Source: Escherichia phage SUT_E1520. From it: a stretch of DNA of 64,000 bases. Within the stretch, counting starts at the first letter, position 1; the number at the start of each line of letters is the position of its first letter. The position numbers were made by a program, and so were the translations under genes. The notes below the pieces were generated by a model that was not told the origin of the DNA, did not search any database, and was given only the letters and a program-made list of their open reading frames with translations. This document shows positions 1-64,000 of this stretch, one piece after another. The stretch lies in the sequence record OQ885479. One strand, written 5' to 3'.

Positions 1-119
1 TGATGAATAGTTTCAATCTTGTTAATAAAATGTTTAATGCTGGTTGACTTGCTACCGTCTAGCAGGTTGCGCAATGCACCCTTTAATACGGTGGCATTAT
101 CAGGTTTATACAGCCTCAT
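1..119 (-). CDS. hypothetical protein, 5' end only (gene continues past window start)
   Basis: ATG at 117-119 (minus) with GAGGAGG Shine-Dalgarno 9 nt upstream; frame open to window edge (MRLYKPDNATVLKGALRNLLDGSKS...). Confidence 0.45.
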   Translation of the reverse strand, partial: MRLYKPDNATVLKGALRNLLDGSKSTSIKHFINKIETIH

Positions 120-385
120 TTGTTAGGCCTCCTCGTTAATCGGTGAGTGAATGATAAAGGTAAATTTCTAGCATAGGCAAATATTATTTTACCTTTTTAT
201 TTTCCTTGCCTAGCGCCTATTTTTATGATAACCGCGCAGCGGTGCAATAAAGAGCAAACCACGGCGAAGCCACCAGGCCGACGCATTGAGGCTTTACTTT
301 AATATTACCTTACAGCGTTTAGCTCGTTAGAATGCGATTTAAGCCGCTTAAAATTGATTGCAGTTGTTAACACTACCTTTTTACC

Positions 386-821
386 CTGTATAAATATACA
401 GTAGGATAACCTGTGGATAAGTCTGTGTAAAAGTCCTTATATCGCCGCCTATCGTGTCAAGTCAAAAAGTGCTGTGGATAACTTTGTGTATAACTTAAAT
501 GATAGTGGTTCTCACTTAGCTAGATGATTTCTTATAGTTATTATTTCTCATTAATTTATATGTATATTATATATCATGAAATAGTTAGTTGGCTAATGAG
601 ATTTTTCCGTGATTAATAGTCTGCTAATAATTCAGGTCGTTACAATCCACCAGCATGATTATCATTCTAGCAATTATTAGTCTGCTATCTTTCCGATGCA
701 TACTAACAAATAAAAGTCAATTAATTTATTTCATAAAATAAGTAGTTATCCACTGGAAAATAAAAGTCAAGTGGATAACTAGGAAAATTTCATTTTTGCT
801 TTTGGGGATAAGTTATCAACA
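386..821. promoter_or_regulatory. ORF-free control region with DnaA-box-like 9-mers plus direct and inverted repeats
   Basis: TGTGGATAA (rc TTATCCACA) at 412-420 and 473-481; TTATCCACT at 746-754 and at 770-778 (rc); TTATCAACA at 813-821; palindrome CTGTATAAATATACAG 386-401; direct repeat AATAAAAGTCAA at about 708-720 and 758-770; no ORF of 60 aa or more across 120-1037. Confidence 0.55.
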
Positions 822-1225
822 AGGCTAGAATGCGCCTAAAACGCTCCAGAACGCAATAAAGTTTTTAGCCATCCCATCATAAGGGGATAAGCCGTTTATC
901 GTTACCACGAGCTTTTTAGATTTTGTCAAGTAGGGCAAAGCAAATATAAATGAAAAAATTACTTGCCTATTTGCTTTATTTTGTGGTATTCGCGCGCCCG
1001 TTTCTTTTAATTTTAGGCCGTCGCCGCACGGTGTCCGGTGAGTTTTACCTTTACATTTCTTTACAAAAATAAGGTTGCGCCATTTTCGGGAATCCCCTAT
1101 TATTTATCTCGTAGGGCGGCAATGACGAACTACACGGCGGGAAGTTTACCGCCACGCTCTTTAAAAATTGGGTACATCTTAAAGCCTATCGGCGGTAAAC
1201 TTATTCATTATAAGGAATCGACGAT

Positions 1226-1429
1226 ATGAAACAAACGCTTTTGATCACTGGCAAGCCTATTAAGGCACTAGATAGCAAAACAAAAAATTTGTTGACAGTA
1301 GCTCAAAGATCAGTAAGATATAGATTCACGCAGTACAAGAAAGGTCGCCAGCAAGGTCTGGAAATGATCTGGCGAAATATTATGATTGACCTAAAAGAAA
1401 ATCATAAAAAATTGCAAAAAATTGTTTGA
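1226..1429 (+). CDS. hypothetical small basic protein (pre-early region)
   Basis: 67-aa ORF, AAGGA 9 nt upstream of ATG; no recognisable domain. Confidence 0.4.
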   Translation: MKQTLLITGKPIKALDSKTKNLLTVAQRSVRYRFTQYKKGRQQGLEMIWRNIMIDLKENHKKLQKIV

Positions 1430-1454
1430 CAACCTAGCCGATAGGTTTTAAGAT
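1426..1454 (+). promoter_or_regulatory. putative sigma70 promoter (TTGACA-17-TAAGAT)
   Basis: consensus -35 TTGACA at 1426-1431, 17-bp spacer, TAAGAT -10; upstream of ORF 1660. Confidence 0.3.
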
Positions 1455-1595
1455 GTACCCAGTTCGATAAGAGCGATAACTTGATAAAATTTGACGGTCG
1501 GTGCTTACCATAATGCATCCCGCCCCCTAACGGGATATAGCGGCCTACGTGGAGTTCTTTAAAATTGATTATATTGGCGAGCGGATTGTTACTTA

Positions 1596-1623
1596 TTACC
1601 TGCTGTTACTTTCTAGCAGGTAA
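1596..1623. promoter_or_regulatory. perfect inverted repeat TTACCTGCT-N10-AGCAGGTAA (operator or RNA hairpin)
   Basis: 9-bp arms read directly; sits about 40 bp upstream of the ORF 1660 start. Confidence 0.4.
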
Positions 1624-1659
1624 TGCGGAACAATCCCCAAATAACTAGGAGTTTATATT

Positions 1660-1911
1660 ATGCAAAACGTTATTACCGCGCCGAAAGTTGGTCAATCCGT
1701 CTTCATTCCTTTCGTTACTAAAACGGATGAATTAACCGGAAAGGCCGAACGTATTAAAGGTGCGGCGCTTATGCCGTTCGATACAATCGACGCGGTATAC
1801 GCTGAAAATGAACGTAGTAACAACGGCAAGCCCGTTTTTAGCGTTCGCGTTAAATCCGGCGATGTTGTAAAGGTTGTTCAACGCAACGAAAAATGGGAAG
1901 CTGTATTGTAA
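1660..1911 (+). CDS. hypothetical pre-early protein
   Basis: 83-aa ORF with AGGAG 8 nt upstream of ATG. Confidence 0.6.
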   Translation: MQNVITAPKVGQSVFIPFVTKTDELTGKAERIKGAALMPFDTIDAVYAENERSNNGKPVFSVRVKSGDVVKVVQRNEKWEAVL

Positions 1912-2007
1912 ATTAGTGTTAACTTTATATCCCCTTATTTCAGGGGGATATAACGATTAACATTAAGTTAATCTAATCCCTTAAATTAAACTAATAGGAG
2001 TTACATC

Positions 2008-2415
2008 ATGACTAACGCTAAAACCGCAAAATTCGCATGGAATGAAGAAAACACTCAGAAAGCTGTTTCCATGTATCAACAGTTAATTAATGAAAACGGT
2101 TTAGATTTCGCAAATAGCGACGGTTTAAAAGAGATTGCAAAAGCAGTGGGCGCGGCTTCTCCCGTATCCGTTCGGTCAAAATTGACCAGCGCAAAAGCAT
2201 ATCAAAAAAGCGATAAGCCTCGCAAAGTTGGCGGCGGTAGTTCAATCCGCAAAGCTCATTATGTACGCGTTATTGCAAAACACGCTATCGATTCCGGCAT
2301 TATCAAAGATGCCGATGATCTGGCAAGCCTTGAAAGTGCAAAACTTGAAACGCTGGACGCAGTAGCGCAATTGTTAGGCGTTGCCGATGAAGTAAAACAA
2401 GCCGCAGGCGAATAA
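2008..2415 (+). CDS. A2: A2-like pre-early protein (T5 A2 is required for second-step DNA transfer)
   Basis: 135-aa ORF with AGGAG SD; size and position immediately upstream of the A1-like gene match the T5 A2-A1 arrangement; assignment by synteny and size only. Confidence 0.6.
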   Translation: MTNAKTAKFAWNEENTQKAVSMYQQLINENGLDFANSDGLKEIAKAVGAASPVSVRSKLTSAKAYQKSDKPRKVGGGSSIRKAHYVRVIAKHAIDSGIIKDADDLASLESAKLETLDAVAQLLGVADEVKQAAGE

Positions 2416-2425
2416 TAGTTATACC

Positions 2426-2452
2426 TTGCCCCCTTTTTTAGTGAGGGGGCAA
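2426..2452 (+). terminator. stem-loop downstream of A2 (TTGCCCCC-N11-GGGGGCAA)
   Basis: 8-bp GC-rich inverted repeat directly after the stop codon; T-run lies in the loop rather than 3' of the stem, so terminator function is uncertain. Confidence 0.35.
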
Positions 2453-2507
2453 TAATATAACTGTTTAGCGATAGTTATTTTCTTCCCTTAAATCAGGAGT
2501 TTTTAAA

Positions 2508-2705
2508 ATGATCTTTTATCCTACTGAATCATTAATTCTAGGCTTGTTTATTATGGCGGCCTCGTTATTGTTCGCTTATTTTCAAAATGATTTAGATTCG
2601 TATTATTTTAAACGTAAATCTAAGTTAGCAAAGCGTTTAGGTCTTATTTGTTTTATTGCCGCCGTTGCTTGTGGTGTTAGTTCTAGCCTTATGCCTTTAA
2701 ATTAA
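2508..2705 (+). CDS. small hydrophobic (membrane) protein
   Basis: 65-aa ORF, AGGAG SD, two hydrophobic stretches (LILGLFIMAASLLFAY, LGLICFIAAVACGV). Confidence 0.5.
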   Translation: MIFYPTESLILGLFIMAASLLFAYFQNDLDSYYFKRKSKLAKRLGLICFIAAVACGVSSSLMPLN

Positions 2706-2795
2706 TGTTGCAAATTATAACGCCTATTATTCGAGGCGTTATATTTGGCAATATTGCCGTTATTAATCTAATCCCTTTAATGGAGTTTTATTATC

Positions 2796-4460
2796 ATGAT
2801 TATTTCCGCAGAAAAACAAACCGTTATCCTGAAAATGGCCGCTGACTTTAATTTCTATGGTAAACGTCTGCGCGCTACTAAACTGGAAGTCTGCGACGAT
2901 ATATCAAAAGCGGTCTACGATACAACGAAACACTCCACCGCCATTTGTGATTGGTTGGAAGCAAATAAACCAGCGAAACCGAAAGCGGCGAAAGTAGCAA
3001 AAGCCATTAAAAACGACGAGCGCCCAGAAGCGGCGGGGGTTGTTTCTAGCACGGTTGAACAGTGGGAAGTAAAACAAGGCAAACGCTTTATTATTACATC
3101 GATTCAGAATAATACTTTCCCGCATAAAAACTTTTTGGCCTCACTTGAACAATATGCCAAATTTATCGGCGCTGATTTGCTCGTTTCTAAGTATATTTAT
3201 AATAAAAACGGTTTTCAAAATGGGGAAGGTGCGGATGGAATCAAATATGATTCCGCGTTTGATAAATATATTTGCAGCAAAAACGTGTTTTTAAATAACC
3301 GCCGTTTCGCTTTCATGGCTGAAATTAATGTTTTGCCAACCGCAGATTATCCGCTTTCTGGATTCGCAGAAACTGCAACGGCTTTAAATATTGAAGGTCT
3401 GGCAATTGGTCACGCTAAAATCACCGCTGAAAGTGTGCCAGCTTTAAAAGGTGAAGTAGTGCGCCGTATGTATTCAACCGGAACGGCAACGCTCAAAAAC
3501 TACATTCAGCAGAAAGCAGGACAAAAGGCCGAGGCGCTGCATAACTTCGGTGCGCTTATTGTTGAGTTCGACGACGACGGGGAATTTTTTGTACGCCAGC
3601 TTGAAACGATGGACGAAAGCGGGGTGTTTTATGATCTGAACGTTTGCGCTACTCCTGCCGGATGCTATGAAACATCGGGGCATGTTTTAGGCTTGCAGTA
3701 TGGCGATATTCACGCCGAAAAATTAGATGATGATTGTGCCGTTGCGTCATGGGCTGGCGAGAATAGTTTGCTTGATATTCTTAAACCAAAATATCAGCTT
3801 ATTCATGACGTGCATGATTTTACATCGCGCAATCATCATAACCGTGCATCCGGTGTATTCCTAGCGAAACAGTATGCCGCCGGACGTGATAAAGTTCTGG
3901 ATGATCTTATCGATACGGGGCGCGTGCTGGAATCAATGGAACGTGATTTTAGTCAAACAATCATCGTAGAATCGAATCACGATTTGGCGCTATCCCGCTG
4001 GCTTGATGATCGTAATGCTAACATTAAAGACGATCCCGCCAACGCCGAACTATATCACCGCCTAAATGCTGCAATTTACGCGGCAATCGGTGAGCATGAC
4101 GATACTTTCAACGTGCTAGATTATGCGTTGCGCAAGGTTGCAGGTTGTGAGTTTAACGCCATTTTCCTAACCACTGACCAATCTTTCAAGATTGCAGGTA
4201 TTGAATGCGGCGTACACGGTCACAACGGCATTAACGGCAGCCGTGGCAACCCGAAACAATTTAAGAAATTGGGCAAGTTAAACACGGGGCATACGCATAC
4301 CGCCAGCATTTACGGCGGCGTATACACCGCTGGCGTAGCTGGTAGTCTGGATATGGGTTACAACGTTGGCGCGTCAAGCTGGACGCAGACGCATTTAATT
4401 ACCTATGCAAACGGTCAGCGCACTTTGATTGACTTTAAAAACGGTAAATTCTTTGCGTAA
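2796..4460 (+). CDS. A1: A1-like pre-early protein, calcineurin-type metallophosphoesterase fold
   Basis: 554 aa (T5 A1 is about 556 aa); metallophosphatase-like motifs GDIHAE, ESNHD, GHTH; GGAG SD; located between A2-like and dmp-like genes. Confidence 0.8.
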   Translation: MIISAEKQTVILKMAADFNFYGKRLRATKLEVCDDISKAVYDTTKHSTAICDWLEANKPAKPKAAKVAKAIKNDERPEAAGVVSSTVEQWEVKQGKRFIITSIQNNTFPHKNFLASLEQYAKFIGADLLVSKYIYNKNGFQNGEGADGIKYDSAFDKYICSKNVFLNNRRFAFMAEINVLPTADYPLSGFAETATALNIEGLAIGHAKITAESVPALKGEVVRRMYSTGTATLKNYIQQKAGQKAEALHNFGALIVEFDDDGEFFVRQLETMDESGVFYDLNVCATPAGCYETSGHVLGLQYGDIHAEKLDDDCAVASWAGENSLLDILKPKYQLIHDVHDFTSRNHHNRASGVFLAKQYAAGRDKVLDDLIDTGRVLESMERDFSQTIIVESNHDLALSRWLDDRNANIKDDPANAELYHRLNAAIYAAIGEHDDTFNVLDYALRKVAGCEFNAIFLTTDQSFKIAGIECGVHGHNGINGSRGNPKQFKKLGKLNTGHTHTASIYGGVYTAGVAGSLDMGYNVGASSWTQTHLITYANGQRTLIDFKNGKFFA

Positions 4461-4515
4461 TTAAATTATTTCCCTAGCGGCTTGAAATATAGCCGCTATT
4501 TCAGGAGTCACAAAA

Positions 4516-4773
4516 ATGAAAGTTACATTACCCAAAACACTGGACGAAAAAGTATTCATTTCACCGGATGAAATGGAATCTGATAAAGTTTACAGCTTCG
4601 GGCCTATCCTAGCCGCTAAAACTAATACTGATGGCGTTATTTCCGTAGATTACCGTGATAATGATGTTGTTCCTTTTGATGACGATAGCGCTTTTTATGA
4701 GTGGCTAAGTGATAATAATCTACCCGTAAACGGTGAATTAACGCCGTACCAGATGCAGATTATTATCAAATAA
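4516..4773 (+). CDS. hypothetical protein
   Basis: 85-aa ORF with AGGAG SD. Confidence 0.5.
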   Translation: MKVTLPKTLDEKVFISPDEMESDKVYSFGPILAAKTNTDGVISVDYRDNDVVPFDDDSAFYEWLSDNNLPVNGELTPYQMQIIIK

Positions 4774-4811
4774 TTTAAATCCATTATTAAACTAATTGGG
4801 GTTTTATAAAT

Positions 4812-5204
4812 ATGAAAAAGCAAAATATTCCATTCGATCGCGCTCAGTCTTCCATTGTTCTGGTTTATTCTAATGGTGAACGTTATCACGTCGAGGCGTG
4901 GCACGTTATTGATGAATTGTTAGATTTCAATGATGCGATGCAGGTTACAACATTTGCATATATGCAAGGCAAACTAACAAGCCATATTAAAGCAAAAGGC
5001 GTTTATATTGACACGGTGAAACAAGAAACGATTATCATCGACGCAGTAAAATCCGGCCTAGCCTTTGCAGTTGTCGCGCCTTGCCTCGCTTGCCTTGATG
5101 ATCAGCTAGCGAGCGCAAAGGTATATACCTGCGCGGGTATTCGTTCCCATGTATCAGGTGAGGATATTAGTTTTATTGCTGATGCGTTGGCTTATGGTCT
5201 TTAA
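4812..5204 (+). CDS. hypothetical protein
   Basis: 130-aa ORF with GGGG SD-like sequence. Confidence 0.5.
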   Translation: MKKQNIPFDRAQSSIVLVYSNGERYHVEAWHVIDELLDFNDAMQVTTFAYMQGKLTSHIKAKGVYIDTVKQETIIIDAVKSGLAFAVVAPCLACLDDQLASAKVYTCAGIRSHVSGEDISFIADALAYGL

Positions 5205-5283
5205 TAGTTGATTTATTATTACCCGCTTATAAATAGCGGGTAATGCTGGATAAACTAAATCCCTTTAATGGAGAACGTAACAA

Positions 5284-6018
5284 ATGAATAAAGCTATTAT
5301 GAATATTTCCCGTAATTTCCCGCATATTTCCCGCGTCATGATTTGGGATTTAGACGGCACTATCATTAATTCTTTCCATCGTGTAGCGCCTTGCTTTGAT
5401 AGTGAGGGCAATTTAGATTTAAATAAGTATAAAAATGAAGCCTGCAAACATCATTTAATAATGCAAGATACTTTATTGCCATTGGTTGAATATATGCGCC
5501 AATGTATGAATGATGCAAATACTTTAAACATTATTTGCACCGCTCGACTAATGAGCAAGTCGGACTATTATTATTTGCGTAAACAAGGGTTGCGCGGTCG
5601 TGGTGATAGTAATATCCGTGTATTTTCCCGCGATACACTACACAAATATTTTGAAGCTGATAAAGTTAGCGAGATATACCACAGCAAAGACGCCATTTAT
5701 AAATCGTATTATTTTGAATTATTTAAACAATTATATCCAAACGCTGACTTTACAATGATTGACGATCATAAAGGCGTGCTATCAGCGGCGGCATCATACG
5801 GATTTAAAACGCTGGACGCGCAAGCCATTAACGATATTCTATCAATCGGCGTTGCATTGATAGGTGAAACCTTTATCGATGAATCTCTCGATGATGATAA
5901 TGATTATCAGTTCCTAGCTGATCGTTTGAAATTATGTTGGGAAAGTATGACCGAGGAAGAACGCGCAGAATATAGTTGCAGCCCGCAACAATATATTGAG
6001 AAATTAAAAGTTGCGTAA
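5284..6018 (+). CDS. dmp: 5'-deoxyribonucleotidase Dmp-like (HAD-type phosphatase)
   Basis: 244 aa; N-terminal HAD motif I-like MIWDLDGTI; conserved TAAATCCCTTTAATGGAG leader shared with the A1-like gene. Confidence 0.75.
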   Translation: MNKAIMNISRNFPHISRVMIWDLDGTIINSFHRVAPCFDSEGNLDLNKYKNEACKHHLIMQDTLLPLVEYMRQCMNDANTLNIICTARLMSKSDYYYLRKQGLRGRGDSNIRVFSRDTLHKYFEADKVSEIYHSKDAIYKSYYFELFKQLYPNADFTMIDDHKGVLSAAASYGFKTLDAQAINDILSIGVALIGETFIDESLDDDNDYQFLADRLKLCWESMTEEERAEYSCSPQQYIEKLKVA

Positions 6019-6033
6019 TAATTAAAGTTGAAA

Positions 6034-6068
6034 TAGTCACGGTGTGTAATGATAACATGCCGTGACTA
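6034..6068. terminator. stem-loop between convergent dmp and the minus-strand peptide operon
   Basis: TAGTCACGG-N17-CCGTGACTA inverted repeat read directly; no clean T-run. Confidence 0.35.
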
Positions 6069-6169
6069 TTAGCTTGCTAAGTACCGGGCGGTAATGAGAC
6101 TCATTCTCATCTGGGGAGCCACTGGACACACCTCCATGTGTAATCTTATGAAATTTGACAAAAGTCGAA

Positions 6170-6415
6170 TTAGCGCATAGAAGGGTCATCAAACCTGTGT
6201 TCTGGTCTGAACTCCCGGAATCTCTTCCGCGACGCCCGAGATCCATCCGACCACTCTCGCTCAAACTCCGCACGTTTCTCGTCAAACTTCCGCTCCCTTT
6301 CCGCAATCTCCCGCGTCACTCCCGCAATATATTCCCGATGCTTATTGATTGCCGCAGTCGTCCCGAAAACTCCCGCGAGTATCCCGATAATAAAAGCAAT
6401 TATAATACTAAACAT
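6170..6415 (-). CDS. small membrane protein 5 (81 aa), TM helix plus highly charged tail
   Basis: MFSIIIAFIIGILAGVFGTTAA followed by REIAERERKFDEKRAEFEREW. Confidence 0.5.
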   Translation of the reverse strand: MFSIIIAFIIGILAGVFGTTAAINKHREYIAGVTREIAERERKFDEKRAEFEREWSDGSRASRKRFREFRPEHRFDDPSMR

Positions 6416-6602
6416 CTAATTCCCTCTCAATTTGCAGAATACGGGTGCTATCACAACGTTGCAGTAGTACTAGCTTTTCTAGAATAACTTGTTGTTGTTT
6501 TACCTGGGCTTCTAGAGTTTTTAGGCGGAGATACACGATACGAGAGACAATGAGGATTACCCAGACTAATATTACCATTAGTGTAATTGCCACTTCCATC
6601 AT
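6408..6602 (-). CDS. small membrane peptide 4 (64 aa)
   Basis: MMEVAITLMVILVWVILIVS hydrophobic N-terminus followed by a coiled-coil-like tail; 8-nt overlap with next gene. Confidence 0.5.
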   Translation of the reverse strand: MMEVAITLMVILVWVILIVSRIVYLRLKTLEAQVKQQQVILEKLVLLQRCDSTRILQIERELDV

Positions 6603-6706
6603 TTATGTTTCTCCGATAGTAAGGTTTCGATTCTAGCTAAGTGATTATCTAAGATACATTGCCCAATAATCACAATCCCCAGTAGTGCAATAATTACCCA
6701 TTCCAT
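6599..6706 (-). CDS. small membrane peptide 3 (35 aa), MEWVII family; below ORF-track size cut-off
   Basis: MEWVIIALLGIVIIGQCILDNHLARIETLLSEKHK; same N-terminus and ARIETLL motif as peptide 2; TGATG overlap with next gene. Confidence 0.45.
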   Translation of the reverse strand: MEWVIIALLGIVIIGQCILDNHLARIETLLSEKHK

Positions 6707-6861
6707 TATTTACGCTCCTCTAATAAAGTTTCAATTCTAGATAATCTATTGCTCAACTGCATTAATTTAATCTCTGTTTGGGTTACAGAGGTATCTATTA
6801 CACGTAAGCCTGCAAAGAGAAGTATCAATAAGACGAATATGCCAATAATTACCCATTCCAT
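6706..6861 (-). CDS. small membrane peptide 2 (51 aa), MEWVII family
   Basis: MEWVIIGIFVLLILLFAGLRVIDTSVTQTEIKLMQLSNRLSRIETLLEERK; GGCGGGGTGG SD-like sequence; TAATG overlap with next gene. Confidence 0.5.
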   Translation of the reverse strand: MEWVIIGIFVLLILLFAGLRVIDTSVTQTEIKLMQLSNRLSRIETLLEERK

Positions 6862-6989
6862 TATAGCCACCCCGCCATAGCTGCTAACCAAAAACCTACG
6901 AAGATTAAGAATAATACAAAACCAAATCCGTAAATATTAACCCACGCTTCGTACACTTCTCCACGTCTGTTCTTTCTTTTATTTGACAT
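6861..6989 (-). CDS. small membrane peptide 1 (42 aa; alternative start at 6998)
   Basis: MSNKRKNRRGEVYEAWVNIYGFGFVLFLIFVGFWLAAMAGWL; AGGAG 10 nt upstream; stop overlaps next start (TAATG). Confidence 0.45.
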   Translation of the reverse strand: MSNKRKNRRGEVYEAWVNIYGFGFVLFLIFVGFWLAAMAGWL

Positions 6990-7152
6990 ATCTTTCATGC
7001 TCCTATGAGTATGGTATTTGGAATACCCTAGCAATTGCAGTGATTAGTATAAATATTCTTATTATACCTTCCCTAGTGTCTTGTGTGGCATCCTGGACTA
7101 ATTCTGCGCTAGGATTATCTTAAGTGGTGATAGTTACTAAGGTCGTTTTTAC

Positions 7153-7386
7153 TTAGAAAACTCCCTCACATGTATTCCCCTCAGTAAAGTAGCTTACGGG
7201 AGCCCAAAAAGACCCATAGGCCATAATTGGTGACACCAAAAACATATCCCCTTTCCTATCAAAAACATTAGCCTTATATTTCACATGATCTTGTACATAG
7301 TAGGCCTCACATTTAATATCTTTAGGACCAAAAGTAGAGCAAGCCGAAAGAAGTACCACTGCCATAGCTAAAAATAATTTTTTCAT
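7153..7386 (-). CDS. llp: Llp-like lipoprotein (receptor-blocking superinfection exclusion in T5)
   Basis: 77 aa; signal peptide with lipobox LSAC; divergently placed next to the pb5 gene as in T5. Confidence 0.8.
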   Translation of the reverse strand: MKKLFLAMAVVLLSACSTFGPKDIKCEAYYVQDHVKYKANVFDRKGDMFLVSPIMAYGSFWAPVSYFTEGNTCEGVF

Positions 7387-7417
7387 TTACATTCTCCTAT
7401 GTTTAATTTATAATACT

Positions 7418-7446
7418 ATTATACAGAATTATAGCAATATAGGCAA
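7418..7446 (-). promoter_or_regulatory. sigma70 promoter for llp (TTGCCT-17-TGnTATAAT)
   Basis: rc of 7441-7446 is TTGCCT, 17-bp spacer, rc of 7418-7423 is TATAAT with upstream TG; then AGGAG and llp ATG. Confidence 0.5.
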
Positions 7447-7465
7447 TTAAATTTTTGGAGAACTT

Positions 7466-9388
7466 ATGAGTTTTTTCGCTGGCAAGCTAAATAATAAATC
7501 TATACTCTCTCTGCGCAGGGGTAGTGGCGGAGATACTAATCAACATATTAATCCTGACTCTCAGACCATATTCCATTCAGATATGCCCCATGTTATCATA
7601 ACAGAAACTCACTCCACAGGGTTAAGGCTAGATCAAGGTGCTGGAGATTACTACTGGTCTGATATGCCTAGCAGAATTACCCAGTTACATAATAATGATC
7701 CTAATAGAGTTGTGCTGACGGAGATTGAGTTCTCAGATGGCTCTAGACATATGTTATCCGGTATGTCTATGGGGGTAGGTGCTAAGGCGTACGGAATTAT
7801 AAATCCACAGGTCATGTCCCAGGGTGGCTTAAAAACACAAATAACAGCTAGTGCTGATCTATCCCTTGATGTAGGTTATTTTAACAGTGGAACTAGTGGA
7901 ACTATTCCCCAGAAGCTTAGAGATGGTACTGGATGTCAGCATATGTTTGGCGCCTTTAGTGGGCGTAGAGGATTTGCATCTAGTGCAATGTACTTAGGTG
8001 GTGCCGCTCTTTATAAGTCTGCCTGGGATGGTTCAGGATATATTGTGCCCAGCTCAGGATCCATAACTATCCCTAGCGACTACGTTAGGCATCCCGGAGC
8101 TAGAAACTTTGGATTTAACGCCATATATGTTCGTGGTAGATCTTGCAATAGAGTTCTTTACGGTATGGAAGGGCCTAACTATACCACTGCTGGAGCTGTG
8201 CACGGTGCTTCTAGTTCTGGGGCTCTTAACTTTATAGATAACCCTAGCAATCCCTCGGCTCCTAAGTACTCTGTAGGTTTCGCACGTGCTGATCCCACTA
8301 ACTATGCTTATTGGGAAAGTATGGGTGATCCGAATGATGCTGCTAATGGGCCTATAGGTATATATAGTGAGCACCTCGGTATTTATCCATCTAAAATTAC
8401 TTGGTATGTTACCAATCTAGTATACAATGGCTCAGGATACAGTATTGATAGTGGGCTATTTACTGGCAATGATATTAAACTTAGCCCAAGAGAGTTTATT
8501 ATTAAAGGGGTTAATGTTAATAATACGTCATGGAAGTTTATTAACTTTGTTGAGAAAAACTTTAATGTAGGTAGCAGAGCTGATTTTCGTGATGTTGGGT
8601 GTAACTTGAGTATGGGTGCCCCCTCTACTGGAGTTTCTGGCATAGCAACATTTGGGCTGCCCACTACGGAAAGCAATAACGCACCAAGTATTAAAGGTGG
8701 TAACGTTGGTGGTTTAAATACTAATGTAGTTAGTATTTATAACTTTTTACCTTCAGCATCTTGGTATGTTTCTAGTAATCCTCCAAAAATAGGCAGCAAT
8801 TATGGAGATGTTTGGAGTGAGAATCTTTTACCTTTAAGACTTCTAGGTGGTAGCGGAAGTACTGTACTATCTGGTAACATAGTATTTCAGGGTAATGGTT
8901 CCGTGCATGTTGGCACCGTGGGACTAGATCTTAATAGTAGTAGAAATGGCGCAATTGTATGTACTATGGAGTTCCTGGATGACACATGGTTGTCTGCAGG
9001 AGGTATTGGCTGCTTTAATCCTACGGAAATGCTATCTAAAGGCGCCGAATATGGAGATAGTAGGTTCAGAATGGGTGGCAATACTATCGATAAAAAACTT
9101 CACCAAATATTGTCCCTACCTGCAGGAGAATATGTACCATTTTTTACTATTAAAGGTACTGTAGTAAATGCTTGTAAATTACAGGCTGCTGGGTATACTC
9201 CAACTCCGTACTGGGTATCTGGGTTGCCGGGATCAGTAGGTCAAACGGGTTACTATACTCTAACATATTATATGAGAAATGATGGAAATAATAATATCTC
9301 TATTTGGTTAGAATCCTCTATGAGCAATATAATTGGCATGAAAGCATGCTTACCAAATATTAAACTTATAATTCAACGCCTTACCTAA
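7466..9388 (+). CDS. oad: receptor-binding tail protein pb5
   Basis: 640 aa, equal to T5 pb5; adjacent and divergent to llp; GGAG SD. Confidence 0.85.
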
Positions 9389-9398
9389 AGGAGGAAAT

Positions 9399-9881
9399 AT
9401 GGCAAATGATGTATTAGTACCAGATCTTATGTCCCCTGAAGGGATGGATGTAATTGAAGCGTATTTACAGTGCGGCAGCGATGTGCCTTCTGCCGCACGT
9501 AGTCTTGGGATGTCCGAAATTGCTTTCCGAGATATTATGAATCGTAGTGAAGTTAAGAATTACTTAAACGATATTTTTATGGAGAGTGGATTCCGTAACA
9601 GAGATCGTTTATTTGGTGTTCTAGATGAGGTTATCAAGCGTAAACTAGAGGAACTGGAAGAAACTGGCATGGGTTCTGACCAAGATATTATGGATATTCT
9701 CTGGAAAGCACATAAAATGAAAATGGAAGAAATGAAAATGATGGTAGAATTGGAGAAAGTGAAGGCAGCAGCCCGTACTCCAGCTAACCAGACCAACATC
9801 CAGAATAATATTATTGCTGGAGCTGGGGATCAAAACTACATGGACTTAATTACTTCCCTAGCTACTGGAGGTAAGAAGTAA
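9399..9881 (+). CDS. terminase small subunit (putative)
   Basis: 160 aa; HTH-like segment [17 protein letters not shown]; immediately upstream of and overlapping the large terminase start. Confidence 0.65.
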
Positions 9882-11197
9882 TGGAAGTATCAAGACCCTA
9901 CGTTAACACAGTAGATGTTATTGATTTCGGAATAGACAAACGTTTCTTTCGTTTACCTGTTTCGGGAATACTAGCACAAGAAGGTATTACACCTAATGGT
10001 CCTCAAATAGCAATCATCAATGCTTTAGAGGACCCTAGACATCGTTTTGTAACGGCGTGTGTATCACGCCGTGTAGGTAAATCCTTCATCGCATACACAC
10101 TTGGGTTCCTAAAATTGTTGGAACCTAATGTGAAAGTGTTAGTAGTTGCCCCTAACTACTCACTAGCCAACATCGGATGGTCTCAGATTCGGGGTCTTAT
10201 TAAAAAATATGGCCTACAAACCGAACGTGAGAATGCTAAAGATAAAGAGATTGAGCTGGCAAACGGCTCACTGTTTAAACTAGCTTCTGCAGCTCAGGCT
10301 GACTCCGCAGTTGGACGTTCATATGACTTTATCATCTTTGATGAGGCGGCAATTTCCGATGTGGGTGGTGATGCCTTTAGAGTTCAGTTGCGTCCTACCC
10401 TAGATAAACCAAACTCTAAGGCTCTATTTATCTCTACTCCTCGTGGTGGTAACTGGTTTAAAGAGTTTTATGCCTACGGATTTGATGATACATTACCTAA
10501 CTGGGTATCTATTCATGGTACATATCGTGATAACCCACGTGCTGATCTGAATGATATCGAAGAAGCACGTCGTACAGTTAGTAAAAACTACTTTCGCCAA
10601 GAATACGAGGCTGACTTCTCTGTATTCGAAGGTCAGATCTTCGATACCTTTAATGCTATAGACCATGTTAAAGACCTTAAAGGTATGCGTCACTTCTTTA
10701 AAGATGATGAAGCATTCGAAACATTGCTTGGTATTGACGTTGGTTATCGTGATCCTACAGCAGTTCTTACTATTAAATATCATTACGATACGGATACTTA
10801 CTATGTATTAGAAGAGTACCAGCAGGCGGAGAAAACCACAGCTCAGCATGCTACGTATATTCAGCACTGTATAGATCGTTATAAAGTTGATCGTGTTTTT
10901 GTTGACTCTGCCGCAGCTCAGTTCCGTCAGGACTTAGCTTATGAACATGAAATTGCATCGGCTCCAGCTAAAAAATCTGTCCTAGATGGATTAGCATGTT
11001 TACAAGCACTATTCCAACAAGGCAAGATTATTGTGGATGCTTCATGTTCCTCATTAATTCACGCATTGCAGAATTACAAGTGGGATTTCCAAGAAGGTGA
11101 AGAAAAATTATCACGTGAAAAACCACGTCATGATGCTAACTCTCACCTCTGTGATGCTCTGCGCTATGGAATTTACTCTATTTCCCGTGGTAAATAA
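9881..11197 (+). CDS. terminase large subunit
   Basis: 438 aa; Walker A-like VSRRVGKSF, Walker B-like FIIFDEA, C-terminal nuclease-type acidic residues. Confidence 0.9.
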   Translation: MEVSRPYVNTVDVIDFGIDKRFFRLPVSGILAQEGITPNGPQIAIINALEDPRHRFVTACVSRRVGKSFIAYTLGFLKLLEPNVKVLVVAPNYSLANIGWSQIRGLIKKYGLQTERENAKDKEIELANGSLFKLASAAQADSAVGRSYDFIIFDEAAISDVGGDAFRVQLRPTLDKPNSKALFISTPRGGNWFKEFYAYGFDDTLPNWVSIHGTYRDNPRADLNDIEEARRTVSKNYFRQEYEADFSVFEGQIFDTFNAIDHVKDLKGMRHFFKDDEAFETLLGIDVGYRDPTAVLTIKYHYDTDTYYVLEEYQQAEKTTAQHATYIQHCIDRYKVDRVFVDSAAAQFRQDLAYEHEIASAPAKKSVLDGLACLQALFQQGKIIVDASCSSLIHALQNYKWDFQEGEEKLSREKPRHDANSHLCDALRYGIYSISRGK

Positions 11198-11311
11198 ATA
11201 AGTATAGGAAGGGATACTACTCAGTTGGTATCCCATTCCTGCATTTTAAAATCCCCTTTACAAATTCGATACGATTATGTATACTATATTCATACAGTTG
11301 AGGAGAACACT

Positions 11312-11749
11312 ATGGCAAGCAATATAAAATATAAACGCGATGCTATATCCCTTATGAGAGACGGAATAAAAAGTCAATATAAAAAAGACTCTCAATGTGC
11401 TATCTGCGGTTGTGCTGAAGAATTAGAGCTTCATCATTACCATACGGTGTCTCTACTAGTTAAAAAATTTGCTAAAGAACTCCAATTGGATTTCACTGAC
11501 GAAGAAATAGTCCTTTCAAATAGGACGGCATTCTATGATCGATATAGGCATGAGCTAGTAGAAGACACTGTTACCCTTTGTGTACACCATCACCAATTAT
11601 TACATAAGGTTTACACAAAAGAACCTCCTTTATTTTCTGCTAATAAGCAAAAAGTGTGGGTTCAAAAGCAGAAAGACAAATTACAGAATCCTCAAGAAAA
11701 GACACAAGTCAAGACTGAAACAAAATCAGGATTCGCAAGGTTCTTATAA
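11312..11749 (+). CDS. HNH endonuclease (terminase-associated)
   Basis: CAICGC...HHYH...CVHHHQLLH zinc/HNH signature; start set at ATG 11312 with GAGGAG SD rather than the track's upstream start. Confidence 0.7.
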   Translation: MASNIKYKRDAISLMRDGIKSQYKKDSQCAICGCAEELELHHYHTVSLLVKKFAKELQLDFTDEEIVLSNRTAFYDRYRHELVEDTVTLCVHHHQLLHKVYTKEPPLFSANKQKVWVQKQKDKLQNPQEKTQVKTETKSGFARFL

Positions 11750-12966
11750 TGGGTTTTAAAAGCTGGATTACTGAAAAGCTAAATCCGGGTCAACGTATTA
11801 TAAGAGACATGGAACCAGTTAGTCATCGCACTAACCGTAAGCCTTTTACCACTGGACAAGCCTACAGTAAAATTGAGATTCTCAATAGAACTGCTAATAT
11901 GGTTATAGATAGTGCGGCGGAGTGTTCTTATACTGTCGGAGATAAATATAATATTGTCACGTATGCCAATGGCATCAAGGCAAAGACTCTAGACACTCTC
12001 TTAAATGTACGACCTAATCCATTCATGGATATAAGCACATTCCGTAGACTTGTAGTCACTGACCTACTTTTTGAAGGTTGTGCATACATCTATTGGGATG
12101 GCACAGCACTTTACCATGTCCCTGCTGCATTAATGCAAGTAGAGGCAGATGCCAATAAGTTTATCAAAAAATTTATATTTAATAACCAGATAGACTATCG
12201 CGTAGATGAGATTATCTTTATAAAGGATAACAGTTACGTGTGTGGCACAAATTCTCAAATTTCTGGACAATCTCGTGTTGCTACTGTTATTGACTCTCTT
12301 GAGAAGCGTTCTAAGATGCTTAACTTTAAAGAGAAATTCCTCGATAATGGAACTGTGATTGGTCTTATTCTTGAGACGGATGAAATCCTGAACAAGAAAT
12401 TGCGTGAGCGTAAACAAGAAGAATTACAACTAGATTATAATCCTAGTACTGGTCAGTCCTCTGTCCTGATTCTAGATGGTGGTATGAAAGCTAAACCGTA
12501 CTCCCAAATATCCTCTTTTAAAGACCTAGACTTCAAGGAAGACATTGAAGGATTTAATAAATCTATCTGTCTAGCCTTTGGTGTTCCGCAAGTACTGCTT
12601 GATGGTGGTAATAATGCGAACATTCGACCAAATATCGAACTGTTCTATTATATGACTATCATTCCTATGCTGAACAAACTGACTAGTTCTCTTACTTTCT
12701 TTTTTGGTTATAAGATTACTCCTAATACTAAGGAAGTAGCTGCATTAACACCAGATAAAGAAGCTGAGGCTAAACATTTAACCTCATTGGTTAATAATGG
12801 TATTATGACTGGTAACGAAGCTCGTTTAGAGCTGAACCTTGAACCTTTAGATGATGAGCAGATGGATAAGATTCGTATTCCTGCTAACGTTGCTGGTTCT
12901 GTAACAGGTGTATCTGGTCAAGAAGGTGGCAGACCTCAAGGTTCCACCGAGGGAGATAAAGAATGA
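11749..12966 (+). CDS. portal protein (pb7-like)
   Basis: 405 aa; position after terminase and HNH; size matches T5 portal. Confidence 0.8.
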   Translation: MGFKSWITEKLNPGQRIIRDMEPVSHRTNRKPFTTGQAYSKIEILNRTANMVIDSAAECSYTVGDKYNIVTYANGIKAKTLDTLLNVRPNPFMDISTFRRLVVTDLLFEGCAYIYWDGTALYHVPAALMQVEADANKFIKKFIFNNQIDYRVDEIIFIKDNSYVCGTNSQISGQSRVATVIDSLEKRSKMLNFKEKFLDNGTVIGLILETDEILNKKLRERKQEELQLDYNPSTGQSSVLILDGGMKAKPYSQISSFKDLDFKEDIEGFNKSICLAFGVPQVLLDGGNNANIRPNIELFYYMTIIPMLNKLTSSLTFFFGYKITPNTKEVAALTPDKEAEAKHLTSLVNNGIMTGNEARLELNLEPLDDEQMDKIRIPANVAGSVTGVSGQEGGRPQGSTEGDKE

Positions 12967-13445
12967 TTGATTATAATGGTCTAAAGACCATTTTTGGTGA
13001 AAAACTACCAGAATCTCATATCTTCTTTGCTACGGTTGCTGCGCATAAATATGTTCCTAGCTATGCTTTTCTGCGTAGAGAACTAGGACTTTCATCTGCG
13101 CATACTAACCGTAAAGTATGGAAGAAATTTGTAGAGGCTTATGGTAAAGCAGTTCCTCCTGCTCCACCATTAACTCTTTCTAAAGATTTAACTGCTAGTA
13201 TGTCTATTACAGAAGGTACAGCATTAACACTTTCTGTTACTGCAACCGGCGGAACTGGTCCTTATACTTATGCATGGACTAAAGATGGTTCTCCTATTCC
13301 AGATGCTTCAGGAGCTACCTATACTAAGCCTGCAGCAGCTACTGATGATTCGGGAGTCTATAAAGTAACGGTTACAGATAGCAAGAAAGTTAGTAAACCT
13401 TCTACTGCATGCACAGTAACGGTTAATCCCGGTGTTGGAGGCTAA
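12963..13445 (+). CDS. capsid decoration protein with C-terminal Ig-like domain (pb10-like)
   Basis: 160 aa; Ig-like segment TATGGTGPYTYAWTKDGSPI...GVYKVTVTD. Confidence 0.6.
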   Translation: MIDYNGLKTIFGEKLPESHIFFATVAAHKYVPSYAFLRRELGLSSAHTNRKVWKKFVEAYGKAVPPAPPLTLSKDLTASMSITEGTALTLSVTATGGTGPYTYAWTKDGSPIPDASGATYTKPAAATDDSGVYKVTVTDSKKVSKPSTACTVTVNPGVGG

Positions 13446-13448
13446 TAA

Positions 13449-14081
13449 ATGACACAAGCTGCTATTGACTATAACAAGTTAAAATCAGCACCGGTTCATT
13501 TAGATGCTTATATTAAATCTATTGATAGCGAATCCAAAGAGGGTGTTGTAAAAATCCGTGGATTCGCTAATACAATTAGTAAAGATCGCGCTGGTGATGT
13601 AATTCCTGCCTCTGCATGGAAAACATCTAATGCACTTGCTAACTACATGAAAAACCCGATTATTCTTTTCGGACACGACCATCGTCGTCCAATCGGCAAG
13701 TGTATTGATCTTAATCCTACTGAAATGGGTCTCGAAATCGAATGTGAGATCTATGAAAGTTCTGACCCGGCTATCTTTTCGCTAATTAAAAACGGTGTAC
13801 TGAAAACTTTTAGTATCGGATTCCGCTGCCTAGATGCAGAGTGGGATGAAGCTACTGATATATTTATTATTAAAGATTTAGAACTATACGAAGTTTCGGT
13901 AGTTTCTGTACCTTGTAATCAGGACTCAACATTCAATCTCGCTAAGAGTATGAATGGTCATGATTATACTGAATGGCGTAAATCTTTTACTGCAATAAGT
14001 TCTAAAGCTGTCCCAGCTCAAGAACGTAATCTTTCTGAACTAGAAAAACTTGCGATAGCTTTAGGCTACGTTAAAGAATAA
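13449..14081 (+). CDS. prohead protease (pb11-like, HK97 family)
   Basis: 210 aa; protease immediately upstream of the major capsid gene; FGHDH segment. Confidence 0.8.
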   Translation: MTQAAIDYNKLKSAPVHLDAYIKSIDSESKEGVVKIRGFANTISKDRAGDVIPASAWKTSNALANYMKNPIILFGHDHRRPIGKCIDLNPTEMGLEIECEIYESSDPAIFSLIKNGVLKTFSIGFRCLDAEWDEATDIFIIKDLELYEVSVVSVPCNQDSTFNLAKSMNGHDYTEWRKSFTAISSKAVPAQERNLSELEKLAIALGYVKE

Positions 14082-14098
14082 CGGAGAATTATTTAAAA

Positions 14099-15475
14099 AT
14101 GACTATTGATATTAATAAGCTGAAAGAAGAACTTGGTCTGGGTGATCTGGCTAAATCTCTGGAAGGTCTGACCGCTGCTCAGAAAGCTGCTGAAGCTGAA
14201 CGTATGCGTAAAGAGCAGGAAGAAAAAGAACTGGCTCGTATGAATGACCTGGTTTCTAAAGCAGTTGGCGAAGATCGTCAGAAGCTAGAAGAAGCTCTGG
14301 AACTGGTTAAATCCCTGGATGAGAAATCTAAGAAGAGCGCAGAACTGTTTGCACAGACTGTAGAAAAACAGCAGGAAACTATTGTTGGTCTTCAGGACGA
14401 AATCAAATCTCTGCTAGCAGCTCGTGAAGGTCGTTCCTTCGTTGGTGATAGCGTAGCTAAAGCACTGTACGGTACTCAGGAAAACTTTGAAGATGAAGTT
14501 GAAAAACTGGTTCTTCTGTCTTACGTGATGGAAAAAGGTGTATTTGATACCGAACATGGCCAGAGACACCTGAAAACTGTAAACCAGTCCTCTTCAGTAG
14601 AAGTTTCTAGTGAAAGCTACGAAACTATTTTCTCCCAGCGTATTATTCGTGACCTGCAGAAAGAACTAGTAGTTGGTGCTCTGTTTGAAGAACTGCCAAT
14701 GTCCAGCAAAATTCTTACTATGCTGGTTGAACCAGATGCTGGTAAAGCTACTTGGGTAGATGCTAGCGCATATGGTACTGATGCTACTACTGGTGACGAA
14801 GTTAAAGGTGCTCTGACTGAAATTCAGTTCAAAACCTATAAACTGGCTGCTAAGTCCTTCATTACTGATGAAACTGAAGAAGATGCAATCTTCTCCCTGC
14901 TACCGCTGCTGCGTAAGCGTCTGATTGAAGCACACGCTGTTTCTATCGAAGAAGCTTTCATGACTGGTGACGGTACTGGTAAGCCTAAGGGTCTGCTGAA
15001 ACTGGCTGAAGGCGATAGTGCTAAAGTTATTACTGAAGCTAAAGCTGATGGTTCTGTTCTGGTAACTGCTAAAACTATCTCTAAACTGCGCCGTAAACTG
15101 GGCCGTCATGGTCTGAAACTGAGCAAACTGGTACTGATTGTATCTATGGATGCTTATTACGATCTGCTGGAAGATGAAGAATGGCAGGATGTTGCCCAAG
15201 TTGGTAATGATGCTGTTAAACTGCAAGGTCAGGTTGGTCGTATTTACGGTCTGCCGGTTGTAGTTTCTGAGTTCTTCCCGGCTAAAGCTAACTCTGCAGA
15301 GTTCGCAGTTATTGTTTATAAAGATAACTTCGTAATGCCGCGTCAGCGTGCTGTTACTGTTGAACGTGAGCGCCAAGCTGGTAAACAGCGTGATGCGTAC
15401 TACGTTACTCAGCGTGTTAACCTGCAACGTTACTTTAATAACGGCGTTGTATCTGGTGCTTACGCTGCATCTTAA
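14099..15475 (+). CDS. major capsid protein precursor (pb8-like) with N-terminal scaffolding domain
   Basis: 458 aa; N-terminal coiled coil of about 150 aa; strongly biased codon usage; followed by a strong terminator. Confidence 0.9.
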   Translation: MTIDINKLKEELGLGDLAKSLEGLTAAQKAAEAERMRKEQEEKELARMNDLVSKAVGEDRQKLEEALELVKSLDEKSKKSAELFAQTVEKQQETIVGLQDEIKSLLAAREGRSFVGDSVAKALYGTQENFEDEVEKLVLLSYVMEKGVFDTEHGQRHLKTVNQSSSVEVSSESYETIFSQRIIRDLQKELVVGALFEELPMSSKILTMLVEPDAGKATWVDASAYGTDATTGDEVKGALTEIQFKTYKLAAKSFITDETEEDAIFSLLPLLRKRLIEAHAVSIEEAFMTGDGTGKPKGLLKLAEGDSAKVITEAKADGSVLVTAKTISKLRRKLGRHGLKLSKLVLIVSMDAYYDLLEDEEWQDVAQVGNDAVKLQGQVGRIYGLPVVVSEFFPAKANSAEFAVIVYKDNFVMPRQRAVTVERERQAGKQRDAYYVTQRVNLQRYFNNGVVSGAYAAS

Positions 15476-15495
15476 TACAGGCTTTTCAGCCGATA

Positions 15496-15522
15496 AGGAG
15501 AGCTTCGGCTCTCCTTTTTTAT
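15496..15522 (+). terminator. rho-independent terminator after major capsid gene
   Basis: AGGAGAGC-TTCG-GCTCTCCT stem-loop followed by TTTTTT. Confidence 0.8.
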
Positions 15523-15535
15523 TGGGGAAAAATAA

Positions 15536-16048
15536 ATGCAAATCATTACAGCCGAAGATTATAGATTATATGGTAGCTTAAAGCGACCTGAACTAGAATC
15601 CGGTGTAGAAATGATGATTACTGCTGCCAATGCGCTGATTACGAGCCTTCTAGGCATGGATGATGCTGATGCGGTAGACCAGTTAATCAATACAAAACCT
15701 ACACGTAGGAAATATTTTCTGAGTTCACCATCTGCTACCTCCGTAACTAAAGTGACGATTAATGATAATGAGATTGACCCAGAGCAGTATAAACTATACT
15801 CTGACGGTATTATCCTTCTCAAATTTAATCCTCCAGAAGGTTATATGGACGTAGCGTATACACAAGGTGGATTTAACCCAGTGCCTGAAGATCTTAAGTT
15901 AGCAGCGTGTATGCTAGTAGATCATTGGCATAAACAAGATTATCGCCAAGCTAAAACAATTGGTGGTGAAACAGTAACCTTCAATAGCACTAAGTCTGGT
16001 ATTCCAGAGCATATTCGTACTATTATTGAAGTATACAGGAGAGTATAA
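15536..16048 (+). CDS. head completion / connector protein (putative)
   Basis: 170 aa; position between capsid and tail genes. Confidence 0.5.
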   Translation: MQIITAEDYRLYGSLKRPELESGVEMMITAANALITSLLGMDDADAVDQLINTKPTRRKYFLSSPSATSVTKVTINDNEIDPEQYKLYSDGIILLKFNPPEGYMDVAYTQGGFNPVPEDLKLAACMLVDHWHKQDYRQAKTIGGETVTFNSTKSGIPEHIRTIIEVYRRV

Positions 16049-16815
16049 TGTCTCTTTCCGATCTAGCTAAACAAATTATTAAAGAGCAGCTAGATACTGC
16101 AGGACGATCTGAAAATAATAAGAATACTGTTGTGTACTCTGTTGAGACAGGGTTAAAAGATCCTACCAGAGATGGTACTGTTGCTCAAGTATCTTTTAAG
16201 TTTTCAAAACCCGTATCACAAGATCTTCTTGATGTTAGAACAGCCTCTATACTAAAAGCGGTATCCTCTAGTTTAGATCTTTCGGGAGATTTAGGTGCTC
16301 TAGAGAACTTAATACAAGCAACCGCTGGTAAAAAATCTGCTGTAGGTAAAAAACGTTCTACAGGTAGAGTACAGGTAAACTTCGGTGATCCTAGAGATGT
16401 GGAAGATGGTTATTCTGGTGCAGTAACAGGTGCTTCCGGTCGTTTTGTATCAAATAGTAATATGCGTACTATTCTTGAAATAGTTGCTAAGGAATATTTG
16501 ATAAAAGATATGAAAAAGGCAGGAGCGCCATTAAAGTTTAGAACTGGTAGATTTGCAAATTCTCTAAAAATTAAAGATGTTATGCTTAGGGATGCAGAGA
16601 CTAGTAAAGGTGCCCCCGAACTAAACGTGACGTATAATTATATGGTACGTCCATATTCTGTATTTAATCCAGCAGTATCTACATATAGAAGATTATCTTT
16701 ACGACCCTACCCAGGTGCTAGAAACCCACAAAAACTTATTGGTGAGGCTATAGCAAAAGCTGCAAGAGACCTGATTCACTCTAGATATAAAATCAAGGTT
16801 AATCAAGGAACCTAA
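16048..16815 (+). CDS. neck / head-to-tail joining protein (putative)
   Basis: 255 aa; synteny. Confidence 0.5.
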   Translation: MSLSDLAKQIIKEQLDTAGRSENNKNTVVYSVETGLKDPTRDGTVAQVSFKFSKPVSQDLLDVRTASILKAVSSSLDLSGDLGALENLIQATAGKKSAVGKKRSTGRVQVNFGDPRDVEDGYSGAVTGASGRFVSNSNMRTILEIVAKEYLIKDMKKAGAPLKFRTGRFANSLKIKDVMLRDAETSKGAPELNVTYNYMVRPYSVFNPAVSTYRRLSLRPYPGARNPQKLIGEAIAKAARDLIHSRYKIKVNQGT

Positions 16816-16818
16816 TAA

Positions 16819-17304
16819 ATGGATCATAGAACAAGTATTGCACAAGCTCTGGTTGACCGTATATCTAAACAGTTGGACGGTTCTCAACCTGACGAATATT
16901 TTAATAACCTATATGGAAACGTTTCTCGTCAAACTTATAAATTTGAGGAAATACGAGAGTTTCCTTATGTGGCAGTTCATATCGGAACTGAAACTGGGCA
17001 GTATCTTCCTTCAGGCCAACAGTGGATGTTTTTAGAACTTCCAATCCTGGTGTACGATAAAGAGAAAACAGACATTCAAGAGCAACTTGAAAAACTCGTA
17101 GCGGATATAAAAACCGTTATTGACACAGGTGGAAATTTAGAATATACTGTTAGTAAACCTAATGGATCGACCTTCCCATGTGAGGCAACTGATATGATCA
17201 TTACATCAGTTAGTACAGATGAGGGTCTACTGGCCCCATATGGTTTAGCAGAAATAAATGTAACAGTGAGGTATCAGCCTCCACGTAGGTCACTTCGCAG
17301 ATAA
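16819..17304 (+). CDS. tail completion (terminator) protein (putative)
   Basis: 161 aa; immediately upstream of tail tube gene. Confidence 0.55.
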   Translation: MDHRTSIAQALVDRISKQLDGSQPDEYFNNLYGNVSRQTYKFEEIREFPYVAVHIGTETGQYLPSGQQWMFLELPILVYDKEKTDIQEQLEKLVADIKTVIDTGGNLEYTVSKPNGSTFPCEATDMIITSVSTDEGLLAPYGLAEINVTVRYQPPRRSLRR

Positions 17305-17330
17305 GTTACAGATTAGGAGAAAATAATTAA

Positions 17331-18737
17331 ATGTCTTTACAACTATTACGTAATACTCGAATCTTCGTGTCTACGGTTAAGACTGGTCATAATAAGACCA
17401 ACACGCAAGAGATTCTAGTTCAGGATGATATTTCTTGGGGTCAGGACAGTAACTCAACAGATATTACTGTTAATGAAGCTGGTCCGCGTCCAACTCGTGG
17501 TTCTAAACGTTTTAATGACTCTTTAAACGCGGCTGAGTGGAGTTTCTCTACTTATATCCTTCCGTATAAAGATAAAACTACTAACAAACAGATTGTTCCT
17601 GACTATATGTTATGGCACGCTCTTTCTAGTGGTAAAGCTCTTAACCTAGAAGGTGACACAGGAGCACATAATAACGAAACCAATTTTATGGTTAACTTTA
17701 AAGATAACGCGTACCACGAACTGGCAATGCTGCATATCTACATCCTGACTGACAAAGCATGGAGTTACATCGACTCTTGCCAGATCAACCAGGCAGAAGT
17801 TAACGTTGATATTGAGGATATTGGTCGTGTAACTTGGTCAGGTAATGGTAACCAGCTTATTCCTTTGGATGAGCAACCATTTGATCCTGATACTGTAGGT
17901 ATTGATGATGAAACTTATATGACTATTCAGAGTTCTTATATTAAGAACAAACTGACTATCCTGAAAATTAAGGATATGGATTCTGATAAGGCATATGATA
18001 TCCCTATTACTGGTGGTACTTTCACCATTAATAACAACATCACGTACCTAACCCCGAATATTATGTCCCGTGTAAATATTCCGATCGGTTCATTTACTGG
18101 TGCATTTGAATTAACTGGTTCACTAACTGCCTATCTAAATGATAAATCTCTTGGTTCTATGGAACTGTACAAAGATCTTATCAAAACCTTGAAGGTAGTT
18201 AACAAGTTTGAAATCGCACTTATCCTTGGTGGTGAATACGATGATGAACGTCCGGCAGCTGTGCTGGTTGCTAAACAGGCTCACGTTAACATTCCTACTA
18301 TTGAGACTGATGATGTACTTGGTACTTCAGTAGAGTTTAAAGCTATCCCTACAGATTTGGATACTGGTGATGAAGGTTATCTTGGTTTCTCTAACAAGTA
18401 TACTAAAACCACTGTGGCTAATCTGATTGCTACAGGAGATGGAGCTAAAACTCCACCAAAACTAGTTGAATCAATCACAGTTAAATCTGTTGGTAATGCT
18501 ACTTCAGTACAGAACAGTAATACTCTACAGATGTCTGTTGAAGTAACTCCGCCAGATGCTACTAATAGTGCTGTAACTTGGTCTATTTCTAGTGGTGATG
18601 CAGCTACAATTGATCCAGAATCTGGTTTATTAACTGCGGACACTACTAAGACAGGTTCTGTTACTGTCAAAGCTGTAGCTAAAGACGGTTCTGGTGTAGA
18701 AGGTACTAAGAGCATTACAGTTACTGCTGGTGGCTAA
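17331..18737 (+). CDS. major tail tube protein (pb6-like) with C-terminal Ig-like domain
   Basis: 468 aa; C-terminal Ig-like segment; AGGAG SD. Confidence 0.85.
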   Translation: MSLQLLRNTRIFVSTVKTGHNKTNTQEILVQDDISWGQDSNSTDITVNEAGPRPTRGSKRFNDSLNAAEWSFSTYILPYKDKTTNKQIVPDYMLWHALSSGKALNLEGDTGAHNNETNFMVNFKDNAYHELAMLHIYILTDKAWSYIDSCQINQAEVNVDIEDIGRVTWSGNGNQLIPLDEQPFDPDTVGIDDETYMTIQSSYIKNKLTILKIKDMDSDKAYDIPITGGTFTINNNITYLTPNIMSRVNIPIGSFTGAFELTGSLTAYLNDKSLGSMELYKDLIKTLKVVNKFEIALILGGEYDDERPAAVLVAKQAHVNIPTIETDDVLGTSVEFKAIPTDLDTGDEGYLGFSNKYTKTTVANLIATGDGAKTPPKLVESITVKSVGNATSVQNSNTLQMSVEVTPPDATNSAVTWSISSGDAATIDPESGLLTADTTKTGSVTVKAVAKDGSGVEGTKSITVTAGG

Positions 18738-18741
18738 TTAA

Positions 18742-19641
18742 ATGTACTACTCTCTAATGAGAGAGTCAAAAGTTATAGTTGAGTATGATGGTAGGGCATT
18801 TCATTTTGATGCCCTATCAAACTATGATATACAGACTTCCTACGAGGAATTCAAGACTCTTCGTAGGACTGTTCATCGTAGAACTAACTATGCAGACTCT
18901 ATTATAAATGCTCAAACCCCCTCTTCTATCTCTCTAGCAGTAAATTTCAGTAATACTCTTACTGAGGCTAACTTCTTTGAATGGTTAGGTTTTGATAGAA
19001 AAGGTAATACTTTCTTACTCCCACTATATAGTAATAATATTGAACCTATTATGTTCAATATCTATATAGTAAATAAAGATAATAACTGTGTATATTTTGA
19101 AAACTGTTATGTATCTACGGTAGATTTTTCTTTAGATAAGAACATACCAATTCTTAATGTTGGTATTGAATCGGGGAAATTTTCCGAAGTATCTACATAT
19201 AGAGAAGCAGGTTCTATTATACAGGGTGAAGTAATGTCTTATAGCCCAGTAATAGCTTCTACTAATGGTAGCGTCTTACCAGGTCTTATCTCTGCCTCTT
19301 TATCTTTCCAGCAGCAGTGCTCTTGGAGAGAAGATAAGAGTGTTTTTGATATAAATAAAATCTATAATAATAAAAGAGCTTATGTAAATGAAATGAATGC
19401 TTCGGCAACTATTTCTCTATATTACTTAAAACGTTTTGCAGGAGATATGGTTTACAATGTCGAACCAGAGGTAGATGTACCTTTAAATATAAGAAATAAT
19501 AATATTTCTATAGATTTTCCTTCAGCACGTATTACAAAACGCCTAGATTTCTCAGATGTGTATAGAGTTGAGTGGGATATTATACCTACTGCTTCTTCAG
19601 ACCCAGTGAGAATAGATTTCTTTGGAGAAATTAAAAAATGA
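18742..19641 (+). CDS. hypothetical tail-module protein
   Basis: 299-aa ORF, very AT-rich; no recognisable motif. Confidence 0.5.
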   Translation: MYYSLMRESKVIVEYDGRAFHFDALSNYDIQTSYEEFKTLRRTVHRRTNYADSIINAQTPSSISLAVNFSNTLTEANFFEWLGFDRKGNTFLLPLYSNNIEPIMFNIYIVNKDNNCVYFENCYVSTVDFSLDKNIPILNVGIESGKFSEVSTYREAGSIIQGEVMSYSPVIASTNGSVLPGLISASLSFQQQCSWREDKSVFDINKIYNNKRAYVNEMNASATISLYYLKRFAGDMVYNVEPEVDVPLNIRNNNISIDFPSARITKRLDFSDVYRVEWDIIPTASSDPVRIDFFGEIKK

Positions 19642-20042
19642 TTAATTTAAAAGATATTACTCTTGATACTCGTACTATTACTCTTTCCTACCCAGGTATG
19701 CCAAACTTTAAACTAGAACTTAACTATATGTCTCGCGCTACCTCTAAACGTGTTATTTCTTCTGCTAAACGTGACGAATGGGTTAATGGTACACTGATAC
19801 AAGTGCAGGATGATGATAAGTTCATTGAAGCATTTGTTGACGCAGCTATTAAAGGTTGGACTGGTTTGACTGTAGGTGACGTTGAAAAACTGATGCTGAT
19901 TGAAACAGATGCTGATCCCGCTACTGAAGTTCCTTTTAGCCGCGATAATGCTGTAATGCTTATGCAGAACTCTGCTGCGTTTGATTCTTGGATCAACCAA
20001 ACAGTGTTCCACTTAGACACTTTTCGTAGCCCAAAAGCGTAA
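19638..20042 (+). CDS. tail assembly chaperone (putative)
   Basis: 134 aa, acidic; position directly upstream of the tape measure gene. Confidence 0.5.
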   Translation: MINLKDITLDTRTITLSYPGMPNFKLELNYMSRATSKRVISSAKRDEWVNGTLIQVQDDDKFIEAFVDAAIKGWTGLTVGDVEKLMLIETDADPATEVPFSRDNAVMLMQNSAAFDSWINQTVFHLDTFRSPKA

Positions 20043-20103
20043 AGAACTCCTAGATGCTGTTGCTGATTTTGCAGACAAATGTATTAAAAGCTCAGCATCT
20101 AAA

Positions 20104-20472
20104 ATGACTAAACAACAATATTTAATACTTTGCGAGTCAATGGGTATAGAGCCTGATCCTAAGGCTATGCCCGTTGAACTCGAAGATTTTCCACCTATTG
20201 TATCTATTAGTATGAATATTTATAACAGTCTAATTGACTGTTTCATACCGGGTGACTTCCCTATTTTTATAGGTAAGGATAAGGCTGCATTAGGTGTTTT
20301 ATTTGATATTTATGGGATTACTGATCCTATAGAAAAAGAATTCGTTCTACACATTATCAATATATTTGATGCTAAAGCTGTAGATGCTGCACGTAAGCGT
20401 GCTGAGCAGCATAAACCGCAAAACGGAAGGATTCCTAACGTTAAGCCACATGCTAGATCTCGTGCACGGTAA
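20104..20472 (+). CDS. hypothetical protein (possible second chaperone ORF)
   Basis: 122 aa; its reading frame is open from 20017 and overlaps the end of the preceding ORF. Confidence 0.45.
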   Translation: MTKQQYLILCESMGIEPDPKAMPVELEDFPPIVSISMNIYNSLIDCFIPGDFPIFIGKDKAALGVLFDIYGITDPIEKEFVLHIINIFDAKAVDAARKRAEQHKPQNGRIPNVKPHARSRAR

Positions 20473-20508
20473 AAGTTTCCTCCAATGGGCGTTCCACGAT
20501 GAGGCTTG

Positions 20509-20540
20509 GCTCTGGGTGATTTGCCCAGAGCCTTTTTTAT
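20509..20540 (+). terminator. rho-independent terminator upstream of tape measure gene
   Basis: GGCTCTGGG-N7-CCCAGAGCC followed by TTTTTT. Confidence 0.75.
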
Positions 20541-20555
20541 TGGGAAAAATAAAAC

Positions 20556-23500
20556 ATGACTGATAAGCTAATACGAGAATTACTAATAGACGTTAAACAG
20601 AAGGGGGCAACTCGTACTGCAAAGTCTATTGAAAACGTATCTGATGCGTTGGAAAATGCTGCTGCTGCTTCCGAACTGACAAATGAGCAGTTAGGTAAAA
20701 TGCCCAGAACTCTTTATTCCATTGAGAGGGCAGCAGACAGAGCAGCGAAAAGTCTTACTAAAATGCAAGCTAGTAGGGGTATGGCTGGTATTACTAAATC
20801 CATTGATGGTATTGGTGATAAGCTAGATTACCTGGCTATCCAACTTATTGAAGTAACAGATAAACTAGAAATTGGATTTGATGGAGTTTCTAGATCTGTT
20901 AAAACAATGGGTAATGATGTTGCAGCTGCAACAGAAAAAGTCCAGGATAGATTATACGATACTAATAGAGCATTAGGTGGTACAGCTAGAGGTTTTAACG
21001 ACACTGCTGGTGCCGCTGGTAGAGCTTCTAGAGCTATTGGTAATACCTCTGGTTCAGCACGTGGTGCAACTCGTGATTTTGCGGCAATGGCTAAGATCGG
21101 TGGTAGTCTACCTATTATGTACGCAGCTCTTGCTTCCAACATCTTCGTTTTGCAATCAGCATTTGAACAACTTAAACTAGGTGATCAGCTAAATCGTCTA
21201 GAAAAATTTGGTGTTATAGTAGGTACTCAGACAGGTACTCCTGTTCAGACCCTTGCTAGATCACTACAAGAAGCTGCTGGATATGCTATTTCTTTTGAGG
21301 AAGCAATGAGACAGGCATCTTCAGCATCTGCTTATGGATTTGATGCTGAACAACTTAATAAATTTGGTTTAGTAGCTCGTCGTGCGGCTGCTGTTCTTGG
21401 CGTTGATATGACTGATGCACTTAACCGTGTAATTAAGGGCGTATCTAAACAAGAAATCGAACTTCTGGATGAACTTGGTGTCACTATCCGTCTTAATGAC
21501 GCATACGCTGATTATGTTAAACAGTTAAATGCTGCAAACACAGGTATAACATATAATGTTAATAGTCTTACCACTTTCCAGAAGCAACAAGCATATGCTA
21601 ATGCAGTAATTGCTGAATCTACTAAACGGTTTGGCTATCTAGATGAAGTACTACGTGCAACTCCATGGGAGCAATTTGCTGCTAATGCAGATGCTGCACT
21701 AAGAAAAATACAACAAGCTGCTGCTAAGTATTTAGGGCCAGTAATTGATGCTATCAACACAGTATTTTATACATCTCAGGCTTCTATATCTGCTGAGGCA
21801 GCTAGAGCTCAAGAAAAAACTAATAGACAGATAGACCCTACCAACGTTGGTGCTGTTGCTTTAAGTTTAGCTGCTTCTGAAGAAGGCTATAATAAAGCTC
21901 TAGATATGTATAAGGAATCTCTTGATAAGCGTAATAAGCTAAAATCTGAGTTCGATAAACGAATGGAACAAGCAGATTTCTATACAAAACTAGCTATACG
22001 TCAAGTTGGTGAAGGTATTCCTGTTGGTATTGCAGCCGCGGGTGCTTCCGAAGCTAATAAAAAGTTTGTAGAAGAAACCGCAGCTATGGGTCTACAAGTA
22101 ACTAGACTCGGTAAGGAAGTAGAGGATTCTACAGAGAACCTCAATGCTTGGAAATCAGCTTATCAGGCTGCTGGAGCTGCTGCTGCAAAAGCTAATCCAG
22201 AGTTTCAGAAACAGATTAATCTACAGAGAGATACTACTGATCCTGATGCTGTATACGATTTTAACTCTACTGTATTAAAAGGACTAACTGAACAACAAAA
22301 GGCATATAATCAGACTAAGAAAACTGCTAGTGACTTAGCTAATGATATACAGAACGTTGCTCAGAATACAGATACTGCTGCTAAGACTAGTGCTACTTTA
22401 GCAGATGCTATAAAAAATATAGAATCACTATCTCAAGGTACTGGTAAAAGTGCAGACGAGTATGTTAAAAACCTTAACCTAGGCTATAATACTCTGTCTG
22501 AAATGAAAACTGCGTCTCAGGCCTTATCTGAGTACGTTAAACTAACCGGTAATGAGACTAAGAACCAGTTAGCAGTTCAACAGAAGATAGCTGACGTATA
22601 CAACCAAACTAAAGATAAAGAAAAAGCACAGGAAGCCGGTAGGCGTTTAGAACTCCAACAGTTAGAAGAGCAAGAGGCTGCTTTACGCCGTGTACTTCAA
22701 ACTAATCAGGGAAATAAAGCTGTTGAGAAAGAGATTGAAAAAATTCAGCTGGAGAAACTTAAGCTTACCAATCAGGGTATGGAAGCTCAGAAGAAAGTTA
22801 AGGATTATACAGATAAAATTCTGGGTGTAGACCGTGAGATAGCTCTCTTAAATAACCGTACTATGACAGATACTCAGTATCGTTTAGCACAGTTAAATCT
22901 TGAATTGACCATTGAAAAAGAGAAGTACGAATGGTATACAAAACAAGCTGATAAACAGAAAGAGGCGGAACAGTCTAGACGTGCTCAAGCCCAAATTGAA
23001 CGTGAAATCTGGAAATTCCGCCAAGATCAGATTGCTTCAATGGCTGCTGGTAGAGAGGAAGAACAGCAAAGACAATTTACTGCTAAACCATTAATGGGAA
23101 ATGCGGAGCGCTTACAGGAACAGCTAAAATTATATGAAGACTTAAAGCAGAAAACATTAGGTAATGCTGCGGCACAAGCGGAATATAATAAAAAGATAGC
23201 TGAAACTAGGGCACAACTAGCAGGTTTAAGGGCACAGAGAAATGCGGAGATGCAAGCTTCTGTTGGATCTTCTTTAGGTGCTGTGTACACTCCTACAACT
23301 GGACTATCTGGAGAAGATAAAGATTTTGCTGATATGGGAAATAGAATGGCTTCTTATGATCAGGCAATTTCTAAACTATCTGAGTTAAATTCCGAAGCAA
23401 CTGCTGTAGCTCAAAGCATGGGTAATTTAACCAATGCTATGATTCAGTTCTCTATGGGGTCTTTAGACACTACTTCCACGATCGCAGCAGGTATGCAGAC

Positions 23501-24236
23501 TGTGGCCTCTATGATTCAATATAGTACTAGTCAACAGGTTAGTGCAATTGATCAGGCTATTGCAGCAGAGCAGAAACGTGATGGTAAATCAGAAGCATCT
23601 AAAGCTAAGTTGAAGAAACTAGAAGCTGAAAAGTTGAAGATTCAACAAGACGCAGCTAAGAAGCAGATCATCATCCAAACTGCAGTAGCTGTAATGCAAG
23701 CGGCGACAGCTGTACCGTACCCGTTCTCTATTCCTTTGATGGTGGCGGCAGGTTTGGCAGGTGCCTTAGCTCTTGCTCAAGCATCTTCTGCATCTGGTAT
23801 GTCAAGTATTGCAGATTCTGGAGCGGATACAACTAGTTACCTAACCTTAGGAGAACGTCAGAAGAATATAGATGTGTCCATGTCTGCTAATGCAGGTGAA
23901 CTGTCTTATATTCGTGGCGATCAAGGTATAGGTAGCGCTAACTCTTTCGTTCCTCGTGCTGAGGGTGGTAATATGTACCCTGGGGTTAGCTATCAAATGG
24001 GTGAGCATGGTACAGAAGTAGTTACCCCTATGATTCCTATGAAAGCTACACCTAATGATGAGCTAAAAACTTCATCTAACTCAACTTCAGGAAGACCTAT
24101 CATCTTGAATATTAGTGCTATGGATGCTGCAAGTTTTAGAGAGTTTGCTTCTAGTAATAGTAGTGCTCTAAGAGACGCAGTAGAATTAGCTCTGAATGAG
24201 AACGGTGCTAGTCTGAAAACATTAGGAAATTCTTAA
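20556..24236 (+). CDS. tail tape measure protein (pb2-like)
   Basis: 1226 aa; long coiled-coil; C-terminal hydrophobic segments (IIIQTAVAVMQAATAVPYPFSIPLMVAAGLAGALALA). Confidence 0.9.
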   Translation: MTDKLIRELLIDVKQKGATRTAKSIENVSDALENAAAASELTNEQLGKMPRTLYSIERAADRAAKSLTKMQASRGMAGITKSIDGIGDKLDYLAIQLIEVTDKLEIGFDGVSRSVKTMGNDVAAATEKVQDRLYDTNRALGGTARGFNDTAGAAGRASRAIGNTSGSARGATRDFAAMAKIGGSLPIMYAALASNIFVLQSAFEQLKLGDQLNRLEKFGVIVGTQTGTPVQTLARSLQEAAGYAISFEEAMRQASSASAYGFDAEQLNKFGLVARRAAAVLGVDMTDALNRVIKGVSKQEIELLDELGVTIRLNDAYADYVKQLNAANTGITYNVNSLTTFQKQQAYANAVIAESTKRFGYLDEVLRATPWEQFAANADAALRKIQQAAAKYLGPVIDAINTVFYTSQASISAEAARAQEKTNRQIDPTNVGAVALSLAASEEGYNKALDMYKESLDKRNKLKSEFDKRMEQADFYTKLAIRQVGEGIPVGIAAAGASEANKKFVEETAAMGLQVTRLGKEVEDSTENLNAWKSAYQAAGAAAAKANPEFQKQINLQRDTTDPDAVYDFNSTVLKGLTEQQKAYNQTKKTASDLANDIQNVAQNTDTAAKTSATLADAIKNIESLSQGTGKSADEYVKNLNLGYNTLSEMKTASQALSEYVKLTGNETKNQLAVQQKIADVYNQTKDKEKAQEAGRRLELQQLEEQEAALRRVLQTNQGNKAVEKEIEKIQLEKLKLTNQGMEAQKKVKDYTDKILGVDREIALLNNRTMTDTQYRLAQLNLELTIEKEKYEWYTKQADKQKEAEQSRRAQAQIEREIWKFRQDQIASMAAGREEEQQRQFTAKPLMGNAERLQEQLKLYEDLKQKTLGNAAAQAEYNKKIAETRAQLAGLRAQRNAEMQASVGSSLGAVYTPTTGLSGEDKDFADMGNRMASYDQAISKLSELNSEATAVAQSMGNLTNAMIQFSMGSLDTTSTIAAGMQTVASMIQYSTSQQVSAIDQAIAAEQKRDGKSEASKAKLKKLEAEKLKIQQDAAKKQIIIQTAVAVMQAATAVPYPFSIPLMVAAGLAGALALAQASSASGMSSIADSGADTTSYLTLGERQKNIDVSMSANAGELSYIRGDQGIGSANSFVPRAEGGNMYPGVSYQMGEHGTEVVTPMIPMKATPNDELKTSSNSTSGRPIILNISAMDAASFREFASSNSSALRDAVELALNENGASLKTLGNS

Positions 24237-24240
24237 AACT

Positions 24241-24270
24241 GGAGGAGGACTTTGAGTCCTCCTTTTCTTT
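24241..24270 (+). terminator. rho-independent terminator after tape measure gene
   Basis: AGGAGGA-CTTTGAG-TCCTCCT followed by TTTCTTT. Confidence 0.7.
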
Positions 24271-24289
24271 ATGGAAAAATAAAAATTTC

Positions 24290-24318
24290 TTGATAAAATT
24301 TTCTAATACTATTATAAT
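24290..24318 (+). promoter_or_regulatory. sigma70-type promoter (TTGATA-17-TATAAT) upstream of Dit gene
   Basis: -35 at 24290-24295, 17-bp spacer, -10 at 24313-24318; then GAGGAG SD. Confidence 0.45.
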
Positions 24319-24345
24319 ATTGTTATTAAAGAGGAGAAATTAACT

Positions 24346-24960
24346 ATGAGATTACCAGACCCATACACGAATCCAGAACTTTCAGGCTTAGGATTCGAAA
24401 GTGTTAACCTGATTGATAATGACCCAGTAATTCGTGATGAGTTACCAAATGGTAAAGTTAACGAAGTTAAGGTATCTGCTCAATACTGGGGTATAAATAT
24501 TTCTTATCCAGAATTATTTCCAGATGAATATAGTGTTCTAGATGCTTTTATTCTAGAATACAAAAGGACTGGTGGTTATATAGATGTTATATTACCCCAA
24601 TACGAAGCTTTTAGAGTTAGAGGTAATACTAGTCTAGTAAATATACCTGCTGGACAGAAGGGTTCTAATATAACTATGGATACAAAAGGGTTTCTTACAG
24701 GTACCCCAAAACCGGGGGATCTATTTAAGCTGTCTAACCACCCAAAAGTATATAAAATAACATCATTTAACAAATCAGGTAATACATGGTCTATAAACTT
24801 ATACCCTGATTTATTTATAACTACTACTGGAGCGGAGAAGCCAGTATTTAATGGAATCCTATTTAGAACAAAACTCATGAATGGTGATGCTTTTGGATCT
24901 ACACTAAATAATAACGGAACATACTCCAACATCTCACTAAATTTACGGGAAAGTCTATGA
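24346..24960 (+). CDS. distal tail protein Dit (pb9-like)
   Basis: 204 aa, equal to T5 pb9; position after tape measure. Confidence 0.75.
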   Translation: MRLPDPYTNPELSGLGFESVNLIDNDPVIRDELPNGKVNEVKVSAQYWGINISYPELFPDEYSVLDAFILEYKRTGGYIDVILPQYEAFRVRGNTSLVNIPAGQKGSNITMDTKGFLTGTPKPGDLFKLSNHPKVYKITSFNKSGNTWSINLYPDLFITTTGAEKPVFNGILFRTKLMNGDAFGSTLNNNGTYSNISLNLRESL

Positions 24961-27806
24961 AAAAAATATTAGATAGTGCTAGAAACTACTTAAAAAATAA
25001 TAGCAGAATAAAAACTGCTAGTCTAATTTCTCTAGAATTACCCGGCTCTACAGGTACTAGTACTGCTTTTATTTACTTAACTGACTATTTTAGAGATGTA
25101 CTATATAATGGTATTTTGTACCAGGCCGGTAAAGTTAAGTCTATTAGCACACATAAACAAAATAGAGATTTATCTATTGGCAGCCTATCTTTTACTATTA
25201 CAGGTACAGCACAGGATGAAGTACTGAAATTAGTGCAGAATGGTGTATCCTTTTTAGATAGACTAGTATCAATCCACCAAGCAATTATTACAGAGGATGG
25301 TTCTATTTTACCTGTAGACCCAGACACAAATGGCCCTTTATTATACTTTAGAGGGAGAATTACTGGTGGAGGTATTAAGGACAACATTAGTACTTCTGGG
25401 GTTGGAACCTCTACAATTACTTGGAATTGTTCTAACCAATTCTATGATTTTGATAGGGTTAACGGTAGGTTTACTGATGATGCTTCTCATAGAGGGCTTG
25501 AGGTTGTAGCAGGACAATTAGTTCCATCTAACGGGGCTAAAAGACTTGAATACCAGGAAGATTATGGGTTCTTTCATGCCAATAAAAGTATCTCTATTCT
25601 AGCAAAGTATCAGGTACAGGAAGAAAGATACAAGCTAAAGTCTAAGAAAAAGCTATTTGGACTATCTAGAAGTTATAGTCTTAAAAAGTATTATGAGACT
25701 GTTACTAAAGAAGTAGATATAGATTTTAACCTTGCTGCTAAGTATATACCAGTAGTTTATGGTGTACAGAAAATACCGGGAATACCTATTTTTGCGGATA
25801 CGGAATTACACAATCCTAATATAGTTTACGTAGTATACGCTTTTGCTGAAGGAGAGATAGACGGTTTTCTTGACTTTTCCTTTGGGGATAACCCTATGAT
25901 TTGTATGGACTCTAATGATAGCTCTGCTAGAACCTGTTTCGGTGTTAAAAAAGTAGCAGGAGACACCATGCAAAGAATAGCATCAGGAATATCTTCTAGT
26001 AGTCCTTCTGTGCACGGTCAGGAATATAAATATAATGATGGTAATGGTGATATAAGGATTTGGACTTATCATGGAAAAGCTGATCAAACGGCTTCTGAAG
26101 TATTAGTAAATATAGCGAAGGAACGTGGGTTCTATCTCCAAAATATGAACGGTAATGGGCCTGAGTACTGGGATACTAGATATAAATTATTAGATACTGC
26201 ATACGCGGTAGTACGCTTTACTATTAATGAAAATAGAACTGAGATTCCAGAAGTTAGTGCTGAGATTCAGGGTAAGAAGATAAAAATCTATCATCCTGAT
26301 GGTAGAGTAACTGCTAATAGTACTAGTTTAAATGGTATTTGGCAAACACTTGACTACTTAACTTCAGATAGGTATGGTGCAAACATTGCTATTGATCAGT
26401 TCCCCCTACAACAATTGGTACAAGAAGCTGCTATCTTAGATATTATAGATGAATCTTACCAAGTATCCTGGCAGCCATACTGGAGATATGTTGGGTGGAC
26501 TGATCCATTAGCAGAAAATAGACAAATAGTACAAATGAATACTATTCTAGATACATCTGAATCAGTATTTAAAAATGTGCAAGGTTTACTAGAATCCTAC
26601 GGTGGGGCTATTAACAACTTATCTGGTCAATATAGGATTACTGTAGAAAAATATTCTAATACTCCATTAGAGATTAATTTTCTGGATACTTATGGTGATT
26701 TAGAGCTATCAGATACTACTGGTAGAAATAAATTCAACTCAGTTCAAGCATCCATAGTAGACCCAGCTCTTAGCTGGAAAACTAACTCTATTACCTTTTA
26801 TAACTCTAAATATAAAGAGCAGGATAAAAATTTAGATAAAAAATTACAATTATCTTTTGCAAATATAACTAACTACTATACTGCTAGAAGTTTTGCAGAC
26901 AGAGAACTTAAGAAATCTAGGTATTCTAGAACCCTCTCATTTTCTTTACCATATCAATTCATTGGTATTGAGCCTAACGATGCTATTGCATTTACATACG
27001 ACCGTTACGGATGGGATAAGAAGTACTTTTTAGTAGATGAAGTCGAAAACTCTAGAGAAGGAAAGATAAATGTTACTCTACAGGAGTATGGGGAAGATGT
27101 ATTTATCAACTCTGATCAAGTAGATAATAGTGGTAATGATATACCAGATATTAGTAACAACGTTCTTCCTCCTAGAGATTTTAAATATACTCCTACACCC
27201 GGTGGTTTAGTTGGTTCTATAGGAAAAAATGGTGAGTTATCTTGGCTTCCAAGCTTAACTAATAACGTAGTTTATTACTCTATCGTGCATTCCGGGCATG
27301 CTGAGCCTTATATTGTGCAGCAACTAGAAACAAATCCCAATGAACGCATGATCCAAGAGATAATTGGAGAGCCTGCAGGCTTAGCGATATTTGAAATAAG
27401 GGCTGTGGATATAAATGGTAGAAGAAGTTCTCCAGTAACCTTATCTATAGAACTTAACTCTGCTAAAAACCTAAGTGTAGTATCTAATTTTAGGGTAACT
27501 AATACGGCTTCTGGGGATGTAACTGAATTTGTAGGCCCAGATGTAAAACTAGCTTGGGATAGGATACCAGAAGAAGATATAATAGAAAGTATATTCTATA
27601 CTCTGGAAATCTATGACTCCCAGAATAGAATGCTAAGAAGTGTACGTATTGAAAATCAGTATACTTATGACTATTTATTAATGTATAATAAGGCAGATTT
27701 TGCTCTTCATAACAGTGATGCTCTAGGAATAAATAGAAAACTATATTTTCGTATTAGAGCAGAAGGAGATGATGGAGAACAGTCTGTGGAGTGGGCATCC
27801 ATTTAA
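24957..27806 (+). CDS. baseplate hub protein (pb3-like)
   Basis: 949 aa, equal to T5 pb3; synteny. Confidence 0.8.
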   Translation: MKKILDSARNYLKNNSRIKTASLISLELPGSTGTSTAFIYLTDYFRDVLYNGILYQAGKVKSISTHKQNRDLSIGSLSFTITGTAQDEVLKLVQNGVSFLDRLVSIHQAIITEDGSILPVDPDTNGPLLYFRGRITGGGIKDNISTSGVGTSTITWNCSNQFYDFDRVNGRFTDDASHRGLEVVAGQLVPSNGAKRLEYQEDYGFFHANKSISILAKYQVQEERYKLKSKKKLFGLSRSYSLKKYYETVTKEVDIDFNLAAKYIPVVYGVQKIPGIPIFADTELHNPNIVYVVYAFAEGEIDGFLDFSFGDNPMICMDSNDSSARTCFGVKKVAGDTMQRIASGISSSSPSVHGQEYKYNDGNGDIRIWTYHGKADQTASEVLVNIAKERGFYLQNMNGNGPEYWDTRYKLLDTAYAVVRFTINENRTEIPEVSAEIQGKKIKIYHPDGRVTANSTSLNGIWQTLDYLTSDRYGANIAIDQFPLQQLVQEAAILDIIDESYQVSWQPYWRYVGWTDPLAENRQIVQMNTILDTSESVFKNVQGLLESYGGAINNLSGQYRITVEKYSNTPLEINFLDTYGDLELSDTTGRNKFNSVQASIVDPALSWKTNSITFYNSKYKEQDKNLDKKLQLSFANITNYYTARSFADRELKKSRYSRTLSFSLPYQFIGIEPNDAIAFTYDRYGWDKKYFLVDEVENSREGKINVTLQEYGEDVFINSDQVDNSGNDIPDISNNVLPPRDFKYTPTPGGLVGSIGKNGELSWLPSLTNNVVYYSIVHSGHAEPYIVQQLETNPNERMIQEIIGEPAGLAIFEIRAVDINGRRSSPVTLSIELNSAKNLSVVSNFRVTNTASGDVTEFVGPDVKLAWDRIPEEDIIESIFYTLEIYDSQNRMLRSVRIENQYTYDYLLMYNKADFALHNSDALGINRKLYFRIRAEGDDGEQSVEWASI

Positions 27807-29863
27807 TGATTTCGAATAATGCACCAGCCAAAATGGTCTTAAATAGTATAATGACTGGATATACAATGGCATATGTCCAGCACTCTATATATACTGACTA
27901 TGACGTTATTGGTAGATCTTTTTGGTTAAAGACAGGAGAAAGTATAGATAGACGTGATTATACTGGTATAGATACTTTCTTCATAATGATTAATAACCTG
28001 ACCCCTTCAACCTCTTACGAGATTCAAGGGGCTTTCTACGACTCTATTATTGATTCTGAACTGCTAGAGGCTAAGATTGGTATCAATCTCTCTAATGAGA
28101 CTAACTTTAGGACAAAAGAGAAGCCAATAATTGTTGCAGCAAGATCTGAATCAGAACCTGTGGATGTTGGGGTAGGTGCACCGATAGTTGTCGTAGAAAC
28201 AACTGGTGAAGCAAGCTACTGTACTATTGAGTTAAAAAGTACAGCTACTGAAGACAGTCCTTGGACTAAGTATTACATTGGGGCTTTAGGTTCTACTATT
28301 AAATTTGGTGGAGTTCCTATCGGAGATTATAAGATCAGAATATCTGGTCAAGTAACTATGCCTGATGGTGTTACAGTTGATTCTTCTGGGTACTATGAAT
28401 TCCCTAATATTTTAACAGTAGCTTATAATTTTGTTCCTCCTACTGCACCTATCAATATTGTTTTTAAAGCTGCACGAATTGCTGATGGTAAAGAACGATA
28501 TGATGTTAGAATTGAGTGGGATTGGGAACGCGGTGGTGGTGCTAATGTTCGTGAGTTCTTGGTTACATATATAAATTCTGAAGAATACGCTAAGACTGGC
28601 TGGGCTAAAGCTCAAAAGATAAACGTTGGTGCTGCCAGAGCTGCAACAATTATATCATTCCCATGGAAAGTTGAACATACCTTTAAGGTATCATCAATTG
28701 CCTGGGGACCAAATAAACAAGATATAACAGAATCAGCTCCTGTAACATTTATATTGAATGAAGATACTCCTCTAGATAACAGCTTTGTCAATGAGACTGG
28801 TATTGATGTTAACTATGCCTTTATTAAGGGCAGCATGAAAGATGGAGAAATCTGGAGACAGACATTCTTAATCGATGCAGCTACTGGTGCTATTAACATT
28901 GGTCTGCTAGATGAAGAGGGAAAAGCACCTATTTCTTTTGATCCTATAAACCGTGTTGTTAACGTTGATGGTAAAGTAATTACTAGAGATATTAATGCTG
29001 CGAATTTTATCATGACTAACTTATCCGGTAAGGATAATCCAGCAATTTACACTCAAGGTAAATCTTGGGGGGATAATAACTCCGGTATTTGGATGGGCAT
29101 GGATAATACCTCTGCCAAAGCTAAGTTAGACATTGGTAATGCCACACAGTGGATTCGTTATGATGGTGATGTACTACGTATTTCTAGTGGAGTAGTAATT
29201 GGAACACCAAATGGCGATGTAGATATCCAAACAGGTATACAGGGCAAGCAAACAGTATTTGTTTATAAGATATCAACTGCACTTCCAGCAAAGCCACTAG
29301 AACAAGATTATCCGCCTCCTGGTTGGTCAAAAACTCCACCTAATCGTACAGATATGACACAAAATATCTATGCGACTACGGGTACACTTGACCCAGTTAC
29401 TAATAAGCTACTTGCAGGTACTAGCTGGTCTGATGTAGTTCAGTGGAGTGGTACTGAAGGTACTATAGGACATGATGGACAACGTGGTCCTGGAATGTAT
29501 TCCTTAGGTATTCCTGGTCTTGGTGGTTGGGATGATGGGCAGGCTAATGCCTTCTTCCAGAATAACTTTGGTAGTCCTCCAGTTAGATATGATGTATTGA
29601 CAGAGTTTAATAGTAATGCTCCGCAATCTGCATTTACTCGTCAATGGAATGGTTCCGGTTGGGTTAACCCAGCAATGGTACTGCATGGCGATATGATAGT
29701 TAATGGTACGGTAACCGCCAGTAAGATTGTAGCAAATAATGCCTTCTTATCTCAGATCGGTGTTAACGTTATTTATGATAGAAACGCTGCATTATCTGAT
29801 AATCCGGAAGCCTATTACAGAATGAAGATAGACCTGCAAAACGGGTACATCCATATAAGGTAA
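27791..29863 (+). CDS. central straight fibre / baseplate protein (pb4-like)
   Basis: 690 aa; synteny; start may be the internal ATG 15 nt downstream. Confidence 0.75.
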   Translation: MGIHLMISNNAPAKMVLNSIMTGYTMAYVQHSIYTDYDVIGRSFWLKTGESIDRRDYTGIDTFFIMINNLTPSTSYEIQGAFYDSIIDSELLEAKIGINLSNETNFRTKEKPIIVAARSESEPVDVGVGAPIVVVETTGEASYCTIELKSTATEDSPWTKYYIGALGSTIKFGGVPIGDYKIRISGQVTMPDGVTVDSSGYYEFPNILTVAYNFVPPTAPINIVFKAARIADGKERYDVRIEWDWERGGGANVREFLVTYINSEEYAKTGWAKAQKINVGAARAATIISFPWKVEHTFKVSSIAWGPNKQDITESAPVTFILNEDTPLDNSFVNETGIDVNYAFIKGSMKDGEIWRQTFLIDAATGAINIGLLDEEGKAPISFDPINRVVNVDGKVITRDINAANFIMTNLSGKDNPAIYTQGKSWGDNNSGIWMGMDNTSAKAKLDIGNATQWIRYDGDVLRISSGVVIGTPNGDVDIQTGIQGKQTVFVYKISTALPAKPLEQDYPPPGWSKTPPNRTDMTQNIYATTGTLDPVTNKLLAGTSWSDVVQWSGTEGTIGHDGQRGPGMYSLGIPGLGGWDDGQANAFFQNNFGSPPVRYDVLTEFNSNAPQSAFTRQWNGSGWVNPAMVLHGDMIVNGTVTASKIVANNAFLSQIGVNVIYDRNAALSDNPEAYYRMKIDLQNGYIHIR

Positions 29864-29866
29864 ATA

Positions 29867-30289
29867 ATGAGTACTGAAAATAGAGTTATAGATTTAGTAA
29901 TAGATGAGAAAGTACCATATGGTTTAATGATGCAGTTCTTAGATGTTGATGATAGTACTTATCCACCTACAAATACCCCCGTTAACTTAACCGGGTATTC
30001 TCTAAGGGGTACTATAAAAAATAGCCTAGATGAGAATGCGGAGATATTAGCATCCTTTACTACTAATATTATTGATGCTGCTCAAGGGGCTGTAGCTATA
30101 AGTTTGCCAGTAGAATCTGTGGAAAATATAGGGGCTAGAGCATCTAAAGATAGAGATAAATATAACCCTCGTCAGCGATTCGCAGGATACTATGATATAA
30201 TTATGACTAGAGATGTTATAGGATCTGCAATTAGCTCCTTTCGTATAATGGAGGGTAAAGTATTTATCAGTGATGGGGTAACTAAATAA
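29867..30289 (+). CDS. collar protein (p132-like)
   Basis: 140 aa; immediately upstream of the L-shaped tail fibre gene. Confidence 0.6.
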
Positions 30290-33057
30290 TGGCAGTAACT
30301 ACTAAAATTATTGTACAACAAATATTAAATATTGATGATACTAAAGCTACTGCTAGTAAGTTTCCTAGATATACAGTAACTCTAGGTAATTCTATTAGCT
30401 CTATTACTGCAAGTGAGTTAGTATCTTCTATTGAGGCTGCAGCTAAGTCTGCTGCAGCTGCAAAAGATTCTGAGATAGCGGCTAAAACTTCGGAGCTTAA
30501 TGCTAAGAACTCTGAACAGGAAGCTGCTATTTCTGCTGGAGCTTCTGAAGCCTCTGCCACTCAGTCCGCTACATCTGCTACTCAATCTGCTGCATCAGCT
30601 ACTAAATCGGAGGAATCAGCAGCTGCAGCTAAAATATCTGAGACTAATGCTAAAACTAGCGAAGATAAGGCAAAGGCTAGTGAAACTAATGCAAAAACTA
30701 GTGAGACTAACGCAAAAACTAGTGAGACTAATGCAAAGGCTAGCGAAGATAAGGCAAAGGCTAGTGAAACTAATGCTGCTGCTTCTGCTATTGCAGCAAA
30801 GACTAGTGAAGATAAGGCAAAGGCTAGTGAAACTAATGCTGCTGCTTCTGCTTCGGATTCTAAAGGCTATAGAGATGGGGCAGAAATATTCTCTGCACAA
30901 GCCGCCGCATCAGCATCCGCTGCAAAAACCTCGGAAACTAATGCAAAAGCTAGTGAAACCAATGCAAAAACTAGTGAAACCAATGCAAAAACTAGTGAAA
31001 CCAATGCAGCCCATTCCGCAGCCTCAGCTAGCCAATCAGTAACTACTATTCAAGGCTTAAAATCAGATGTTGAACAGCTAAAAATAGATACACAAGGTAT
31101 TAAGGATACTGCAGTAGCAGAGACAGTAGCTTTAAAATCAGACGTTGAGCAGCTAAAAATAGACACACAGGGAATTAAGGACGCTGCTGTGTCCGAAACT
31201 ACCACGCTAAAAGATGCTGCTGCTGCTTCCGCTGCACAAGCAAGCAATAGCGCTATCGAAGCAGGACAACAAGCTAGCAATGCTGCTGGTAGCGCACAAA
31301 GCGCATCTACAGACGCTGGGCGCGCGGAAGTGGCTGCTGGAAAAGCTGAAGGTATCATTAGTAAATCGTTATTAAAAGAAAATAATCTTTCAGATCTGTT
31401 GGATATCAATGCTTCTCGTCAGACACTCCTTATAGACTCACTTGTGCAAGATGGGGTTCATACTTTTTTATATTCACATAATAGATTATATAGATTTGTT
31501 ATTAGAGATGATGGTCTTATTGTACTTCAGAGAAATGCAACAGGTGACGGAATTTCATGGGAAACTCTTCCATTATCAACTGCGGCTGGGGGTACAGGAG
31601 CAGATACTCCTGAAGGTGCTAGATATAATTTAGGAGTTGATAGGCTGTTTCAGAATTCTGTAGAAACAGTTTTATATTCTCCAAATAAAAACAAGTATCT
31701 AACCATTCCAGCTGACGGGGATCATTGGGGCGTTTATGATGCTACCACCGATCAATGGCTACCACTAGGTATTCAATTTGGTGGTACAGGTGCTAAGGAT
31801 GCGAATGGTATCAGAAATAATATAGGGCTTGGTGAGAAACATGCGCCAAAGTTCCTTAGTCTTAATGTTGAAAATGAAACGGAAAATGCAGTTACTGCAA
31901 ACGCAGGTATATACCATTCAAAACTAAAGAATACCCAAGGCGAAGATATTGGTTCTTCTCAGTCGTATTTTGAGACTCAAGTAGGCGTAGGAAAGCATAC
32001 AATAGGCGTATTTCATAATGGGTTAGCACAGTATTATCAGTTTAATGAAAATGGTACTTTTTCGGGAGCGAAAAGTATTTCCTTAGCTCCTGGGGCTGGT
32101 ATTTATGCAGACGGGAATGAACGCAATGCGTCACAACTATTCTCAATCATGAATCCACCAATAAACACATGGACTGGTGTAAGTCGTTACAACTGGTATG
32201 ACGATTACGCTATCGCTGGTTTAATCAGAAGAGGCGACACACACGTTGAATCTTTTGGAATAGAATTGTATCAAGCAGGGATACAGTCCTATATGCACAA
32301 GTTTTACCCTGACGGCAGAACTCATTCTGCTCAATACACTGGCAAAACCCAACAAATGGGCTGGGATGATCCTAACTATTGGGGTAATGCTCTTGTTTGG
32401 GGCGAGATTATTCCTAACAATGATGGTGGATGGGCGCCTGGCCTTTCATGGGGTACACAATCAACTGGTGGTTATCCAATTCGTGCAACTTGGGGTCTTA
32501 TCCCACAGGGAAATAATGCTTGGCCTTTTTGCTCGTTAAGACTTCGTGGTGATGGTAATTTTTTCTGTAACTTCCAGTTTCAACCAGCCTCAAACGATAT
32601 AACCACATGGTCATCAAATGGAAACTTCATTTTTCAAAAGGCCGCTAACTCTGACAGAGATTTAAAGCACGATATAATCTATACAGATGGAAAAGAAAGC
32701 TATGATCGCGTTATGCAGTGGCTTCCGACAATGTTTAAATACAATGGAAGCAACATACAGCGATTTGGCTTAATAGCCCAAGACCTTCTAAAAATAGACC
32801 CGGAATATGTAAAATTAATTCCTGGTGGAGATATTTTTGCAGATGTTATAGGTGTTAACGATGACGGTGAAGAATATGTAGACCGCCAAATTGTTGTTGA
32901 CAAAGCAGATGACACATTAGCACTTGATAACAACGTCATTATGGCAGATCTAGCTTGCGCATTTCGTTATCAAGCTGATAAAGTTAACAAACTTGAGCAA
33001 GAATTAACCGAACTGAAGAAACTTGTTAGCGAGCTTATTAAGCCAGATAACTCATAG
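30289..33057 (+). CDS. L-shaped (side) tail fibre, pb1-like, with C-terminal intramolecular chaperone (peptidase S74-type) domain
   Basis: 922 aa; Ala/Ser-rich heptad repeats; C-terminal ANS-DRDLKHD...QELTELKKLV segment typical of self-cleaving chaperone domains. Confidence 0.8.
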   Translation: MAVTTKIIVQQILNIDDTKATASKFPRYTVTLGNSISSITASELVSSIEAAAKSAAAAKDSEIAAKTSELNAKNSEQEAAISAGASEASATQSATSATQSAASATKSEESAAAAKISETNAKTSEDKAKASETNAKTSETNAKTSETNAKASEDKAKASETNAAASAIAAKTSEDKAKASETNAAASASDSKGYRDGAEIFSAQAAASASAAKTSETNAKASETNAKTSETNAKTSETNAAHSAASASQSVTTIQGLKSDVEQLKIDTQGIKDTAVAETVALKSDVEQLKIDTQGIKDAAVSETTTLKDAAAASAAQASNSAIEAGQQASNAAGSAQSASTDAGRAEVAAGKAEGIISKSLLKENNLSDLLDINASRQTLLIDSLVQDGVHTFLYSHNRLYRFVIRDDGLIVLQRNATGDGISWETLPLSTAAGGTGADTPEGARYNLGVDRLFQNSVETVLYSPNKNKYLTIPADGDHWGVYDATTDQWLPLGIQFGGTGAKDANGIRNNIGLGEKHAPKFLSLNVENETENAVTANAGIYHSKLKNTQGEDIGSSQSYFETQVGVGKHTIGVFHNGLAQYYQFNENGTFSGAKSISLAPGAGIYADGNERNASQLFSIMNPPINTWTGVSRYNWYDDYAIAGLIRRGDTHVESFGIELYQAGIQSYMHKFYPDGRTHSAQYTGKTQQMGWDDPNYWGNALVWGEIIPNNDGGWAPGLSWGTQSTGGYPIRATWGLIPQGNNAWPFCSLRLRGDGNFFCNFQFQPASNDITTWSSNGNFIFQKAANSDRDLKHDIIYTDGKESYDRVMQWLPTMFKYNGSNIQRFGLIAQDLLKIDPEYVKLIPGGDIFADVIGVNDDGEEYVDRQIVVDKADDTLALDNNVIMADLACAFRYQADKVNKLEQELTELKKLVSELIKPDNS
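30632..31020 (+). repeat. in-frame 21-bp tandem repeats encoding SETNAK(T/A) heptads inside the fibre gene
   Basis: repeated AGTGA(A/G)AC(T/C)AA(T/C)GCAAA(A/G)ACT units read directly; these generate spurious overlapping ORFs on both strands. Confidence 0.8.
31056..31195 (+). repeat. direct duplication of about 60 bp encoding LKSDVEQLKIDTQGIKD twice
   Basis: two near-identical segments read directly. Confidence 0.75.
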
Positions 33058-33077
33058 TACATATACATAGTACAAAG

Positions 33078-33112
33078 AAACCCCGGTGGACAAAATCCAC
33101 CGGGGTTTTTCT
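33078..33112. terminator. bidirectional rho-independent terminator between late (+) and early (-) modules
   Basis: CCCCGGTGG-N7-CCACCGGGG stem with TTTTT on the + side and a T-rich tract on the - side. Confidence 0.8.
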
Positions 33113-33113
33113 A

Positions 33114-33377
33114 TTACTTGCTTCTACAACCTTCTATAATACCAAGATTATAAATAGCTAATAGTAGTTTTAAATGCTCATTATCCGTATTAGTACAAAG
33201 CTCTACAAAACCTTCAGGGTCCCAGAAAGTAACATTACCTTCTTTATCTGTTTTTAGCACAAACGTTTCTGGTTCAGCAGTTTTAATCTGATAAGTTAAC
33301 ATATTAGTATCAATACCTATCATATTAGGATCAGTAAAATTATTTGCTTCCTGAACTTCCAAATCCACCTTCCCCAC
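33114..33377 (-). CDS. hypothetical protein
   Basis: 87-aa ORF overlapping the dUTPase start; true start uncertain. Confidence 0.4.
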   Translation of the reverse strand: MGKVDLEVQEANNFTDPNMIGIDTNMLTYQIKTAEPETFVLKTDKEGNVTFWDPEGFVELCTNTDNEHLKLLLAIYNLGIIEGCRSK

Positions 33378-33786
33378 GATCAGTCTCCCCTAGTTCGTCA
33401 ACGATTTCAAAATTATGAGTTGAGTAGTGTGGTACTACTACTAGCTGACAAAGTCTTTCAAAATTCTCCAGAGTTTGAATTTCAGAACCGTAGTTAAACA
33501 GATTCATCTTAATAGTTCCACGATAGTCTGAGTCAATCACTCCTGCGGTATTTGCAATCATCAAATGGCGTTTACCTAAAGAACTACGAGGAACTACCAA
33601 ACCGAACCAACCTCGCGGAATTTCTACCGCGACACCGGTGTCAATCATAAGAGATTTGCCTGGTGCAATAGCGCGTAAGTCTGCGGCAGGATTAGTACCA
33701 AAGAATGCTCGCAGATCCATACCTGCGGCATCTTCGGAACCAATCTTAGGCATACAATCTGGATGAGTTAATTTAATTTTAATCAT
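33340..33786 (-). CDS. dut: dUTPase
   Basis: 148 aa; motifs AAGMDLRA, GVIDSDYRG, RGEGGFGSSG. Confidence 0.9.
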   Translation of the reverse strand: MIKIKLTHPDCMPKIGSEDAAGMDLRAFFGTNPAADLRAIAPGKSLMIDTGVAVEIPRGWFGLVVPRSSLGKRHLMIANTAGVIDSDYRGTIKMNLFNYGSEIQTLENFERLCQLVVVPHYSTHNFEIVDELGETDRGEGGFGSSGSK

Positions 33787-34658
33787 TGTTCTGCAATCTC
33801 CAAAATATCTTTTGTAAATTTATCTAATACATCTTGACCTACAGCAGCAATAGCATCCACACAGTAGGTAGGTAAATCAACCAGAATTAGGTTTCGATAA
33901 AGCAATTCTTCCGAAGCATTTAAATTCTGTATATATTTCTGTTTTCCAGGCAGTGGAAGCTGATCAATAATATCCAGAACGTTACCAAATTCACGAATAA
34001 TATTATACCCGCGCTTTGCCCCAATACCTTCAACACCTCGGATATTATCCCCTAAATCACCCATAATTGCTTTCAGGGAGATAAACTGCTCTACATCGTC
34101 AACATTATGATGCTCATACATATCACGAAGATGGTATTCACGACGTGTTGTGAAAGAGAAGCGAGATACTTTATCAGTTAATAAAGTATCCCAGTCACCA
34201 TCAGTAGAAATCAGCCAAACGTGATCATATAGATGCCCGATCAGTTTAACAATATAAGCTGCCATATCATCTGCTTCTACACCCCGAATAGTGAAAGTTG
34301 GGAATGTAGTTTCACATAACTCGAAAGCATCTTTCAAATACTCGAAGAACTGCTCATCTAACGCTTTCTCCTCTTCCGTACGCTGAGAGTATTTCTCATC
34401 TCGATTACCCTTATACTCAGGTAAATGCTCTAAGCGGAATGCAGACTTCCCCTTATCTCCTAAAACTATTGTAGTTCTAGCAGAATAAGATTTTGCTAGA
34501 GACTGAATAGTGGAAACATAACTTGAGGCAAATGGTTTTTTACTGTTGTTATGTTTGAAGCGAAAGCCTAAGTTAGTTCCATCGACAATCATTAGGTTAC
34601 GACGGGAAGCCATTTCAGCTTCCTCTTCTTCAATAAATTTTCCCCAGGATTTACTCAT
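33783..34658 (-). CDS. D15: flap endonuclease / 5'-3' exonuclease (T5 D15-like)
   Basis: 291 aa, equal to T5 D15; N-terminal LMIVDGTNLGFRF. Confidence 0.9.
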   Translation of the reverse strand: MSKSWGKFIEEEEAEMASRRNLMIVDGTNLGFRFKHNNSKKPFASSYVSTIQSLAKSYSARTTIVLGDKGKSAFRLEHLPEYKGNRDEKYSQRTEEEKALDEQFFEYLKDAFELCETTFPTFTIRGVEADDMAAYIVKLIGHLYDHVWLISTDGDWDTLLTDKVSRFSFTTRREYHLRDMYEHHNVDDVEQFISLKAIMGDLGDNIRGVEGIGAKRGYNIIREFGNVLDIIDQLPLPGKQKYIQNLNASEELLYRNLILVDLPTYCVDAIAAVGQDVLDKFTKDILEIAEQ

Positions 34659-35140
34659 TATTTAATTAAGTCCTCAACAGATGCATGATGTAGCCACGGT
34701 TCAAATAAACCAATTACGATTTCCATGTCTTTCTTATTTAACACCATATGGGTACGACTCATTAAGTTGTCAACCATTGGGTCTGAGCTATCCAAAGCTA
34801 TTAACCACTGTCCTCTGTCTTTTTTGAATATTAATGCAGGTTTGGAGTTCATCTGCTCACCTTCACGTGAGCACTGCTGCCACCACTTCTCTAGAGTGGA
34901 TTCACCAACATTAAATAAATTACTTGATATATTATCATCTTTATACCACTTAACTTCGAAGCAGTATTTACTAATGTGTCCGCTTTGTGGTGGAAGGTAG
35001 ATGTCACCTTTCAGTCCGTGGCTCTGGCCAAAAGCACCAGAGCCAGGAACACGTTCCCACTCAAGACCTGTACGCTCACGTAGAATATCTCTTACCTGAT
35101 ATTCACCACGTTTACCTTTCTCTCTACTATCTACAGCCAT
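34658..35140 (-). CDS. D14-like protein, Hjc-type (PD-(D/E)xK) nuclease-like
   Basis: 160 aa; GKRGEYQVRDIL...ERVPGSGAFG...KGDIY resembles the archaeal Hjc resolvase motif arrangement. Confidence 0.5.
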   Translation of the reverse strand: MAVDSREKGKRGEYQVRDILRERTGLEWERVPGSGAFGQSHGLKGDIYLPPQSGHISKYCFEVKWYKDDNISSNLFNVGESTLEKWWQQCSREGEQMNSKPALIFKKDRGQWLIALDSSDPMVDNLMSRTHMVLNKKDMEIVIGLFEPWLHHASVEDLIK

Positions 35141-35143
35141 GTT

Positions 35144-36982
35144 TTATTCTAAGTAGGAAAATCCTTCTGCATCTTTTTTGACAGTAATCTTATGAGCTAG
35201 TGGATGCGTATGCCCATGAGAAACAATGATAGAATTTAGACTTTCTTCCTCGTTTAATAATTCAACAAGAGTGTCAAGTCCTTTCGTATCAATAAAGCTA
35301 ATTACTTCATCAAGGAATAGAAGATTAATATTAACTTTACTAATAGATGTTAACAGCATCCGAATAGCTAACAGGGTTGCTAGGTTAATTCGACTCTGTT
35401 GACCAGTAGAGCAGTTCTCCATACTGGTACGATTTCCATCATTGAAGATTACTACTTGTAATTTTGTTTCATCAAGTTCAAATCCAAGTGCGAATTTACC
35501 GCCAGTCATAATAGAAAGGTATTTATTAATTAGTTCTTCAAATACTTTCACACTATGCTCTAGTTTATATCCTACTAAATTCTTCAATGCAGCAATCAGA
35601 ATATCGAGATCAGCAACAGCTTCTGATACTTCATTTAATTTGGAAGTAATCTCGGACATTTCTGCTTCAGCTTTCTCAATCTGTTCTAGTTTCGCTTTAT
35701 ATTTTGCATTGGCTAATTCGACATTTGCATTATGCTCTTTGGCAATTGCAACCTTAGAACGTCCATCAGCGATTTCCTGTTCTAATTGTCGGATTTGCAC
35801 CTGTAGGATTTGCACATTGAGTTCTTCAAAAGAAGCATCACTCATTGAATTTTTGAACTCGTCCCTAGCTACCACTGCTTTATCCAAGGCATCCTTTGCT
35901 CTAATATACGCAACGTACTCAAGTTGTTCTTTCCTCAACTGTTCTAGCTTAGCTTCAAGAGATTGCTTCTCTTTGAACAGAGGATCATATTCTGTTCTAG
36001 CCATATCCATTGCTTTTTGAGCGGCAGTTGTATCCAGATGAGTACCACAAGTAGGACATTCAGTATTTGAAGCCTCTTGCTTGAACTTCTGATAACGTTT
36101 CTTAACTTCACCAGCACGTGAGGTCACAATCGTTAGGTCACGCGTAACACTTGAGATCTCTTCGTTTTGGTCGGTGGGCGCGGGTAAATTTTTGAAAGGT
36201 TCGAAAGATTGTTCGGCAACTTGTACAGCTTTGTCCAAATTACGCAATTTAGTAATATTAGCCTCTTGAGACTTGGCTAATGCCGCCTTAATTTTCGATT
36301 CAGTAAGTTCTTGTGCTAATGGTTCTTCATCAAACTCCGGTACTTCTACAGGTTCCTGTAGAGTTCCTAGATTATTCTTTCCATTAAGGATTTTCGTAAT
36401 TACAGCCATTTGGCCTTGCAAATTGTTTAAGGTATTTGCTATTTCTTTACGGTCAGCCTTAATAGTTTCTGACATTTCTTTATACTGTTCTTGATTGAAC
36501 AAGTTAACAAGAAAAGCCTTACGTGTTGCATCCGTTGCTTTTAGAAAGTCTAGATTGGAGCCCACCGATTGATAAATCAGTTTGGTGAATGTTTGGAAGT
36601 CACCACCCATAATTTCTTCAATCATCTTGTATGTTTGGGTTGCCGTGTGTCCACTAATATCTTCCCCATTCTTAATAAGAGTTACTTTAGCAGTTGACTT
36701 AACTACTTTATGCAGTTCATACTCATCCTCATCTTTCGAGAAATAAGCGTGCATATCGTATTCTTTTTTCGGAGAAGACCAAGAGAACAGAGCATCTTTC
36801 TTAATACCGCGTGAGTTCTTATTATAGAATAGTTCTTCAATAACAGTAGCAATTGTAGATTTCCCTAGCCCATTGCCCCCGATTAGTTGAGTAACGGGAT
36901 TCTTATCGAGATGAATTACGATGTCCTTACCGTAAGACATAACGTTACTAAATTTTAGTGTCTTAATTGTAATCTTTGACAT
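35144..36982 (-). CDS. SbcC/Rad50-like ATPase (T5 D13-like)
   Basis: Walker A GGNGLGKST, CPTCG zinc hook, Walker B LLFLDEVISFID; start set at ATG 36982 (MSKITIKTLKFSNVMSYG); the track's longer start 37057 is the alternative. Confidence 0.8.
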   Translation of the reverse strand: MSKITIKTLKFSNVMSYGKDIVIHLDKNPVTQLIGGNGLGKSTIATVIEELFYNKNSRGIKKDALFSWSSPKKEYDMHAYFSKDEDEYELHKVVKSTAKVTLIKNGEDISGHTATQTYKMIEEIMGGDFQTFTKLIYQSVGSNLDFLKATDATRKAFLVNLFNQEQYKEMSETIKADRKEIANTLNNLQGQMAVITKILNGKNNLGTLQEPVEVPEFDEEPLAQELTESKIKAALAKSQEANITKLRNLDKAVQVAEQSFEPFKNLPAPTDQNEEISSVTRDLTIVTSRAGEVKKRYQKFKQEASNTECPTCGTHLDTTAAQKAMDMARTEYDPLFKEKQSLEAKLEQLRKEQLEYVAYIRAKDALDKAVVARDEFKNSMSDASFEELNVQILQVQIRQLEQEIADGRSKVAIAKEHNANVELANAKYKAKLEQIEKAEAEMSEITSKLNEVSEAVADLDILIAALKNLVGYKLEHSVKVFEELINKYLSIMTGGKFALGFELDETKLQVVIFNDGNRTSMENCSTGQQSRINLATLLAIRMLLTSISKVNINLLFLDEVISFIDTKGLDTLVELLNEEESLNSIIVSHGHTHPLAHKITVKKDAEGFSYLE

Positions 36983-37940
36983 ATTTCGCAGCTCTAGCCA
37001 AGATTCTATCAATGTCGCCTTGAGATAGCTTCTCAACTTCACGGAAGTAAAGTTCAAGTTCGCCTAACATATCAAGATCAACAAGATTTAACTTAGCGTC
37101 TTTAGTAACTCGATGGTTAATCTTCTTATCTAATAAATCAGAGTCTTTGATAGACTTTAATTGAACAACGTCACCAGTAACTTCATAGACTACACGATCA
37201 TAATCACTAGGTTCCATCTCTTCACCAGCTCCGATTGTTTTACGAATCAGTTGTGGTAAATCACCGAGTTCAATCCATTCTACTTTTAATGTGTCGGTAT
37301 CAACGATAAAGCAACCATTTGTACCTTTTGTGCGTTCTCTATGGAACGATGTAGTTAATGGAGACCCTGGGTAGAGGAGTCTAGTAGATCCGATAGTCTG
37401 GCTATTAGTATAAGAATGTAAATCGCCAGCAATTACAGTATCATAACAGTTGTACTTAGTTAGATCAATTTCTGGTTTTACATGTGGAGGGATTTCACCA
37501 CGAACATGCGTGAAACATAGTTTTGATTCAGATGGTTTCCACTTAGATTTATGGATTTCGTCATATGGAACAATATCAAATTCAGGGGAACGATATGGTT
37601 TGGTAATTACTTCCCACTTACCACTCGTTACTTTATTAATAACTCCTGCATAATGATATAGACATGAAATGGTTTTCGTTAACATTTCATGATTTCCAGT
37701 AAAGATTTTGCCTGGATGGTCAAGTCTTGACATGAACTGTTCAAGCAGTTCTATTTCTTCTGACGACGGGTCGGCAACATCAAGTATATCACCACCAGCA
37801 ATATGAAGATCACAGTTATGATTATGGAATATATCATTTAACCGTTCTCCTAGCATCAGGAAGCGACGCTTCTGCCATTCCTTTGGAACTTTATCTTGTC
37901 CTAGTTTGATATGATGATCAGCACTAAATAATATTCTCAT
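36963..37940 (-). CDS. SbcD/Mre11-like nuclease (T5 D12-like)
   Basis: 325 aa; metallophosphoesterase motifs MRILFSADHH, GNHE. Confidence 0.85.
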   Translation of the reverse strand: MRILFSADHHIKLGQDKVPKEWQKRRFLMLGERLNDIFHNHNCDLHIAGGDILDVADPSSEEIELLEQFMSRLDHPGKIFTGNHEMLTKTISCLYHYAGVINKVTSGKWEVITKPYRSPEFDIVPYDEIHKSKWKPSESKLCFTHVRGEIPPHVKPEIDLTKYNCYDTVIAGDLHSYTNSQTIGSTRLLYPGSPLTTSFHRERTKGTNGCFIVDTDTLKVEWIELGDLPQLIRKTIGAGEEMEPSDYDRVVYEVTGDVVQLKSIKDSDLLDKKINHRVTKDAKLNLVDLDMLGELELYFREVEKLSQGDIDRILARAAKYVKDYN

Positions 37941-37944
37941 TGGT

Positions 37945-37970
37945 TAAAAAGAAAGGGGCCGAAGCCCCTC
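37945..37970 (-). terminator. rho-independent terminator after D11-like gene
   Basis: GGGGC-N-GCCCC stem with a T-run on the minus strand. Confidence 0.6.
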
Positions 37971-37976
37971 TATTTA

Positions 37977-38750
37977 TTAGTCATCCAGATCGCTTGCAGC
38001 TTCTGTGTCAATACCTTTCTGGGAGCCTGCATTGCTATTACCAGATTTGGCATCATCATCTTTATTCTCACGACCTTCCATGAAGGCTAGAATTGCTTCT
38101 TTCTGCTCTTCATAGGTAGGAACCGGATAGGTTTGTTCCAGAGAAGGAACTTTTTCGAACTTAATGATGTCGCCATCTTCATCACACATAGCTTCACCGA
38201 TCAGATCTACATCTGCAGCATATTGCTTAGATTCTGCACTGTTAGGATCTTGCAGCTTAATCTGGAACTGCATAGCAGCAATCTGCTGTACATCATACTC
38301 AGTATCGAAACCTTTACCTTTTTTCTCGATAGAAATATCAATATCAAACGGAGTTGCCAGGCTCAGCTGCTTCATGATAGACTGGATGCCTTTCAGAATA
38401 GTAGCCTTGACTTCCATTACTTTCAGTTTGTTATCAGAACGGTCGATAACAAAAGCGATATAGTTTTTCTTCGGTTTCAGCGGAACACGATTACCATCTT
38501 TATCCAGCTCTTTCTCGAAGAAGCCCATCTCATGAACCGGATCAGCTTTACCACGAACAAAGCTCTCTTTGTCACGGTTAAAACGGAGACATTCGAAAGG
38601 AGCTACGTTACCCTCTTTATTAGTCAGCCAATAGACATAACGTGGAAGAACACCAGAAACGATACGAACACGAGTGATACCGTTGTTGAACTTCAGGAAT
38701 TCGATTTTATCGTTAGAACCGCCAGTAGTTTCGCCCCAAGACTTAGCCAT
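37977..38750 (-). CDS. D11-like hypothetical protein
   Basis: 257-aa ORF with acidic C-terminus; synteny. Confidence 0.6.
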   Translation of the reverse strand: MAKSWGETTGGSNDKIEFLKFNNGITRVRIVSGVLPRYVYWLTNKEGNVAPFECLRFNRDKESFVRGKADPVHEMGFFEKELDKDGNRVPLKPKKNYIAFVIDRSDNKLKVMEVKATILKGIQSIMKQLSLATPFDIDISIEKKGKGFDTEYDVQQIAAMQFQIKLQDPNSAESKQYAADVDLIGEAMCDEDGDIIKFEKVPSLEQTYPVPTYEEQKEAILAFMEGRENKDDDAKSGNSNAGSQKGIDTEAASDLDD

Positions 38751-39027
38751 ATTTTATTTCCTCTTTAAAGATTAATTTCGATTTGTTAATTGCGATTAGT
38801 GGGTTAGTGTCGATTACTAAACGTGGTATCCATACTGGAACATATTGTATGTCCAAACTAGGATCGTTTGTAAACTTGTATTCGGCATAATTTCGTAGAC
38901 TTAAAATTCCTAGATATTCTGCCAGTTGTCTATTAGACAATTTATTTGGATTATCAACTATTGTTGATTCATTCAAAATGAATGAGGAACCGACCAATAA
39001 TTGATGAGCATCAGGCTCTGTAAGCAT
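38743..39027 (-). CDS. hypothetical protein
   Basis: 94-aa ORF downstream of an early promoter; weak SD. Confidence 0.4.
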   Translation of the reverse strand: MLTEPDAHQLLVGSSFILNESTIVDNPNKLSNRQLAEYLGILSLRNYAEYKFTNDPSLDIQYVPVWIPRLVIDTNPLIAINKSKLIFKEEIKYG

Positions 39028-39134
39028 TCTTTTGAATAGCTTGATAATTAGGTCGGAATTTCCTCTAGCTAGTAAGTATAGCTTTTCATAATCGAAGAAT
39101 TTAATTTTTGTTTTCTCCTCGAATTTATGTATAT

Positions 39135-39164
39135 ATTATACTAGATTTCGAGAGAATTTAGCAA
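39135..39164 (-). promoter_or_regulatory. early sigma70 promoter (TTGCTA-18-TATAAT)
   Basis: rc of 39159-39164 is TTGCTA, rc of 39135-39140 is TATAAT, AT-rich upstream, conserved CATAAATT(C/T)GAG leader. Confidence 0.5.
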
Positions 39165-39235
39165 CTAAAATTTTTATTTTTCTGCTTCGGACTTTCTTAT
39201 CAATCCGAAACTTTCTCTCTCAAATTTATGTATAT

Positions 39236-39267
39236 ATTATACATCATTTATGAGCTGTTGCCAAATG
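39236..39267 (-). promoter_or_regulatory. second tandem promoter copy (TTGGCA-17-TGnTATAAT) overlapping the helicase 3' end
   Basis: near-identical -10 plus leader block (CTCAAATTTATGTATATATTATAC) about 100 bp upstream of the first copy; followed by hairpin TTCGGA-N12-TCCGAA at about 39187-39211. Confidence 0.4.
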
Positions 39268-40600
39268 CAATTTTAGCTAATTGAACTGCTTTCTCAGGAG
39301 TCATGGTAATAGTTTTCCACCCGTTGTTACGATATACTGCCATACGTCCAGAAGCCTGTCTTAGTCCAGTGCCACCTTTCATAATTAGATCTACAACAAT
39401 AGGGTCGAGTTTACCATCGACAATACGTTGAACACGTCCTGCAAGCTGTTCAATGAGAGATTCATTATTAATGAGACTCCCCATTATTAAACAAGATAGC
39501 TCATTAAGGGAAATACCTTCAGAGAAGATACTTTGAGCTGCTGCAAGTACACAAGGCCCACCTTTTGCTATATTTTCCTGAATTTTTAATCGGTCATCCA
39601 AGTGGGTTGCCCCTATAATTTCATATGTTGTAACACCACGCTGTGCGAGAGCTTCTAGTACTGTTTGGATTAACTCTGTTCTGTCACTTACAATGAGTAC
39701 TTTATGCCCCATATTCACGTATAAGTGTGCTAAGTTTATAATAGTCTCTCGATATTCAGGATGGTTATACACATCATTAGCACGTAATGCCCATGGTACG
39801 TTTTGGTTTCCTGATAACTCAACAGGCACGGAGTACCTATGGATTGTAGGTGCAACAGTATTATTAACCGGTGGGCTAAAGATCTTATATCCAAAGAAAT
39901 CTTTGAACATAACTTGTAGACCATCTTTCCGTTTTAATGTTCCAGATAGTCCAATCTTATAGCGAGCACATGATATTTCTAGGAAGTTGGTGAAAGTTGT
40001 AGCCACACAATGGTGAACTTCATCAACTATAACAGTACCGAATACTTTAGAAAGATTATTCGCATGTTTATTCACTGTTTGAATATTACTGACTACAATT
40101 GGTGGATCAATATTGTATTTCCCAGAACCTATAATGCCCGGTTCAAACCCAAACCATTTACGAACTTCTGCTGCCCACATTTCACGAATGGATGTATTCG
40201 TACAGATTACCAAAGTTTTCTGGCCAAATTTATACGCAAGTGCAAGGGCTAGGATAGTTTTACCAAACCCAGGCTTACCATTAATAATACAGGTATCATC
40301 GCACTCTTCATATATTGGGAGCTGGTCTTCTTCACGCAGCTTGAACTTAGGTTTTGGTATATCTACCGGAGCTAATGTACGTTTATCTACTAATTCGTAT
40401 TTTACTCCTTTAGCATCTAATAAATCCAGACGCGTGATAGGAATCCACTTAATCTCTTTAGCAACAACACCACTATTCTTATACATAATAGGGTATTTAC
40501 TAGTCATTGTCTCTATGTGATAAGTGGTTTGCTTACTACAATAATCCCAAAGTTCATCATCGGGCTTGAAATAGGCTTTATTAGATATAACAACCTTCAT
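39248..40600 (-). CDS. SF2 DNA helicase (T5 D10-like)
   Basis: 450 aa; motif I GKPGFGKT, motif II VIVDEVHH. Confidence 0.85.
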   Translation of the reverse strand: MKVVISNKAYFKPDDELWDYCSKQTTYHIETMTSKYPIMYKNSGVVAKEIKWIPITRLDLLDAKGVKYELVDKRTLAPVDIPKPKFKLREEDQLPIYEECDDTCIINGKPGFGKTILALALAYKFGQKTLVICTNTSIREMWAAEVRKWFGFEPGIIGSGKYNIDPPIVVSNIQTVNKHANNLSKVFGTVIVDEVHHCVATTFTNFLEISCARYKIGLSGTLKRKDGLQVMFKDFFGYKIFSPPVNNTVAPTIHRYSVPVELSGNQNVPWALRANDVYNHPEYRETIINLAHLYVNMGHKVLIVSDRTELIQTVLEALAQRGVTTYEIIGATHLDDRLKIQENIAKGGPCVLAAAQSIFSEGISLNELSCLIMGSLINNESLIEQLAGRVQRIVDGKLDPIVVDLIMKGGTGLRQASGRMAVYRNNGWKTITMTPEKAVQLAKIAFGNSS

Positions 40601-41094
40601 AATTTTATTCTAAGTCTAGGAATTTCAGGCTCCTCTTGATGGACTTGATAAATAACAGGGCTATTATTTACCAGAATATAGCTTATATAAGCTGGAACAT
40701 AGGATAATACAAATGGGTATGGAACTTTAGCTACATAGCATTGGTATTTTCCGTTATAAATTCTAGCTGAATTCAAAACTTTAGAGGTAACAACATCATA
40801 GAACGTAGTTTTCTTCCAATTAATAAGATTTCCATCAGAATCTATAAATTGGCTACGCTTTGACCCAACTAATTGGGACAACATTGATATTCTACCTCTA
40901 ATAGGATAGAGCTTGTACGGTAATTCTTTCCGTTTCTCAAATAGAATGAGCCTACGTTGAGAAAACGTGCCAGGCAACTTCCTGTTATCTAGCACATATT
41001 TATTATATCTTGTTGTAATTACGGAATAATCACCTTCTTGCTCAATTGATACAAACGCCCGTAACGTATAGACGGGCAATTTGAAATCAAGCAC
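40597..41094 (-). CDS. hypothetical protein
   Basis: 165-aa ORF, translationally coupled between polymerase and helicase genes. Confidence 0.5.
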   Translation of the reverse strand: MLDFKLPVYTLRAFVSIEQEGDYSVITTRYNKYVLDNRKLPGTFSQRRLILFEKRKELPYKLYPIRGRISMLSQLVGSKRSQFIDSDGNLINWKKTTFYDVVTSKVLNSARIYNGKYQCYVAKVPYPFVLSYVPAYISYILVNNSPVIYQVHQEEPEIPRLRIKL

Positions 41095-43654
41095 CGAGAA
41101 TCCTTCTTACGTTATCCAAATCTTTACATACAGCAATAAACTTATCATCCTTGTATTTGCTATGATCTGGATGCTCTTTATCCATTGCAGCTAGTTTCTT
41201 ATACTCGAACTCTGCATCAAGTAATACACTCTTGACATAACGAGTATATTCATCATCATCAATACAAGCGATTGATGGGTGCTGTTTCTTCATCTTACCA
41301 CAAGAATAGTCACGAGAACCTCCAGCTTCAGAATCTGAATCAATACCAATCGGACAGCCAGGAATACTGATACCACGGTCTTTCTGAATATTACGAATCA
41401 GGATTTCATTGTATTGGTCGATCAAATCCTCACGAACAATAGCAACCACGGAGTCATGAACCAGCATAACAATCTTCATCTCTTGTTCTAGGCCAAGAGA
41501 AATGATCTCATTATCTGCATCTACAGCACCTAAAAGGAGGCTATCAGAGGAAGCAGACTGAATGATTGCGTTAAATCCAGAACGAATTTCTTCACCCTGA
41601 ACACCACGGTCTTCGGAGTGGATATTGTGCAGACGACGCTTACGACCAAAGTGACTATAGATAAATCCATGATTCTTAATCTGATCGTGGCACTTATCAA
41701 TCCAACGCTTAAGCTGTGGGAACTGACCGAAGTAAGTTTCGATATAGTCCTTCGCATCCGCAACAGTACATTCAACAAACGGTTCTCCTGTCTTAGCAGC
41801 CTGTTCCAGAAGAGCTTCGTTAACAGAATGAGCTACTTTAGCTGGGCCAGAACCATACAAAATACCGAAGGTAATTGCCTTAGCAGCCTGACGCAGAGCT
41901 GGGAATAACTTTTTAACATCACGAGGCTCGCATTGGAGTTTAAATACCATGTGTGCGATGTTAGAGTGGAAGTCCGGGTATTTATCAGGTTCATTTCTCA
42001 TATTGATAAATACCTGTTGCATATTTCTATCCCCAGATAGAACAGCAGCATAATAAACTTCCGCAGTTGTTAAGTCCCATGCGATTACACGATACCCAGG
42101 AGGAGCTACTACACAACCCTTGATAATAGATTCATCACGAGGTAACTGTTGCAAGTTCAGTTTACCAGAAGAACTCAGACGACCAGAAGTAGTCATATGT
42201 TCGTGGAAACCAGTACGAATGCAACCATCTGCATCAATACTCAGAAGAATCTTCTCAACATAAGTAGAGATCAGCTTGGTCAGCTTACGAATCTCTAGTA
42301 GAGTCTTAGCAATTGGATGCTGCGTAGCCAGTTCGTTCAGAGCTTCTGCATCTGTAGAGTCTGCTCCAGTATCCGTCAATTTACCTGTTGGAGTTAAGCC
42401 AACATAATCAAACAGAAGAACACGTAGCTGCTTAACAGAGTTTGGATTAAACGCTTCATTCTGATCTTTTTCTAGCTGAACGACTTCTGGATAAGTATAT
42501 AGTTTCTCACGAGCTTTATTCAGATTATGAGTTAACTGATACTGAGCTTCTTTCAAGCGATCAATAGAAATTGGTACACCACGATCCTCAACACGCTGGA
42601 GAAATACACAACCAGGCATTAGAACATCATAATACAGACTGCAAAGTTTTTCATTCTTCTCAATTTTTGGTAAGAAGAAGTTGTGCAAGCGTATGGTGGC
42701 ATCGGTATCTTTTGCAGCGTAAGGCCACATAATATCAAACGGAATTAAATCATAGGTGAAATCTTCTTTCTTGATTTTATGTGCTTTGCAGTAATCATCT
42801 TTGAACTTATCTAGTTCAAAGTCATAGTCACCCATATCGGTATACTTCATTGCTAGAGATTTCAAGCCATGAGTACCACGACGCTCATCTAGAACATAAT
42901 GCTGCAACATTGTATCATGGAGCCTGCGTTCTTTATGTGCTTTATCAAAAGTAAGTCCCAGATGGTACTTATAAAAGTGCATATCAAACTTCAAGTTGTG
43001 AAAAACAATAGTGTGGTTTTCACTATCCAGAATTTTCTGGAGATAATATACTGCAACCTCTGTGAGACAATCAGAATCGATATATACACCCTGATACTCT
43101 TGGTGAGATATAGAAACACCAAGCAGATAACCATCTCGACAGTATAGTGCTGAGGTTTCGGAGTCGAATGCGACAGGTCCGATAACCATATTATACACCA
43201 TCTTGATATATTCTTCCGCCTCATCAGGGTCAGTAATAGGACGGTAATCACCAGCTTTTGCAATCTTTTCACGACCATTGATAATATCGTGGATATTCTC
43301 TACTGTTGCATCGAAAACTGGTTTCATTTCAGGCTTAAAGTGTAACTGGGCTGGGCTGATACTTGCAATCCAGTTAGCATATCCATTATATTCTACACGT
43401 TTACCAGTATAGTCACCAATGCCTTTCTTACCTGCGAAATACAGGAAAGGTTCAGCACCTACTAGTATAACAAAATCGTAATCATTCGGATCAAATGGAT
43501 TTTCTGGTGTTCCAATAGTAATGTGCTTTTTAAGCAAACGACCAGATAACTTCTCGTTACACATATGAAATACATCAACTTCCTCGCCGTATAGCTGGAA
43601 ATGTTTATCGTAACGAGTGTTATTTAGAGCTTTATCAACTACTGCGATTTTCAA
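41087..43654 (-). CDS. DNA polymerase, family A with 3'-5' exonuclease domain
   Basis: 855 aa, equal to T5 DNA polymerase; motif B KAITFGILYG, motif C VHDSVV. Confidence 0.95.
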   Translation of the reverse strand: MKIAVVDKALNNTRYDKHFQLYGEEVDVFHMCNEKLSGRLLKKHITIGTPENPFDPNDYDFVILVGAEPFLYFAGKKGIGDYTGKRVEYNGYANWIASISPAQLHFKPEMKPVFDATVENIHDIINGREKIAKAGDYRPITDPDEAEEYIKMVYNMVIGPVAFDSETSALYCRDGYLLGVSISHQEYQGVYIDSDCLTEVAVYYLQKILDSENHTIVFHNLKFDMHFYKYHLGLTFDKAHKERRLHDTMLQHYVLDERRGTHGLKSLAMKYTDMGDYDFELDKFKDDYCKAHKIKKEDFTYDLIPFDIMWPYAAKDTDATIRLHNFFLPKIEKNEKLCSLYYDVLMPGCVFLQRVEDRGVPISIDRLKEAQYQLTHNLNKAREKLYTYPEVVQLEKDQNEAFNPNSVKQLRVLLFDYVGLTPTGKLTDTGADSTDAEALNELATQHPIAKTLLEIRKLTKLISTYVEKILLSIDADGCIRTGFHEHMTTSGRLSSSGKLNLQQLPRDESIIKGCVVAPPGYRVIAWDLTTAEVYYAAVLSGDRNMQQVFINMRNEPDKYPDFHSNIAHMVFKLQCEPRDVKKLFPALRQAAKAITFGILYGSGPAKVAHSVNEALLEQAAKTGEPFVECTVADAKDYIETYFGQFPQLKRWIDKCHDQIKNHGFIYSHFGRKRRLHNIHSEDRGVQGEEIRSGFNAIIQSASSDSLLLGAVDADNEIISLGLEQEMKIVMLVHDSVVAIVREDLIDQYNEILIRNIQKDRGISIPGCPIGIDSDSEAGGSRDYSCGKMKKQHPSIACIDDDEYTRYVKSVLLDAEFEYKKLAAMDKEHPDHSKYKDDKFIAVCKDLDNVRRILGA

Positions 43655-43715
43655 ATTTAATCTCCTCTTGGTAAGTAAGTATAACTTCAGTGTTTCTTCT
43701 CTAACTTACCAATAT

Positions 43716-43746
43716 ATTATACCAAATCTTTAAGCGATTCAGCAAC
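43716..43746 (-). promoter_or_regulatory. putative early promoter for polymerase gene (TTGCTG-18-TATAAT), overlapping primase 3' end
   Basis: same AT-rich architecture as the other early promoters; coordinates approximate. Confidence 0.35.
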
Positions 43747-44607
43747 TAAAATTTCAATACGTTTTGCTAACATATCAATTTCTTCTTTATTTAAGTCACC
43801 AGGGTCTTTACCTTCGGGTAGAAGAAAGTTAGCCACTACAGGTGTTAAACGCGTTTTTGTACGAATTAGCTTGGCCAACGCTTGTGCAGCTTTATTACCA
43901 GAAGCATCATTATCTAGTAAGATAACAACAACTTTTACACCAGCAATAATATAAGGGCTAAACTTATCTGCAATGTTATCTGAAGTAAACTGATGTGTAC
44001 CAAAGCAGCAAGAAGCATAGTCTATACCATTATCCTCTAGGTTCAGCATATCAAAGATACCTTCAACTAGAATAAGAACTGGAGTATTATATCGTACAGG
44101 GAAAATCGGTGGTGAAACTTGTTTTGGTTTTACTAAGTATTTAGGAGGGGCAGAACTGTTTATAGAACGACCCAAAAATAGGATATTGCGTCCAACAGCA
44201 TCTGTGATTGGGAATACAATTCTGCCTTCCCAGTCTGCTTGGTGTTGGAAAGCAAAGTATTTCTTCAAGGTCTTAGAACTTATACCTCGGAAATCACCTT
44301 CGAAAAGGTAAGCAGATTCAGGAATTGCAAGATTTGTAGATCCATTCCTAATCTCTGAAATCTTTTTACGTACCTGCGATAGTCTTGGAGACTGTCGGTA
44401 CTGAGTCTCATTAAAATAATGGTAAATGCTCGGTATACCTTTACCGAAGCCACAACTCAAGCAGTGCATAATACCTGTTTCAGGATCAATACGCAAACTT
44501 GGGTGTTTATCGTCATGATCTGGATTGAGACAACAGATGAGGATGTCCCCACCTGTGTCTTTATATTCAATGCCTTTCAGATCAAGTAGTTCTGTTATTC
44601 TACTCAT
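43717..44607 (-). CDS. DNA primase (zinc-binding plus TOPRIM)
   Basis: 296 aa; CLNPDHDDKHPS...HCLSCG zinc motif; TOPRIM-like LVEGIFD and DNDASG. Confidence 0.8.
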   Translation of the reverse strand: MSRITELLDLKGIEYKDTGGDILICCLNPDHDDKHPSLRIDPETGIMHCLSCGFGKGIPSIYHYFNETQYRQSPRLSQVRKKISEIRNGSTNLAIPESAYLFEGDFRGISSKTLKKYFAFQHQADWEGRIVFPITDAVGRNILFLGRSINSSAPPKYLVKPKQVSPPIFPVRYNTPVLILVEGIFDMLNLEDNGIDYASCCFGTHQFTSDNIADKFSPYIIAGVKVVVILLDNDASGNKAAQALAKLIRTKTRLTPVVANFLLPEGKDPGDLNKEEIDMLAKRIEILVAESLKDLV

Positions 44608-46076
44608 ATATCGCTGGCCTGTTCACCTGTTGAATTTTCAGTTTTGTCTTTCTTAGCACGTTTAGGTTGAGCCGGCTTATCCTTCTCAATAGGGATAACG
44701 AACTCAGCTTCCATTTGAGATATATCTTCCATTGCTAGGTTGGTAGTATTATCCATTCGCAGAGTTTCCCAATTCATTTTAGGCATAAACTTCACGCTAT
44801 CAGAAGAACGAGTCTTAACAAAGTCAAACATAATAGCACCTTGACCATTATCAGCTTTAGCAGCATTAAGATTAGCAGCCATGTCTGCGGAATCAAGAAT
44901 CCCCTTTGACATACGTGTTCTACCATCTTGATCGATCTGGTAGGGAGCTACGCCAGCCACGTTATGTTTCTGGCAGATGGATTTGAAAGACGAGCTAACA
45001 ACCATCTGTTCCTTCCAGTCATACATATCAATGGTTTTAGAATCTGGAAGTCGGGTTTGGTTAATATAGTCCAGTAAAGCTACTGTAACTTTATCACCAT
45101 ATCTAGCAACTAATTTATTTAATTCTACGTCAACTGTTGTAATGGACAGTTCAGGGTCATAAACGATAATCATAGGAGTATGTAGTTCATACCCCTCTAT
45201 TAGCTTACTCTCCATATCGTAGAAATCACTCATCTTAGCCATTGTATACTGTTTAACGAAGTTATCGAAAAGCTCTTCACCCCCGTTGAACATTCTAGCT
45301 CTAGTTCTGGCTAATCTCAATAGAGCTGCACCTTCTAGAGTATTATTACGCATTGCTAGTGCTGATACCCCGGCTAACATGGCTAGATTACGTCTAAATA
45401 CTTCATGTTCTTTCATCTCAATTGAGAAGTATGGAGCAATATCTCCATTCAAATATTGCTGAACCTGTATGTTTGAACAGATAATGGATTTACCAGTACC
45501 ACGCCAACCACCAAGCAGTAACGTTTCTGTGCGAGCTAAACCAATTTGAGCATCGAACTCATTACAAATACCAAGAGCGATTAAGTTCAGTTTGGTATCT
45601 TCTTCTCTCTGGAAAATACGCATGTTATCTGCGTTGAATACTTTTCCAGTATTCGTTACTTTCTCTTCTAATTTTAAGTGAAGGGAGGCAACTCGGTTGA
45701 GAATTTCTCCCTGATCCAGCATTGTTAAATCTTGAAGCACGTCTGTTTCTAGAAGCTTCAGGAATAAATCCTGTGTATACTCGGCCTCTAGGACTTCAAG
45801 TGCCTGTTCCATGCTCACTTCTGGAATTTGAGTGTTAGCTAAGACGACTAGGGCTTGAGAAAGGCGGGCGTTCCTATTAGCTTCAAGCATAAGTGCGTCA
45901 ATGGACGGCATTGTGTTATATTTTTTATAATAATTCTGGACGGCTTGGTAAATTGAGGAGAAAGCGTCATTAAAATGATCTTTATGCAGTTTTGAGAATG
46001 TTTCCAATGCTATTTGCTTCTGTTCGGAAGCTAGAAGCATCTTCAACACTACAGCTTGCACGTTAAACAAGGTCAT
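44604..46076 (-). CDS. replicative DNA helicase (DnaB-like)
   Basis: Walker A GGWRGTGKS; start set at ATG 46076 downstream of a terminator; alternative ATG 46127 lies inside the terminator loop. Confidence 0.7.
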   Translation of the reverse strand: MTLFNVQAVVLKMLLASEQKQIALETFSKLHKDHFNDAFSSIYQAVQNYYKKYNTMPSIDALMLEANRNARLSQALVVLANTQIPEVSMEQALEVLEAEYTQDLFLKLLETDVLQDLTMLDQGEILNRVASLHLKLEEKVTNTGKVFNADNMRIFQREEDTKLNLIALGICNEFDAQIGLARTETLLLGGWRGTGKSIICSNIQVQQYLNGDIAPYFSIEMKEHEVFRRNLAMLAGVSALAMRNNTLEGAALLRLARTRARMFNGGEELFDNFVKQYTMAKMSDFYDMESKLIEGYELHTPMIIVYDPELSITTVDVELNKLVARYGDKVTVALLDYINQTRLPDSKTIDMYDWKEQMVVSSSFKSICQKHNVAGVAPYQIDQDGRTRMSKGILDSADMAANLNAAKADNGQGAIMFDFVKTRSSDSVKFMPKMNWETLRMDNTTNLAMEDISQMEAEFVIPIEKDKPAQPKRAKKDKTENSTGEQASDI

Positions 46077-46104
46077 TCTCCTTTGCACGCTTTCGTGCCT
46101 TCTA

Positions 46105-46150
46105 AATGCAAAAAGGGGAAGGAGCATAGCCCCCTCCCCTTAGGTTTAAT
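46105..46150 (-). terminator. rho-independent terminator (11-bp stem including G-U pairs, then TTTTTGCATTT)
   Basis: stem AGGGGAGGGGG / CTCCTTCCCCT read on the minus strand. Confidence 0.55.
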
Positions 46151-46158
46151 TTACCAGA

Positions 46159-46926
46159 TTATTCAGCAGCCGCAGCTTTTGCATCCAGTTTAGCACGCTT
46201 AGCGGCACCATCATAGTCCTTAGCAACCAGACCACGACGAGACAGCATAGATTTAACACCGCGCTCAGATTTACCAGTTTTCTCAGCGATCTCAGCAACA
46301 GTCATGTTAACCAGATCCAGACCTTCTAACAGATCTTCACGAGTTTTAGCACTTGAGGTTTCCTGTACCGGCATAGCAGCGATACGACCTTCACGAAGCA
46401 GACTCAGAGCTTTACCACGGATCTGCTTAATATTGCGACCGAAGTGAGCAGCGATAGCTTCAATAGTAGCACCAGCAACAACCTGATTAACAAAATCAGT
46501 TTCTTCATCCGGAGTAAAGGAACGAACAGCAGCAGCTTTTTCAGTTGGTTTAACAGAAGCGGTCATTTCCAGGCTCAGAATCTTACCCTGTACCTGCTTA
46601 GCACCGAACTGACCACCAGCTACAGCAGCAGCGATTTCAGCATAGGTATACTGACCAGCATGAGCGTTCAGGAAATCAACCAGTTCAGCTTCCTGCTCAG
46701 GAGTCCACGGGGATTTCTGTACTTCGTTAGCTTTCTGTACTTCAAAACCTTCTTTACGCAGTTTAGAGCCAACAGAGCGAGCGGTAACATCTTTGCCAGT
46801 TTCAGCAGCCAGTTCAGCGGCGATAGCGGCTACTTGTTCTTGAGAGATTACAGAAACACCCAGAGCAGTGGCTTTTGCTTTCAGAGACTCGGTTACACCT
46901 TCTACGTTCCAGTTCAGTTTAGACAT
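46159..46926 (-). CDS. DNA-binding protein with four internal HTH-like repeats (T5 D5-like, putative)
   Basis: 255 aa; repeated segments of the type TGKSERGVKSMLSRRGL; position between ligase and helicase. Confidence 0.55.
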   Translation of the reverse strand: MSKLNWNVEGVTESLKAKATALGVSVISQEQVAAIAAELAAETGKDVTARSVGSKLRKEGFEVQKANEVQKSPWTPEQEAELVDFLNAHAGQYTYAEIAAAVAGGQFGAKQVQGKILSLEMTASVKPTEKAAAVRSFTPDEETDFVNQVVAGATIEAIAAHFGRNIKQIRGKALSLLREGRIAAMPVQETSSAKTREDLLEGLDLVNMTVAEIAEKTGKSERGVKSMLSRRGLVAKDYDGAAKRAKLDAKAAAAE

Positions 46927-47692
46927 TATTATTTTTCTCCAATAGTTCTTTAATCGACAGGATTTCTATCCCATTCGTTTCGGCTTTCTTATAAGATGAG
47001 GAAGAACGCTTCGATTCATCCTCACAGATTAGGTATTTGACGTCTTTGGTAACAGATTTCTTAACCGTATATCCTAGACCTTCTAAATAGTTTGTTGCAT
47101 CCGTTCGATTTGCAAAGTCTTGCAAAGATCCGGTAATACATACCGCGATTCCATTTGGCTGGGCAACTAAATCATCAGTAACGACGGTTTTAGCTTTAGC
47201 ACCAGTTGAGAATTTCCACGGTAATTCGATAACATCCTTGCCTTGTGGGGAATTTAGCCAGGCTTTATAATTTTCTCCAGCCTTGCCGTCAGCCTTCACA
47301 TCGTGGAAGCTAGTGCAATTTTGGGATAATTTCTTTGCTGCAACCTCTCCAATTAGAGGGATTCCTAAAGAACCGAGAACTGAACCAAAGTCAATGTCTC
47401 CGCGAACTTTAGTATTTAATTCGCTAATTAACTTAGCGGCAACCTTGCTACCCACGGCTCTAACCAAATCTTCTTCGGTTAGGTAAAATAGTTCTGAAAT
47501 CTTCGTCAGCTCCAGCTTCTCAATAGTTTTTGGACCAAAACCCTTTAACTTCATTTTTGTACAGAAGTTCTCAATTAACTTACTTGATTGCGCTGGACAG
47601 TTGGACTTATTCCGACAAAATAATTGTCCGTTGACAAGATCTAGCTTAGAACCACAAGAGGGACATTGTGTTGGAATTTCGATTTTCATCAA
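46919..47692 (-). CDS. NAD-dependent DNA ligase, C-terminal part (Zn finger, HhH, BRCT) expressed as separate subunit
   Basis: 257 aa; CPSCGSKL...CRNKSNC zinc finger at N-terminus; BRCT-like C-terminus. Confidence 0.8.
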   Translation of the reverse strand: MMKIEIPTQCPSCGSKLDLVNGQLFCRNKSNCPAQSSKLIENFCTKMKLKGFGPKTIEKLELTKISELFYLTEEDLVRAVGSKVAAKLISELNTKVRGDIDFGSVLGSLGIPLIGEVAAKKLSQNCTSFHDVKADGKAGENYKAWLNSPQGKDVIELPWKFSTGAKAKTVVTDDLVAQPNGIAVCITGSLQDFANRTDATNYLEGLGYTVKKSVTKDVKYLICEDESKRSSSSYKKAETNGIEILSIKELLEKNNNV

Positions 47693-47727
47693 ATTTCTTC
47701 CTTATCAATTTATATAAATATTATAGC

Positions 47728-47758
47728 AAGTATTTAAGCATTTAGCAACTACAATTTT
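47728..47758 (-). promoter_or_regulatory. early promoter between the two ligase genes (TTGCTA ... TATAAT)
   Basis: rc of TAGCAA and ATTATA blocks in the 200-bp gap between ligase parts; coordinates approximate. Confidence 0.45.
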
Positions 47759-47891
47759 AACTAACTTTGCTTACCCTCGCCATAACTTTCTATCCCTCAA
47801 CTGAATGATACTAGTATATACCTAAGCGGCGAAAATGTCAATAACCACTTTATAATTCCGATATGGTAGATGGGTAGCAAAGGGTTATGTA

Positions 47892-48863
47892 TTACTCGTA
47901 TACTCGCTCTACTATGCACGGGATTACACCACCAGCACGAATCACTCGAATCTGGCAACCGATCTCTAGATCAAGAGAGTTAATATAATCAACGTTATTA
48001 AGAGTCGCTTTAACAATTGTAGCATCATCAATAATTACCGGTTCGAAATAACCAACTGGAGTTACTTTACCAGAAGCCCCTACCTGCCATTCAACTTTAG
48101 TAAGAGTTGTAACCTCGCCTTCTTCATCCTCTTTAATAGCGAATGCTCCACGAGGGAATTTATTAGTCCAGCCTTCACGGAAGAATTTGTTGTTGTCATT
48201 AATACGAACAACTTTACCATCCGTCGGAATCCATTTAAAGAAGGAACGCACATTAACAACTGTTAAGAAGTTCTCATTCTCCAGCCAAAGCATATCTTTT
48301 AAATATGCTTCTGTAATACCTACAGATTCAGCAGAACACTGGATACCATATGCAACGAAGATTAAACCACCTTCTCCGATACGTTGTACAAAATCATCAC
48401 TATCTTTGAGGTTAATAGCACCAGAGGCAAAGTTACGTTTATTTTCTACTTCTTTTGTAATTAGAACTTCACCAGTGATTTGAGTAGGTACTTTTTGGGA
48501 AATCTTTTTAGGGATATTCAGCAATCTTACGTTGCTTGTGACATCATTCCCTAGAATACCATTACCACGAGTTAGTGCTTGAACAAATTCGCCATTAATA
48601 TATAACAGAGAAATTGCACAACCATCTAACTTATCAGTTTCTACTTGACCTAACGGGTTAAACGGAGGTTTATCTCCACGATTATAATAAACTTTCTGTA
48701 AAGAATACATACGATACAGATGTGGAATATCGCCCTTAGGTCCGATCTCTTCTTCTAACGGAAAGCGTTTTACCAGGCAATCATACTCTTCATCAGAGAT
48801 TAAAGACATACCTTGATAATATGCTTCTTGGCAACGTTTAATAAAGTCTTTTACATTGGTCAT
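47892..48863 (-). CDS. NAD-dependent DNA ligase, N-terminal part (adenylation plus OB domain) expressed as separate subunit
   Basis: 323 aa; KLDG adenylation motif (ETDKLDGCAIS); OB-domain RAGGVIP motif at C-terminus. Confidence 0.8.
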   Translation of the reverse strand: MTNVKDFIKRCQEAYYQGMSLISDEEYDCLVKRFPLEEEIGPKGDIPHLYRMYSLQKVYYNRGDKPPFNPLGQVETDKLDGCAISLLYINGEFVQALTRGNGILGNDVTSNVRLLNIPKKISQKVPTQITGEVLITKEVENKRNFASGAINLKDSDDFVQRIGEGGLIFVAYGIQCSAESVGITEAYLKDMLWLENENFLTVVNVRSFFKWIPTDGKVVRINDNNKFFREGWTNKFPRGAFAIKEDEEGEVTTLTKVEWQVGASGKVTPVGYFEPVIIDDATIVKATLNNVDYINSLDLEIGCQIRVIRAGGVIPCIVERVYE

Positions 48864-49136
48864 TTATTCTGCCTCATAGTATGTGGGTTGTCTAGTGGAT
48901 CCGTGCCATGTATAATTTTTGCAAAGATGCAAATATGTAGTTTTTACTAGCCTATCTGACAACGGAGAGTATATTTCAGCTACTAATACTTCTTTTTCGT
49001 AATGAAGTGAAATCAGCTTATACCCACTTCTAGTTTTAGTATACTTTTCTCCATTAATCTTCCCCTCCCACATAAGTATAAGAGGCTGTCCGATGTACGG
49101 GAAAGGTTTAAGTGTACTTATACTTATCTTTTTCAC
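48864..49136 (-). CDS. hypothetical protein
   Basis: 90-aa ORF, stop adjacent to ligase start. Confidence 0.45.
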   Translation of the reverse strand: MKKISISTLKPFPYIGQPLILMWEGKINGEKYTKTRSGYKLISLHYEKEVLVAEIYSPLSDRLVKTTYLHLCKNYTWHGSTRQPTYYEAE

Positions 49137-49166
49137 TTTGCAACCCTCTCATTAATTTATATAAAT

Positions 49167-49195
49167 ATTATATAACAAAACTGAGTTGAAAGCAA
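49167..49195 (-). promoter_or_regulatory. early sigma70 promoter (TTGCTT-17-TATAAT)
   Basis: rc of 49190-49195 is TTGCTT, 17-bp spacer, rc of 49167-49172 is TATAAT. Confidence 0.5.
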
Positions 49196-49222
49196 ATACA
49201 TTTATAAAGAAAAAGCCAAGAA

Positions 49223-49531
49223 CTAGGCATTCTTGGCTTTGAGTTCTTCAGCTCGTTTCTGTACTTCATGTAAAACCTCAGATTCGCTAAGAATCTGTGT
49301 AAACGCATAGAAAAGCTGTGATGTTGTTTCTAGGGTGTAAGGAAAAGAGAAGCCAGATTTCGTTGGAAACCATTCATCATTAATATCAAGAAGCCAGTAA
49401 CGAATACCCATGTATAGATTCCCACGAAATTCAGATACTGTTAATCTTACTTGTTCCCCCTCCTTCTCCCAAAGTATGATGGACTGGTCATCAACGTGTC
49501 CTTCATAGTTTTGATTTACCTGTTCGCTCAT
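49223..49531 (-). CDS. hypothetical protein (possibly PC4-like ssDNA-binding fold)
   Basis: 102 aa; weak pattern resemblance only. Confidence 0.45.
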   Translation of the reverse strand: MSEQVNQNYEGHVDDQSIILWEKEGEQVRLTVSEFRGNLYMGIRYWLLDINDEWFPTKSGFSFPYTLETTSQLFYAFTQILSESEVLHEVQKRAEELKAKNA

Positions 49532-49545
49532 TTACATATCCCAAA

Positions 49546-49571
49546 TACACAAAAAGCCCCATATAGGGGCT
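49546..49571 (-). terminator. rho-independent terminator
   Basis: AGCCCC-ATATA-GGGGCT followed by TTTTTGTGTATTT on the minus strand. Confidence 0.65.
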
Positions 49572-49581
49572 AATTGGTTTC

Positions 49582-49878
49582 TTATCGGCCTACTGGAGAA
49601 GCACGATCTAACTCTGATTGGAGGCTAGTCACACGACGGACTTTCTCGACAGGAATAAAACGGAAGCTATCATTAGTACGAGAGAAGACAAGGATCTCAT
49701 CATCTTTCGCTTTACGAATACGTTCACGTTTAATACGCTCAGCCAGATATTTATCTTGGGCTGGATCAAATTCCATCGTACCCTGAAGGTACGTGGTTCC
49801 TTTCTGACGAAGTTTCTCGTAATGAAGATAAAACTCACCAAATTTTTCACATTGTGCGATAATTTCAGCTTTGGTCAT
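49582..49878 (-). CDS. hypothetical protein
   Basis: 98-aa ORF. Confidence 0.5.
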   Translation of the reverse strand: MTKAEIIAQCEKFGEFYLHYEKLRQKGTTYLQGTMEFDPAQDKYLAERIKRERIRKAKDDEILVFSRTNDSFRFIPVEKVRRVTSLQSELDRASPVGR

Positions 49879-49914
49879 AACTGTGTTCCTTTTGTTGGTG
49901 GATTTATCTAAAAA

Positions 49915-50325
49915 TTACTTAGTGATAGCTCGGATTGCTTCTGCCAGATGAGCAGCCGCTTTACCGGTCAGTTTGTCGATAATTGCATCATCCAGAAAAT
50001 CTGGTGCTAGGCCAGCATCAGAGAATGCTGAACGAAGATCGGCATGAGCTTGGGCTTTGGAAGTGCGAGAACCACCAGAAGCTTTTTCTCCAGTAGATGC
50101 ACTAGATTTAGAAGCAGAGCCAGCAGCTTTCTTGATATATACACCTGCTTTGGTCAACTTCATACGAAAACCGTTCGGAGTTACACCATTTTCCTGAGCA
50201 ATTTCGCTAACAATTTCCATGCTAACACCCGGACGTTCATCCTCTGGGAATTGCTCCATACGAGCAACGTATTCGGAAGACATTTTTTCGAACAGTTCAT
50301 CAGTCCACTGAGTTGGAGTAGTCAT
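49915..50325 (-). CDS. hypothetical protein
   Basis: 136-aa ORF; Ser/Ala-rich basic linker. Confidence 0.5.
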   Translation of the reverse strand: MTTPTQWTDELFEKMSSEYVARMEQFPEDERPGVSMEIVSEIAQENGVTPNGFRMKLTKAGVYIKKAAGSASKSSASTGEKASGGSRTSKAQAHADLRSAFSDAGLAPDFLDDAIIDKLTGKAAAHLAEAIRAITK

Positions 50326-50377
50326 ATTTTATATTTCCTTAATTAAGAATTAAACAGAATAGTTCTTTCAAACTATG

Positions 50378-50412
50378 AGAATATTATATCAAGAATTATA
50401 GGATTAAGCAAC
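50378..50412 (-). promoter_or_regulatory. early sigma70 promoter (TTGCTT-17-TATAAT)
   Basis: rc reads TTGCTTAATCCTATAATTCTTGATATAAT; coordinates approximate. Confidence 0.45.
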
Positions 50413-50428
50413 TGAAATTTTTCTGTAG

Positions 50429-50704
50429 TTACTCCACCAGGCCAACAGCAAGCATATCATCAATGCTGGCAATCTCCCAATCGTCAGCAATAGCTTCGCA
50501 TACTGTTAACGTAACAACCTCACTATAGGGATAATTACCAGCTACCCAGGTATGTTGGGTAACTACATCTGAGTCAGCGTCTAAAGTTAGTAACACTAAG
50601 CCATTATTGTCATTATCCCAGCTTCTACGATATAGAGTTTTTACTTCCCCATCTTTAAGCAAATCTGTTAGCTTACTCACGGCGTTTTCCTTTTTCTTTA
50701 TCAA
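50429..50704 (-). CDS. hypothetical acidic protein
   Basis: 91-aa ORF overlapping upstream gene. Confidence 0.45.
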   Translation of the reverse strand: MIKKKENAVSKLTDLLKDGEVKTLYRRSWDNDNNGLVLLTLDADSDVVTQHTWVAGNYPYSEVVTLTVCEAIADDWEIASIDDMLAVGLVE

Positions 50705-51377
50705 GTTTCAGGGCAGCCTTAACAGCTTCGTTAATCAACGTAATAATTTCTTCACGAGTCCACTTATATCCTAGAGATTTTACGTCTACCCCTAACTTTT
50801 CCAGATGTTTAACAGAAGCCAGCTCGTAATTCATATAATGAACGTTCTGTTGTTTGCCTTCTGATAGAAGCCATACACGGTAACAACCAACAGGGTTATC
50901 CATTGCTTTTTTGATTTCACCGATACACTGGTATCCAGGAACCCAAACAAGCTCACCAACTGCAAATTCTTCTGCTACAGCATCATCAGGAATAATTGGA
51001 GGATTCAATGGATCTACAATATCATTCAAACGAAGCAGAGCACCATATCGTTCCAGAACAGATTTAACCATTGCTACAGAGCGGTAATTACGATCGGCAA
51101 TTTCTTCAAAAGAATCACCAGACAAATACTGTTCAATAACGTTAGCTAACTCAATGCCTTCAATGAGTGTGCCACGTTTCTTTTTCTTCATTTCAGCCAC
51201 TTGAATCTGGCGGTCTTGCCATTCTTCAATCATCCTTTCCATAGTTGGATTGGATGATACGCCGAGCATTTCACATGCTGCTTTCTTGGTACCACCGTTC
51301 TCCAGATGCTCTATAACCTTTTTAAAGACTTCATCCGGGATTTCATGGATATGTTTCTTTCTACGAGAACCAGCCAT
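50673..51377 (-). CDS. HTH DNA-binding protein (putative regulator)
   Basis: 234 aa; N-terminal HTH-like GGTKKAACEMLGVSSNPT; transcribed from the PN25-like promoter. Confidence 0.55.
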   Translation of the reverse strand: MAGSRRKKHIHEIPDEVFKKVIEHLENGGTKKAACEMLGVSSNPTMERMIEEWQDRQIQVAEMKKKKRGTLIEGIELANVIEQYLSGDSFEEIADRNYRSVAMVKSVLERYGALLRLNDIVDPLNPPIIPDDAVAEEFAVGELVWVPGYQCIGEIKKAMDNPVGCYRVWLLSEGKQQNVHYMNYELASVKHLEKLGVDVKSLGYKWTREEIITLINEAVKAALKLDKEKGKRRE

Positions 51378-51408
51378 ATTTAAACTCCTCTCTCAAATTT
51401 ATGAATCT

Positions 51409-51437
51409 ATTATACAGAAATTTTTTGCACTATGCAA
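51409..51437 (-). promoter_or_regulatory. PN25-like strong early promoter (TTGCAT-17-TATAAT with AGATTCATAAATTTGAGAGAGGAG leader)
   Basis: -10 and transcribed leader match the T5 PN25 promoter as I recall it; upstream AAAAATTTATTTGC A-tract. Confidence 0.65.
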
Positions 51438-51445
51438 ATAAATTT

Positions 51446-51688
51446 TTACGATTCCTTGAGTAAAGAAGCAAGTTCAGCATAGACTTTATCTAATTCAAAG
51501 CCGATACGAAGAGACACGTTTGTTTTCCGTTGTTTAAGTAACCACTCGGATATGTTAGGGATGCCAGCTAATCTATGCGGTACCACCCTACATAGCTTTT
51601 CCGAAGTGTCGTAAACAGGAACTTTACGTTCTTTTACTGGAAACTTCCTTGTTTCCCATTTTTTATTCTTCACTGTCATTTCTAGCAC
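51446..51688 (-). CDS. hypothetical protein
   Basis: 80-aa ORF. Confidence 0.45.
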   Translation of the reverse strand: MLEMTVKNKKWETRKFPVKERKVPVYDTSEKLCRVVPHRLAGIPNISEWLLKQRKTNVSLRIGFELDKVYAELASLLKES

Positions 51689-54452
51689 CTAGCTCTGCCA
51701 TTGCTTCATCATGCATATGTTTCTCCTCATCAGTCATAAACTTATAGGGGATTGGCATACACTCGATTTTACAATAGGTTCTGTACCAGTCTACAATATT
51801 TTCAGTGTTCATATCCTTACCAATACCCATCATACCAAGATACATTCTGGCATATTTTGGGTTAGCACTCTGACCTGTTTTAAGGAAGAAATCTTTCTTC
51901 TTACCTTTCAGAGCTTCTATGAATGGTTTGATAGTGACATTTGAACACTTCTTAATATCTTCCCAGAACATCTCGTGCATTTTATGGAAGAATGCCGCTC
52001 GATCATTAGGTTTATCCTTGATATATTGTTCAACATGCTCAACTGTTACATCTTTAATAGACTCAAGATGATAGTAGCGAACAAGAAGTAGTTTAGCTTC
52101 ATACGCATCAGCATGACGTGGAGCACAATAATCAGGAGTTGAATATAAAATAGCTTTGATTCGCTCTTCCGTATATTCCTTCCCAGCACCTTCGATAGTT
52201 CCCCAGCTTTCACTGAAAATATCAATAGTTGCACCCTGATCAAGCAAGTAATAACGTAAAGTACTAGTATAATTCCTAGATTCCAGCTCTCTACGACGTG
52301 CGTATAATTGTTGTGCTAACTCCAGCCAACCTTCGTCAATGTTATATTGCTCAGAACCTGCGGAGAATCCACTCGTAGATTTATCAATAAAATAATAAAT
52401 GTTCTGAGCGCCACGGTCGCGCCTGATTGCTTGGAAACGCATGTTTGGCGCTTGGTTGCTGGTTCTAGTAATAACGAATACGTTATCAAAATAGTTGAAG
52501 TCAACACCACTTGTTACGGATGGACTACATAATAAGCAATCAATTTGTTGATCAATTAGCTCATTAGTTGTGTAATCCAGAATACGTCGAATATCTACAT
52601 CGGATGTAGAATTTGAGTGGATTTCCTTAACTAACGCACCCGTATTACGACGCAATGCCATACCCTTCTCATTCAGTTCATCCGGCCCACAGTCAGATAC
52701 TAGGATAGATTTCTCACCCATCTCTAGAGAAGTCTGAAGTGCAACCCAAATACTGGATTCATCCGGGAACTCATAAGCATGAGCTTTTGATAGCATTTTA
52801 CGGTGATGGTTATAAAATGCTACTGGTTTATCAAACTCAATCAAAGAACCATATGCTTCAATTGTTTCTGCACTAATATCCCCATCAGATAATATAATGA
52901 TTTTTGCAGTTGCAAGAATATCCCGAAGAACCTGAATACACTCGCGACGTTGTTTAACAACCGGGGCGAATAATAGGTCATTCATTACTGCATCACATTC
53001 ATCGATAAAGATTGCATCAATTTGACCAATAAAACTCTTGAATTTATGCAAAGAGTGAATAGTTGTGGACATACGGTCAATAGCACCCCGCTTAAAATTA
53101 AGCATATCTACAGACTTATCATATTGTCCTGCACTAAATTTCTTGGCATTTGAAGATACCAGTGCTCTAGTATTGGTAATTGCTAAGAAATTACCTTTAA
53201 TAACTCCTGAATCTAACCAACGCACAACCGCTGTAGTTTTACCTGTACCTAGACTTGCTTTTACAAAAGTCATATAACCTTCTGGTGGTACAGTATTTAA
53301 TTTCAAGAAGTTATCAGTTTCTAGAGAATTAGTTTCTAGCTTTTTAAGTGGAATACCCTTTAAAACATCAGGTATATCACGTTTAGAATTATTAACAAAT
53401 GCTTTCAGAGCCTGTTTACGACCGTTATTAAAGTAATCTTGAATATTGCGACTGTTATCTTTAGTTGCAATATATTCTGATAAGGCTGGACGGATTTCTT
53501 TTTCTAGCCATGCAAAATCAACACCATCCTCTAAGGCTCTGTGATAGAGTTTAGGTATGATACGTAGATACACTCCATCCTCAGCTTCTTCTAGTTCGCT
53601 GATAGTTTCCTCTACTTTATCAGAGGCAGCTTTTTTACCTTTAATTTGATCGAGTAAAGAGTAAAACTCCTCCTTAAACTCACCTCTAGTTGTTTCATAG
53701 TCAACCAGATTATTGGGTAAATTTACTTTAGAACCCTTAACAAATACCAGACGTGAAGCACCCTCCGCTTTAAACGGATCTACTATACCATCGGTAAATA
53801 ACGGATCTGCAAAATAGTGGAGCTGTACGGAAGAGTAATAAGCTAAGTCGGCAATATCAAAGCCATACTTTTGTCTACTACTTTCGTTGATAGATGTAAA
53901 TAAGAATTTGATTTGACCCTGAGTTACTTTAACATTAGATTCTAGTATTAAGTGCATTCGGATACCTGGTTTTAGCCCAGCCGAAGACGATGCATGAGCG
54001 ATAAACCCTGCATCAAGAGGAAACATATCCTCACTAATACTATTTAACATTCTAATAATATGTCGAGCCATGCCAACAAGATCAAACTTGTTGCAACCAC
54101 CTGTATCTACAATACCATCCACGTCCATTGCAATTATATGACTTGGGTTAGATACATTAAAGTTGCCCTTCTTACGTCGCACATTATTTTTAGGTGTAAG
54201 ACATCGACCTCGTACCGCAACGATATGAGGGTCAGACGTTAAACGTCTCATAAGAGGAAGCATTTCTACTAGGGTTTGAGGATCAACTTCATCAATTACA
54301 TCAAACTTGAAGGGCATTGAAGCTGGTTTACCTTCAGGATGCTTTGAGGAAAATCTTTTAGCAAAAAGATAGTCTTCTGCTTTAACTTCTCGCCAATTGC
54401 CTGTGGCTAAATCGCGATGAAATCCTGCATGACCTTGTAGGATTGAGAACAC
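51663..54452 (-). CDS. SF2-type helicase / ATPase resembling replication-origin-binding proteins
   Basis: Walker A ASLGTGKTT, DECD box IFIDECDAV, QAIRRDRG motif-VI-like; start set at GTG 54452 with AGGAG 7 nt upstream; alternative ATG at 54317. Confidence 0.65.
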   Translation of the reverse strand: MFSILQGHAGFHRDLATGNWREVKAEDYLFAKRFSSKHPEGKPASMPFKFDVIDEVDPQTLVEMLPLMRRLTSDPHIVAVRGRCLTPKNNVRRKKGNFNVSNPSHIIAMDVDGIVDTGGCNKFDLVGMARHIIRMLNSISEDMFPLDAGFIAHASSSAGLKPGIRMHLILESNVKVTQGQIKFLFTSINESSRQKYGFDIADLAYYSSVQLHYFADPLFTDGIVDPFKAEGASRLVFVKGSKVNLPNNLVDYETTRGEFKEEFYSLLDQIKGKKAASDKVEETISELEEAEDGVYLRIIPKLYHRALEDGVDFAWLEKEIRPALSEYIATKDNSRNIQDYFNNGRKQALKAFVNNSKRDIPDVLKGIPLKKLETNSLETDNFLKLNTVPPEGYMTFVKASLGTGKTTAVVRWLDSGVIKGNFLAITNTRALVSSNAKKFSAGQYDKSVDMLNFKRGAIDRMSTTIHSLHKFKSFIGQIDAIFIDECDAVMNDLLFAPVVKQRRECIQVLRDILATAKIIILSDGDISAETIEAYGSLIEFDKPVAFYNHHRKMLSKAHAYEFPDESSIWVALQTSLEMGEKSILVSDCGPDELNEKGMALRRNTGALVKEIHSNSTSDVDIRRILDYTTNELIDQQIDCLLCSPSVTSGVDFNYFDNVFVITRTSNQAPNMRFQAIRRDRGAQNIYYFIDKSTSGFSAGSEQYNIDEGWLELAQQLYARRRELESRNYTSTLRYYLLDQGATIDIFSESWGTIEGAGKEYTEERIKAILYSTPDYCAPRHADAYEAKLLLVRYYHLESIKDVTVEHVEQYIKDKPNDRAAFFHKMHEMFWEDIKKCSNVTIKPFIEALKGKKKDFFLKTGQSANPKYARMYLGMMGIGKDMNTENIVDWYRTYCKIECMPIPYKFMTDEEKHMHDEAMAELGARNDSEE

Positions 54453-54539
54453 AACAATACTCCTGTGTTGGAAATGAAATAAGTTTTCTTTAGGACTATT
54501 CAGAAAGAATAGAACAACTGTTACTGTCAATTTCTCAAC

Positions 54540-54890
54540 AAATTAATCGCAAATACTGAAGTGGGGTGGCAACTTCCACTTTCACGCTGCGCTGCTGCTT
54601 TGCTATACCGCACAAATCCTTGAGGATGGCCGCTAAGCCAGATTTGCTCACCTAATGCTTCATGTACTAGCTCATACTAGATGCAATATAACTTACAGAA
54701 TCACGTCTCGGAGTTTTTCACTCCTCCCGTCTCACTTCACAACCACCTCTATCTAGGTTGCTTCGAGGCCTTACCAGGGTTCCTACGGGACGCAGATCGC
54801 TAAGTATTCTATTAACTATTTGTTTAAAAACTAACACGTAACAGTTAAAACAACCCTTAATTGGGCAGCCTAACTGTTCCGTATCGCGGA
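54540..54890 (-). other. ORF-free, relatively GC-rich island transcribed from an upstream promoter; candidate structured RNA or origin
   Basis: no credible ORF in any frame (the track's single ORF here initiates at a non-ATG codon); several short stems visible by eye (for example TCCCGT...ACGGGA, GGAGT-GAAAA-ACTCC). Confidence 0.3.
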
Positions 54891-54951
54891 TTGTAAACAA
54901 GAAAAATTAGCAAAATCAATTTTTACTAATATCTCTCAATTCAATATAAAT

Positions 54952-54980
54952 ATTATATCAAGATTTTGAGCATCCTGCAA
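54952..54980 (-). promoter_or_regulatory. sigma70 promoter (TTGCAG-17-TATAAT) reading into the ORF-free island
   Basis: rc of 54975-54980 is TTGCAG, 17-bp spacer, rc of 54952-54957 is TATAAT; downstream leader resembles the early-promoter leader but has no SD or ATG. Confidence 0.4.
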
Positions 54981-55019
54981 GTAAAATTTTCCGGATGGTG
55001 CTATCATTGGTCTTGAGTA

Positions 55020-55048
55020 CGGATAAAACCGAGCCAAAATGACTCGGT
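55020..55048 (-). terminator. rho-independent terminator
   Basis: ACCGAG-N9-CTCGGT followed by TTTTAT on the minus strand. Confidence 0.65.
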
Positions 55049-55074
55049 AATCAGAGTTCAGCTAATAAAAATCA

Positions 55075-55464
55075 TTAGTCATTTAATCCCGGAACATATA
55101 TCCCAACACGGTTTAATTGTTCTTTAGCTTCTTTGAGAATATCTGGAGTGTACTCCCAAATATCATTTTCCACCTGTAAAAGATGGGGCGAACAACCATC
55201 ATCCGGCACACGACATATGGCAAAACCACGTGGATGGAACAAAGAGAAATTTAGGGCAACAATTAAACCCATAGCAGACAACTCATTCCAATCCAGTTCC
55301 CATTCCCTGGCGTATCCAGACAGGAAAACGCCAATGCATGGATCATCTATTTGCTGCTCAGGAAAAGTGAAGGAGGCTTGTCTTACCCCCAACCAACGTT
55401 GTAGCAGCTTCTCCGCACGTTTCACCAAACTAGGGTCAATCTGACGCCAATATACTTGTTCCAT
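55075..55464 (-). CDS. hypothetical protein, paralog A
   Basis: 129 aa; shares PCIG, W-ELD-MGL-ALN and C-terminal VPGL motifs with the adjacent gene. Confidence 0.55.
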   Translation of the reverse strand: MEQVYWRQIDPSLVKRAEKLLQRWLGVRQASFTFPEQQIDDPCIGVFLSGYAREWELDWNELSAMGLIVALNFSLFHPRGFAICRVPDDGCSPHLLQVENDIWEYTPDILKEAKEQLNRVGIYVPGLND

Positions 55465-55473
55465 TCTGCCTCC

Positions 55474-55902
55474 TTAAGCAGTTAAACCTGGGATCATATA
55501 CCCGAAACGGCGAAGTTTTTGGATACCATCATTCACTTCTTCTGGTGAGTAAGACCAACCGTAACGTTCATTAACTTGAAAACCAGGAGATTCACTAGTT
55601 TTATAGTTAACAACGAGGCGATGCTTAGCAGGCATAAACAGCTTATAGTTTAACGCAAAAACTAAGCCCATTTCATCTAACTCTTTCCAGCCGACAATCT
55701 CTTCAAGACCCTCCTCTACCTGAACAATTAAACCAATACAGGGGGCTTCATCAATATCATCTTTAAAAGCAAAGTAGATTTCGTTATTCTCACACCATAT
55801 TTTCAAAGAGTTAATAGCCTCATTATACAGGCTAGCTGGAAGAGTACGCCAAAAGTTAACCAAAATTGGGTTAGCTTCTTTAGAGAATACATTATTGAAC
55901 AT
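55474..55902 (-). CDS. hypothetical protein, paralog B
   Basis: 142 aa; same motif set as paralog A. Confidence 0.55.
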   Translation of the reverse strand: MFNNVFSKEANPILVNFWRTLPASLYNEAINSLKIWCENNEIYFAFKDDIDEAPCIGLIVQVEEGLEEIVGWKELDEMGLVFALNYKLFMPAKHRLVVNYKTSESPGFQVNERYGWSYSPEEVNDGIQKLRRFGYMIPGLTA

Positions 55903-55904
55903 AT

Positions 55905-56417
55905 TTACACCTTAAATTGTTGTAAGGATTTACACATTTCAAGATCTGGGCTAAATTCTAGCATATAGCTAACAGCTTTTAAATCTTGAAGATTTATACC
56001 AGTCCTACCGTTGACTATAACCGTTGGATACTGATACATCATAGCACCCGCATCATCAAGCACACACCAATGTTTGAGCTTATGCTTTTCAACGAAGCGA
56101 AGAACAGAATTACCCCTAGATAATCCACCACCAGTAAAATCCGTTGTACCAAGAAAACGATCGATAAGGCCTAATCCGGTCATAATCTGAACGTTCTCCA
56201 TCTCATTTCTGACAGAGAACCAAGATGATACTCCAACAATCATTATTGGAGAAGGACGAATAAAGTCCTGAAAAGCCTTGAGAAGCGGTTTGAAAACCCA
56301 ATCACTTCCAAAGAAAATCTTTTCATCATCAGGTGCATGATAGTGGGAGATGCTCGAATTGAGCACCCCATCAATGTCTAGAAAAATAATTGGAGTATTA
56401 CTTATTTCCTGACACAT
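55905..56417 (-). CDS. HAD-superfamily phosphatase-like protein
   Basis: 170 aa; HAD motif I IIFLDIDGVLN at N-terminus; start overlaps the Sir2-like gene stop. Confidence 0.6.
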   Translation of the reverse strand: MCQEISNTPIIFLDIDGVLNSSISHYHAPDDEKIFFGSDWVFKPLLKAFQDFIRPSPIMIVGVSSWFSVRNEMENVQIMTGLGLIDRFLGTTDFTGGGLSRGNSVLRFVEKHKLKHWCVLDDAGAMMYQYPTVIVNGRTGINLQDLKAVSYMLEFSPDLEMCKSLQQFKV

Positions 56418-57213
56418 AAGGTCTACCCCCTAAATGAGCTTCTACACGAGCAATAAAATCAGGATCACTGAAAGCATCTACCGCACCTTTACCCCAGTAA
56501 GGGATACCGCGTTCTTCCAGCTGGTACATCTCACTACGAGTCATACCTTGATAGCTCGGTTCCGCCGCTAGGGCACTATCATAGTAGTTAACAACCATTA
56601 GCTTGGCAGCAGTCAAATTAAGAACAGGAAATAATTCCCAGTAGAAGTTAATTACTTGGTTAGAGCAACCAACCACAATGATCATATCTTGACTGGTAAT
56701 ACCATCAAAAACATTGTACATCTCCGCATATGCTGGAGCATGCTCTCCAAAGAAGATTACATTAGGTTTAACCCATTTATAATCATCTGGATCAATAGAA
56801 TTGTATCCTACATCAATAATCCGTTTATTGCTACTATTGTAGCTATCAGCTACAACAACCTCTTTTAAATATCCATGAATGTGTAGAATGTCATTATGTG
56901 GAACGCCAGAACGCTCAATAAGGTCATCAACGTTGGTAGTCAAGTTTACTACTTGACCTGGATATTGTTTATACCATTCACCGATACGCAAATGCGCAAG
57001 ATTGGGTTCAACAGTTTTTAGCTCTTCACGACGCTTGTTGTAAAACATATGGGTTTTATGATAAAAATTACCACGAAAGGCATGAATATTACATACTTCT
57101 TCTAGATCATAATCATCCCACAATGCTTTACCACTAGCAGTATCAGTACGAAAAGCTCGTACACCACTTTCAACACTCAAACCTGCACCGCTAATAACAA
57201 TTAATCTACGCAT
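56398..57213 (-). CDS. Sir2-like (sirtuin family) NAD-binding protein
   Basis: 271 aa; GAGLSVESGVRAFR matches the sirtuin GAGIS-ESGIP-FR motif; TTNVDDL, catalytic-His-like HIHG, VIFFGE; no CxxC zinc module seen. Confidence 0.7.
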   Translation of the reverse strand: MRRLIVISGAGLSVESGVRAFRTDTASGKALWDDYDLEEVCNIHAFRGNFYHKTHMFYNKRREELKTVEPNLAHLRIGEWYKQYPGQVVNLTTNVDDLIERSGVPHNDILHIHGYLKEVVVADSYNSSNKRIIDVGYNSIDPDDYKWVKPNVIFFGEHAPAYAEMYNVFDGITSQDMIIVVGCSNQVINFYWELFPVLNLTAAKLMVVNYYDSALAAEPSYQGMTRSEMYQLEERGIPYWGKGAVDAFSDPDFIARVEAHLGGRPYVSGNK

Positions 57214-57427
57214 TTTTCACCTGTTCTCTGAAGTTTTGCCCAATACTGTCTAATAGCTCAGCTAATTCTTTATTGCCTTTCTCCATTAAGGTATTAGCAA
57301 TAACTTCTAGCATAGTAGCGCAGGATTCAACACCATCCTTATAGCCAGTTTCCCAGTGCTGCATTAATGCGTTTTCCAAAGCGGCGTTTAAACCCTTATC
57401 TGGTAGCATCGGCTTCGAGAATGCCAT
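57206..57427 (-). CDS. hypothetical protein
   Basis: 73-aa ORF overlapping neighbours (translational coupling). Confidence 0.45.
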   Translation of the reverse strand: MAFSKPMLPDKGLNAALENALMQHWETGYKDGVESCATMLEVIANTLMEKGNKELAELLDSIGQNFREQVKNA

Positions 57428-57620
57428 AAAGTTTCTCCTCTAGTTCCATAACACGATTTTCATAAGAGGCACGCAACTTTTCAATTGCCAGCGCACGCAC
57501 TGTAACCTCGTTAGAATTAATAGCTAATTGGGCCAGGTCTTCTGTTTCCATACGTCCATTGTAAATTAAGCGATATTTAAGATGTTTTACATTCTTAGCC
57601 ATTATTAAACTCCACTGCAA
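57396..57620 (-). CDS. hypothetical protein
   Basis: 74-aa ORF. Confidence 0.45.
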   Translation of the reverse strand: MQWSLIMAKNVKHLKYRLIYNGRMETEDLAQLAINSNEVTVRALAIEKLRASYENRVMELEEKLYGILEADATR

Positions 57621-57975
57621 CTGTTTCTAGGTCTTCATCAGAAAAATTATAGTATACATCTTTAAGATACTGTTTAATACCTTTAGTAATATCTTCGTAT
57701 CCCTCGGGATTACGTTGGTATACTTTTAATACTCTATTATAAACAAATTCAATATCATACTTTATTTCATCCTCATCCTCGTCAAACAAGCAATCTGAGT
57801 TATATGGTGATACATCTAGATTTGTTTCTACCCAATCACCAATAATTGATGAATATCCAATACCCTCTAGATGGGAATAATCTCCAGTAGATGCAAAAAT
57901 AGCTTCTCTAAGATCGTCTACGCCAAGATGGAAACCACCACATGTAGACTCAACTATATAGGGCTTTAATTCCAT
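57595..57975 (-). CDS. hypothetical highly acidic protein
   Basis: 126 aa with about 28 Asp/Glu against about 10 Lys/Arg; first gene after a PN25-like promoter. Confidence 0.5.
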   Translation of the reverse strand: MELKPYIVESTCGGFHLGVDDLREAIFASTGDYSHLEGIGYSSIIGDWVETNLDVSPYNSDCLFDEDEDEIKYDIEFVYNRVLKVYQRNPEGYEDITKGIKQYLKDVYYNFSDEDLETVAVEFNNG

Positions 57976-58003
57976 ACCTTTCTCCTCTCAAATTTATAAA
58001 TCT

Positions 58004-58032
58004 ATTATATATAAATTTTTGGCTGAAAGCAA
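58004..58032 (-). promoter_or_regulatory. PN25-like early promoter (TTGCTT-17-TATAAT) with conserved leader
   Basis: rc reads TTATTTGCTTTCAG...TATAATAGATTTATAAATTTGAGAGGAG. Confidence 0.6.
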
Positions 58033-58042
58033 ATAAAATAAA

Positions 58043-58067
58043 AGCCAGGTCGACTAGCAACCCGGCT
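58043..58067 (-). terminator. weak stem-loop after nrdD
   Basis: AGCCGG-N-CCTGGCT imperfect stem followed by a T-rich tract. Confidence 0.3.
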
Positions 58068-58074
58068 GATTAGC

Positions 58075-59949
58075 TTATTTAGCTCGAATATCCTGATGTT
58101 TCACTCTGCCCATCACCTCGTGCTGTTTGCCGGGGTTAAATGGACGAGCACCCGGATTTCCAAGATACCCACAAACTCGACGAGTTACTTCAAGAGTTTC
58201 GGGGTCATGATTACCACAGATAGGGCACTTAAATCCATCTTCGGATGCTATTGTTTCACCTAAGAATCCACATTTACCGCAAGAATCCACTGGAGTATTA
58301 ATACCGAAGTAATGAACCTTACTAGCAGCATAATTAATAACCCATTCCAGTGCATCTGGGAATCGTTTCATATCCGGTAATTCTACGTAGGAAATACACC
58401 CACCAGAAGCAATCGGAGTAAAGTTAGATTCATAATCAAATTTCACGTTAGGAGCAACTTTACGTTCCACATCAAGGTGGTGAGAGTTAGTGTAGTATCC
58501 TTTGGACAGAATATCTTCATGTTCCGGGAAATATTCACGGTCTAGACGACAAAAGCGATCACATAGGGATTCTGATGGTGTAGCATACAGGCTATAACCT
58601 AACTTAGTTTCTTCCTTCTTCTGATCGACTCTATCCCGCATGTACTGCAATACACGCTGAACAAACTTGATGCAGGTCTCGGACATTGTGTCTATATCTT
58701 TGCCAAACATGAACTGTAGCATTTCATGGCAGCCAATATACCCTAGAGATACAGAAGCACGATTATAGAAATGATCGAATACATATTCATCAGGCTCCAA
58801 GCGTAACCCAAAGGCTCCTGACATATAGAGGATGGGTGCAGCTTTAGCTTGGATGTATTTTAAGCGATCAACTCTCCACTCCAATGCTTTTAACGCTGTA
58901 TCCACACGCAGTTCAAGCAAATCAAAAAATAGGTCAATATTTCCTTCAGCTTCGATAGCAATTCTAGGCAAGTTTACAGAAACAACACCTAAGTTATTAC
59001 GACCGGCAGTTTCACCATCTTCTGTAGCAGCTAGGAATGAACGACAGCCCATAGAAACTTTATAGTCTCCAGTAACTTCTACAACTTTGTCATAGCTGAT
59101 ATAATCTGGATACATACGTTCAGCAGTACATTTCATAGCTAACTTCTTGATGTCATAATTAACATCTCCTGGTTTCATGTTAACACCATCACGAAGTACA
59201 AATACCAGTTTCGGGAAGATAGCTGTACGTTTATTGATACCTAAACCATCCATGCGTACTTTCAGTATTGCTTTCTGTACTAGACGTGCTTCCCAAGAAG
59301 TTCCTAGACCAAAACCAAAGGTAATAAATGGACTCTGACCGTTAGAGTTGAACATGGTATTGATTTCATATTCTAAACCCTGACAAGCGTCATAGACTTC
59401 CTTTTCAGTCATCTCCGTAGCCATTACGGATGCTTTGGCTTCATCCTTAGTCCAACGTTTTGCAAACGCATGATTTTTGTCATATGATTTACGAACATAA
59501 GGGGCTAATACTTCATCAAGGCGGTCTACAGAAGTACCACCATACTGATGGGAGCTAACCTGAGTGATAATCTGAGCAGTAATAGCCGCCGCAGTAGTGA
59601 TAGAGTTTGGAGTGCTAATTTCAGCATTACCAACCTTCATACCATTCTTCAACATATCTTCCAAAGCTACCAGACAACAGTTAGTCATGCCTAATGCAGC
59701 ATAATCAGCATCATGGAAATGAATATCCCCAATCATATGAGCATTTCGAATCTGAATTGGCATTTCTTCTAGAATCAGATACTTACTCAATTCACCTGCA
59801 AGCATATCCCTTTGTGTAGGGAAACGTTCTGAGGGTTTATTAGCATTATTAAACAGCAGCTCTTCATCTGCTGACCCTTCGATAATCTCTTTGCAGTTTC
59901 TAATTAACGCCTGCATTTCTTTATACTTTAGTTCTTCATTGCGATTCAT
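58075..59949 (-). CDS. nrdD: anaerobic ribonucleoside-triphosphate reductase (class III)
   Basis: 624 aa; C-terminal zinc ribbon CGKCGF...CPICG and glycyl-radical motif RVCGYLG. Confidence 0.9.
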   Translation of the reverse strand: MNRNEELKYKEMQALIRNCKEIIEGSADEELLFNNANKPSERFPTQRDMLAGELSKYLILEEMPIQIRNAHMIGDIHFHDADYAALGMTNCCLVALEDMLKNGMKVGNAEISTPNSITTAAAITAQIITQVSSHQYGGTSVDRLDEVLAPYVRKSYDKNHAFAKRWTKDEAKASVMATEMTEKEVYDACQGLEYEINTMFNSNGQSPFITFGFGLGTSWEARLVQKAILKVRMDGLGINKRTAIFPKLVFVLRDGVNMKPGDVNYDIKKLAMKCTAERMYPDYISYDKVVEVTGDYKVSMGCRSFLAATEDGETAGRNNLGVVSVNLPRIAIEAEGNIDLFFDLLELRVDTALKALEWRVDRLKYIQAKAAPILYMSGAFGLRLEPDEYVFDHFYNRASVSLGYIGCHEMLQFMFGKDIDTMSETCIKFVQRVLQYMRDRVDQKKEETKLGYSLYATPSESLCDRFCRLDREYFPEHEDILSKGYYTNSHHLDVERKVAPNVKFDYESNFTPIASGGCISYVELPDMKRFPDALEWVINYAASKVHYFGINTPVDSCGKCGFLGETIASEDGFKCPICGNHDPETLEVTRRVCGYLGNPGARPFNPGKQHEVMGRVKHQDIRAK

Positions 59950-59978
59950 TATACTCTCCTTCTCTAACTAAGACTACT

Positions 59979-60007
59979 ATTATAACTCATTCGAGGGCGG
60001 ATGTCAA
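59979..60007 (-). promoter_or_regulatory. consensus sigma70 promoter for nrdD (TTGACA-17-TATAAT)
   Basis: rc of 60002-60007 is TTGACA, 17-bp spacer, rc of 59979-59984 is TATAAT; then GAAGGAGAG SD. Confidence 0.65.
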
Positions 60008-60058
60008 CAATATTTTACTATAAAGTTCTGTAACATGATCTGAGTCAAAAAATTTTAT

Positions 60059-60087
60059 TTGCCAATCTCTATTAAAAATTGTATAAT
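60059..60087 (+). promoter_or_regulatory. sigma70 promoter (TTGCCA-17-TGnTATAAT)
   Basis: read directly on the + strand in the divergent nrdD / phoH control region. Confidence 0.5.
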
Positions 60088-60199
60088 CACACACTCGTGC
60101 ACGCGATATAAAATGATTATCTAGTATCACACATCTCACGTTAAAAGCAAGCAAATTTTTTATTTAAATGCAATATCATAGGCTTATTTAAAATTGTAG

Positions 60200-60228
60200 T
60201 TGCTTTTTACTGTATATATTGGTATAAT
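60200..60228 (+). promoter_or_regulatory. sigma70 promoter (TTGCTT-17-TATAAT) upstream of phoH
   Basis: -35 at 60200-60205, -10 at 60223-60228, AT-rich upstream. Confidence 0.55.
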
Positions 60229-60301
60229 ATATTTGTAAGTTGATAAACAAGATCTTTTTGTTGATCCTCTGTTAGCGAAGTACACTATAGGAGTGTTATT
60301 T

Positions 60302-61054
60302 ATGGGAAAAGCACGTCAAAAAAGAGAGAACCGTAATGGTTCAAGAAAGCGTGGCAACAAATATGAGAATAACGTAATTCAGGCTGATTTTTCTAATGAT
60401 TACGCTAACCCAGTTGCTAAATCCCTAGTAGGTAAAAACCGCGAGCAAAAATCATATATCAATATGATCAAGAACAACACAGTGACTGTGGGTATCGGTG
60501 AGCCAGGTACTGGTAAAACCTTTATTCCGTCCGTTCTTGCAGCTCAGGAACTCGCAGACATTCACTCAGATATTGAGCAAGTGATTCTCGTACGTCCTAA
60601 TGAACCTCTAGGTAAGTCTCTTGGTATGCTTCCTGGTGATCTAGCGGAAAAGCTAGAGCCTTGGTTGGAGCCAATAGCTGATGGTATGAAATGGGCCATC
60701 GGCGATCATGCGTATAAAGGATATGTCGAACGTCAGAAAATTAAATTTTTGGCTGTCGAACATGCTCGTGGCAGAACTTTCAACAACTCCTATGTAATTG
60801 TCGATGAAGCTCAGAATATTTCCGTTGAGGCAATGATTTGTCTCCTAACTCGTGTAGGACAAGACTGCCGTTTAATTATCTGCGGAGATATAGCTCAGAA
60901 AGACATTAAAGGTGACTCAGGTCTAGCACTCCTTATGGAAGTCTATGAAAAATACGAAAATGCCCCATTCTCAATGATCGAATTGATTGATAACGTTCGT
61001 TCTGTTGAGTCTAAAGCATTCTATGATATTTTTAAAGACATGGGGAAGGTGTAA
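60302..61054 (+). CDS. phoH: PhoH-like ATPase
   Basis: Walker A GEPGTGKTF, Walker B VIVDEAQN; start at ATG 60302 with GGAG SD. Confidence 0.85.
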   Translation: MGKARQKRENRNGSRKRGNKYENNVIQADFSNDYANPVAKSLVGKNREQKSYINMIKNNTVTVGIGEPGTGKTFIPSVLAAQELADIHSDIEQVILVRPNEPLGKSLGMLPGDLAEKLEPWLEPIADGMKWAIGDHAYKGYVERQKIKFLAVEHARGRTFNNSYVIVDEAQNISVEAMICLLTRVGQDCRLIICGDIAQKDIKGDSGLALLMEVYEKYENAPFSMIELIDNVRSVESKAFYDIFKDMGKV

Positions 61055-61055
61055 T

Positions 61056-61277
61056 ATGGGAAACGTCGTTCATCTGAGCCGTAAAACTAAAATACATCGT
61101 ACTTCACTGAGTGCTGCTAATATGATTACACGTAAGGAAGGGGAAGAAAGTCCTAAGACAACCCTAGCGTGGAAAATTGTAACCTCAAATCCAAATAAAC
61201 CATTCAATTATAACGAGCTGAGCACCTCCATAGATATTCTATTAAAAGAAGTAGCTAGAGCTAAAGTAATTGAATAA
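61056..61277 (+). CDS. hypothetical protein
   Basis: 73 aa; ATG 2 nt after phoH stop, GGGGAAGG SD. Confidence 0.45.
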   Translation: MGNVVHLSRKTKIHRTSLSAANMITRKEGEESPKTTLAWKIVTSNPNKPFNYNELSTSIDILLKEVARAKVIE

Positions 61278-61419
61278 GCTAAAAAGCTAGACTGGTAATA
61301 TACAGGGCCTGGGTATGAAAATACTCGGGCCTTTTCTATCAGAAAATTTTATTTGCCTAATGACCGATAATAAAGTAGAATATTCCTTAAATCCTGATAA
61401 CTATAAAAAGGAAAGCCAA

Positions 61420-63753
61420 ATGAGCCATCGCATTGAAAAAGTAATTAAACGTGACGGTACTGTAGAAGACTTTGCTCCTGAAAAACTCAATGGTTGGGCG
61501 GAGTATGGTTGCAAAACAGTTGATGTAAGTTGGTCAGCCATTACTATGGCTGCTCAAAAAACTCTGCCTAAAGGGGTTGTAGATTCCGACACTCTGATGG
61601 ATGCATTAATTAAAGCTGCTGAAAGTCTTATCAAAGATAATCCAGCATATGATGTGCCAGCAAAGGAATTACGTCTTGCGCAAATGCGTAAACGCCTCTA
61701 TGATTCCTTCGAACCACCTTCTCTGCGCTTCTTCCATGACCATATGGTTAGCGTAGGTGCATGGGAAGACATGAGTGCATGGATTACCGATGAGCAATTT
61801 GAAGCTCTGAATCAGGTTATCGACCATGATCGTGACCGTCTTTTTACTAGTGGTGGGCTGAAACAGTTCTTTGATAAGTATTCCCGTCGTAACATAGCCA
61901 CTGGTGAAATCTATGAAACTCCGCAGTTTGCCTACATGGGTATGGCAATGGCGATGTTATCTCAACCTAACTGGACAATTCTAGATGCAATCGACCTCTA
62001 CAACGCAATGTCACTCCACAAAATCAACATTCCTACGCCGCCACTGGTTGGTCTGCGCTCTAGTGACCGTGGATTTGCTAGTTGCTGCCTCGTGGATTCC
62101 ACTGACACGTTGGATTCAATCGACACCGCCGAGCACATCGTCTTCAAAATGGTCGCAGCCAGAGCGGGAATCGGGTATCATCTTGAAAGCCGATCAATTG
62201 CTGATCCGGTGCGAAATGGGGCATTCCCGCATTCCGGAAAACTGCCATATTATCGACACATTGACCGCTCAGTAAAGGCCAATACTCAGCAAACTCGTGG
62301 TGGTTCTGCCACAGTGTCTTATACGTACTTCGACCCTGAAATCATTCAATTGATGCAGGTTAAGCAACAACGTGCTACAGATGAGAATAAAATCGATAAG
62401 ATGGACTATTCTCTGAGCTTTAACAATCTTTTGTTAAAACGTTATCTTAAAAACGAAGATATTACGCTAATGTCATACTTCTATGCTCCAGAAGTTCATG
62501 AAGCGTTTTATAGTGATGACGAGGCTAAATTTGAAGAAATCTACGTGGCAGCGGAGAAACGTGTGGCATCTCTTACAAAGATCGACCACGAAGGAAAAAC
62601 AGTTCCAGCAGCTCCTAAAGTCTCTGCAAAAGAAATCCTAGATACTTGGCTACGTATCCGAATGGAAACAGGACGTATGTATGCTCATCACATCGGGGAA
62701 TCTAATCGTCACGGTAACTTCCTTGATCCGATCCGTATGACAAACCTTTGTGTTGAAATTACTCAGCCTACACGCCCGTTCCATCATATCACGGAACTGT
62801 ATAAAACAAAAGAACAACTTGATCAAATGAAGCCGGAGGATATTGGTGAAGTATCTCTGTGTAACTTAGGCGGTGTTGTACTTGGACGCATGGAATCTCT
62901 GGCTGAGTGGGAAAAAACTTGCTACATCCTTCTGAAATTCGTTGATACAATTATTGAAATTCAGGATTATCCGTTCCCAACTATGGAATATACGGCTAAG
63001 AAACGTCGTAATGTTGGTATTGGCCTGATGAACGCAGCAGGTGCAATGGCAGCAGAAGGTCTGGCTTATGAAGGTATTGAAGCTCGTAACTGGATTCACC
63101 GTGAGGCTGAAAAACTGTCTTACTTCCTGCATAAAGCCTCTGTACGCCTAGCTAAAGAACAGGGTGCATGTGAGTGGTTTGATCGTACTAAACCATCTAA
63201 AGGAATTCTGGTAATCGACACGTACAAGAAAACTGTTGATGAACTGGTATCCGTAGGTCTAGAAATGGATTGGGAGTCTCTGCGTGCAGATATTCTGAAA
63301 TATGGTATGCGTAACTCTGTTCTGACTGCTCAGATGCCGGGAGAAAGTTCTTCTGTTCTGTTAGGTGTTACTAACTCTATCGAACCACCTCGTAAGATTG
63401 TATCTATCAAGGGTAGTGCAGTAAATAAAGTAATTGCAATTGCTCCAGGTGCAACCGATTGGGAAACGTTAATGAGCTATAAACTGGCTTATGATGTAGA
63501 TCGTATCGAGTGGATCAAGTGGGTAGCAACTATGCAGAAATTCTTCAGTCAGTCTATCAGTACGAATATGTACTATGACTACACCAAGTTTGAGAATGAA
63601 ATCATTCCTGGCCCAGTAGTAGTTCGTGATTTCATGACTGCTGTTAAGTATGGGTGGAAAACTTTCTACTATGCAAACTTCAATACTGCAAATGGTGGAG
63701 GTGCAGGTGAAGAAGCTGCTGCTGGATGTGCATCCGGTGGTTGTCAATTATAA
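61420..63753 (+). CDS. nrdA: ribonucleoside-diphosphate reductase large subunit (class Ia)
   Basis: N-terminal ATP-cone (KVIKRDGTVEDF), active-site NLCVEI, C-terminal Cys pair; start at ATG 61420 with AAAGGAAAG SD. Confidence 0.9.
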   Translation: MSHRIEKVIKRDGTVEDFAPEKLNGWAEYGCKTVDVSWSAITMAAQKTLPKGVVDSDTLMDALIKAAESLIKDNPAYDVPAKELRLAQMRKRLYDSFEPPSLRFFHDHMVSVGAWEDMSAWITDEQFEALNQVIDHDRDRLFTSGGLKQFFDKYSRRNIATGEIYETPQFAYMGMAMAMLSQPNWTILDAIDLYNAMSLHKINIPTPPLVGLRSSDRGFASCCLVDSTDTLDSIDTAEHIVFKMVAARAGIGYHLESRSIADPVRNGAFPHSGKLPYYRHIDRSVKANTQQTRGGSATVSYTYFDPEIIQLMQVKQQRATDENKIDKMDYSLSFNNLLLKRYLKNEDITLMSYFYAPEVHEAFYSDDEAKFEEIYVAAEKRVASLTKIDHEGKTVPAAPKVSAKEILDTWLRIRMETGRMYAHHIGESNRHGNFLDPIRMTNLCVEITQPTRPFHHITELYKTKEQLDQMKPEDIGEVSLCNLGGVVLGRMESLAEWEKTCYILLKFVDTIIEIQDYPFPTMEYTAKKRRNVGIGLMNAAGAMAAEGLAYEGIEARNWIHREAEKLSYFLHKASVRLAKEQGACEWFDRTKPSKGILVIDTYKKTVDELVSVGLEMDWESLRADILKYGMRNSVLTAQMPGESSSVLLGVTNSIEPPRKIVSIKGSAVNKVIAIAPGATDWETLMSYKLAYDVDRIEWIKWVATMQKFFSQSISTNMYYDYTKFENEIIPGPVVVRDFMTAVKYGWKTFYYANFNTANGGGAGEEAAAGCASGGCQL

Positions 63754-63757
63754 TAAA

Positions 63758-63780
63758 TAAGGGGCGAAAGCCCCTTTATT
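63758..63780 (+). terminator. stem-loop after nrdA
   Basis: AAGGGGC-GAAA-GCCCCTT followed by TATTA. Confidence 0.55.
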
Positions 63781-63808
63781 AGGCCTATCATAGCTGTAAT
63801 TTTAGATT

Positions 63809-64000
63809 ATGGAAGAAAAATATAAAGAAATAGCTGGGTTATTTGACTATAATCCAGAAACTGGAATCTTTACCCACAAACCTAGAGAAGATAAATCCTT
63901 TAATACTAAGTTTGCTGGCAAAGAAGCAGGTTCTCTAGAAAAATGCTCAGGGTATATAGTAATGCAAGTAAGGGGTAAAAAATACTATGCACATATCCTA
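63809..64000 (+). CDS. HNH homing endonuclease, N-terminal fragment (continues past window end)
   Basis: N-terminus with GYIVMQVRGKKYYAHIL, resembling the GY...V...GK...HRL start of phage HNH endonucleases. Confidence 0.5.
   Translation, partial: MEEKYKEIAGLFDYNPETGIFTHKPREDKSFNTKFAGKEAGSLEKCSGYIVMQVRGKKYYAHIL

What the first reader, a model, noticed from the sequence alone, without database searches (positions are those of the whole stretch)
120..1037. About 1 kb ORF-free divergent control region rich in DnaA-box-like sites and repeats
Between a minus-strand gene starting at 119 and the first plus-strand pre-early ORFs there is no ORF of 60 aa or more. The region contains two perfect DnaA-box 9-mers (412-420, 473-481), three one-mismatch boxes (746-754, 770-778, 813-821), a perfect 16-bp palindrome (386-401) and short direct repeats. 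T5's first-step-transfer stop region is described, as far as I recall, as ORF-free with repeats and DnaA-box-like sequences; this could be the counterpart, or a host-DnaA-dependent origin or regulatory switch. The distance to the late-gene junction does not obviously match the expected injection-stop position, so the assignment is open.
Basis: partly seen in the sequence, partly recalled or inferred. Interest (0 to 1): 0.55.

Follow-up and report, generated by a model that had tools for sequence, protein, structure and literature searches.

The report
T5 pre-early hub: LexA-like plus DnaA sites
This gene-free stretch is the known central control region of the first DNA that a T5-like phage injects; it is not the injection stop site, but it holds an inverted twin of that site's core, whose palindrome closely matches a host LexA (SOS) operator, a resemblance absent from the T5 papers I could read or search.

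Summary
Window 120-1037 has no ORF of 60 aa or more, and 7 of the window's 21 DnaA-box matches (one mismatch allowed) lie in 412-821. One detail is wrong: the "perfect 16-bp palindrome" is 7-bp arms around a non-palindromic AA.

The window is a T5-like (Tequintavirus) terminal repeat. The region corresponds to T5 "Repeat Regions 1+2", between the divergent pre-early operons. The annotated injection stop signal (iss) lies about 3.3-3.8 kb away, outside the window.

Positions 386-518 are the described IRC-spacer-IRD element. It has four same-strand DnaA boxes in two pairs and an inverted copy in the iss.

My addition: the palindrome CTGTATAAATATACAG is a near-consensus LexA operator. It is the most conserved part of both copies in 31 T5-like genomes. 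It recurs next to TTATCCACA boxes at both sites in Pectobacterium, Proteus, Aeromonas and Vibrio relatives.

Best reading: the region holds the gene-011 promoter plus a docking module for host DnaA and probably LexA, partnered with the iss copy. Binding and function are untested. An origin, or the iss itself, is unlikely.

The parts
1..119 (-). 5' part of the T5 gene 011 homologue, first gene of the rightward pre-early operon. The gene is cut by the window edge; its start codon is at 117-119.
   Evidence: The T5 alignment shows RBS GAGGAGG followed by ATG.
125..203 (-). Promoter of gene 011. It has an A/T-rich upstream element, -35 TTGCCT at 180-175 and -10 TATCAT at 156-151. It is orthologous to the T5 promoter annotated at 6411-6489.
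   Evidence: Near-identical alignment to T5 6411-6489. Consensus scan hit. Listed as experimentally characterised in T5 by the preprint read.
319..353 (.). 35-nt repeat containing GTTAGAATGCG, with an inverted copy beside the iss module in a relative. A related TAGAATGCGC occurs at 827-836.
   Evidence: L002 6319-6353 against 2578-2612, 77%. Alignment.
386..518 (.). 132-bp composite module, equal to T5 IRC-spacer-IRD. It is the inverted paralogue of the module in the injection stop region, which lies outside the window.
   Evidence: Length is conserved: 2 of 63 alignment rows (the window row plus 62 copies) carry an indel. Literature.
384..403 (.). LexA (SOS) operator-like palindrome ccCTGTATAAATATACAGta. 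It matches 15 of 16 positions of CTGT(AT)4ACAG.
   Evidence: PWM score 24.0 bits; the next best in the 64 kb is 15.4. It has among the lowest entropies of the module's elements. It is retained in distant genera.
412..432 (-). DnaA box pair 1: TTATCCACA (412-420) and TTTTACACA (424-432), same orientation, 3 bp apart.
473..493 (-). DnaA box pair 2: TTATCCACA (473-481) and TTATACACA (485-493), same orientation, 3 bp apart, 61 bp from pair 1.
494..515 (.). Conserved tail motif CTTAAATGATAGTGGTTCTCAC, shared by the central and iss copies. It is partly kept in Proteus phage 1 (GATAGTGTTTCTCAC). Its ligand is unknown.
520..720 (.). AT-rich variable segment (23-35% GC). It holds the 15-nt direct repeat at 612-626 and 673-687 and a Chi sequence at 647-654 on the minus strand. 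In T5 and some relatives an HNH endonuclease gene replaces about 628-716.
743..781 (.). 15-nt inverted repeat carrying two one-mismatch DnaA-like boxes, TTATCCACT at 746-754 (+) and 770-778 (-). It is lineage-specific and absent from T5 itself.
803..821 (.). Two divergently oriented one-mismatch boxes: TTATCCCCA (803-811, minus strand) and TTATCAACA (813-821, plus strand). They belong to the same lineage-specific allele.
923..950 (+). Candidate extra leftward promoter: TTGTCA, 16 nt, TATAAA. The -35 is conserved across the aligned T5-like loci, including the Klebsiella-phage-like L041/L042 (A2 66% identical), while the spacer sequence varies. This is inferred, not mapped.
   Evidence: Sequence. 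Alignment. Its non-coding nature is supported.

Best explanation
**What it is.** The region is the central non-coding hub of the first-step-transfer (pre-early) DNA of a T5-like phage. It is the orthologue of T5 Repeat Regions 1+2.

**What it contains.**
- The sigma-70 promoter of the rightward pre-early operon (gene 011).
- A 132-bp module at 386-518.
- A lineage-specific extra cluster of DnaA-like boxes at 743-821.
- A probable additional leftward promoter.

**How the module is built.** It is laid out as a docking platform for two abundant host DNA-binding proteins. One near-consensus LexA operator is followed by two pairs of same-orientation DnaA boxes. The boxes in each pair are 3 bp apart and the pairs are 61 bp apart. 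An inverted twin lies 1.6-4 kb away in the injection stop region. Together the two copies bracket the rightward operon, with their palindromes facing inward.

**Inferred mechanism.** Host DnaA, and probably LexA, load on the module within seconds of DNA entry, before any phage protein exists. The central copy then works together with the iss copy as an architectural element, through anchoring or bridging. This element holds the injected DNA during the pause between first- and second-step transfer. Any effect on pre-early transcription would be secondary.

**What is shown and what is not.** Identity, anatomy and conservation are shown. Binding by DnaA and LexA is predicted from sequence. The role in the pause is inference.
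For: **Identity.**
- Window 1-1300 is 99.8% identical to EC148 and 98.6% to MM-1, where it lies inside the annotated LTR.
- It maps between T5.009 and T5.011.

**Twin module.**
- A 132-nt inverted repeat is found in close relatives.
- It is present in all 31 T5-like genomes sampled through the A2 gene, 1.6-4.0 kb apart.

**Selection on motifs rather than on homology.**
- Central and iss copies in the same genome are 75.5% identical. Between genomes the figure is 75.1%, so there is no concerted evolution.
- Orthologous copies are 83.5% (central) and 90.7% (iss) identical.
- Column entropy is among the lowest in the LexA-like 20-mer (0.14-0.20), box 1, box 4 and the tail motif. It is higher in the spacer and the flanks.
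- Only 2 of 63 alignment rows (the window row plus 62 copies) carry an indel.

**DnaA boxes.**
- The cluster has P of about 7e-11.
- The central copies keep strict-consensus boxes in 27, 29, 17 and 27 of 31 genomes.

**LexA operator.**
- The window site scores 24.0 bits and the iss copies 28.7. E. coli SOS boxes recalled from memory score 7-27, and the next best site in the window scores 15.4.

**Deep conservation.** In My1, Proteus phage 1, Aeromonas TS3, Vibrio Pontus and Vibrio D124 the A1 protein is only 31-66% identical.
- The outer site keeps a strong LexA-like palindrome (21.6-27.4 bits) next to TTATCCACA-type boxes in all five.
- The central divergent site does so clearly in My1, Proteus phage 1, TS3 and D124 (18.2-26.7 bits). 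In Pontus it is only a degenerate half-palindrome (14.0 bits), outranked by a second palindrome inside the outer module.
- This holds although nucleotide homology between the two copies is no longer detectable in two of them (Proteus phage 1 and TS3).

**Literature.**
- The DnaA boxes and the two-copy arrangement have been described, and a role in the stop proposed.
- A minor FST band of about 5.8 kb, close to the central copy, is reported there.
Against: - No binding or functional experiment exists. The 2023 BF23 paper says the boxes are untested.
- The central copy is degraded in T5 itself and absent in Davison's "type 4" phages, so it is at most auxiliary.
- The module lies more than 200 bp from the mapped gene-011 promoter, so it is not a classical operator.
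- Proteins that bind DNA already inside the cell would be expected to ratchet it inward rather than stop it.
- From my own memory, T5 plates on recA hosts. If so, LexA cleavage cannot be required for growth.
- The LexA matrix was built from sites recalled from memory.
- The box variants (TGT-NN-ATAA) could also fit another protein.
Confidence: 0.6

Rival explanations
1. Classical transcriptional control. The LexA-like operator and DnaA boxes are operators that make pre-early transcription respond to the host's SOS or replication state. Targets could be gene 011 or an unmapped promoter inside the module. There would be no role in DNA transfer.
For: - The region lies between divergent promoters.
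- A weak promoter-like site, TTTACA-17-TATCCT at 431-403 on the minus strand, overlaps boxes 1-2 and would start inside the palindrome.
- In Vibrio and Aeromonas relatives, promoter-like -24/-12 elements lie within tens of bp of the modules.
- From memory, DnaA is known to modulate promoters (dnaA, mioC, lambda pR), and uvrB carries both LexA and DnaA sites.
Against: - The module is 200-340 bp upstream of the mapped gene-011 promoter.
- The iss twin lies downstream of the operon's terminator, where no promoter is known.
- The internal promoter-like site scores only 9 of 12 and follows from the box sequences themselves.
Confidence: 0.22
2. The motifs are sites for phage-encoded proteins, for example the A2 DNA-binding protein or the A1/A2 complex. 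Their resemblance to host DnaA and LexA sites would be coincidental or competitive.
For: - A1 and A2 are needed for second-step transfer.
- The box variants share TGT-NN-ATAA rather than the full DnaA consensus, especially in the iss copies.
- Extra conserved motifs with no known host ligand exist: TGTCAAGTCAAA and CTTAAATGATAGTGNTTCTCAC.
Against: - The exact host consensus sequences (TTATCCACA and CTGTAT-N4-ATACAG) persist in phages whose A1 is only 31-41% identical. A co-evolving phage protein and its site would be expected to drift.
- The same composite also occurs in phage contigs where the fetched stretch (6-15 kb around the match) encodes no detectable A1 or A2.
- The transfer stop happens without phage protein synthesis (from memory of the classical T5 literature; not in any paper read here).
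Confidence: 0.12
3. A host-DnaA-dependent replication origin, made of DnaA boxes next to an AT-rich unwinding region.
For: - The DnaA box cluster lies beside a stretch of 23-27% GC at about 500-800.
- In some unrelated phages the same composite adjoins very AT-rich DNA.
Against: - There is no GATC in 120-1037, against 2.7 expected.
- No 13-mer-type repeat family was found.
- Literature cited maps T5 origins near the genome centre, and the replication genes arrive only with the second-step DNA.
- The element is duplicated in inverted orientation and sits in a terminal repeat.
Confidence: 0.05
4. It is itself the injection stop signal.
For: - It shares the repeat-rich, ORF-free, DnaA-box character of the iss.
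- A minor FST band of about 5.8 kb is reported second-hand.
Against: - The iss is annotated at T5 9140-10149, at the inner end of the repeat. This region maps to 4.9-6.5 kb.
- In EC148 and MM-1 the iss copy is 3.7-3.8 kb further on, outside the window.
Confidence: 0.03

Closest known systems
T5 Repeat Region 2 (IRC-spacer-IRD) plus Repeat Region 1 of the left terminal repeat (Wang et al. 2005; Davison 2015; Davison 2020 bioRxiv 10.1101/866236)
   Same: - Same position between the two pre-early operons.
- Same element of about 131 bp with four DnaA-type boxes in pairs 3 bp apart.
- Same inverted partner in the iss region.
   Different: - Here the two repeat regions are contiguous, with no HNH gene insertion.
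- All four boxes fit the DnaA consensus, whereas T5 has lost one.
- A second cluster of DnaA-like boxes at 743-821 is present that T5 lacks.
- The LexA-operator reading of the palindrome does not appear in the Davison 2020 preprint.
T5 injection stop signal (iss; IRD'-spacer-IRC' in Repeat Region 3)
   Same: It is a paralogous module with the same motif order and length: palindrome, two box pairs, TGTCAA, and the tail motif.
   Different: - It sits 1.6-4 kb away and in the opposite orientation.
- The iss copies are more conserved (90.7% against 83.5%).
- The iss copies have weaker inner boxes, TTATTAACA or TTATCAACA.
- The iss lies at the FST/SST boundary; this region does not.
E. coli DnaA-box clusters (oriC R boxes, the mioC/dnaA promoter regions, datA)
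   Same: - The 9-mers are identical to oriC R1/R4 (TTATCCACA) and R2 (TTATACACA).
- Same-orientation boxes 2-3 bp apart are the arrangement reported for cooperative DnaA binding and titration at mioC.
- Both points come from memory of the oriC literature and Hansen et al. 2007.
   Different: - No GATC cluster and no 13-mer unwinding element.
- No evidence of origin or titration function.
- A LexA-like operator is attached.
LexA (SOS) operators of Gammaproteobacteria, consensus TACTGTATATATATACAGTA
   Same: - It matches 15 of 16 core positions, and the iss copies match 19 of 20.
- The score lies within or above the range of known operators.
- The arms CTGTAT/ATACAG are conserved while the central 4 bp vary, as in natural SOS boxes.
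   Different: - It does not overlap a mapped promoter.
- It occurs in a virulent phage, in two inverted copies, each fused to DnaA boxes.

Membership tests
T5 IRC-spacer-IRD element (FST Repeat Region 2) | Lies in the terminal repeat between the leftward (dmp-A1-A2) and rightward (011-017) pre-early operons | tested here: met
T5 IRC-spacer-IRD element (FST Repeat Region 2) | Element of about 131 bp with an inverted copy in the iss region of the same genome | tested here: met
   Met in EC148 (99.8% identical) and MM-1, and in 31 T5-like genomes. The partner of this window's own copy lies outside the window.
T5 IRC-spacer-IRD element (FST Repeat Region 2) | Four DnaA or DnaA* boxes in two pairs, 3 bp within a pair, constant spacer | tested here: met
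   Boxes at 412-420 and 424-432, and at 473-481 and 485-493; the pairs are 61 bp apart start to start
T5 injection stop signal (iss) | Located at the inner end of the terminal repeat, at the FST/SST boundary (about 7.9% of the genome) | tested here: not met
   The iss is at T5 9140-10149; this region corresponds to T5 about 4.9-6.5 kb
T5 injection stop signal (iss) | Acts in cis to halt DNA transfer | not testable with these tools
   Needs shear or Southern assays on infected cells
DnaA-dependent replication origin (oriC type) | Cluster of DnaA boxes | tested here: met
DnaA-dependent replication origin (oriC type) | Adjacent AT-rich unwinding element with repeated 13-mers, and a GATC cluster | tested here: not met
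   An AT-rich stretch is present, but there is no repeated 13-mer family and no GATC
DnaA-dependent replication origin (oriC type) | Initiation of replication at the site | not testable with these tools
   Literature cited places T5 origins near the genome centre
LexA operator (SOS box) | CTGT-N8-ACAG palindrome with an AT-rich centre and TA flanks | tested here: met
   The right flank is TA. The left flank is CC here and TA in the iss copies.
LexA operator (SOS box) | Overlaps or adjoins the promoter it represses | tested here: inconclusive
   It is more than 200 bp from the mapped gene-011 promoter. Only a weak promoter-like site overlaps it.
LexA operator (SOS box) | Bound by LexA and released on RecA-mediated cleavage | not testable with these tools
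   Needs EMSA, footprinting or ChIP

The most novel reading that the evidence does not exclude
The fused LexA-operator and DnaA-box module is the cis element of two-step DNA transfer. It is present twice, in inverted orientation, in the first-injected DNA across the five Demerecviridae genera examined, and it recurs in unrelated phages.

In this reading, pre-existing host LexA and DnaA load on the entering DNA. They lock the two copies together at the membrane and so pause injection. Release is coupled to phage A1/A2 action. It may also be coupled to the SOS signal produced by A1-dependent host DNA breakdown, through RecA activation and LexA cleavage. The correctly oriented Chi sites in the same DNA segment would fit that link.
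Probability: 0.15. Interest if true: 0.85.

Novelty: new member of a known kind. Interest (0 to 1): 0.5.

Why it matters
How T5 stops after injecting 8% of its genome and then restarts has been open since the 1960s. Papers from 2023 and 2026 still call the mechanism poorly understood and the DnaA boxes untested.

The region flagged here is already described, so the finding itself is not a discovery. The comparison does sharpen the question in four ways:
- The two module copies are kept by selection on motifs and spacing, not by sequence homology.
- The best-conserved motif is a near-consensus LexA operator that the accessible literature does not mention.
- The LexA-like and DnaA pairing survives across genera whose proteins have diverged to about 30% identity.
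- The same pairing recurs in unrelated phages.

This gives concrete and inexpensive tests: LexA and DnaA footprints, lexA and dnaA host mutants, and point mutations in both repeat copies.

Tried and rejected
- **Rfam scan of window 1-2500 at permissive E-values.** Only sub-threshold chance hits to miRNA and frameshift models, so no known RNA family.
- **Hidden small protein gene.** The 40-aa ORF at 950-1072 has a conserved first 20 codons or so, but its frame and length vary and T5 lacks the ATG. I treated it as non-coding. T5.008/hdi, by contrast, is clearly conserved as a protein.
- **Function through DNA-DNA homology (recombination or inversion).** Rejected because central and iss copies of one genome are no more alike than copies from different genomes.
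- **Sigma-54 promoter in this window.** None found, although relatives have them. The GG-N10-GC in the tail motif of the central copy is not conserved.
- **IHF and CRP consensus matches in the spacer and tail motif.** Checked by eye; none were convincing.
- **Literature.** Davison 2015 (PMC4743489) could not be opened. Wang 2005 and Heusterspreute 1987 are subscription-journal papers I did not try to open. I therefore cannot exclude that one of them already notes the LexA resemblance. Searches for "phage T5" with "SOS box", Tequintavirus with LexA, LexA with T5-like or iss, and "DnaA box" with "LexA box" and phage found nothing relevant.
- **Phages of hosts with a different LexA motif.** Testing whether the palindrome changes in Alphaproteobacteria phages was dropped. 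Their A1 homologues sit in replication modules, not in a T5-type FST region.

Full report
**1. What the window is.**
- Window 1-1300 is 99.8% identical to Escherichia phage EC148 and 98.6% to ECOP18, MM-1 and MM-2. 527 phage records match, nearly all T5-like.
- In MM-1 the match lies inside the annotated left terminal repeat.
- The window's plus strand is T5's minus strand.
- ORFs: 2008-2415 is A2, 2796-4460 is A1, 5284-6018 is dmp and 1226-1429 is T5.008/hdi. The minus-strand gene starting at 119 is the gene 011 homologue.
- In T5 itself an HNH endonuclease gene (hegG) is inserted here, replacing roughly window 628-716.

**2. Checking the observation.**
- There is no ORF of 60 aa or more.
- Both perfect TTATCCACA 9-mers of the whole 64 kb are here, at 412-420 and 473-481.
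- With one mismatch allowed, 7 of the window's 21 matches lie in 412-821. About 0.12 are expected, so P is about 7e-11.
- The "perfect 16-bp palindrome" is really CTGTATA-AA-TATACAG, that is 7-bp arms around a non-palindromic centre.
- The direct repeats are real.

**3. Not the iss, but its twin.**
- T5's injection stop signal is annotated at 9140-10149, at the inner end of the repeat. This region corresponds to T5 about 4.9-6.5 kb.
- In MM-1 and EC148, a 132-nt inverted repeat links window-equivalent 386-518 to a copy 3.7-3.8 kb away in the iss region.
- The window itself holds no second copy.
- This is Davison's IRC-spacer-IRD element, the inverted partner of IRD'-spacer-IRC' in the iss. He describes it with eight DnaA-type boxes in pairs 3 bp apart and proposes that it may help arrest transfer through membrane-bound DnaA.
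- Later papers state that these boxes have never been tested and that second-step transfer remains poorly understood.
- The gene-011 promoter is one of three experimentally characterised pre-early promoters. It aligns almost base for base with window 203-125 on the minus strand.
- P_H22 and P_D/E20 map to 1292-1319 and 1426-1454, outside the finding.

**4. Anatomy and conservation of the module.** I collected 31 T5-like genomes through the A2 gene, without reference to the boxes. I aligned both copies from each.

The motif order is:
- palindrome, then 10 bp;
- box 1, 3 bp, box 2;
- a 40-bp spacer containing TGTCAAGTCAAA;
- box 3, 3 bp, box 4;
- CTTAAATGATAGTGNTTCTCAC.

All four boxes lie on one strand.

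Conservation results:
- Central and iss copies of the same genome are 75.5% identical. Copies from different genomes are 75.1% identical.
- Orthologous copies are 83.5% (central) and 90.7% (iss) identical.
- The two copies therefore diverged before these phages radiated and are not homogenised by recombination. What they share is held by selection.
- Column entropy is among the lowest in the palindrome 20-mer (0.14-0.20 bits), box 1, box 4 and the tail motif. It is higher in the spacer and the flanks.
- Only two of 63 alignment rows (the window row plus 62 copies) carry an indel, so spacing is constrained.
- The central copies carry better DnaA boxes than the iss copies, whose inner boxes are TTATTAACA or TTATCAACA.
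- In EC148 both palindromes face the enclosed rightward operon, and every box reads 5'-TTATCCACA-3' toward it.

**5. The palindrome looks like a LexA operator.**
- CTGTATAAATATACAG matches 15 of 16 positions of CTGT(AT)4ACAG. The iss copies (TACTGTATATTTATACAGTA) match 19 of 20 positions of the SOS-box consensus.
- I built a matrix from E. coli SOS boxes recalled from memory, so it is approximate. With it the window site scores 24.0 bits and the iss copies 28.7.
- The recalled operators score 7-27 in leave-one-out scoring, and the next best site in the 64 kb scores 15.4.
- CTGT-N8-ACAG occurs only three times in the window, and the other two are poor matches.
- The Davison preprint does not mention LexA or SOS, and four literature searches found nothing relevant. 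Three key older papers were not consulted: Davison 2015 could not be opened, and Wang 2005 and Heusterspreute 1987 were not attempted.

**6. Deep conservation.** I examined five distant Demerecviridae found through A1 (31-66% identical): Pectobacterium My1, Proteus phage 1, Aeromonas TS3, Vibrio Pontus and Vibrio D124.
- Each keeps the divergent architecture.
- The outer, iss-like site carries a strong LexA-like palindrome (21.6-27.4 bits) beside TTATCCACA-type boxes in all five.
- The central divergent site does so clearly in My1, Proteus phage 1, TS3 and D124 (18.2-26.7 bits). Pontus keeps only a degenerate half-palindrome there (14.0 bits).
- The arms CTGTAT/ATACAG and the CAGTA flank are kept, while the central four bases vary.
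- In Proteus phage 1 and Pontus the outer module keeps the order palindrome, 9-11 bp, box, 2-3 bp, box, about 41-43 bp, box.
- In two of the five (Proteus phage 1 and TS3), nucleotide homology between the two copies is no longer detectable.
- Exact host consensus sequences persist while phage proteins have drifted to about 30% identity. This is the main argument that host DnaA and LexA are the ligands, rather than a co-evolving phage protein.

**7. The second box cluster (743-821).**
- This cluster belongs to one of at least two alternative alleles.
- The window, EC148 and about 14 sampled genomes carry it, and divergent Klebsiella-type relatives keep part of it.
- T5 and many others carry an unrelated allele without DnaA-like boxes.
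- It is therefore lineage-specific and cannot be essential.

**8. Mechanism.**
- Shown: the identity, anatomy, conservation and spacing constraint.
- Predicted from sequence: high-affinity binding of DnaA and LexA.
- Inferred: the central copy enters first and is loaded by pre-existing host proteins. It then acts with the iss copy as an architectural or anchoring pair during the transfer pause. A secondary effect on transcription is possible.
- Points against this reading:
  - There are no binding data.
  - The central copy is dispensable in some phages.
  - It lies more than 200 bp from the mapped promoter.
  - Intracellular binding would be expected to pull DNA in rather than stop it.
  - From memory, T5 grows on recA hosts.
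- Rivals considered:
  - purely transcriptional operators;
  - sites for A2 or A1/A2;
  - an origin, which is unlikely because there is no GATC, no 13-mer family, and origins map elsewhere;
  - the iss itself, which is excluded by position.

**9. Verdict.**
- The flagged feature is real and non-random, but it is already described for T5 and its relatives. Here it is a new member with a contiguous layout and an extra box cluster.
- The added value is the LexA-operator reading and its conservation in the five distant Demerecviridae examined. These make a long-standing question directly testable.

Noticed in passing
window 647-654 (-), 18726-18733 (+), 37792-37799 (-), 46613-46620 (-), 47929-47936 (-); loci L002-L048: Chi (GCTGGTGG) occurs 5 times in the window against 0.9 expected, and none of 100 shuffles reached 5. 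In every T5-like terminal repeat examined, 1-3 Chi sites lie between the iss module and the central region. Almost all are in the orientation that RecBCD would recognise when entering from the genome's right (iss-side) end. None faces the left end.
   Followed up: partly
L048 7021, 7038, 8179, 10343, 10635, 10969; L047 678, 4724; L046 5490, 9558; L044 8089: Sigma-54-type -24/-12 elements (TGGCA[CT]-N5-TTGC) sit next to the LexA-like and DnaA modules in Vibrio, Aeromonas and Pectobacterium relatives. About 0.004 per locus are expected by chance. None occurs in this window or in EC148. This suggests that some Demerecviridae drive pre-early transcription from RpoN-type promoters.
   Followed up: partly
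L049, L074/L079/L093/L113, L076, L080/L099/L102/L122/L125, L083/L094/L123, L109: The same composite, a LexA-like palindrome directly followed by tandem TGTGGATAA boxes 2-3 bp apart, occurs in unrelated phage contigs with no A1 or A2 in the fetched stretch. It lies in divergent intergenic regions, in several of them between packaging genes (terminase, portal) and replication genes (primase-helicase, DNA polymerase).
   Followed up: partly
window 393-394 and the equivalent positions in L002-L042: The two central bases of the palindrome are AA or TT (reverse complements of each other) in 50 of 62 copies, in both copy types and independently of each other. They are never AT or TA. This looks like repeated inversion of the centre, for example by template switching at the palindrome.
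   Followed up: partly
window 1155-1193 and 1437-1475; 1281-1297 and 1415-1431: A 39-nt inverted repeat (85%) places a copy of the -10 and start region of the promoter at 1426-1454 upstream of T5.009, on the opposite strand. Both leftward promoters share the upstream motif CAAAAAATT(T)GTTGACA. This is probably IRA/IRA' of the T5 literature.
   Followed up: no
window 700-830 against L005, L008 (T5) and others: The segment holding the second box cluster exists as two unrelated alleles among close relatives. The T5-type allele instead has TTGTTAA(A/T)-type repeats with a 12-bp period and an AGTCTTGA...TCAAGAC inverted repeat.
   Followed up: partly
search hits H18 and H63 (OR846838.1, OR848616.1): Short records labelled "Listeria phage LM 4-11-1" and "LM 4-14-1" are 94-96% identical to this T5-like terminal repeat and A1 gene. 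They are likely mislabelled or contaminant sequences.
   Followed up: no
window 6037 onward: The EC148 record starts at about window 6037. The window continues past the left end of the terminal repeat into other genome sequence. So the source is either the right terminal repeat read in reverse or an assembly with the repeat collapsed.
   Followed up: no

What the first reader, a model, noticed from the sequence alone, without database searches (positions are those of the whole stretch)
6170..6998. Translationally coupled array of five tiny single-pass membrane peptides downstream of llp
Five consecutive minus-strand ORFs (42, 51, 35, 64 and 81 aa) each begin with a hydrophobic helix and are linked by overlapping stop/start codons (TAATG or TGATG). 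Peptides 2 and 3 share the N-terminus MEWVII and a C-terminal (A/S)RIETLL motif, and peptide 4 has the same architecture, so the array arose by local duplication. One member is below the ORF-track size cut-off and the track mis-extends others. The position, right after the receptor-blocking lipoprotein gene and at the pre-early/late junction, suggests a membrane-acting role such as exclusion, depolarisation or holin/antiholin-like activity. Whether the array lies inside the terminal repeat cannot be decided from one window.
Basis: partly seen in the sequence, partly recalled or inferred. Interest (0 to 1): 0.6.

Follow-up and report, generated by a model that had tools for sequence, protein, structure and literature searches.

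The report
T5-type small membrane-peptide operon after llp
The five tiny membrane-protein genes that follow the receptor-blocking gene llp in this T5-like phage are real and conserved, but they are already annotated (T5.159-T5.162 plus one extra copy), are dispensable in laboratory screens, and have no known function.

Summary
The window is Escherichia phage SUT_E420, a T5-like Tequintavirus, read in reverse T5 orientation. All five minus-strand ORFs exist as described: 42, 51, 35, 64 and 81 aa, with every junction overlapping. They are the T5 genes T5.159-T5.162 plus one extra gene, P2. P2 is a paralogue of T5.160 bracketed by perfect 22-nt direct repeats. All five are already annotated as hypothetical proteins. 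In 30 related loci the annotated frame has the lowest dN/dS (0.11-0.36) and is the only frame open in all of them, so these are real genes. Each has one strongly hydrophobic segment. The soluble parts are predicted to be cytoplasmic helices. The array lies 42 bp outside the terminal repeat. It probably forms one early operon with llp, ending at a hairpin inside the repeat. It is silent when only pre-early DNA has entered the cell. Gene content varies among relatives (3, 4 or 5 genes), and all four families are restricted to T5-like phages. Knock-down in T5 gave no fitness effect. Function is unknown. My best guess (about 0.3) is an inner-membrane complex adding a second envelope lock-down or exclusion layer to Llp. 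Holin and spanin roles are unlikely.

The parts
7418..7446 (-). Promoter-like site upstream of llp (TTGCCT, 17 nt, TATAAT). It corresponds in position to the T5 'putative early promoter T5P41' and is the probable promoter for llp plus the array.
   Evidence: 10 of 12 match; T5 annotation
7153..7386 (-). llp, the lytic-conversion lipoprotein that blocks FhuA (77 aa). It is the first gene of the putative operon.
   Evidence: 98.7% identical to T5 Llp; PMC9586334
6861..6989 (-). P1, the T5.159 orthologue (42 aa, phrog_8596). It has a basic N-terminus (SNKRKNRRGEVY) and a C-terminal transmembrane helix whose end, WLAAMAGW, is invariant. Predicted to be tail-anchored with the N-terminus in the cytoplasm.
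   Evidence: dN/dS 0.11; found in 428 phage records
6706..6861 (-). P2, an extra 51-aa paralogue of P3/T5.160 that T5 lacks. It has an N-terminal transmembrane helix and a tail with heptad periodicity.
   Evidence: phrog_6369, 1e-16; found in only 32 phage records
6843..6864 (.). Upstream copy of a perfect 22-nt direct repeat (ATAATGGAATGGGTAATTATTG on the coding strand). It covers the stop/start junction and the first six codons.
6688..6709 (.). Downstream copy of the same 22-nt repeat. The 155-nt spacing equals the size of the P2 insertion relative to T5.
6599..6706 (-). P3, the T5.160 orthologue (35 aa, phrog_6369). It has an N-terminal transmembrane helix, and the motif GQC(I/V)LDNHLARIE is nearly invariant across the loci compared.
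   Evidence: (dN/dS 0.15)
6408..6602 (-). P4, the T5.161 orthologue (64 aa, phrog_5851). It has an N-terminal transmembrane helix that continues into a heptad-patterned helix. It is absent from more than half of T5-like genomes.
   Evidence: dN/dS 0.36; AF2 single helix 2-63, pLDDT 90; 193 records
6170..6415 (-). P5, the T5.162 orthologue (81 aa, phrog_6447 'membrane protein'). It has an N-terminal transmembrane helix with an invariant GxxxGxxG motif, a highly charged helix, and a basic tail that varies among relatives.
   Evidence: dN/dS 0.23; AF2 single helix 2-68
6032..6070 (-). Stable hairpin followed by a T-rich tract, lying between the convergent P5 and dmp genes. It is the likely terminator of the llp-array transcript, and T5 has an annotated rho-independent terminator in the same place.
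   Evidence: (z = -3.5)
1..6128 (.). Terminal-repeat DNA (pre-early genes, including dmp at 5284-6018 on the + strand). The repeat boundary is placed at about 6128 by homology with T5, so the array lies outside the repeat.

Best explanation
SHOWN: the locus holds five real protein-coding genes for inner-membrane micro-proteins. They are the T5.159-T5.162 orthologues plus a duplicated T5.160-like gene. They lie just outside the terminal repeat, downstream of llp and on the same strand, and every stop/start junction overlaps. INFERRED (operon): llp and the array form one early transcription unit that ends at the hairpin inside the repeat. INFERRED (topology): by the positive-inside rule all soluble parts face the cytoplasm. 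P1 is tail-anchored with its N-terminus inside. P2-P5 have the N-terminus outside and the C-terminus inside, followed by amphipathic or heptad helices. INFERRED (assembly): the conserved small-residue motifs in the transmembrane helices (GxxxGxxG in P5, AxxxG in P1) and the coupled translation suggest a hetero-oligomeric bundle built on the core members P1, P3 and P5, with P4 and P2 as optional members. MOST LIKELY FUNCTION (guess, about 0.3): an accessory envelope lock-down module made together with Llp once the whole genome has entered. Llp jams the outer-membrane receptor. The peptide complex acts at the cytoplasmic membrane, either hindering DNA entry by a superinfecting phage or stabilising or resealing the membrane after injection. 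It would work independently of which receptor the phage uses. The identity part of this statement is about 0.95 certain. The stated confidence refers to the functional part.
For: Real genes: the sense frame has the lowest dN/dS (0.11-0.36) and is the only frame open in all relatives. Membrane character: the best 19-residue windows have mean Kyte-Doolittle hydropathy 2.3-3.0, and AF2 predicts single long helices for P4 and P5. Operon: no terminator-like site and no significant RNA structure lie between llp and P1. In phages with a different lipoprotein and receptor-binding-protein module, homology resumes only about 10-36 bp upstream of the P1 start codon. That leaves room for a ribosome-binding site but not for a conserved promoter. 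A hairpin follows P5, and T5's annotation shows one early promoter before llp and one terminator after ORF151. Timing: in Bas33 RNA-seq at 20 min the locus is covered at a per-base level similar to the neighbouring exclusion lipoprotein gene. It has essentially no reads when infection is arrested after first-step transfer. Accessory, conditional character: gene content varies (P1 in 428 records, P4 in 193, P2 in 32). P5 is truncated or remodelled in viable phages. T5.159-162 and llp were all scored 'Not Fit' in the CRISPRi-ART screen. Receptor independence: the array is conserved next to three different lipoprotein types.
Against: No experiment links these peptides to exclusion or membrane sealing. 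Llp alone reproduces the FhuA block (PMC9586334), so the array is not needed for the known exclusion function. Co-transcription with llp is inferred, because the only RNA-seq available was analysed without strand information and miscounts genes shorter than a read. A cytoplasmic orientation of the soluble parts is not the obvious geometry for intercepting DNA or a tape-measure protein arriving from the periplasm. The topology prediction is weak for P2 and P3. The recombination breakpoint just upstream of P1 shows that the array belongs to the conserved backbone and not to the receptor module. Adjacency to llp may therefore be historical rather than functional. No homologue of known function exists.
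Confidence: 0.33

Rival explanations
1. The array is an anti-defence or host-takeover module acting at the membrane. The peptides would neutralise or pre-empt a host inner-membrane protein, for example a membrane-depolarising abortive-infection effector, a protease or a transporter. They would matter only in hosts that carry the target.
For: The genes are lineage-restricted orphans. Gene content differs between close relatives and one member is recently duplicated. Knock-down has no fitness effect in a laboratory K-12 host. All of this is typical of conditionally useful accessory genes.
Against: Selection is purifying, with no sign of diversifying selection (dN/dS 0.11-0.36). P1, P3 and P5 are present in all 30 loci compared, and P1 in 428 phage records. 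There is no match to any defence-related profile. No target is known.
Confidence: 0.2
2. The peptides regulate lysis timing, acting as antiholin-like or accessory holin-like proteins that modulate the T5 holin from the membrane.
For: P5 and P4 have the generic holin look: small size, one transmembrane helix, a glycine-zipper motif and a highly charged C-terminal tail. P2 has a faint hit to a PHROG holin family (E = 0.54).
Against: T5-like phages have a complete holin, endolysin and i/o-spanin cassette elsewhere (PMC4342426). The array sits in an early unit with llp, not beside an endolysin. P5 is truncated to 35 aa or internally deleted in some sequenced phage genomes. No holin profile matches significantly. 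Knock-down gives no fitness effect.
Confidence: 0.12
3. The peptides are membrane tethers for a cytoplasmic process. The basic cytoplasmic segments of P1 and P5 would anchor phage DNA, ribosomes or an assembly step to the inner membrane.
For: P1 has a conserved basic N-terminus (KRKNRRGE). P5 has a conserved, charged helix followed by an R/K-rich tail, and both are predicted to be cytoplasmic.
Against: The basic tail of P5 beyond residue 66 is freely replaced where HNH endonuclease genes have inserted. The genes are dispensable in the T5 screen. No nucleic-acid-binding domain was detected.
Confidence: 0.08
4. The peptides mimic bitopic divisome proteins (FtsL or FtsB type: transmembrane helix plus leucine zipper) and block host cell division, as reported for SPO1 gp56 (recalled from memory).
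For: P2, P3 and P4 have a transmembrane helix followed by a heptad repeat (a/d positions 69-75% L/I/V/M, against 8-28% elsewhere). P5 has a sub-threshold hit to an FtsL model (E = 0.022, 14 bits against a cut-off of 50).
Against: The hit is far below the curated cut-off. The predicted orientation (coiled coil in the cytoplasm) is opposite to that of FtsL and FtsB (periplasmic, from established knowledge). Blocking division gives little benefit in a lytic cycle in which lysis is seen by about 40 min.
Confidence: 0.04
5. These are spurious ORFs, or the real gene lies on the opposite strand.
For: A 110-aa ORF (6155-6487, + strand) lies antisense to P5. Another antisense frame stays free of stop codons in all 26 P5 sequences.
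Against: The 110-aa antisense ORF has dN/dS 0.93 and contains stops in 4 of 26 relatives. The stop-free antisense frame is the one whose third codon positions coincide with those of P5 (a shadow of the sense constraint). In the window that frame's only start codon gives a 24-aa ORF. The sense frame has the lowest dN/dS in all four families.
Confidence: 0.02

Closest known systems
Phage T5 genes T5.159, T5.160, T5.161 and T5.162 (ORF148-151 in AY587007; PHROGs 8596, 6369, 5851, 6447)
   Same: They are orthologues. Identity is 75-91%, with the same order, the same overlapping junctions and the same position between llp and the right terminal repeat. The RefSeq notes already say 'contains single transmembrane domain'.
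   Different: The window carries one extra gene, P2, a 51-aa paralogue of T5.160 found in only 32 phage records. No function has been assigned to any of them.
Inner-membrane superinfection-exclusion proteins of other phages (T4 Imm and Sp; HK97 gp15). Recalled from memory, not tested here.
   Same: They are small, phage-encoded inner-membrane proteins that are non-essential in the laboratory. Here the peptides are encoded next to a known exclusion gene.
   Different: There is no sequence similarity. Those proteins act singly, not as a coupled array of 3-5 peptides. No exclusion phenotype has been shown here.
Holins and antiholins
   Same: They share small size, one transmembrane helix, small-residue zipper motifs and charged C-terminal tails.
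   Different: The array is not in the lysis cassette, which T5-like phages have elsewhere. It is dispensable, matches no holin profile, and is expressed with an early gene.
Two-component spanins (Rz/Rz1 type)
   Same: A lipoprotein gene (llp) lies next to genes for N-terminally anchored helical proteins.
   Different: Llp is a structurally characterised FhuA binder. None of P1-P5 has a lipobox. The helical parts are short and predicted to be cytoplasmic. T5-like phages already have annotated i- and o-spanins.
Viroporins of animal viruses (HIV-1 Vpu, influenza M2). Architecture recalled from memory.
   Same: P5, at 81 aa, has an N-terminal transmembrane helix that starts almost at residue 1, followed by a cytoplasmic amphipathic helix. 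This is the same layout and size as Vpu.
   Different: There is no homology, and neither oligomerisation nor channel activity has been tested.
LapA domain (PF06305) and FtsL (NF049847)
   Same: P5 gives weak profile hits over the transmembrane helix and the adjacent helix (E = 5.6e-4 and 0.022).
   Different: Both hits are below the curated cut-offs (20.2 against 28 bits; 14.4 against 50 bits). A profile search of 1.84 billion representative proteins found only T5-like relatives.

Membership tests
T5.159-T5.162 orthologous groups (PHROGs 8596 / 6369 / 5851 / 6447) | Full-length significant match to the family profile | tested here: met
   P1 4e-30, P3 2.2e-25, P2 1e-16 (same PHROG as P3), P4 1.9e-30, P5 2e-47, each covering the whole profile.
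T5.159-T5.162 orthologous groups (PHROGs 8596 / 6369 / 5851 / 6447) | Synteny: between the receptor-blocking lipoprotein gene and the right terminal repeat, on the same strand as the lipoprotein gene | tested here: met
   the same order is seen in T5 and in all 30 loci compared.
Holin | At least one transmembrane helix and a charged hydrophilic C-terminus in a small protein | tested here: met
   for P4 and P5. This feature is generic and not discriminating.
Holin | Encoded in a lysis cassette next to the endolysin | tested here: not met
   the neighbours are llp and dmp. The T5-like lysis cassette is elsewhere (PMC4342426; T5 lys is T5.040).
Holin | Match to a described holin family | tested here: not met
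   the only hit is a PHROG holin family for P2 at E = 0.54.
Holin | Lethal, timed permeabilisation of the membrane on expression | not testable with these tools
   This needs induction experiments.
Spanin (i-/o-spanin or u-spanin) | Outer-membrane lipoprotein component with a lipobox cysteine | tested here: not met
   none of the P1-P5 sequences has a signal peptide with a lipobox. The only lipoprotein nearby is Llp, a known FhuA binder.
Spanin (i-/o-spanin or u-spanin) | N-in/C-out inner-membrane component with a long periplasmic coiled coil | tested here: not met
   the flanking charges predict cytoplasmic C-terminal parts, and the tails are only 16-62 residues long. This rests on prediction, not experiment.
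Inner-membrane superinfection-exclusion proteins (T4 Imm/Sp, HK97 gp15 type) | Sequence or profile similarity to a characterised member | tested here: not met
   the only relatives are uncharacterised proteins of T5-like phages.
Inner-membrane superinfection-exclusion proteins (T4 Imm/Sp, HK97 gp15 type) | Blocks DNA entry of a superinfecting phage when expressed | not testable with these tools
   This needs plating and DNA-entry assays.
LapA domain (PF06305) | Score above the Pfam gathering threshold | tested here: not met
   20.2 bits against a cut-off of 28; no LapA-family protein appears among the homologues.
'Tail assembly protein' / 'tail fiber protein' (labels carried by some database entries for P4, P1 and P5 homologues) | Similarity to a characterised tail chaperone or tail fibre protein | tested here: not met
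   the PHROG is of unknown function and there is no Pfam or NCBIfam match. The proteins are 42-81-aa bitopic membrane peptides. The labels seen look like propagated annotation errors.

The most novel reading that the evidence does not exclude
The core peptides P1, P3 and P5, with P4 and P2 as optional subunits, assemble into a hetero-oligomeric inner-membrane complex. Because its genes sit at the trailing end of the genome, the complex is made only after the whole genome has entered. It would then close or guard the DNA-entry route through the cytoplasmic membrane. That would be a receptor-independent second layer of superinfection exclusion or membrane resealing, working alongside the outer-membrane blocker Llp. 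Such a finding would identify a phage-encoded function for how the T5 injection channel is shut, which has been an open question.
Probability: 0.2. Interest if true: 0.6.

Novelty: already known. Interest (0 to 1): 0.3.

Why it matters
The genes themselves are not new. T5 has carried them as T5.159-T5.162 since its genome was annotated, and this phage's own record lists all five. This analysis adds several things: proof of coding by selection analysis, and placement outside the terminal repeat. It also adds a probable llp-array early operon, a core-plus-optional gene structure across hundreds of T5-like genomes, and the mechanism by which the fifth gene arose. If the peptides do form an inner-membrane exclusion or sealing complex, T5-like phages would have a two-layer envelope lock-down. 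Phage-therapy cocktails that mix T5-like phages could then interfere with one another regardless of receptor. As it stands, the locus is a well-defined, cheap experimental target and not a surprise.

Tried and rejected
(1) A LapA link for P5. The Pfam hit is below threshold, and no LapA relatives appear in a 5.8-billion-protein word search or a 1.84-billion-protein profile search. Rejected.

(2) FtsL, SecE and ATP-synthase-a hits in NCBIfam. All are far below the cut-offs and reflect transmembrane composition. Rejected.

(3) PADLOC defence profiles gave no hits. The PDB sequence search with the P5 profile gave nothing below E = 0.017, only helical or glycophorin-type noise.

(4) Fold searches were not run. 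Both AF2 models are single straight helices, so any match would be meaningless.

(5) The antisense-gene alternative was rejected by frame-specific dN/dS.

(6) Homology of the whole array by duplication holds only for P2 and P3.

(7) Homology between the Klebsiella Sugarlandvirus 74-aa protein and P4 was not demonstrated (HMM E = 0.041, hhalign probability 9.5%).

(8) I considered that the array might disable TonB-ExbBD, the one component common to the FhuA, BtuB and FepA receptors. I dropped the idea because Llp appears to need a TonB-dependent intermediate state of FhuA.

(9) Literature: no paper in the library mentions T5.159-162 in its main text. HIDEN-SEQ covered no T5-like phage. The Bas33 proteomics table was not among the held supplements.

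(10) The per-gene RNA-seq counts for the 108- and 129-bp genes are near zero while their neighbours have hundreds of reads. I treat this as a counting artefact, not as biology.
Full report
IDENTITY OF THE WINDOW. The 2.3-kb stretch around the finding is 100% identical to Escherichia phage SUT_E420 (OQ990039.1). It is about 89% identical to phage T5 and matches 450 T5-like records. The window runs in the reverse of the T5 orientation. In order it holds terminal-repeat genes ending with dmp (5284-6018, +), the array (minus strand), llp (7153-7386, -) and the receptor-binding protein pb5 (7466-9388, +).

THE OBSERVATION. The five ORFs are there:
- P1, 6861-6989, 42 aa
- P2, 6706-6861, 51 aa
- P3, 6599-6706, 35 aa
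- P4, 6408-6602, 64 aa
- P5, 6170-6415, 81 aa

All junctions overlap. They are TAATG, TAATG, ATGA (or TGATG with the second ATG) and the 8-nt ATGTTTAG. Each start codon has a GGAG-type Shine-Dalgarno sequence inside the preceding gene. Every peptide has a 19-residue window of mean hydropathy 2.3-3.0. In P2-P5 this window starts at residues 1-4.

ALREADY ANNOTATED. T5 RefSeq lists T5.159 (42 aa), T5.160 (35 aa), T5.161 (64 aa) and T5.162 (81 aa). AY587007 calls them ORF148-151. SUT_E420's own record annotates all five as hypothetical proteins. The PHROG assignments are 8596 for P1, 6369 for P2 and P3, 5851 for P4 and 6447 for P5, which is labelled 'membrane protein'.

ARE THEY REAL GENES? I compared 30 related loci: 26 from IMG/VR plus four GenBank stretches (two T5 records, SUT_E420 itself and Bas31). 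Variable sites concentrate at third codon positions. The ratio of mean dN to mean dS is 0.11 for P1, 0.15 for P3, 0.36 for P4, 0.23 for P5 (residues 1-66) and 0.19 for P2, which has only four sequences. A six-frame control shows that the annotated frame has the lowest dN/dS and is the only frame open in every sequence. The 110-aa antisense ORF at 6155-6487 has dN/dS 0.93 and is interrupted by stops in 4 of 26 relatives. The other stop-free antisense frame is the one whose third positions coincide with the sense third positions, and in the window its only start codon gives a 24-aa ORF.

ANATOMY.
- Predicted structure: AF2 predicts one continuous helix for P4 (residues 2-63, pLDDT 90) and for P5 (residues 2-68, pLDDT 78, with a disordered tail).
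- Heptads: the tails of P2, P3 and P4 show heptad periodicity. L/I/V/M residues occupy 69-75% of a/d positions against 8-28% of other positions.
- Conserved motifs: P5 has an invariant GxxxGxxG motif in its transmembrane helix and an invariant or near-invariant charged helix. P1 ends in an invariant WLAAMAGW, and the P3 motif GQC(I/V)LDNHLARIE is nearly invariant.
- Topology: flanking charges predict cytoplasmic soluble parts. P1 has five K/R residues before its helix and nothing after it. P4 and P5 have no K/R before the helix and two or three just after it. P2 and P3 are ambiguous. This topology is inference only.

ORIGIN OF THE FIFTH GENE. P2 is bracketed by a perfect 22-nt direct repeat at 6843-6864 and 6688-6709. 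The repeat spans the stop/start junction and the first six codons. Its 155-nt spacing is exactly the extra length relative to T5. A P3 HMM detects P2 at E = 1.9e-5. P2/P3 against P4 reaches only 58% hhalign probability, and P1 and P5 are unrelated to the others. Local duplication therefore explains P2 but not the whole array.

POSITION AND TRANSCRIPTION. The annotated T5 right terminal repeat starts 42 bp after the T5.162 stop codon. The aligned position in the window is about 6128, so the array lies outside the repeat. No terminator-like site lies between llp and P1, and that spacer has no significant RNA structure (z = 0.10). Downstream of P5, between the convergent P5 and dmp genes, is a stable hairpin followed by a T-rich tract (6032-6070; z = -3.5 for the spacer). 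T5 has an annotated rho-independent terminator in the same place. T5's annotation shows one putative early promoter in front of llp and none before ORF148.

In relatives that carry a different lipoprotein and receptor-binding-protein module, nucleotide homology resumes only 10-36 bp upstream of the P1 start codon. That is enough for a ribosome-binding site but not for a conserved promoter. I infer a single early operon running from llp to P5.

EXPRESSION AND FITNESS DATA FROM THE LITERATURE. In Bas33, which also has the five-gene form, unstranded RNA-seq was done 20 min after infection. The read counts for the two replicates were:
- P5: 104 / 51
- P4: 1704 / 1243
- P3: 1 / 2
- P2: 479 / 334
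- P1: 2 / 2
- adjacent exclusion lipoprotein gene: 1108 / 531

Counts fell to essentially zero (0-1 reads) when daunorubicin arrested infection after first-step transfer, while dmp stayed high (PMC13250531). The locus is therefore not pre-early. The strand is unresolved, and counts for the 108- and 129-bp genes are unreliable.

In the CRISPRi-ART transcriptome-wide knock-down of T5, T5.159, T5.160, T5.161 and T5.162 were all scored 'Not Fit', as was llp (PMC11879866 source data). That screen also scored several important genes as 'Not Fit'. It shows dispensability in the laboratory only loosely.

DISTRIBUTION. P1 is found in 428 phage records, P4 in 193 and P2 in 32. Among the 30 loci there are three forms:
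- three genes: P1, a P3 variant and P5
- four genes: as in T5
- five genes: as in the window

The form does not track the type of lipoprotein. The P5 C-terminus beyond about residue 66 is replaced wherever an HNH endonuclease gene has inserted between P5 and the repeat. P5 is cut to 35 aa in L022 and carries an internal deletion in L029.

Searches of 5.8 billion proteins with P5, P4 and P1, and a profile search of 1.84 billion representatives with P5, found only T5-like relatives and no Pfam domains. Pfam, NCBIfam, PADLOC and PDB sequence searches gave nothing above threshold.

Klebsiella Sugarlandvirus IME260 has two non-homologous proteins at the same position, each with an N-terminal transmembrane helix followed by further helix. 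One of them is unannotated. Proteus Novosibvirus has five soluble ORFs of about 120 aa there instead.

WHAT IT MOST LIKELY DOES. What is shown: these are conserved, coupled, accessory micro-proteins predicted to be membrane-inserted, expressed only after the bulk of the genome has entered. What is inferred: they are co-transcribed with llp, they face the cytoplasm, and they pack through small-residue motifs into a complex whose core is P1, P3 and P5.

My best functional guess (about 0.3) is an envelope lock-down or exclusion role at the cytoplasmic membrane that complements Llp and does not depend on the receptor used. Several points count against it. Llp alone gives the known exclusion phenotype. 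The recombination breakpoint puts the array in the conserved backbone and not in the receptor module. A cytoplasmic orientation is not ideal for blocking entry.

The rivals are as follows:
- A membrane-level anti-defence or host-takeover function (0.2).
- Lysis-timing control (0.12). This is weakened because T5-like phages have their own holin, endolysin and spanins and because P5 is dispensable.
- A membrane tether for a cytoplasmic process (0.08).
- A mimic of divisome proteins (0.04).
- Spurious ORFs (0.02).

VERDICT. Novelty is low and function remains open. The locus is a tidy experimental target.

Noticed in passing
L013 3215-3751; L018 3162-3716; L019 and L021 3243-3716; L022, L024, L026 and L028 3206-3703; L029 3200-3697: In many relatives an HNH homing-endonuclease gene of several different types is inserted between P5 and the terminal repeat. 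The insertion replaces the last 15 or so residues of P5. P5 is cut to 35 aa in L022 and has an in-frame deletion within its transmembrane helix in L029.
   Followed up: partly
window 7000-7025: There is a sharp homology breakpoint here. T5-like phages with other receptor-binding-protein and lipoprotein modules align with the window only from 10-36 bp upstream of the P1 start codon. The receptor module is therefore swapped as a cassette right up to the P1 ribosome-binding site.
   Followed up: partly
database entries for homologues of P4, P1 and P5: Several GenBank and UniRef entries label these 42-81-aa membrane peptides 'tail assembly protein' or 'tail fiber protein'. No profile supports the labels, so they look like propagated annotation errors.
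   Followed up: partly
L031 (Klebsiella phage IME260) 3491-3715 and 3719-4174: At the equivalent position in a Sugarlandvirus there is no lipoprotein gene. Instead there is a 74-aa protein with an N-terminal transmembrane helix and a coiled coil. It is followed by an unannotated 151-aa ORF with an N-terminal transmembrane helix and a serine-rich tail, and then by an HNH gene.
   Followed up: partly
L032 (Proteus phage M4H10_20) 5135-6924: At the equivalent position next to dmp lie five consecutive ORFs of 115-126 aa, overlapping or abutting, with no obvious hydrophobic segment. At least two share a C-terminal motif (BLASTP E = 0.027). This may be a different tandem-paralogue array.
   Followed up: partly
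window 6219-6415, + strand: A frame antisense to P5 stays free of stop codons in all 26 relatives and has a low apparent dN/dS (0.36). Its third codon positions coincide with those of P5, and in the window its only start codon gives a 24-aa ORF. It is most likely a shadow of the sense constraint.
   Followed up: yes
Bas33 genes bas33_0186-0191 (PMC13250531, Dataset S1): Read counts are very uneven along the array. P4 has 1704 reads and P5 only 104 (replicate 1), while the HNH gene downstream has 5363. This could reflect RNA processing, an internal promoter, antisense read-through from dmp, or a counting artefact. The analysis was unstranded.
   Followed up: no
window 1-6128: By homology with T5, the first 6.1 kb of the window is terminal-repeat (pre-early) DNA. 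It directly abuts the late and llp end of the genome. That is the arrangement expected at the right repeat, or in an assembly where the two repeats were collapsed. The public record is labelled a partial genome.
   Followed up: partly

What the first reader, a model, noticed from the sequence alone, without database searches (positions are those of the whole stretch)
54453..55074. ORF-free structured island next to the origin-binding-type helicase gene
About 600 bp in an otherwise tightly packed genome has no credible ORF in any frame. It is bounded upstream by a rho-independent terminator (55020-55048) and has its own sigma70 promoter (54952-54980). Its core (54540-54890) is noticeably more GC-rich than its flanks and carries several short inverted repeats. 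The promoter's downstream leader resembles the early-promoter leader but lacks an SD or ATG. Two readings fit: a phage-encoded structured RNA, or a replication origin placed beside its cognate origin-binding helicase. I could not recognise it as a tRNA.
Basis: seen in the sequence. Interest (0 to 1): 0.6.

Follow-up and report, generated by a model that had tools for sequence, protein, structure and literature searches.

The report
Structured leader RNA before T5 helicase
The 620-bp gene-free gap upstream of the replication helicase gene of this T5-like phage encodes a large, intricately folded RNA conserved across T5-like phages; it matches no catalogued RNA family and its function is unknown.

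Summary
Window 54453-55074 is a true ORF-free gap between the D2/origin-binding-type helicase gene (GTG start at 54452) and the upstream gene. It contains a terminator hairpin (55020-55048), a sigma70 promoter (54952-54980) and a GC-richer core, all on the minus strand.

The promoter starts a ~490-nt untranslated leader of the D2 mRNA. Most of that leader is a conserved, multi-branched RNA. A 5' hairpin is followed by an invariant motif. A ~32-bp helix, P1 (54515-54847), then closes a ~265-nt core of about ten helices.

MAFFT alignments of relatives show 44 of 113 and 36 of 106 base pairs with compensatory double changes, against 10-13 in shuffles and 6-13 in slid controls. A covariance model built only from the window-type allele finds the very different T5-type allele, phiR201 and Klebsiella phages at the same position.

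Single changes favour G:U over A:C, and the sense strand folds 22 kcal/mol better. No ORF is conserved. There are no iterons, no Rfam match, no tRNA and no second copy.

The "structured RNA" reading is supported. A DNA origin is not supported, though an RNA-primed origin is not excluded. Function is inferred only: control or processing of D2 expression, or an excised ncRNA.

The parts
55020..55048 (-). Intrinsic-terminator-like hairpin ending the upstream gene cluster (9-bp stem, UUU loop, then UUUUAUCC)
   Evidence: inverted repeat I18; -13.2 kcal/mol, z = -3.9. It is identical in T5, phiR201 and PMBT31. Analogous hairpins precede the promoter in My1, Roth37 and PSTCR5.
54952..54980 (-). Sigma70-type early promoter: -35 TTGCAG (54980-54975), 17-nt spacer, -10 TATAAT (54957-54952); predicted start near 54945
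   Evidence: Read from the sequence. T5 record AY692264 annotates a 'putative promoter' at the equivalent site. TTGC-N17-TATAAT is conserved in all enterobacterial T5-like lineages examined. It shares the TATAAT-N12-TTGAGAG signature of three other early promoters in the window.
54453..54945 (-). About 490-nt untranslated leader of the D2 helicase mRNA. Leader position p corresponds to window coordinate 54946 - p.
   Evidence: Leader length is conserved: 474-500 nt, or about 595-619 nt with a 97-nt insertion, in all lineages. No ORF is conserved.
54899..54938 (-). HP1: 5'-terminal hairpin of the leader (GAGAGA...UUUUCUU outer stem, UUAGUAAAA/UUUUGCUAA inner stem)
   Evidence: It folds at -12.7 kcal/mol, z = -4.7. 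It keeps the same register in all lineages with different sequences, and 7 of 16 pairs show compensatory changes.
54865..54882 (-). M1: near-invariant motif ACGGAACAGUUAGGCUGC between HP1 and P1
   Evidence: Single copy in the window. Conserved in Tequintavirus, Epseptimavirus, L190, My1 and, in variant form, Klebsiella phages. It always lies 236-251 nt upstream of motif M2.
54515..54847 (-). P1-closed structured domain. Long helix P1 (arms 54814-54847 and 54515-54548) plus P1b (54803-54809 / 54551-54557) enclose a ~265-nt multi-branched core.
   Evidence: MFE and constrained folds. A P1 of about 30 bp enclosing 258-268 nt appears in most lineages in the single-sequence folds; the Klebsiella phage L188 did not show it there, and T5 encloses 249-291 nt depending on which sub-helix is counted. 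The duplex search gives enclosed spans of 221-274 nt. Duplex z = -4.7 to -8.5 in 8 of 10 lineages. Compensatory pairs occur in helices 1-2 of A3 and A4.
54587..54795 (-). P2 (CUGCGU 54790-54795 pairing with GCGCAG 54587-54592) closing the P3, P4 and P5/P6 sub-domains
   Evidence: P2 differs in nearly every lineage but always pairs: CUGCGU/GCGCAG, CUACAU/GUGUAG, CUGUGU/GCACAG, CCAUAU/GUAUGG, CUAGAA/UUCUAG, CUAACA/UGUUAG, CUAGUU/GACUAG. It is 100% paired, with 8 of 9 pairs doubly changed, in A6.
54726..54789 (-). P3 sub-domain (P3 CCCGU/ACGGG enclosing hairpins P3a and P3b)
   Evidence: Helices 4-8 of A3 show compensatory changes in 10 of 18 pairs.
54710..54724 (-). P4 hairpin GGAGU-GAAAA-ACUCC (GNRA/boxB-like loop)
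   Evidence: helix 9; helix 7. The G-C to A-U compensatory change is seen in L162.
54602..54692 (-). P5 three-way junction carrying P5a and P6. The tip of P6 is the invariant hairpin C-U-[UAGC]-G-G (motif M2, GCUUAGCGGC at 54629-54638).
   Evidence: The P6 stem differs in every lineage; 8 of 8 pairs are doubly changed in A6. See also helices 11-15 in A3.
54559..54581 (-). P7 hairpin AAGUGG / CCACUU with loop AAGUUGCCACC
   Evidence: helix 16; helix 14. The U-A to G-C change is seen in L162.
54496..54512 (-). P8: small hairpin CUAUUC-UUUCU-GAAUAG just after P1
   Evidence: It folds at -5.2 kcal/mol, z = -5.6. Equivalent hairpins with other sequences occur in Klebsiella, L190 and Providencia leaders.
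51663..54464 (-). Shine-Dalgarno AGGAG (54460-54464), GTG start (54450-54452) and the 929-aa D2 / origin-binding-type SF2 helicase gene served by the leader
   Evidence: Pfam Herpes_ori_bp, E = 3e-7. PHROG 3712 'replication origin binding'. PDB herpesvirus OBP matches. T5 D2 biochemistry is described in PMC3632103.

Best explanation
The gap encodes a conserved, intricately folded RNA, here called the D2-leader RNA. It acts as RNA on the sense (minus) strand.

Shown:
- An independent early promoter sits just after a terminator. It starts a ~490-nt leader that runs into the D2 helicase gene.
- The leader has a 5' hairpin (HP1), then an invariant motif (M1).
- A ~32-bp helix (P1) then closes a ~265-nt core. 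The core is built from P2, a P3 junction, a GNRA-like hairpin (P4), a P5/P6 three-way junction tipped by an invariant UAGC tetraloop hairpin, and P7.
- A small hairpin (P8) and the ribosome-binding site follow.
- The architecture is kept while the sequences diverge.

Inferred:
- The domain is a post-transcriptional module for D2. HP1 protects the 5' end.
- The dense structure keeps a long untranslated RNA from Rho and nucleases.
- The very long P1 insulates the core and is a likely RNase III site.
- The invariant loops and junctions form a binding surface for a phage or host factor, possibly D2 itself, that sets D2 output or releases the core as a stable RNA.
For: Covariation in alignments that were not fitted to the structure:
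- A3 (12 sequences): 95.6% of cells paired. 44 of 113 pairs carry double changes, against 10.5 +/- 2.3 in shuffles and 6-12 in slid controls.
- A4 (17 sequences): 36 of 106 pairs, against 13.2 +/- 2.5 in shuffles and 7-13 in slid controls.
- RNAalifold, run without constraints, recovers the same helices.

Homology across divergent alleles:
- A covariance model built from window-type sequences only finds the T5, phiR201 and Klebsiella versions. The matches are full length, at the same locus, with E = 8e-6 to 4e-10.
- On that structure-guided alignment, 60 of 74 pairs have double changes.

Same architecture in divergent lineages:
- Helices P2, P3, P5, P6 and P7 are found at equivalent positions in 11 lineages with different sequences.
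- They score above shuffles in every lineage tested.
- P1 duplex z = -4.7 to -8.5 in 8 of 10 lineages. HP1 also covaries.

Strand:
- Among close relatives, single changes give WC->GU 11 and GU->WC 10, against WC->AC 4.
- The sense strand folds at -101.5 kcal/mol, the antisense at -79.8.

Transcription unit: the promoter and the leader length are conserved across genera, and T5 has a promoter annotated at this site.

Not coding. Not a catalogued RNA.
Against: - No transcript data were available, so the start site, processing and abundance are all inferred.
- No conserved pairing links the domain to the ribosome-binding site, so a direct translational mechanism is not visible.
- In Proteus phage Stubb the domain lies about 400 nt further from the helicase gene, which there has its own promoter. 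This fits an autonomous RNA better than strict cis control.
- The Klebsiella and Providencia P1 helices are not better than shuffles in the crude duplex test.
- Providencia and Proteus membership rests on positional helix searches plus marginal model hits (E about 0.01-0.06, partial).
- The structures used for counting were derived from one sequence in each alignment. That inflates the 'percent paired' figure, though not the double-change counts relative to slid controls.
Confidence: 0.55

Rival explanations
1. Autonomous stable non-coding RNA. The P1-closed domain is cut out of the leader, for example by RNase III in the 32-bp P1 stem, much as rRNA is released from its processing stalk. It then works in trans, as a ribonucleoprotein scaffold, a decoy or a catalytic RNA, and only shares a promoter with D2.
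For: - P1 is a long, stable, non-switchable closing helix typical of excised RNAs.
- The core has features of compact large RNAs: a multi-junction layout, a GNRA-like loop and invariant junction nucleotides.
- There is no conserved link to the ribosome-binding site.
- In Proteus phage Stubb the domain is uncoupled from the helicase start.
Against: - No evidence of cleavage or accumulation exists.
- The position directly upstream of the helicase gene, in the same orientation and behind the same promoter type, is kept in nearly all lineages.
- No second copy or other genomic context was found in the window, in IMG/VR contigs or in bacterial genomes.
Confidence: 0.2
2. Transcript-primed replication origin. 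The promoter and its structured transcript form the primer or R-loop of the central T5 origin, in the manner of ColE1 RNA II or the T4 and T7 promoter-type origins. D2 is then loaded next to its own gene.
For: - A strong promoter is followed by ~490 nt of untranslated, structured RNA, as with RNA II.
- The adjacent gene encodes the UL9-like helicase proposed as the T5 initiator (PMC3632103).
- T5 origins are reported near the genome centre (bioRxiv 10.1101/866236). The locus lies at about 59.3 kb of 121.75 kb in T5.
- Two deeply diverged alleles share one fold, reminiscent of incompatibility alleles.
Against: - There is no skew change at the locus.
- No G-rich or C-rich hybrid-forming tract or conserved DNA element lies downstream of the fold.
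- The position argument is coarse.
- In Proteus phage Stubb the element is separated from the helicase gene.
- Nothing here tests priming.
Confidence: 0.12
3. Metabolite- or ion-sensing riboswitch that controls D2 in response to a cellular signal such as the nucleotide pool.
For: It is a 5'-leader location with a conserved multi-junction core and invariant junction nucleotides. Nucleotide-metabolism genes (nrdD, Sir2) lie upstream.
Against: - There is no match to any riboswitch class in Rfam 15, even at E <= 10.
- At ~330 nt it is much larger than known aptamers.
- P1 is ~32 bp and too stable to act as a switching helix.
- No alternative terminator or SD-sequestering pairing is conserved.
Confidence: 0.07
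4. DNA-level replication origin: double-stranded binding sites or a cruciform for D2, with an unwinding element.
For: It is adjacent to the origin-binding-type helicase gene. It has AT-rich flanks with GC about 0.30 and a central genome position.
Against: - There are no iterons; all direct repeats are short two-copy matches.
- The core sequence is replaced almost entirely between alleles while pairing is kept.
- Substitutions prefer G:U over A:C, which is a strand-specific RNA signature.
- The complementary strand folds 22 kcal/mol worse.
- There is no skew switch.
Confidence: 0.04
5. Decayed or mobile DNA: a MITE-like element bounded by inverted repeats, or a small unannotated protein gene.
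For: It has ~30-bp inverted repeats about 265 bp apart. Homing-endonuclease and 97-nt insertions occur nearby in relatives. Some records annotate tiny ORFs here.
Against: - It is single copy.
- It keeps the same position in all lineages.
- The 'terminal repeats' differ between lineages and change by compensation.
- Internal helices covary as well.
- No ORF is conserved.
Confidence: 0.02

Closest known systems
Large structured non-coding RNAs of unknown function found by comparative genomics, several of them phage-associated (GOLLD, ROOL, OLE, HEARO, raiA; recalled from the Rfam and Breaker/Weinberg literature)
   Same: Several hundred nucleotides long. A multi-junction architecture supported by covariation, GNRA-type loops, invariant junction nucleotides, a narrow phylogenetic range and no known function.
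   Different: No sequence or structure match to any of them (Rfam 15 scans). It is embedded in an mRNA leader directly upstream of one specific gene and restricted to T5-like phages. It is closed by an unusually long helix.
ColE1 RNA II, and the T4/T7 promoter-type origins (established knowledge)
   Same: A promoter drives a ~500-nt untranslated RNA whose fold matters, in a replication context. Diverged alleles share a fold.
   Different: No antisense RNA I-type promoter was found and there is no hybrid-forming tract. The transcript continues into a protein gene. Priming was not tested.
Phage leader and operator RNAs that control replication or early genes: T4 gene 43 and gene 32 operators, and the lambda N leader with nutL/boxB plus an RNase III site (established knowledge)
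   Same: A 5'-leader element upstream of a replication or early gene. P4 (GGAGU-GAAAA-ACUCC) has the loop and closing pair of lambda nutR boxB. The long duplex is suited to RNase III.
   Different: Those operators are single hairpins or pseudoknots of 20-60 nt that overlap the ribosome-binding site. This is a ~330-nt autonomous domain about 65 nt upstream of the SD, with no conserved pairing to it. The boxB-like loop is not conserved outside the window-type allele.
rRNA precursor processing stalks (RNase III; established knowledge)
   Same: A ~30-bp helix formed by sequences flanking a large folded RNA.
   Different: The resemblance is purely architectural. Cleavage was not tested.

Membership tests
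Any Rfam 15 RNA family (riboswitches, ribozymes, RNase P, tmRNA, 6S, group I/II introns, Y-RNA-like, GOLLD/ROOL/OLE/HEARO and others) | Covariance-model match at or near the family's gathering score | tested here: not met
   The only hit in window 53500-56000 at E <= 10 is a 16-nt chance match, TMV_UPD-PK3, at 13 bits against a gathering score of 34. Eight relatives' loci gave no hit in the leader.
tRNA / tmRNA | Cloverleaf or tmRNA structure detectable by ARAGORN | tested here: not met
   No genes were found in the whole window.
Conserved structured RNA (generic criterion for an RNA family) | Base pairs maintained by compensatory substitutions beyond phylogenetic and positional controls | tested here: met
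   44/113 pairs with double changes in A3, 36/106 in A4 and 60/74 in A6, against 6-20 in slid controls and 10-36 in shuffles, with 0 of 500 shuffles as high.
Conserved structured RNA (generic criterion for an RNA family) | A model built from one subgroup recovers divergent members at the homologous locus | tested here: met
   Model R1, built from A-type sequences only, finds T5, L184, phiR201 and Klebsiella phages full length with E = 8e-6 to 4e-10. Providencia gives only partial matches at E about 0.01-0.06.
Riboswitch | Expression platform: a conserved alternative pairing that forms a terminator or sequesters the SD | tested here: not met
   No conserved pairing to the initiation region: z = +0.5 to -1.4 in 8 of 9 lineages. 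No terminator-like site lies in the leader. P1 is ~32 bp and stable.
Riboswitch | Specific ligand binding by the aptamer | not testable with these tools
   This needs in-line probing, ITC or similar.
Iteron/DUE-type replication origin | Repeated initiator-binding sites conserved as DNA sequence | tested here: not met
   Only short two-copy direct repeats of 8-12 nt are present. The core sequence is replaced between alleles.
Iteron/DUE-type replication origin | Strand-compositional switch or mapped initiation at the site | tested here: inconclusive
   There is no GC-skew switch at 54-55 kb; the switches are at about 32 and 60 kb and follow gene orientation. The literature says only 'near the centre'.
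RNA-primed (RNA II / R-loop) origin | Promoter followed by a structured untranslated transcript | tested here: met
RNA-primed (RNA II / R-loop) origin | Persistent RNA-DNA hybrid and an RNase H-generated primer end that starts DNA synthesis | not testable with these tools
   This needs DRIP, 3'-end mapping or replication assays.
RNase III-processed leader | Double-stranded RNA segment of about 20 bp or more | tested here: met
   P1 has 32 pairs with two single-nucleotide bulges in the window. Comparable helices are seen in the folds of most, though not all, lineages. The duplex beats shuffled controls in 8 of 10 lineages.
RNase III-processed leader | Cleavage in vivo or in vitro | not testable with these tools
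   This needs an rnc mutant comparison or an in-vitro assay.
Group I intron | P3-P9 core with a P7 G-binding site, interrupting a gene | tested here: not met
   It is intergenic rather than inside a gene. There is no Intron_gpI hit.
MITE / mobile element | Multiple copies with sequence-conserved terminal inverted repeats | tested here: not met
   It is single copy. The arms differ between lineages and covary.
Protein-coding gene | An ORF conserved in frame and position among relatives | tested here: not met

The most novel reading that the evidence does not exclude
The D2-leader RNA is a new class of large structured RNA that is a working part of T5 replication initiation. The idea is that the folded domain, cut out at P1 or still tethered to the template, acts as the cofactor or primer that recruits the bipolar D2 helicase to the central origin. 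Origin identity would then be specified by an RNA fold rather than by DNA iterons. The two co-circulating alleles would be specificity variants that co-evolve with the fast-evolving N-terminus of D2.
Probability: 0.12. Interest if true: 0.9.

Novelty: new variant of a known kind. Interest (0 to 1): 0.7.

Why it matters
T5 is a classic model phage. Its replication origin and the control of its initiator helicase have never been defined at the sequence level.

A ~330-nt covariation-supported RNA domain is conserved immediately upstream of that helicase gene in Tequintavirus, Epseptimavirus, Klebsiella and Pectobacterium phages, and probably in Providencia and Proteus phages. It is absent from Rfam 15 and I found no description of it in the literature I could search. 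It would therefore add a new family to the short list of large, complex bacterial and phage RNAs.

It also gives a concrete handle on both open questions. Defined helices can be mutated and restored. The invariant loops can be tested for protein or ligand binding. The long stem can be tested for RNase III cleavage.

For annotation, it explains why hundreds of T5-like genome records carry spurious tiny 'hypothetical proteins' or nothing at this locus.

Tried and rejected
- Rfam scans at E <= 10 on the window region, on eight relatives and on two Vibrio phages returned nothing relevant. ARAGORN found nothing.
- SD sequestration by the M1 region: duplex energies are no better than shuffles, except in My1. 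Rejected.
- M1-M2 tertiary pairing (GGCUGC with GCGGCC): considered by eye. There is no covariation, and Providencia and Proteus phages keep M2 without M1. Dropped.
- Resemblance of M1 and M2 to RNase P conserved regions (ACAGAA..CGGCUUA): recalled from memory. The order of elements is wrong and there is no RNase P hit. Rejected.
- HP1 as an attenuator-terminator: the U-tract is not conserved in Klebsiella or Providencia phages. Rejected.
- The metagenome scan with ACRGAACAGTNNGGCTGC was too unspecific. It returned 120 mostly chance loci, of which only L082 and L158 are real.
- The three-part motif scan of bacterial genomes gave 23 hits, all rejected by model R1.
- Cross-family MAFFT alignments of the core were too poor for RNAalifold. 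I therefore used family-wise alignments and a covariance model. mafft-qinsi was unavailable.
- Literature searches for a T5 transcriptome, an ncRNA or a mapped origin found no description of this element. Bourguignon 1976 is not held.
- GC skew shows no signal at the locus.
Full report
**Source and context.** The window comes from a T5-like phage (Tequintavirus). The queried stretch is 100% identical to Escherichia phage SUT_E420, and 537 phage records match it. The finding lies between two minus-strand genes.
- Downstream is the 929-aa D2 / 'replication origin binding' SF2 helicase (51663-54452). Its start is GTG at 54452-54450, with SD AGGAG at 54464-54460. Pfam Herpes_ori_bp, PHROG 3712 and herpesvirus OBP chains in the PDB all match it.
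- Wong et al. characterised T5 D2 as a bipolar helicase and proposed it as an initiator (PMC3632103).
- Upstream is a DUF7415 gene that ends at 55075.

**Check of the observation.**
- The terminator hairpin at 55048-55020 folds at -13.2 kcal/mol, z = -3.9.
- The promoter TTGCAG-17-TATAAT lies at 54980-54952. The simple scanner missed it for want of a fourth -35 match. The T5 record annotates a 'putative promoter' at the same place.
- TTGC-N17-TATAAT precedes the helicase gene in every enterobacterial T5-like lineage examined.
- The core has GC 0.42-0.48, against 0.30 in the flanks.
- The start of the leader shares TATAAT-N12-TTGAGAG with three other early promoters in the window, 4 sites against 0.03 expected. 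Two of those continue directly into GAGGAG-ATG; this one does not.
- ORFs in the gap are at most 60 aa and are not conserved in any frame among ten lineages.

**Comparative anatomy.**
- The distance from the promoter to the D2 start is 474-500 nt in Tequintavirus, Epseptimavirus, Klebsiella (Sugarland-like), Pectobacterium My1 and an unnamed lineage (L190). It is about 595-619 nt where a 97-nt insertion or extra sequence is present.
- Within Tequintavirus the first ~135 nt and the last ~100 nt of the leader are nearly identical. A ~315-nt core exists in two very different alleles of the same length. Type A is the window type; type B is the T5 type.
- Two short motifs survive in all lineages. 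M1 is ACGGAACAGUnnGGCUGC (54865-54882). M2 is GCUUAGCGGC (54629-54638). They are always 236-251 nt apart.

**Structure.** Positions are given as leader position p, which corresponds to window coordinate 54946 - p. Single-sequence folds of most lineages share one plan:
- a 5' hairpin HP1 (8-47);
- M1;
- a ~32-bp AU-rich helix P1 (99-132 / 398-431) extended by P1b;
- P2 (151-156 / 354-359);
- a P3 junction with two hairpins;
- hairpin P4 with a GAAAA loop;
- a P5 three-way junction carrying P5a and P6, whose tip is the invariant C-U-[UAGC]-G-G hairpin (M2);
- hairpin P7;
- after P1, a small hairpin P8 and the ribosome-binding site.

In those folds P1 encloses 258-268 nt in most lineages, though the Klebsiella phage L188 did not show it there. 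The model with these helices enforced is within 2-3 kcal/mol of the unconstrained minimum. P2 reads CUGCGU/GCGCAG, CUACAU/GUGUAG, CUGUGU/GCACAG, CCAUAU/GUAUGG, CUAGAA/UUCUAG, CUAACA/UGUUAG and CUAGUU/GACUAG in different lineages.

**Statistics.**
- On MAFFT alignments that know nothing of the structure, the A family (12 sequences) has 95.6% of cells paired. 44 of 113 pairs carry changes on both sides, against 10.5 +/- 2.3 in shuffles and 6-12 when partners are slid.
- The B family (17 sequences) has 36 of 106 such pairs, against 13.2 +/- 2.5 in shuffles and 7-13 in slid controls.
- RNAalifold without constraints finds the same helices.
- A covariance model of the core was built from A-type sequences only. 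It recovers T5, L184, phiR201 and Klebsiella phages full length at the homologous place, with E = 8e-6 to 4e-10. It finds no other copy in the 64-kb window.
- On that alignment 60 of 74 pairs show double changes. This alignment is fitted to the model, so it leans towards the structure.
- HP1 covaries too, in 7 of 16 pairs.
- The P1 duplex is 4.7-8.5 sd better than shuffled arms in 8 of 10 lineages, but not in Klebsiella or Providencia phages.
- A positional helix search beats shuffles in all ten lineages, with p from below 0.004 to 0.1 each.

**RNA or DNA, and which strand.**
- Among close relatives, single substitutions in paired positions give G:U 21 times (11 WC->GU, 10 GU->WC). They give A:C 4 times, which would be the wobble on the other strand.
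- The sense transcript folds at -101.5 kcal/mol and the antisense at -79.8.
- No iterons are present and GC skew does not switch here.
- The selected object is therefore the minus-strand RNA, which is the sense strand for D2.

**What it is not.**
- It matches no Rfam 15 family at E <= 10 in the window or in eight relatives.
- It is not a tRNA or tmRNA.
- It is not a conserved ORF.
- It is not repeated or mobile: single copy, fixed position, covarying arms.
- A motif scan of 185,579 bacterial and archaeal genomes gave only chance hits, all rejected by the model. In IMG/VR every hit but one lay on a T5-like contig. The exception was a short contig that the model did not recognise.
- I found no description of the element in the searchable literature.

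**Mechanism.** The shown parts are a terminator-promoter-leader-gene layout conserved across genera, and a complex sense-strand fold under selection. The rest is inference.
- A simple riboswitch-type platform is unlikely. No pairing with the initiation region is conserved, no terminator lies in the leader, and P1 is too long to toggle.
- In Proteus phage Stubb the P1-closed domain sits about 400 nt further from the helicase gene, which has its own promoter there. The domain therefore probably folds and acts as a unit.
- My preferred reading is a post-transcriptional module for D2. It combines a 5' stabiliser, a Rho- and nuclease-resistant leader and a likely RNase III site in P1. Its invariant loops and junctions would bind a factor that sets D2 output or releases the core.
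- The nearest rival is that the excised core is a trans-acting RNA.
- The origin idea survives only in its RNA-primed form. The locus is at about 49% of the T5 genome, and T5 origins are said to be near the centre, but nothing else supports it.
- The RNA allele and the D2 N-terminal allele are linked. Type A goes with at least 97% identity to the window's D2 N-terminus, type B with about 89%. Recombinants exist (L172, L186), and the first 100 residues of D2 are its fastest-evolving part. That pattern is compatible with co-adaptation or with plain linkage.

**Verdict.** The 'structured RNA' interpretation is supported and refined: a domain of the D2 mRNA leader, conserved across enterobacterial T5-like phages. 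The DNA-origin interpretation is not supported. Relative to the catalogues and literature available here this is a new RNA family, and its function is unknown.

Noticed in passing
Relatives L025 (phiR201), L170, L183, L195 and L013; the insertion point corresponds to window ~54899: A 97-nt insertion sits directly after hairpin HP1, flanked by TTTTTCTT direct repeats. It occurs with both core alleles and is absent from the window. It looks like a small mobile or recombining insert.
   Followed up: partly
Relatives L002 (BB1), L167, L173 and L181; corresponds to window ~54940-55020: An HNH/homing-endonuclease gene is inserted just upstream of the leader. It brings its own promoter and replaces the native one, while the leader is kept from GAGAGACATTAG onward.
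   Followed up: partly
window 39217-39241, 51390-51414, 54933-54957 and 57985-58009 (all minus strand): Four early promoters share TATAAT-N12-TTGAGAG, against 0.03 expected by chance. The one at 39241 is followed by a short hairpin and a second promoter about 75 nt downstream, giving tandem promoters before the 94-aa ORF at 38743-39027.
   Followed up: partly
L040 ~420-770 (Vibrio phage D254) and L041 ~700-1370 (Vibrio phage Achelous): Vibrio T5-like phages also have promoter-led, GC-richer, ORF-poor stretches upstream of their origin-binding helicase gene. These are unrelated in sequence, with no Rfam hit and no hit with model R1. They could be an analogous RNA.
   Followed up: partly
window 51663-54452; GenBank OQ990039 (L003): The public record that is 100% identical over the stretch I compared does not annotate the 929-aa helicase gene at all. 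Only a 60-aa fragment is labelled 'putative replication origin binding protein'. Other records place tiny 'hypothetical proteins' inside the leader.
   Followed up: no
window 55075-56417 and beyond: The genes just upstream of the leader are two DUF7415 paralogues and a HAD_SAK_2 ('Swiss army knife RNA repair') domain protein. In T5 a Sir2-family gene and nrdD follow. Any link between these and the RNA was not examined.
   Followed up: no
window 54153-54452 (D2 residues 1-100): The first 100 residues of D2 are the most divergent part of its N-terminal 300 residues across lineages, for example 78/92/94% in L184 and 54/70/78% in L190. The D2 allele is linked to the RNA core allele, although recombinants exist.
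   Followed up: partly
window 54710-54724: Hairpin P4 (GGAGU-GAAAA-ACUCC) has the same loop and closing pair as lambda nutR boxB (recalled from memory). The loop is GNRA-like but not identical in other lineages. The only Rfam 'hit' in the region (TMV_UPD-PK3, E = 6.9) is this hairpin read on the opposite strand.
   Followed up: no
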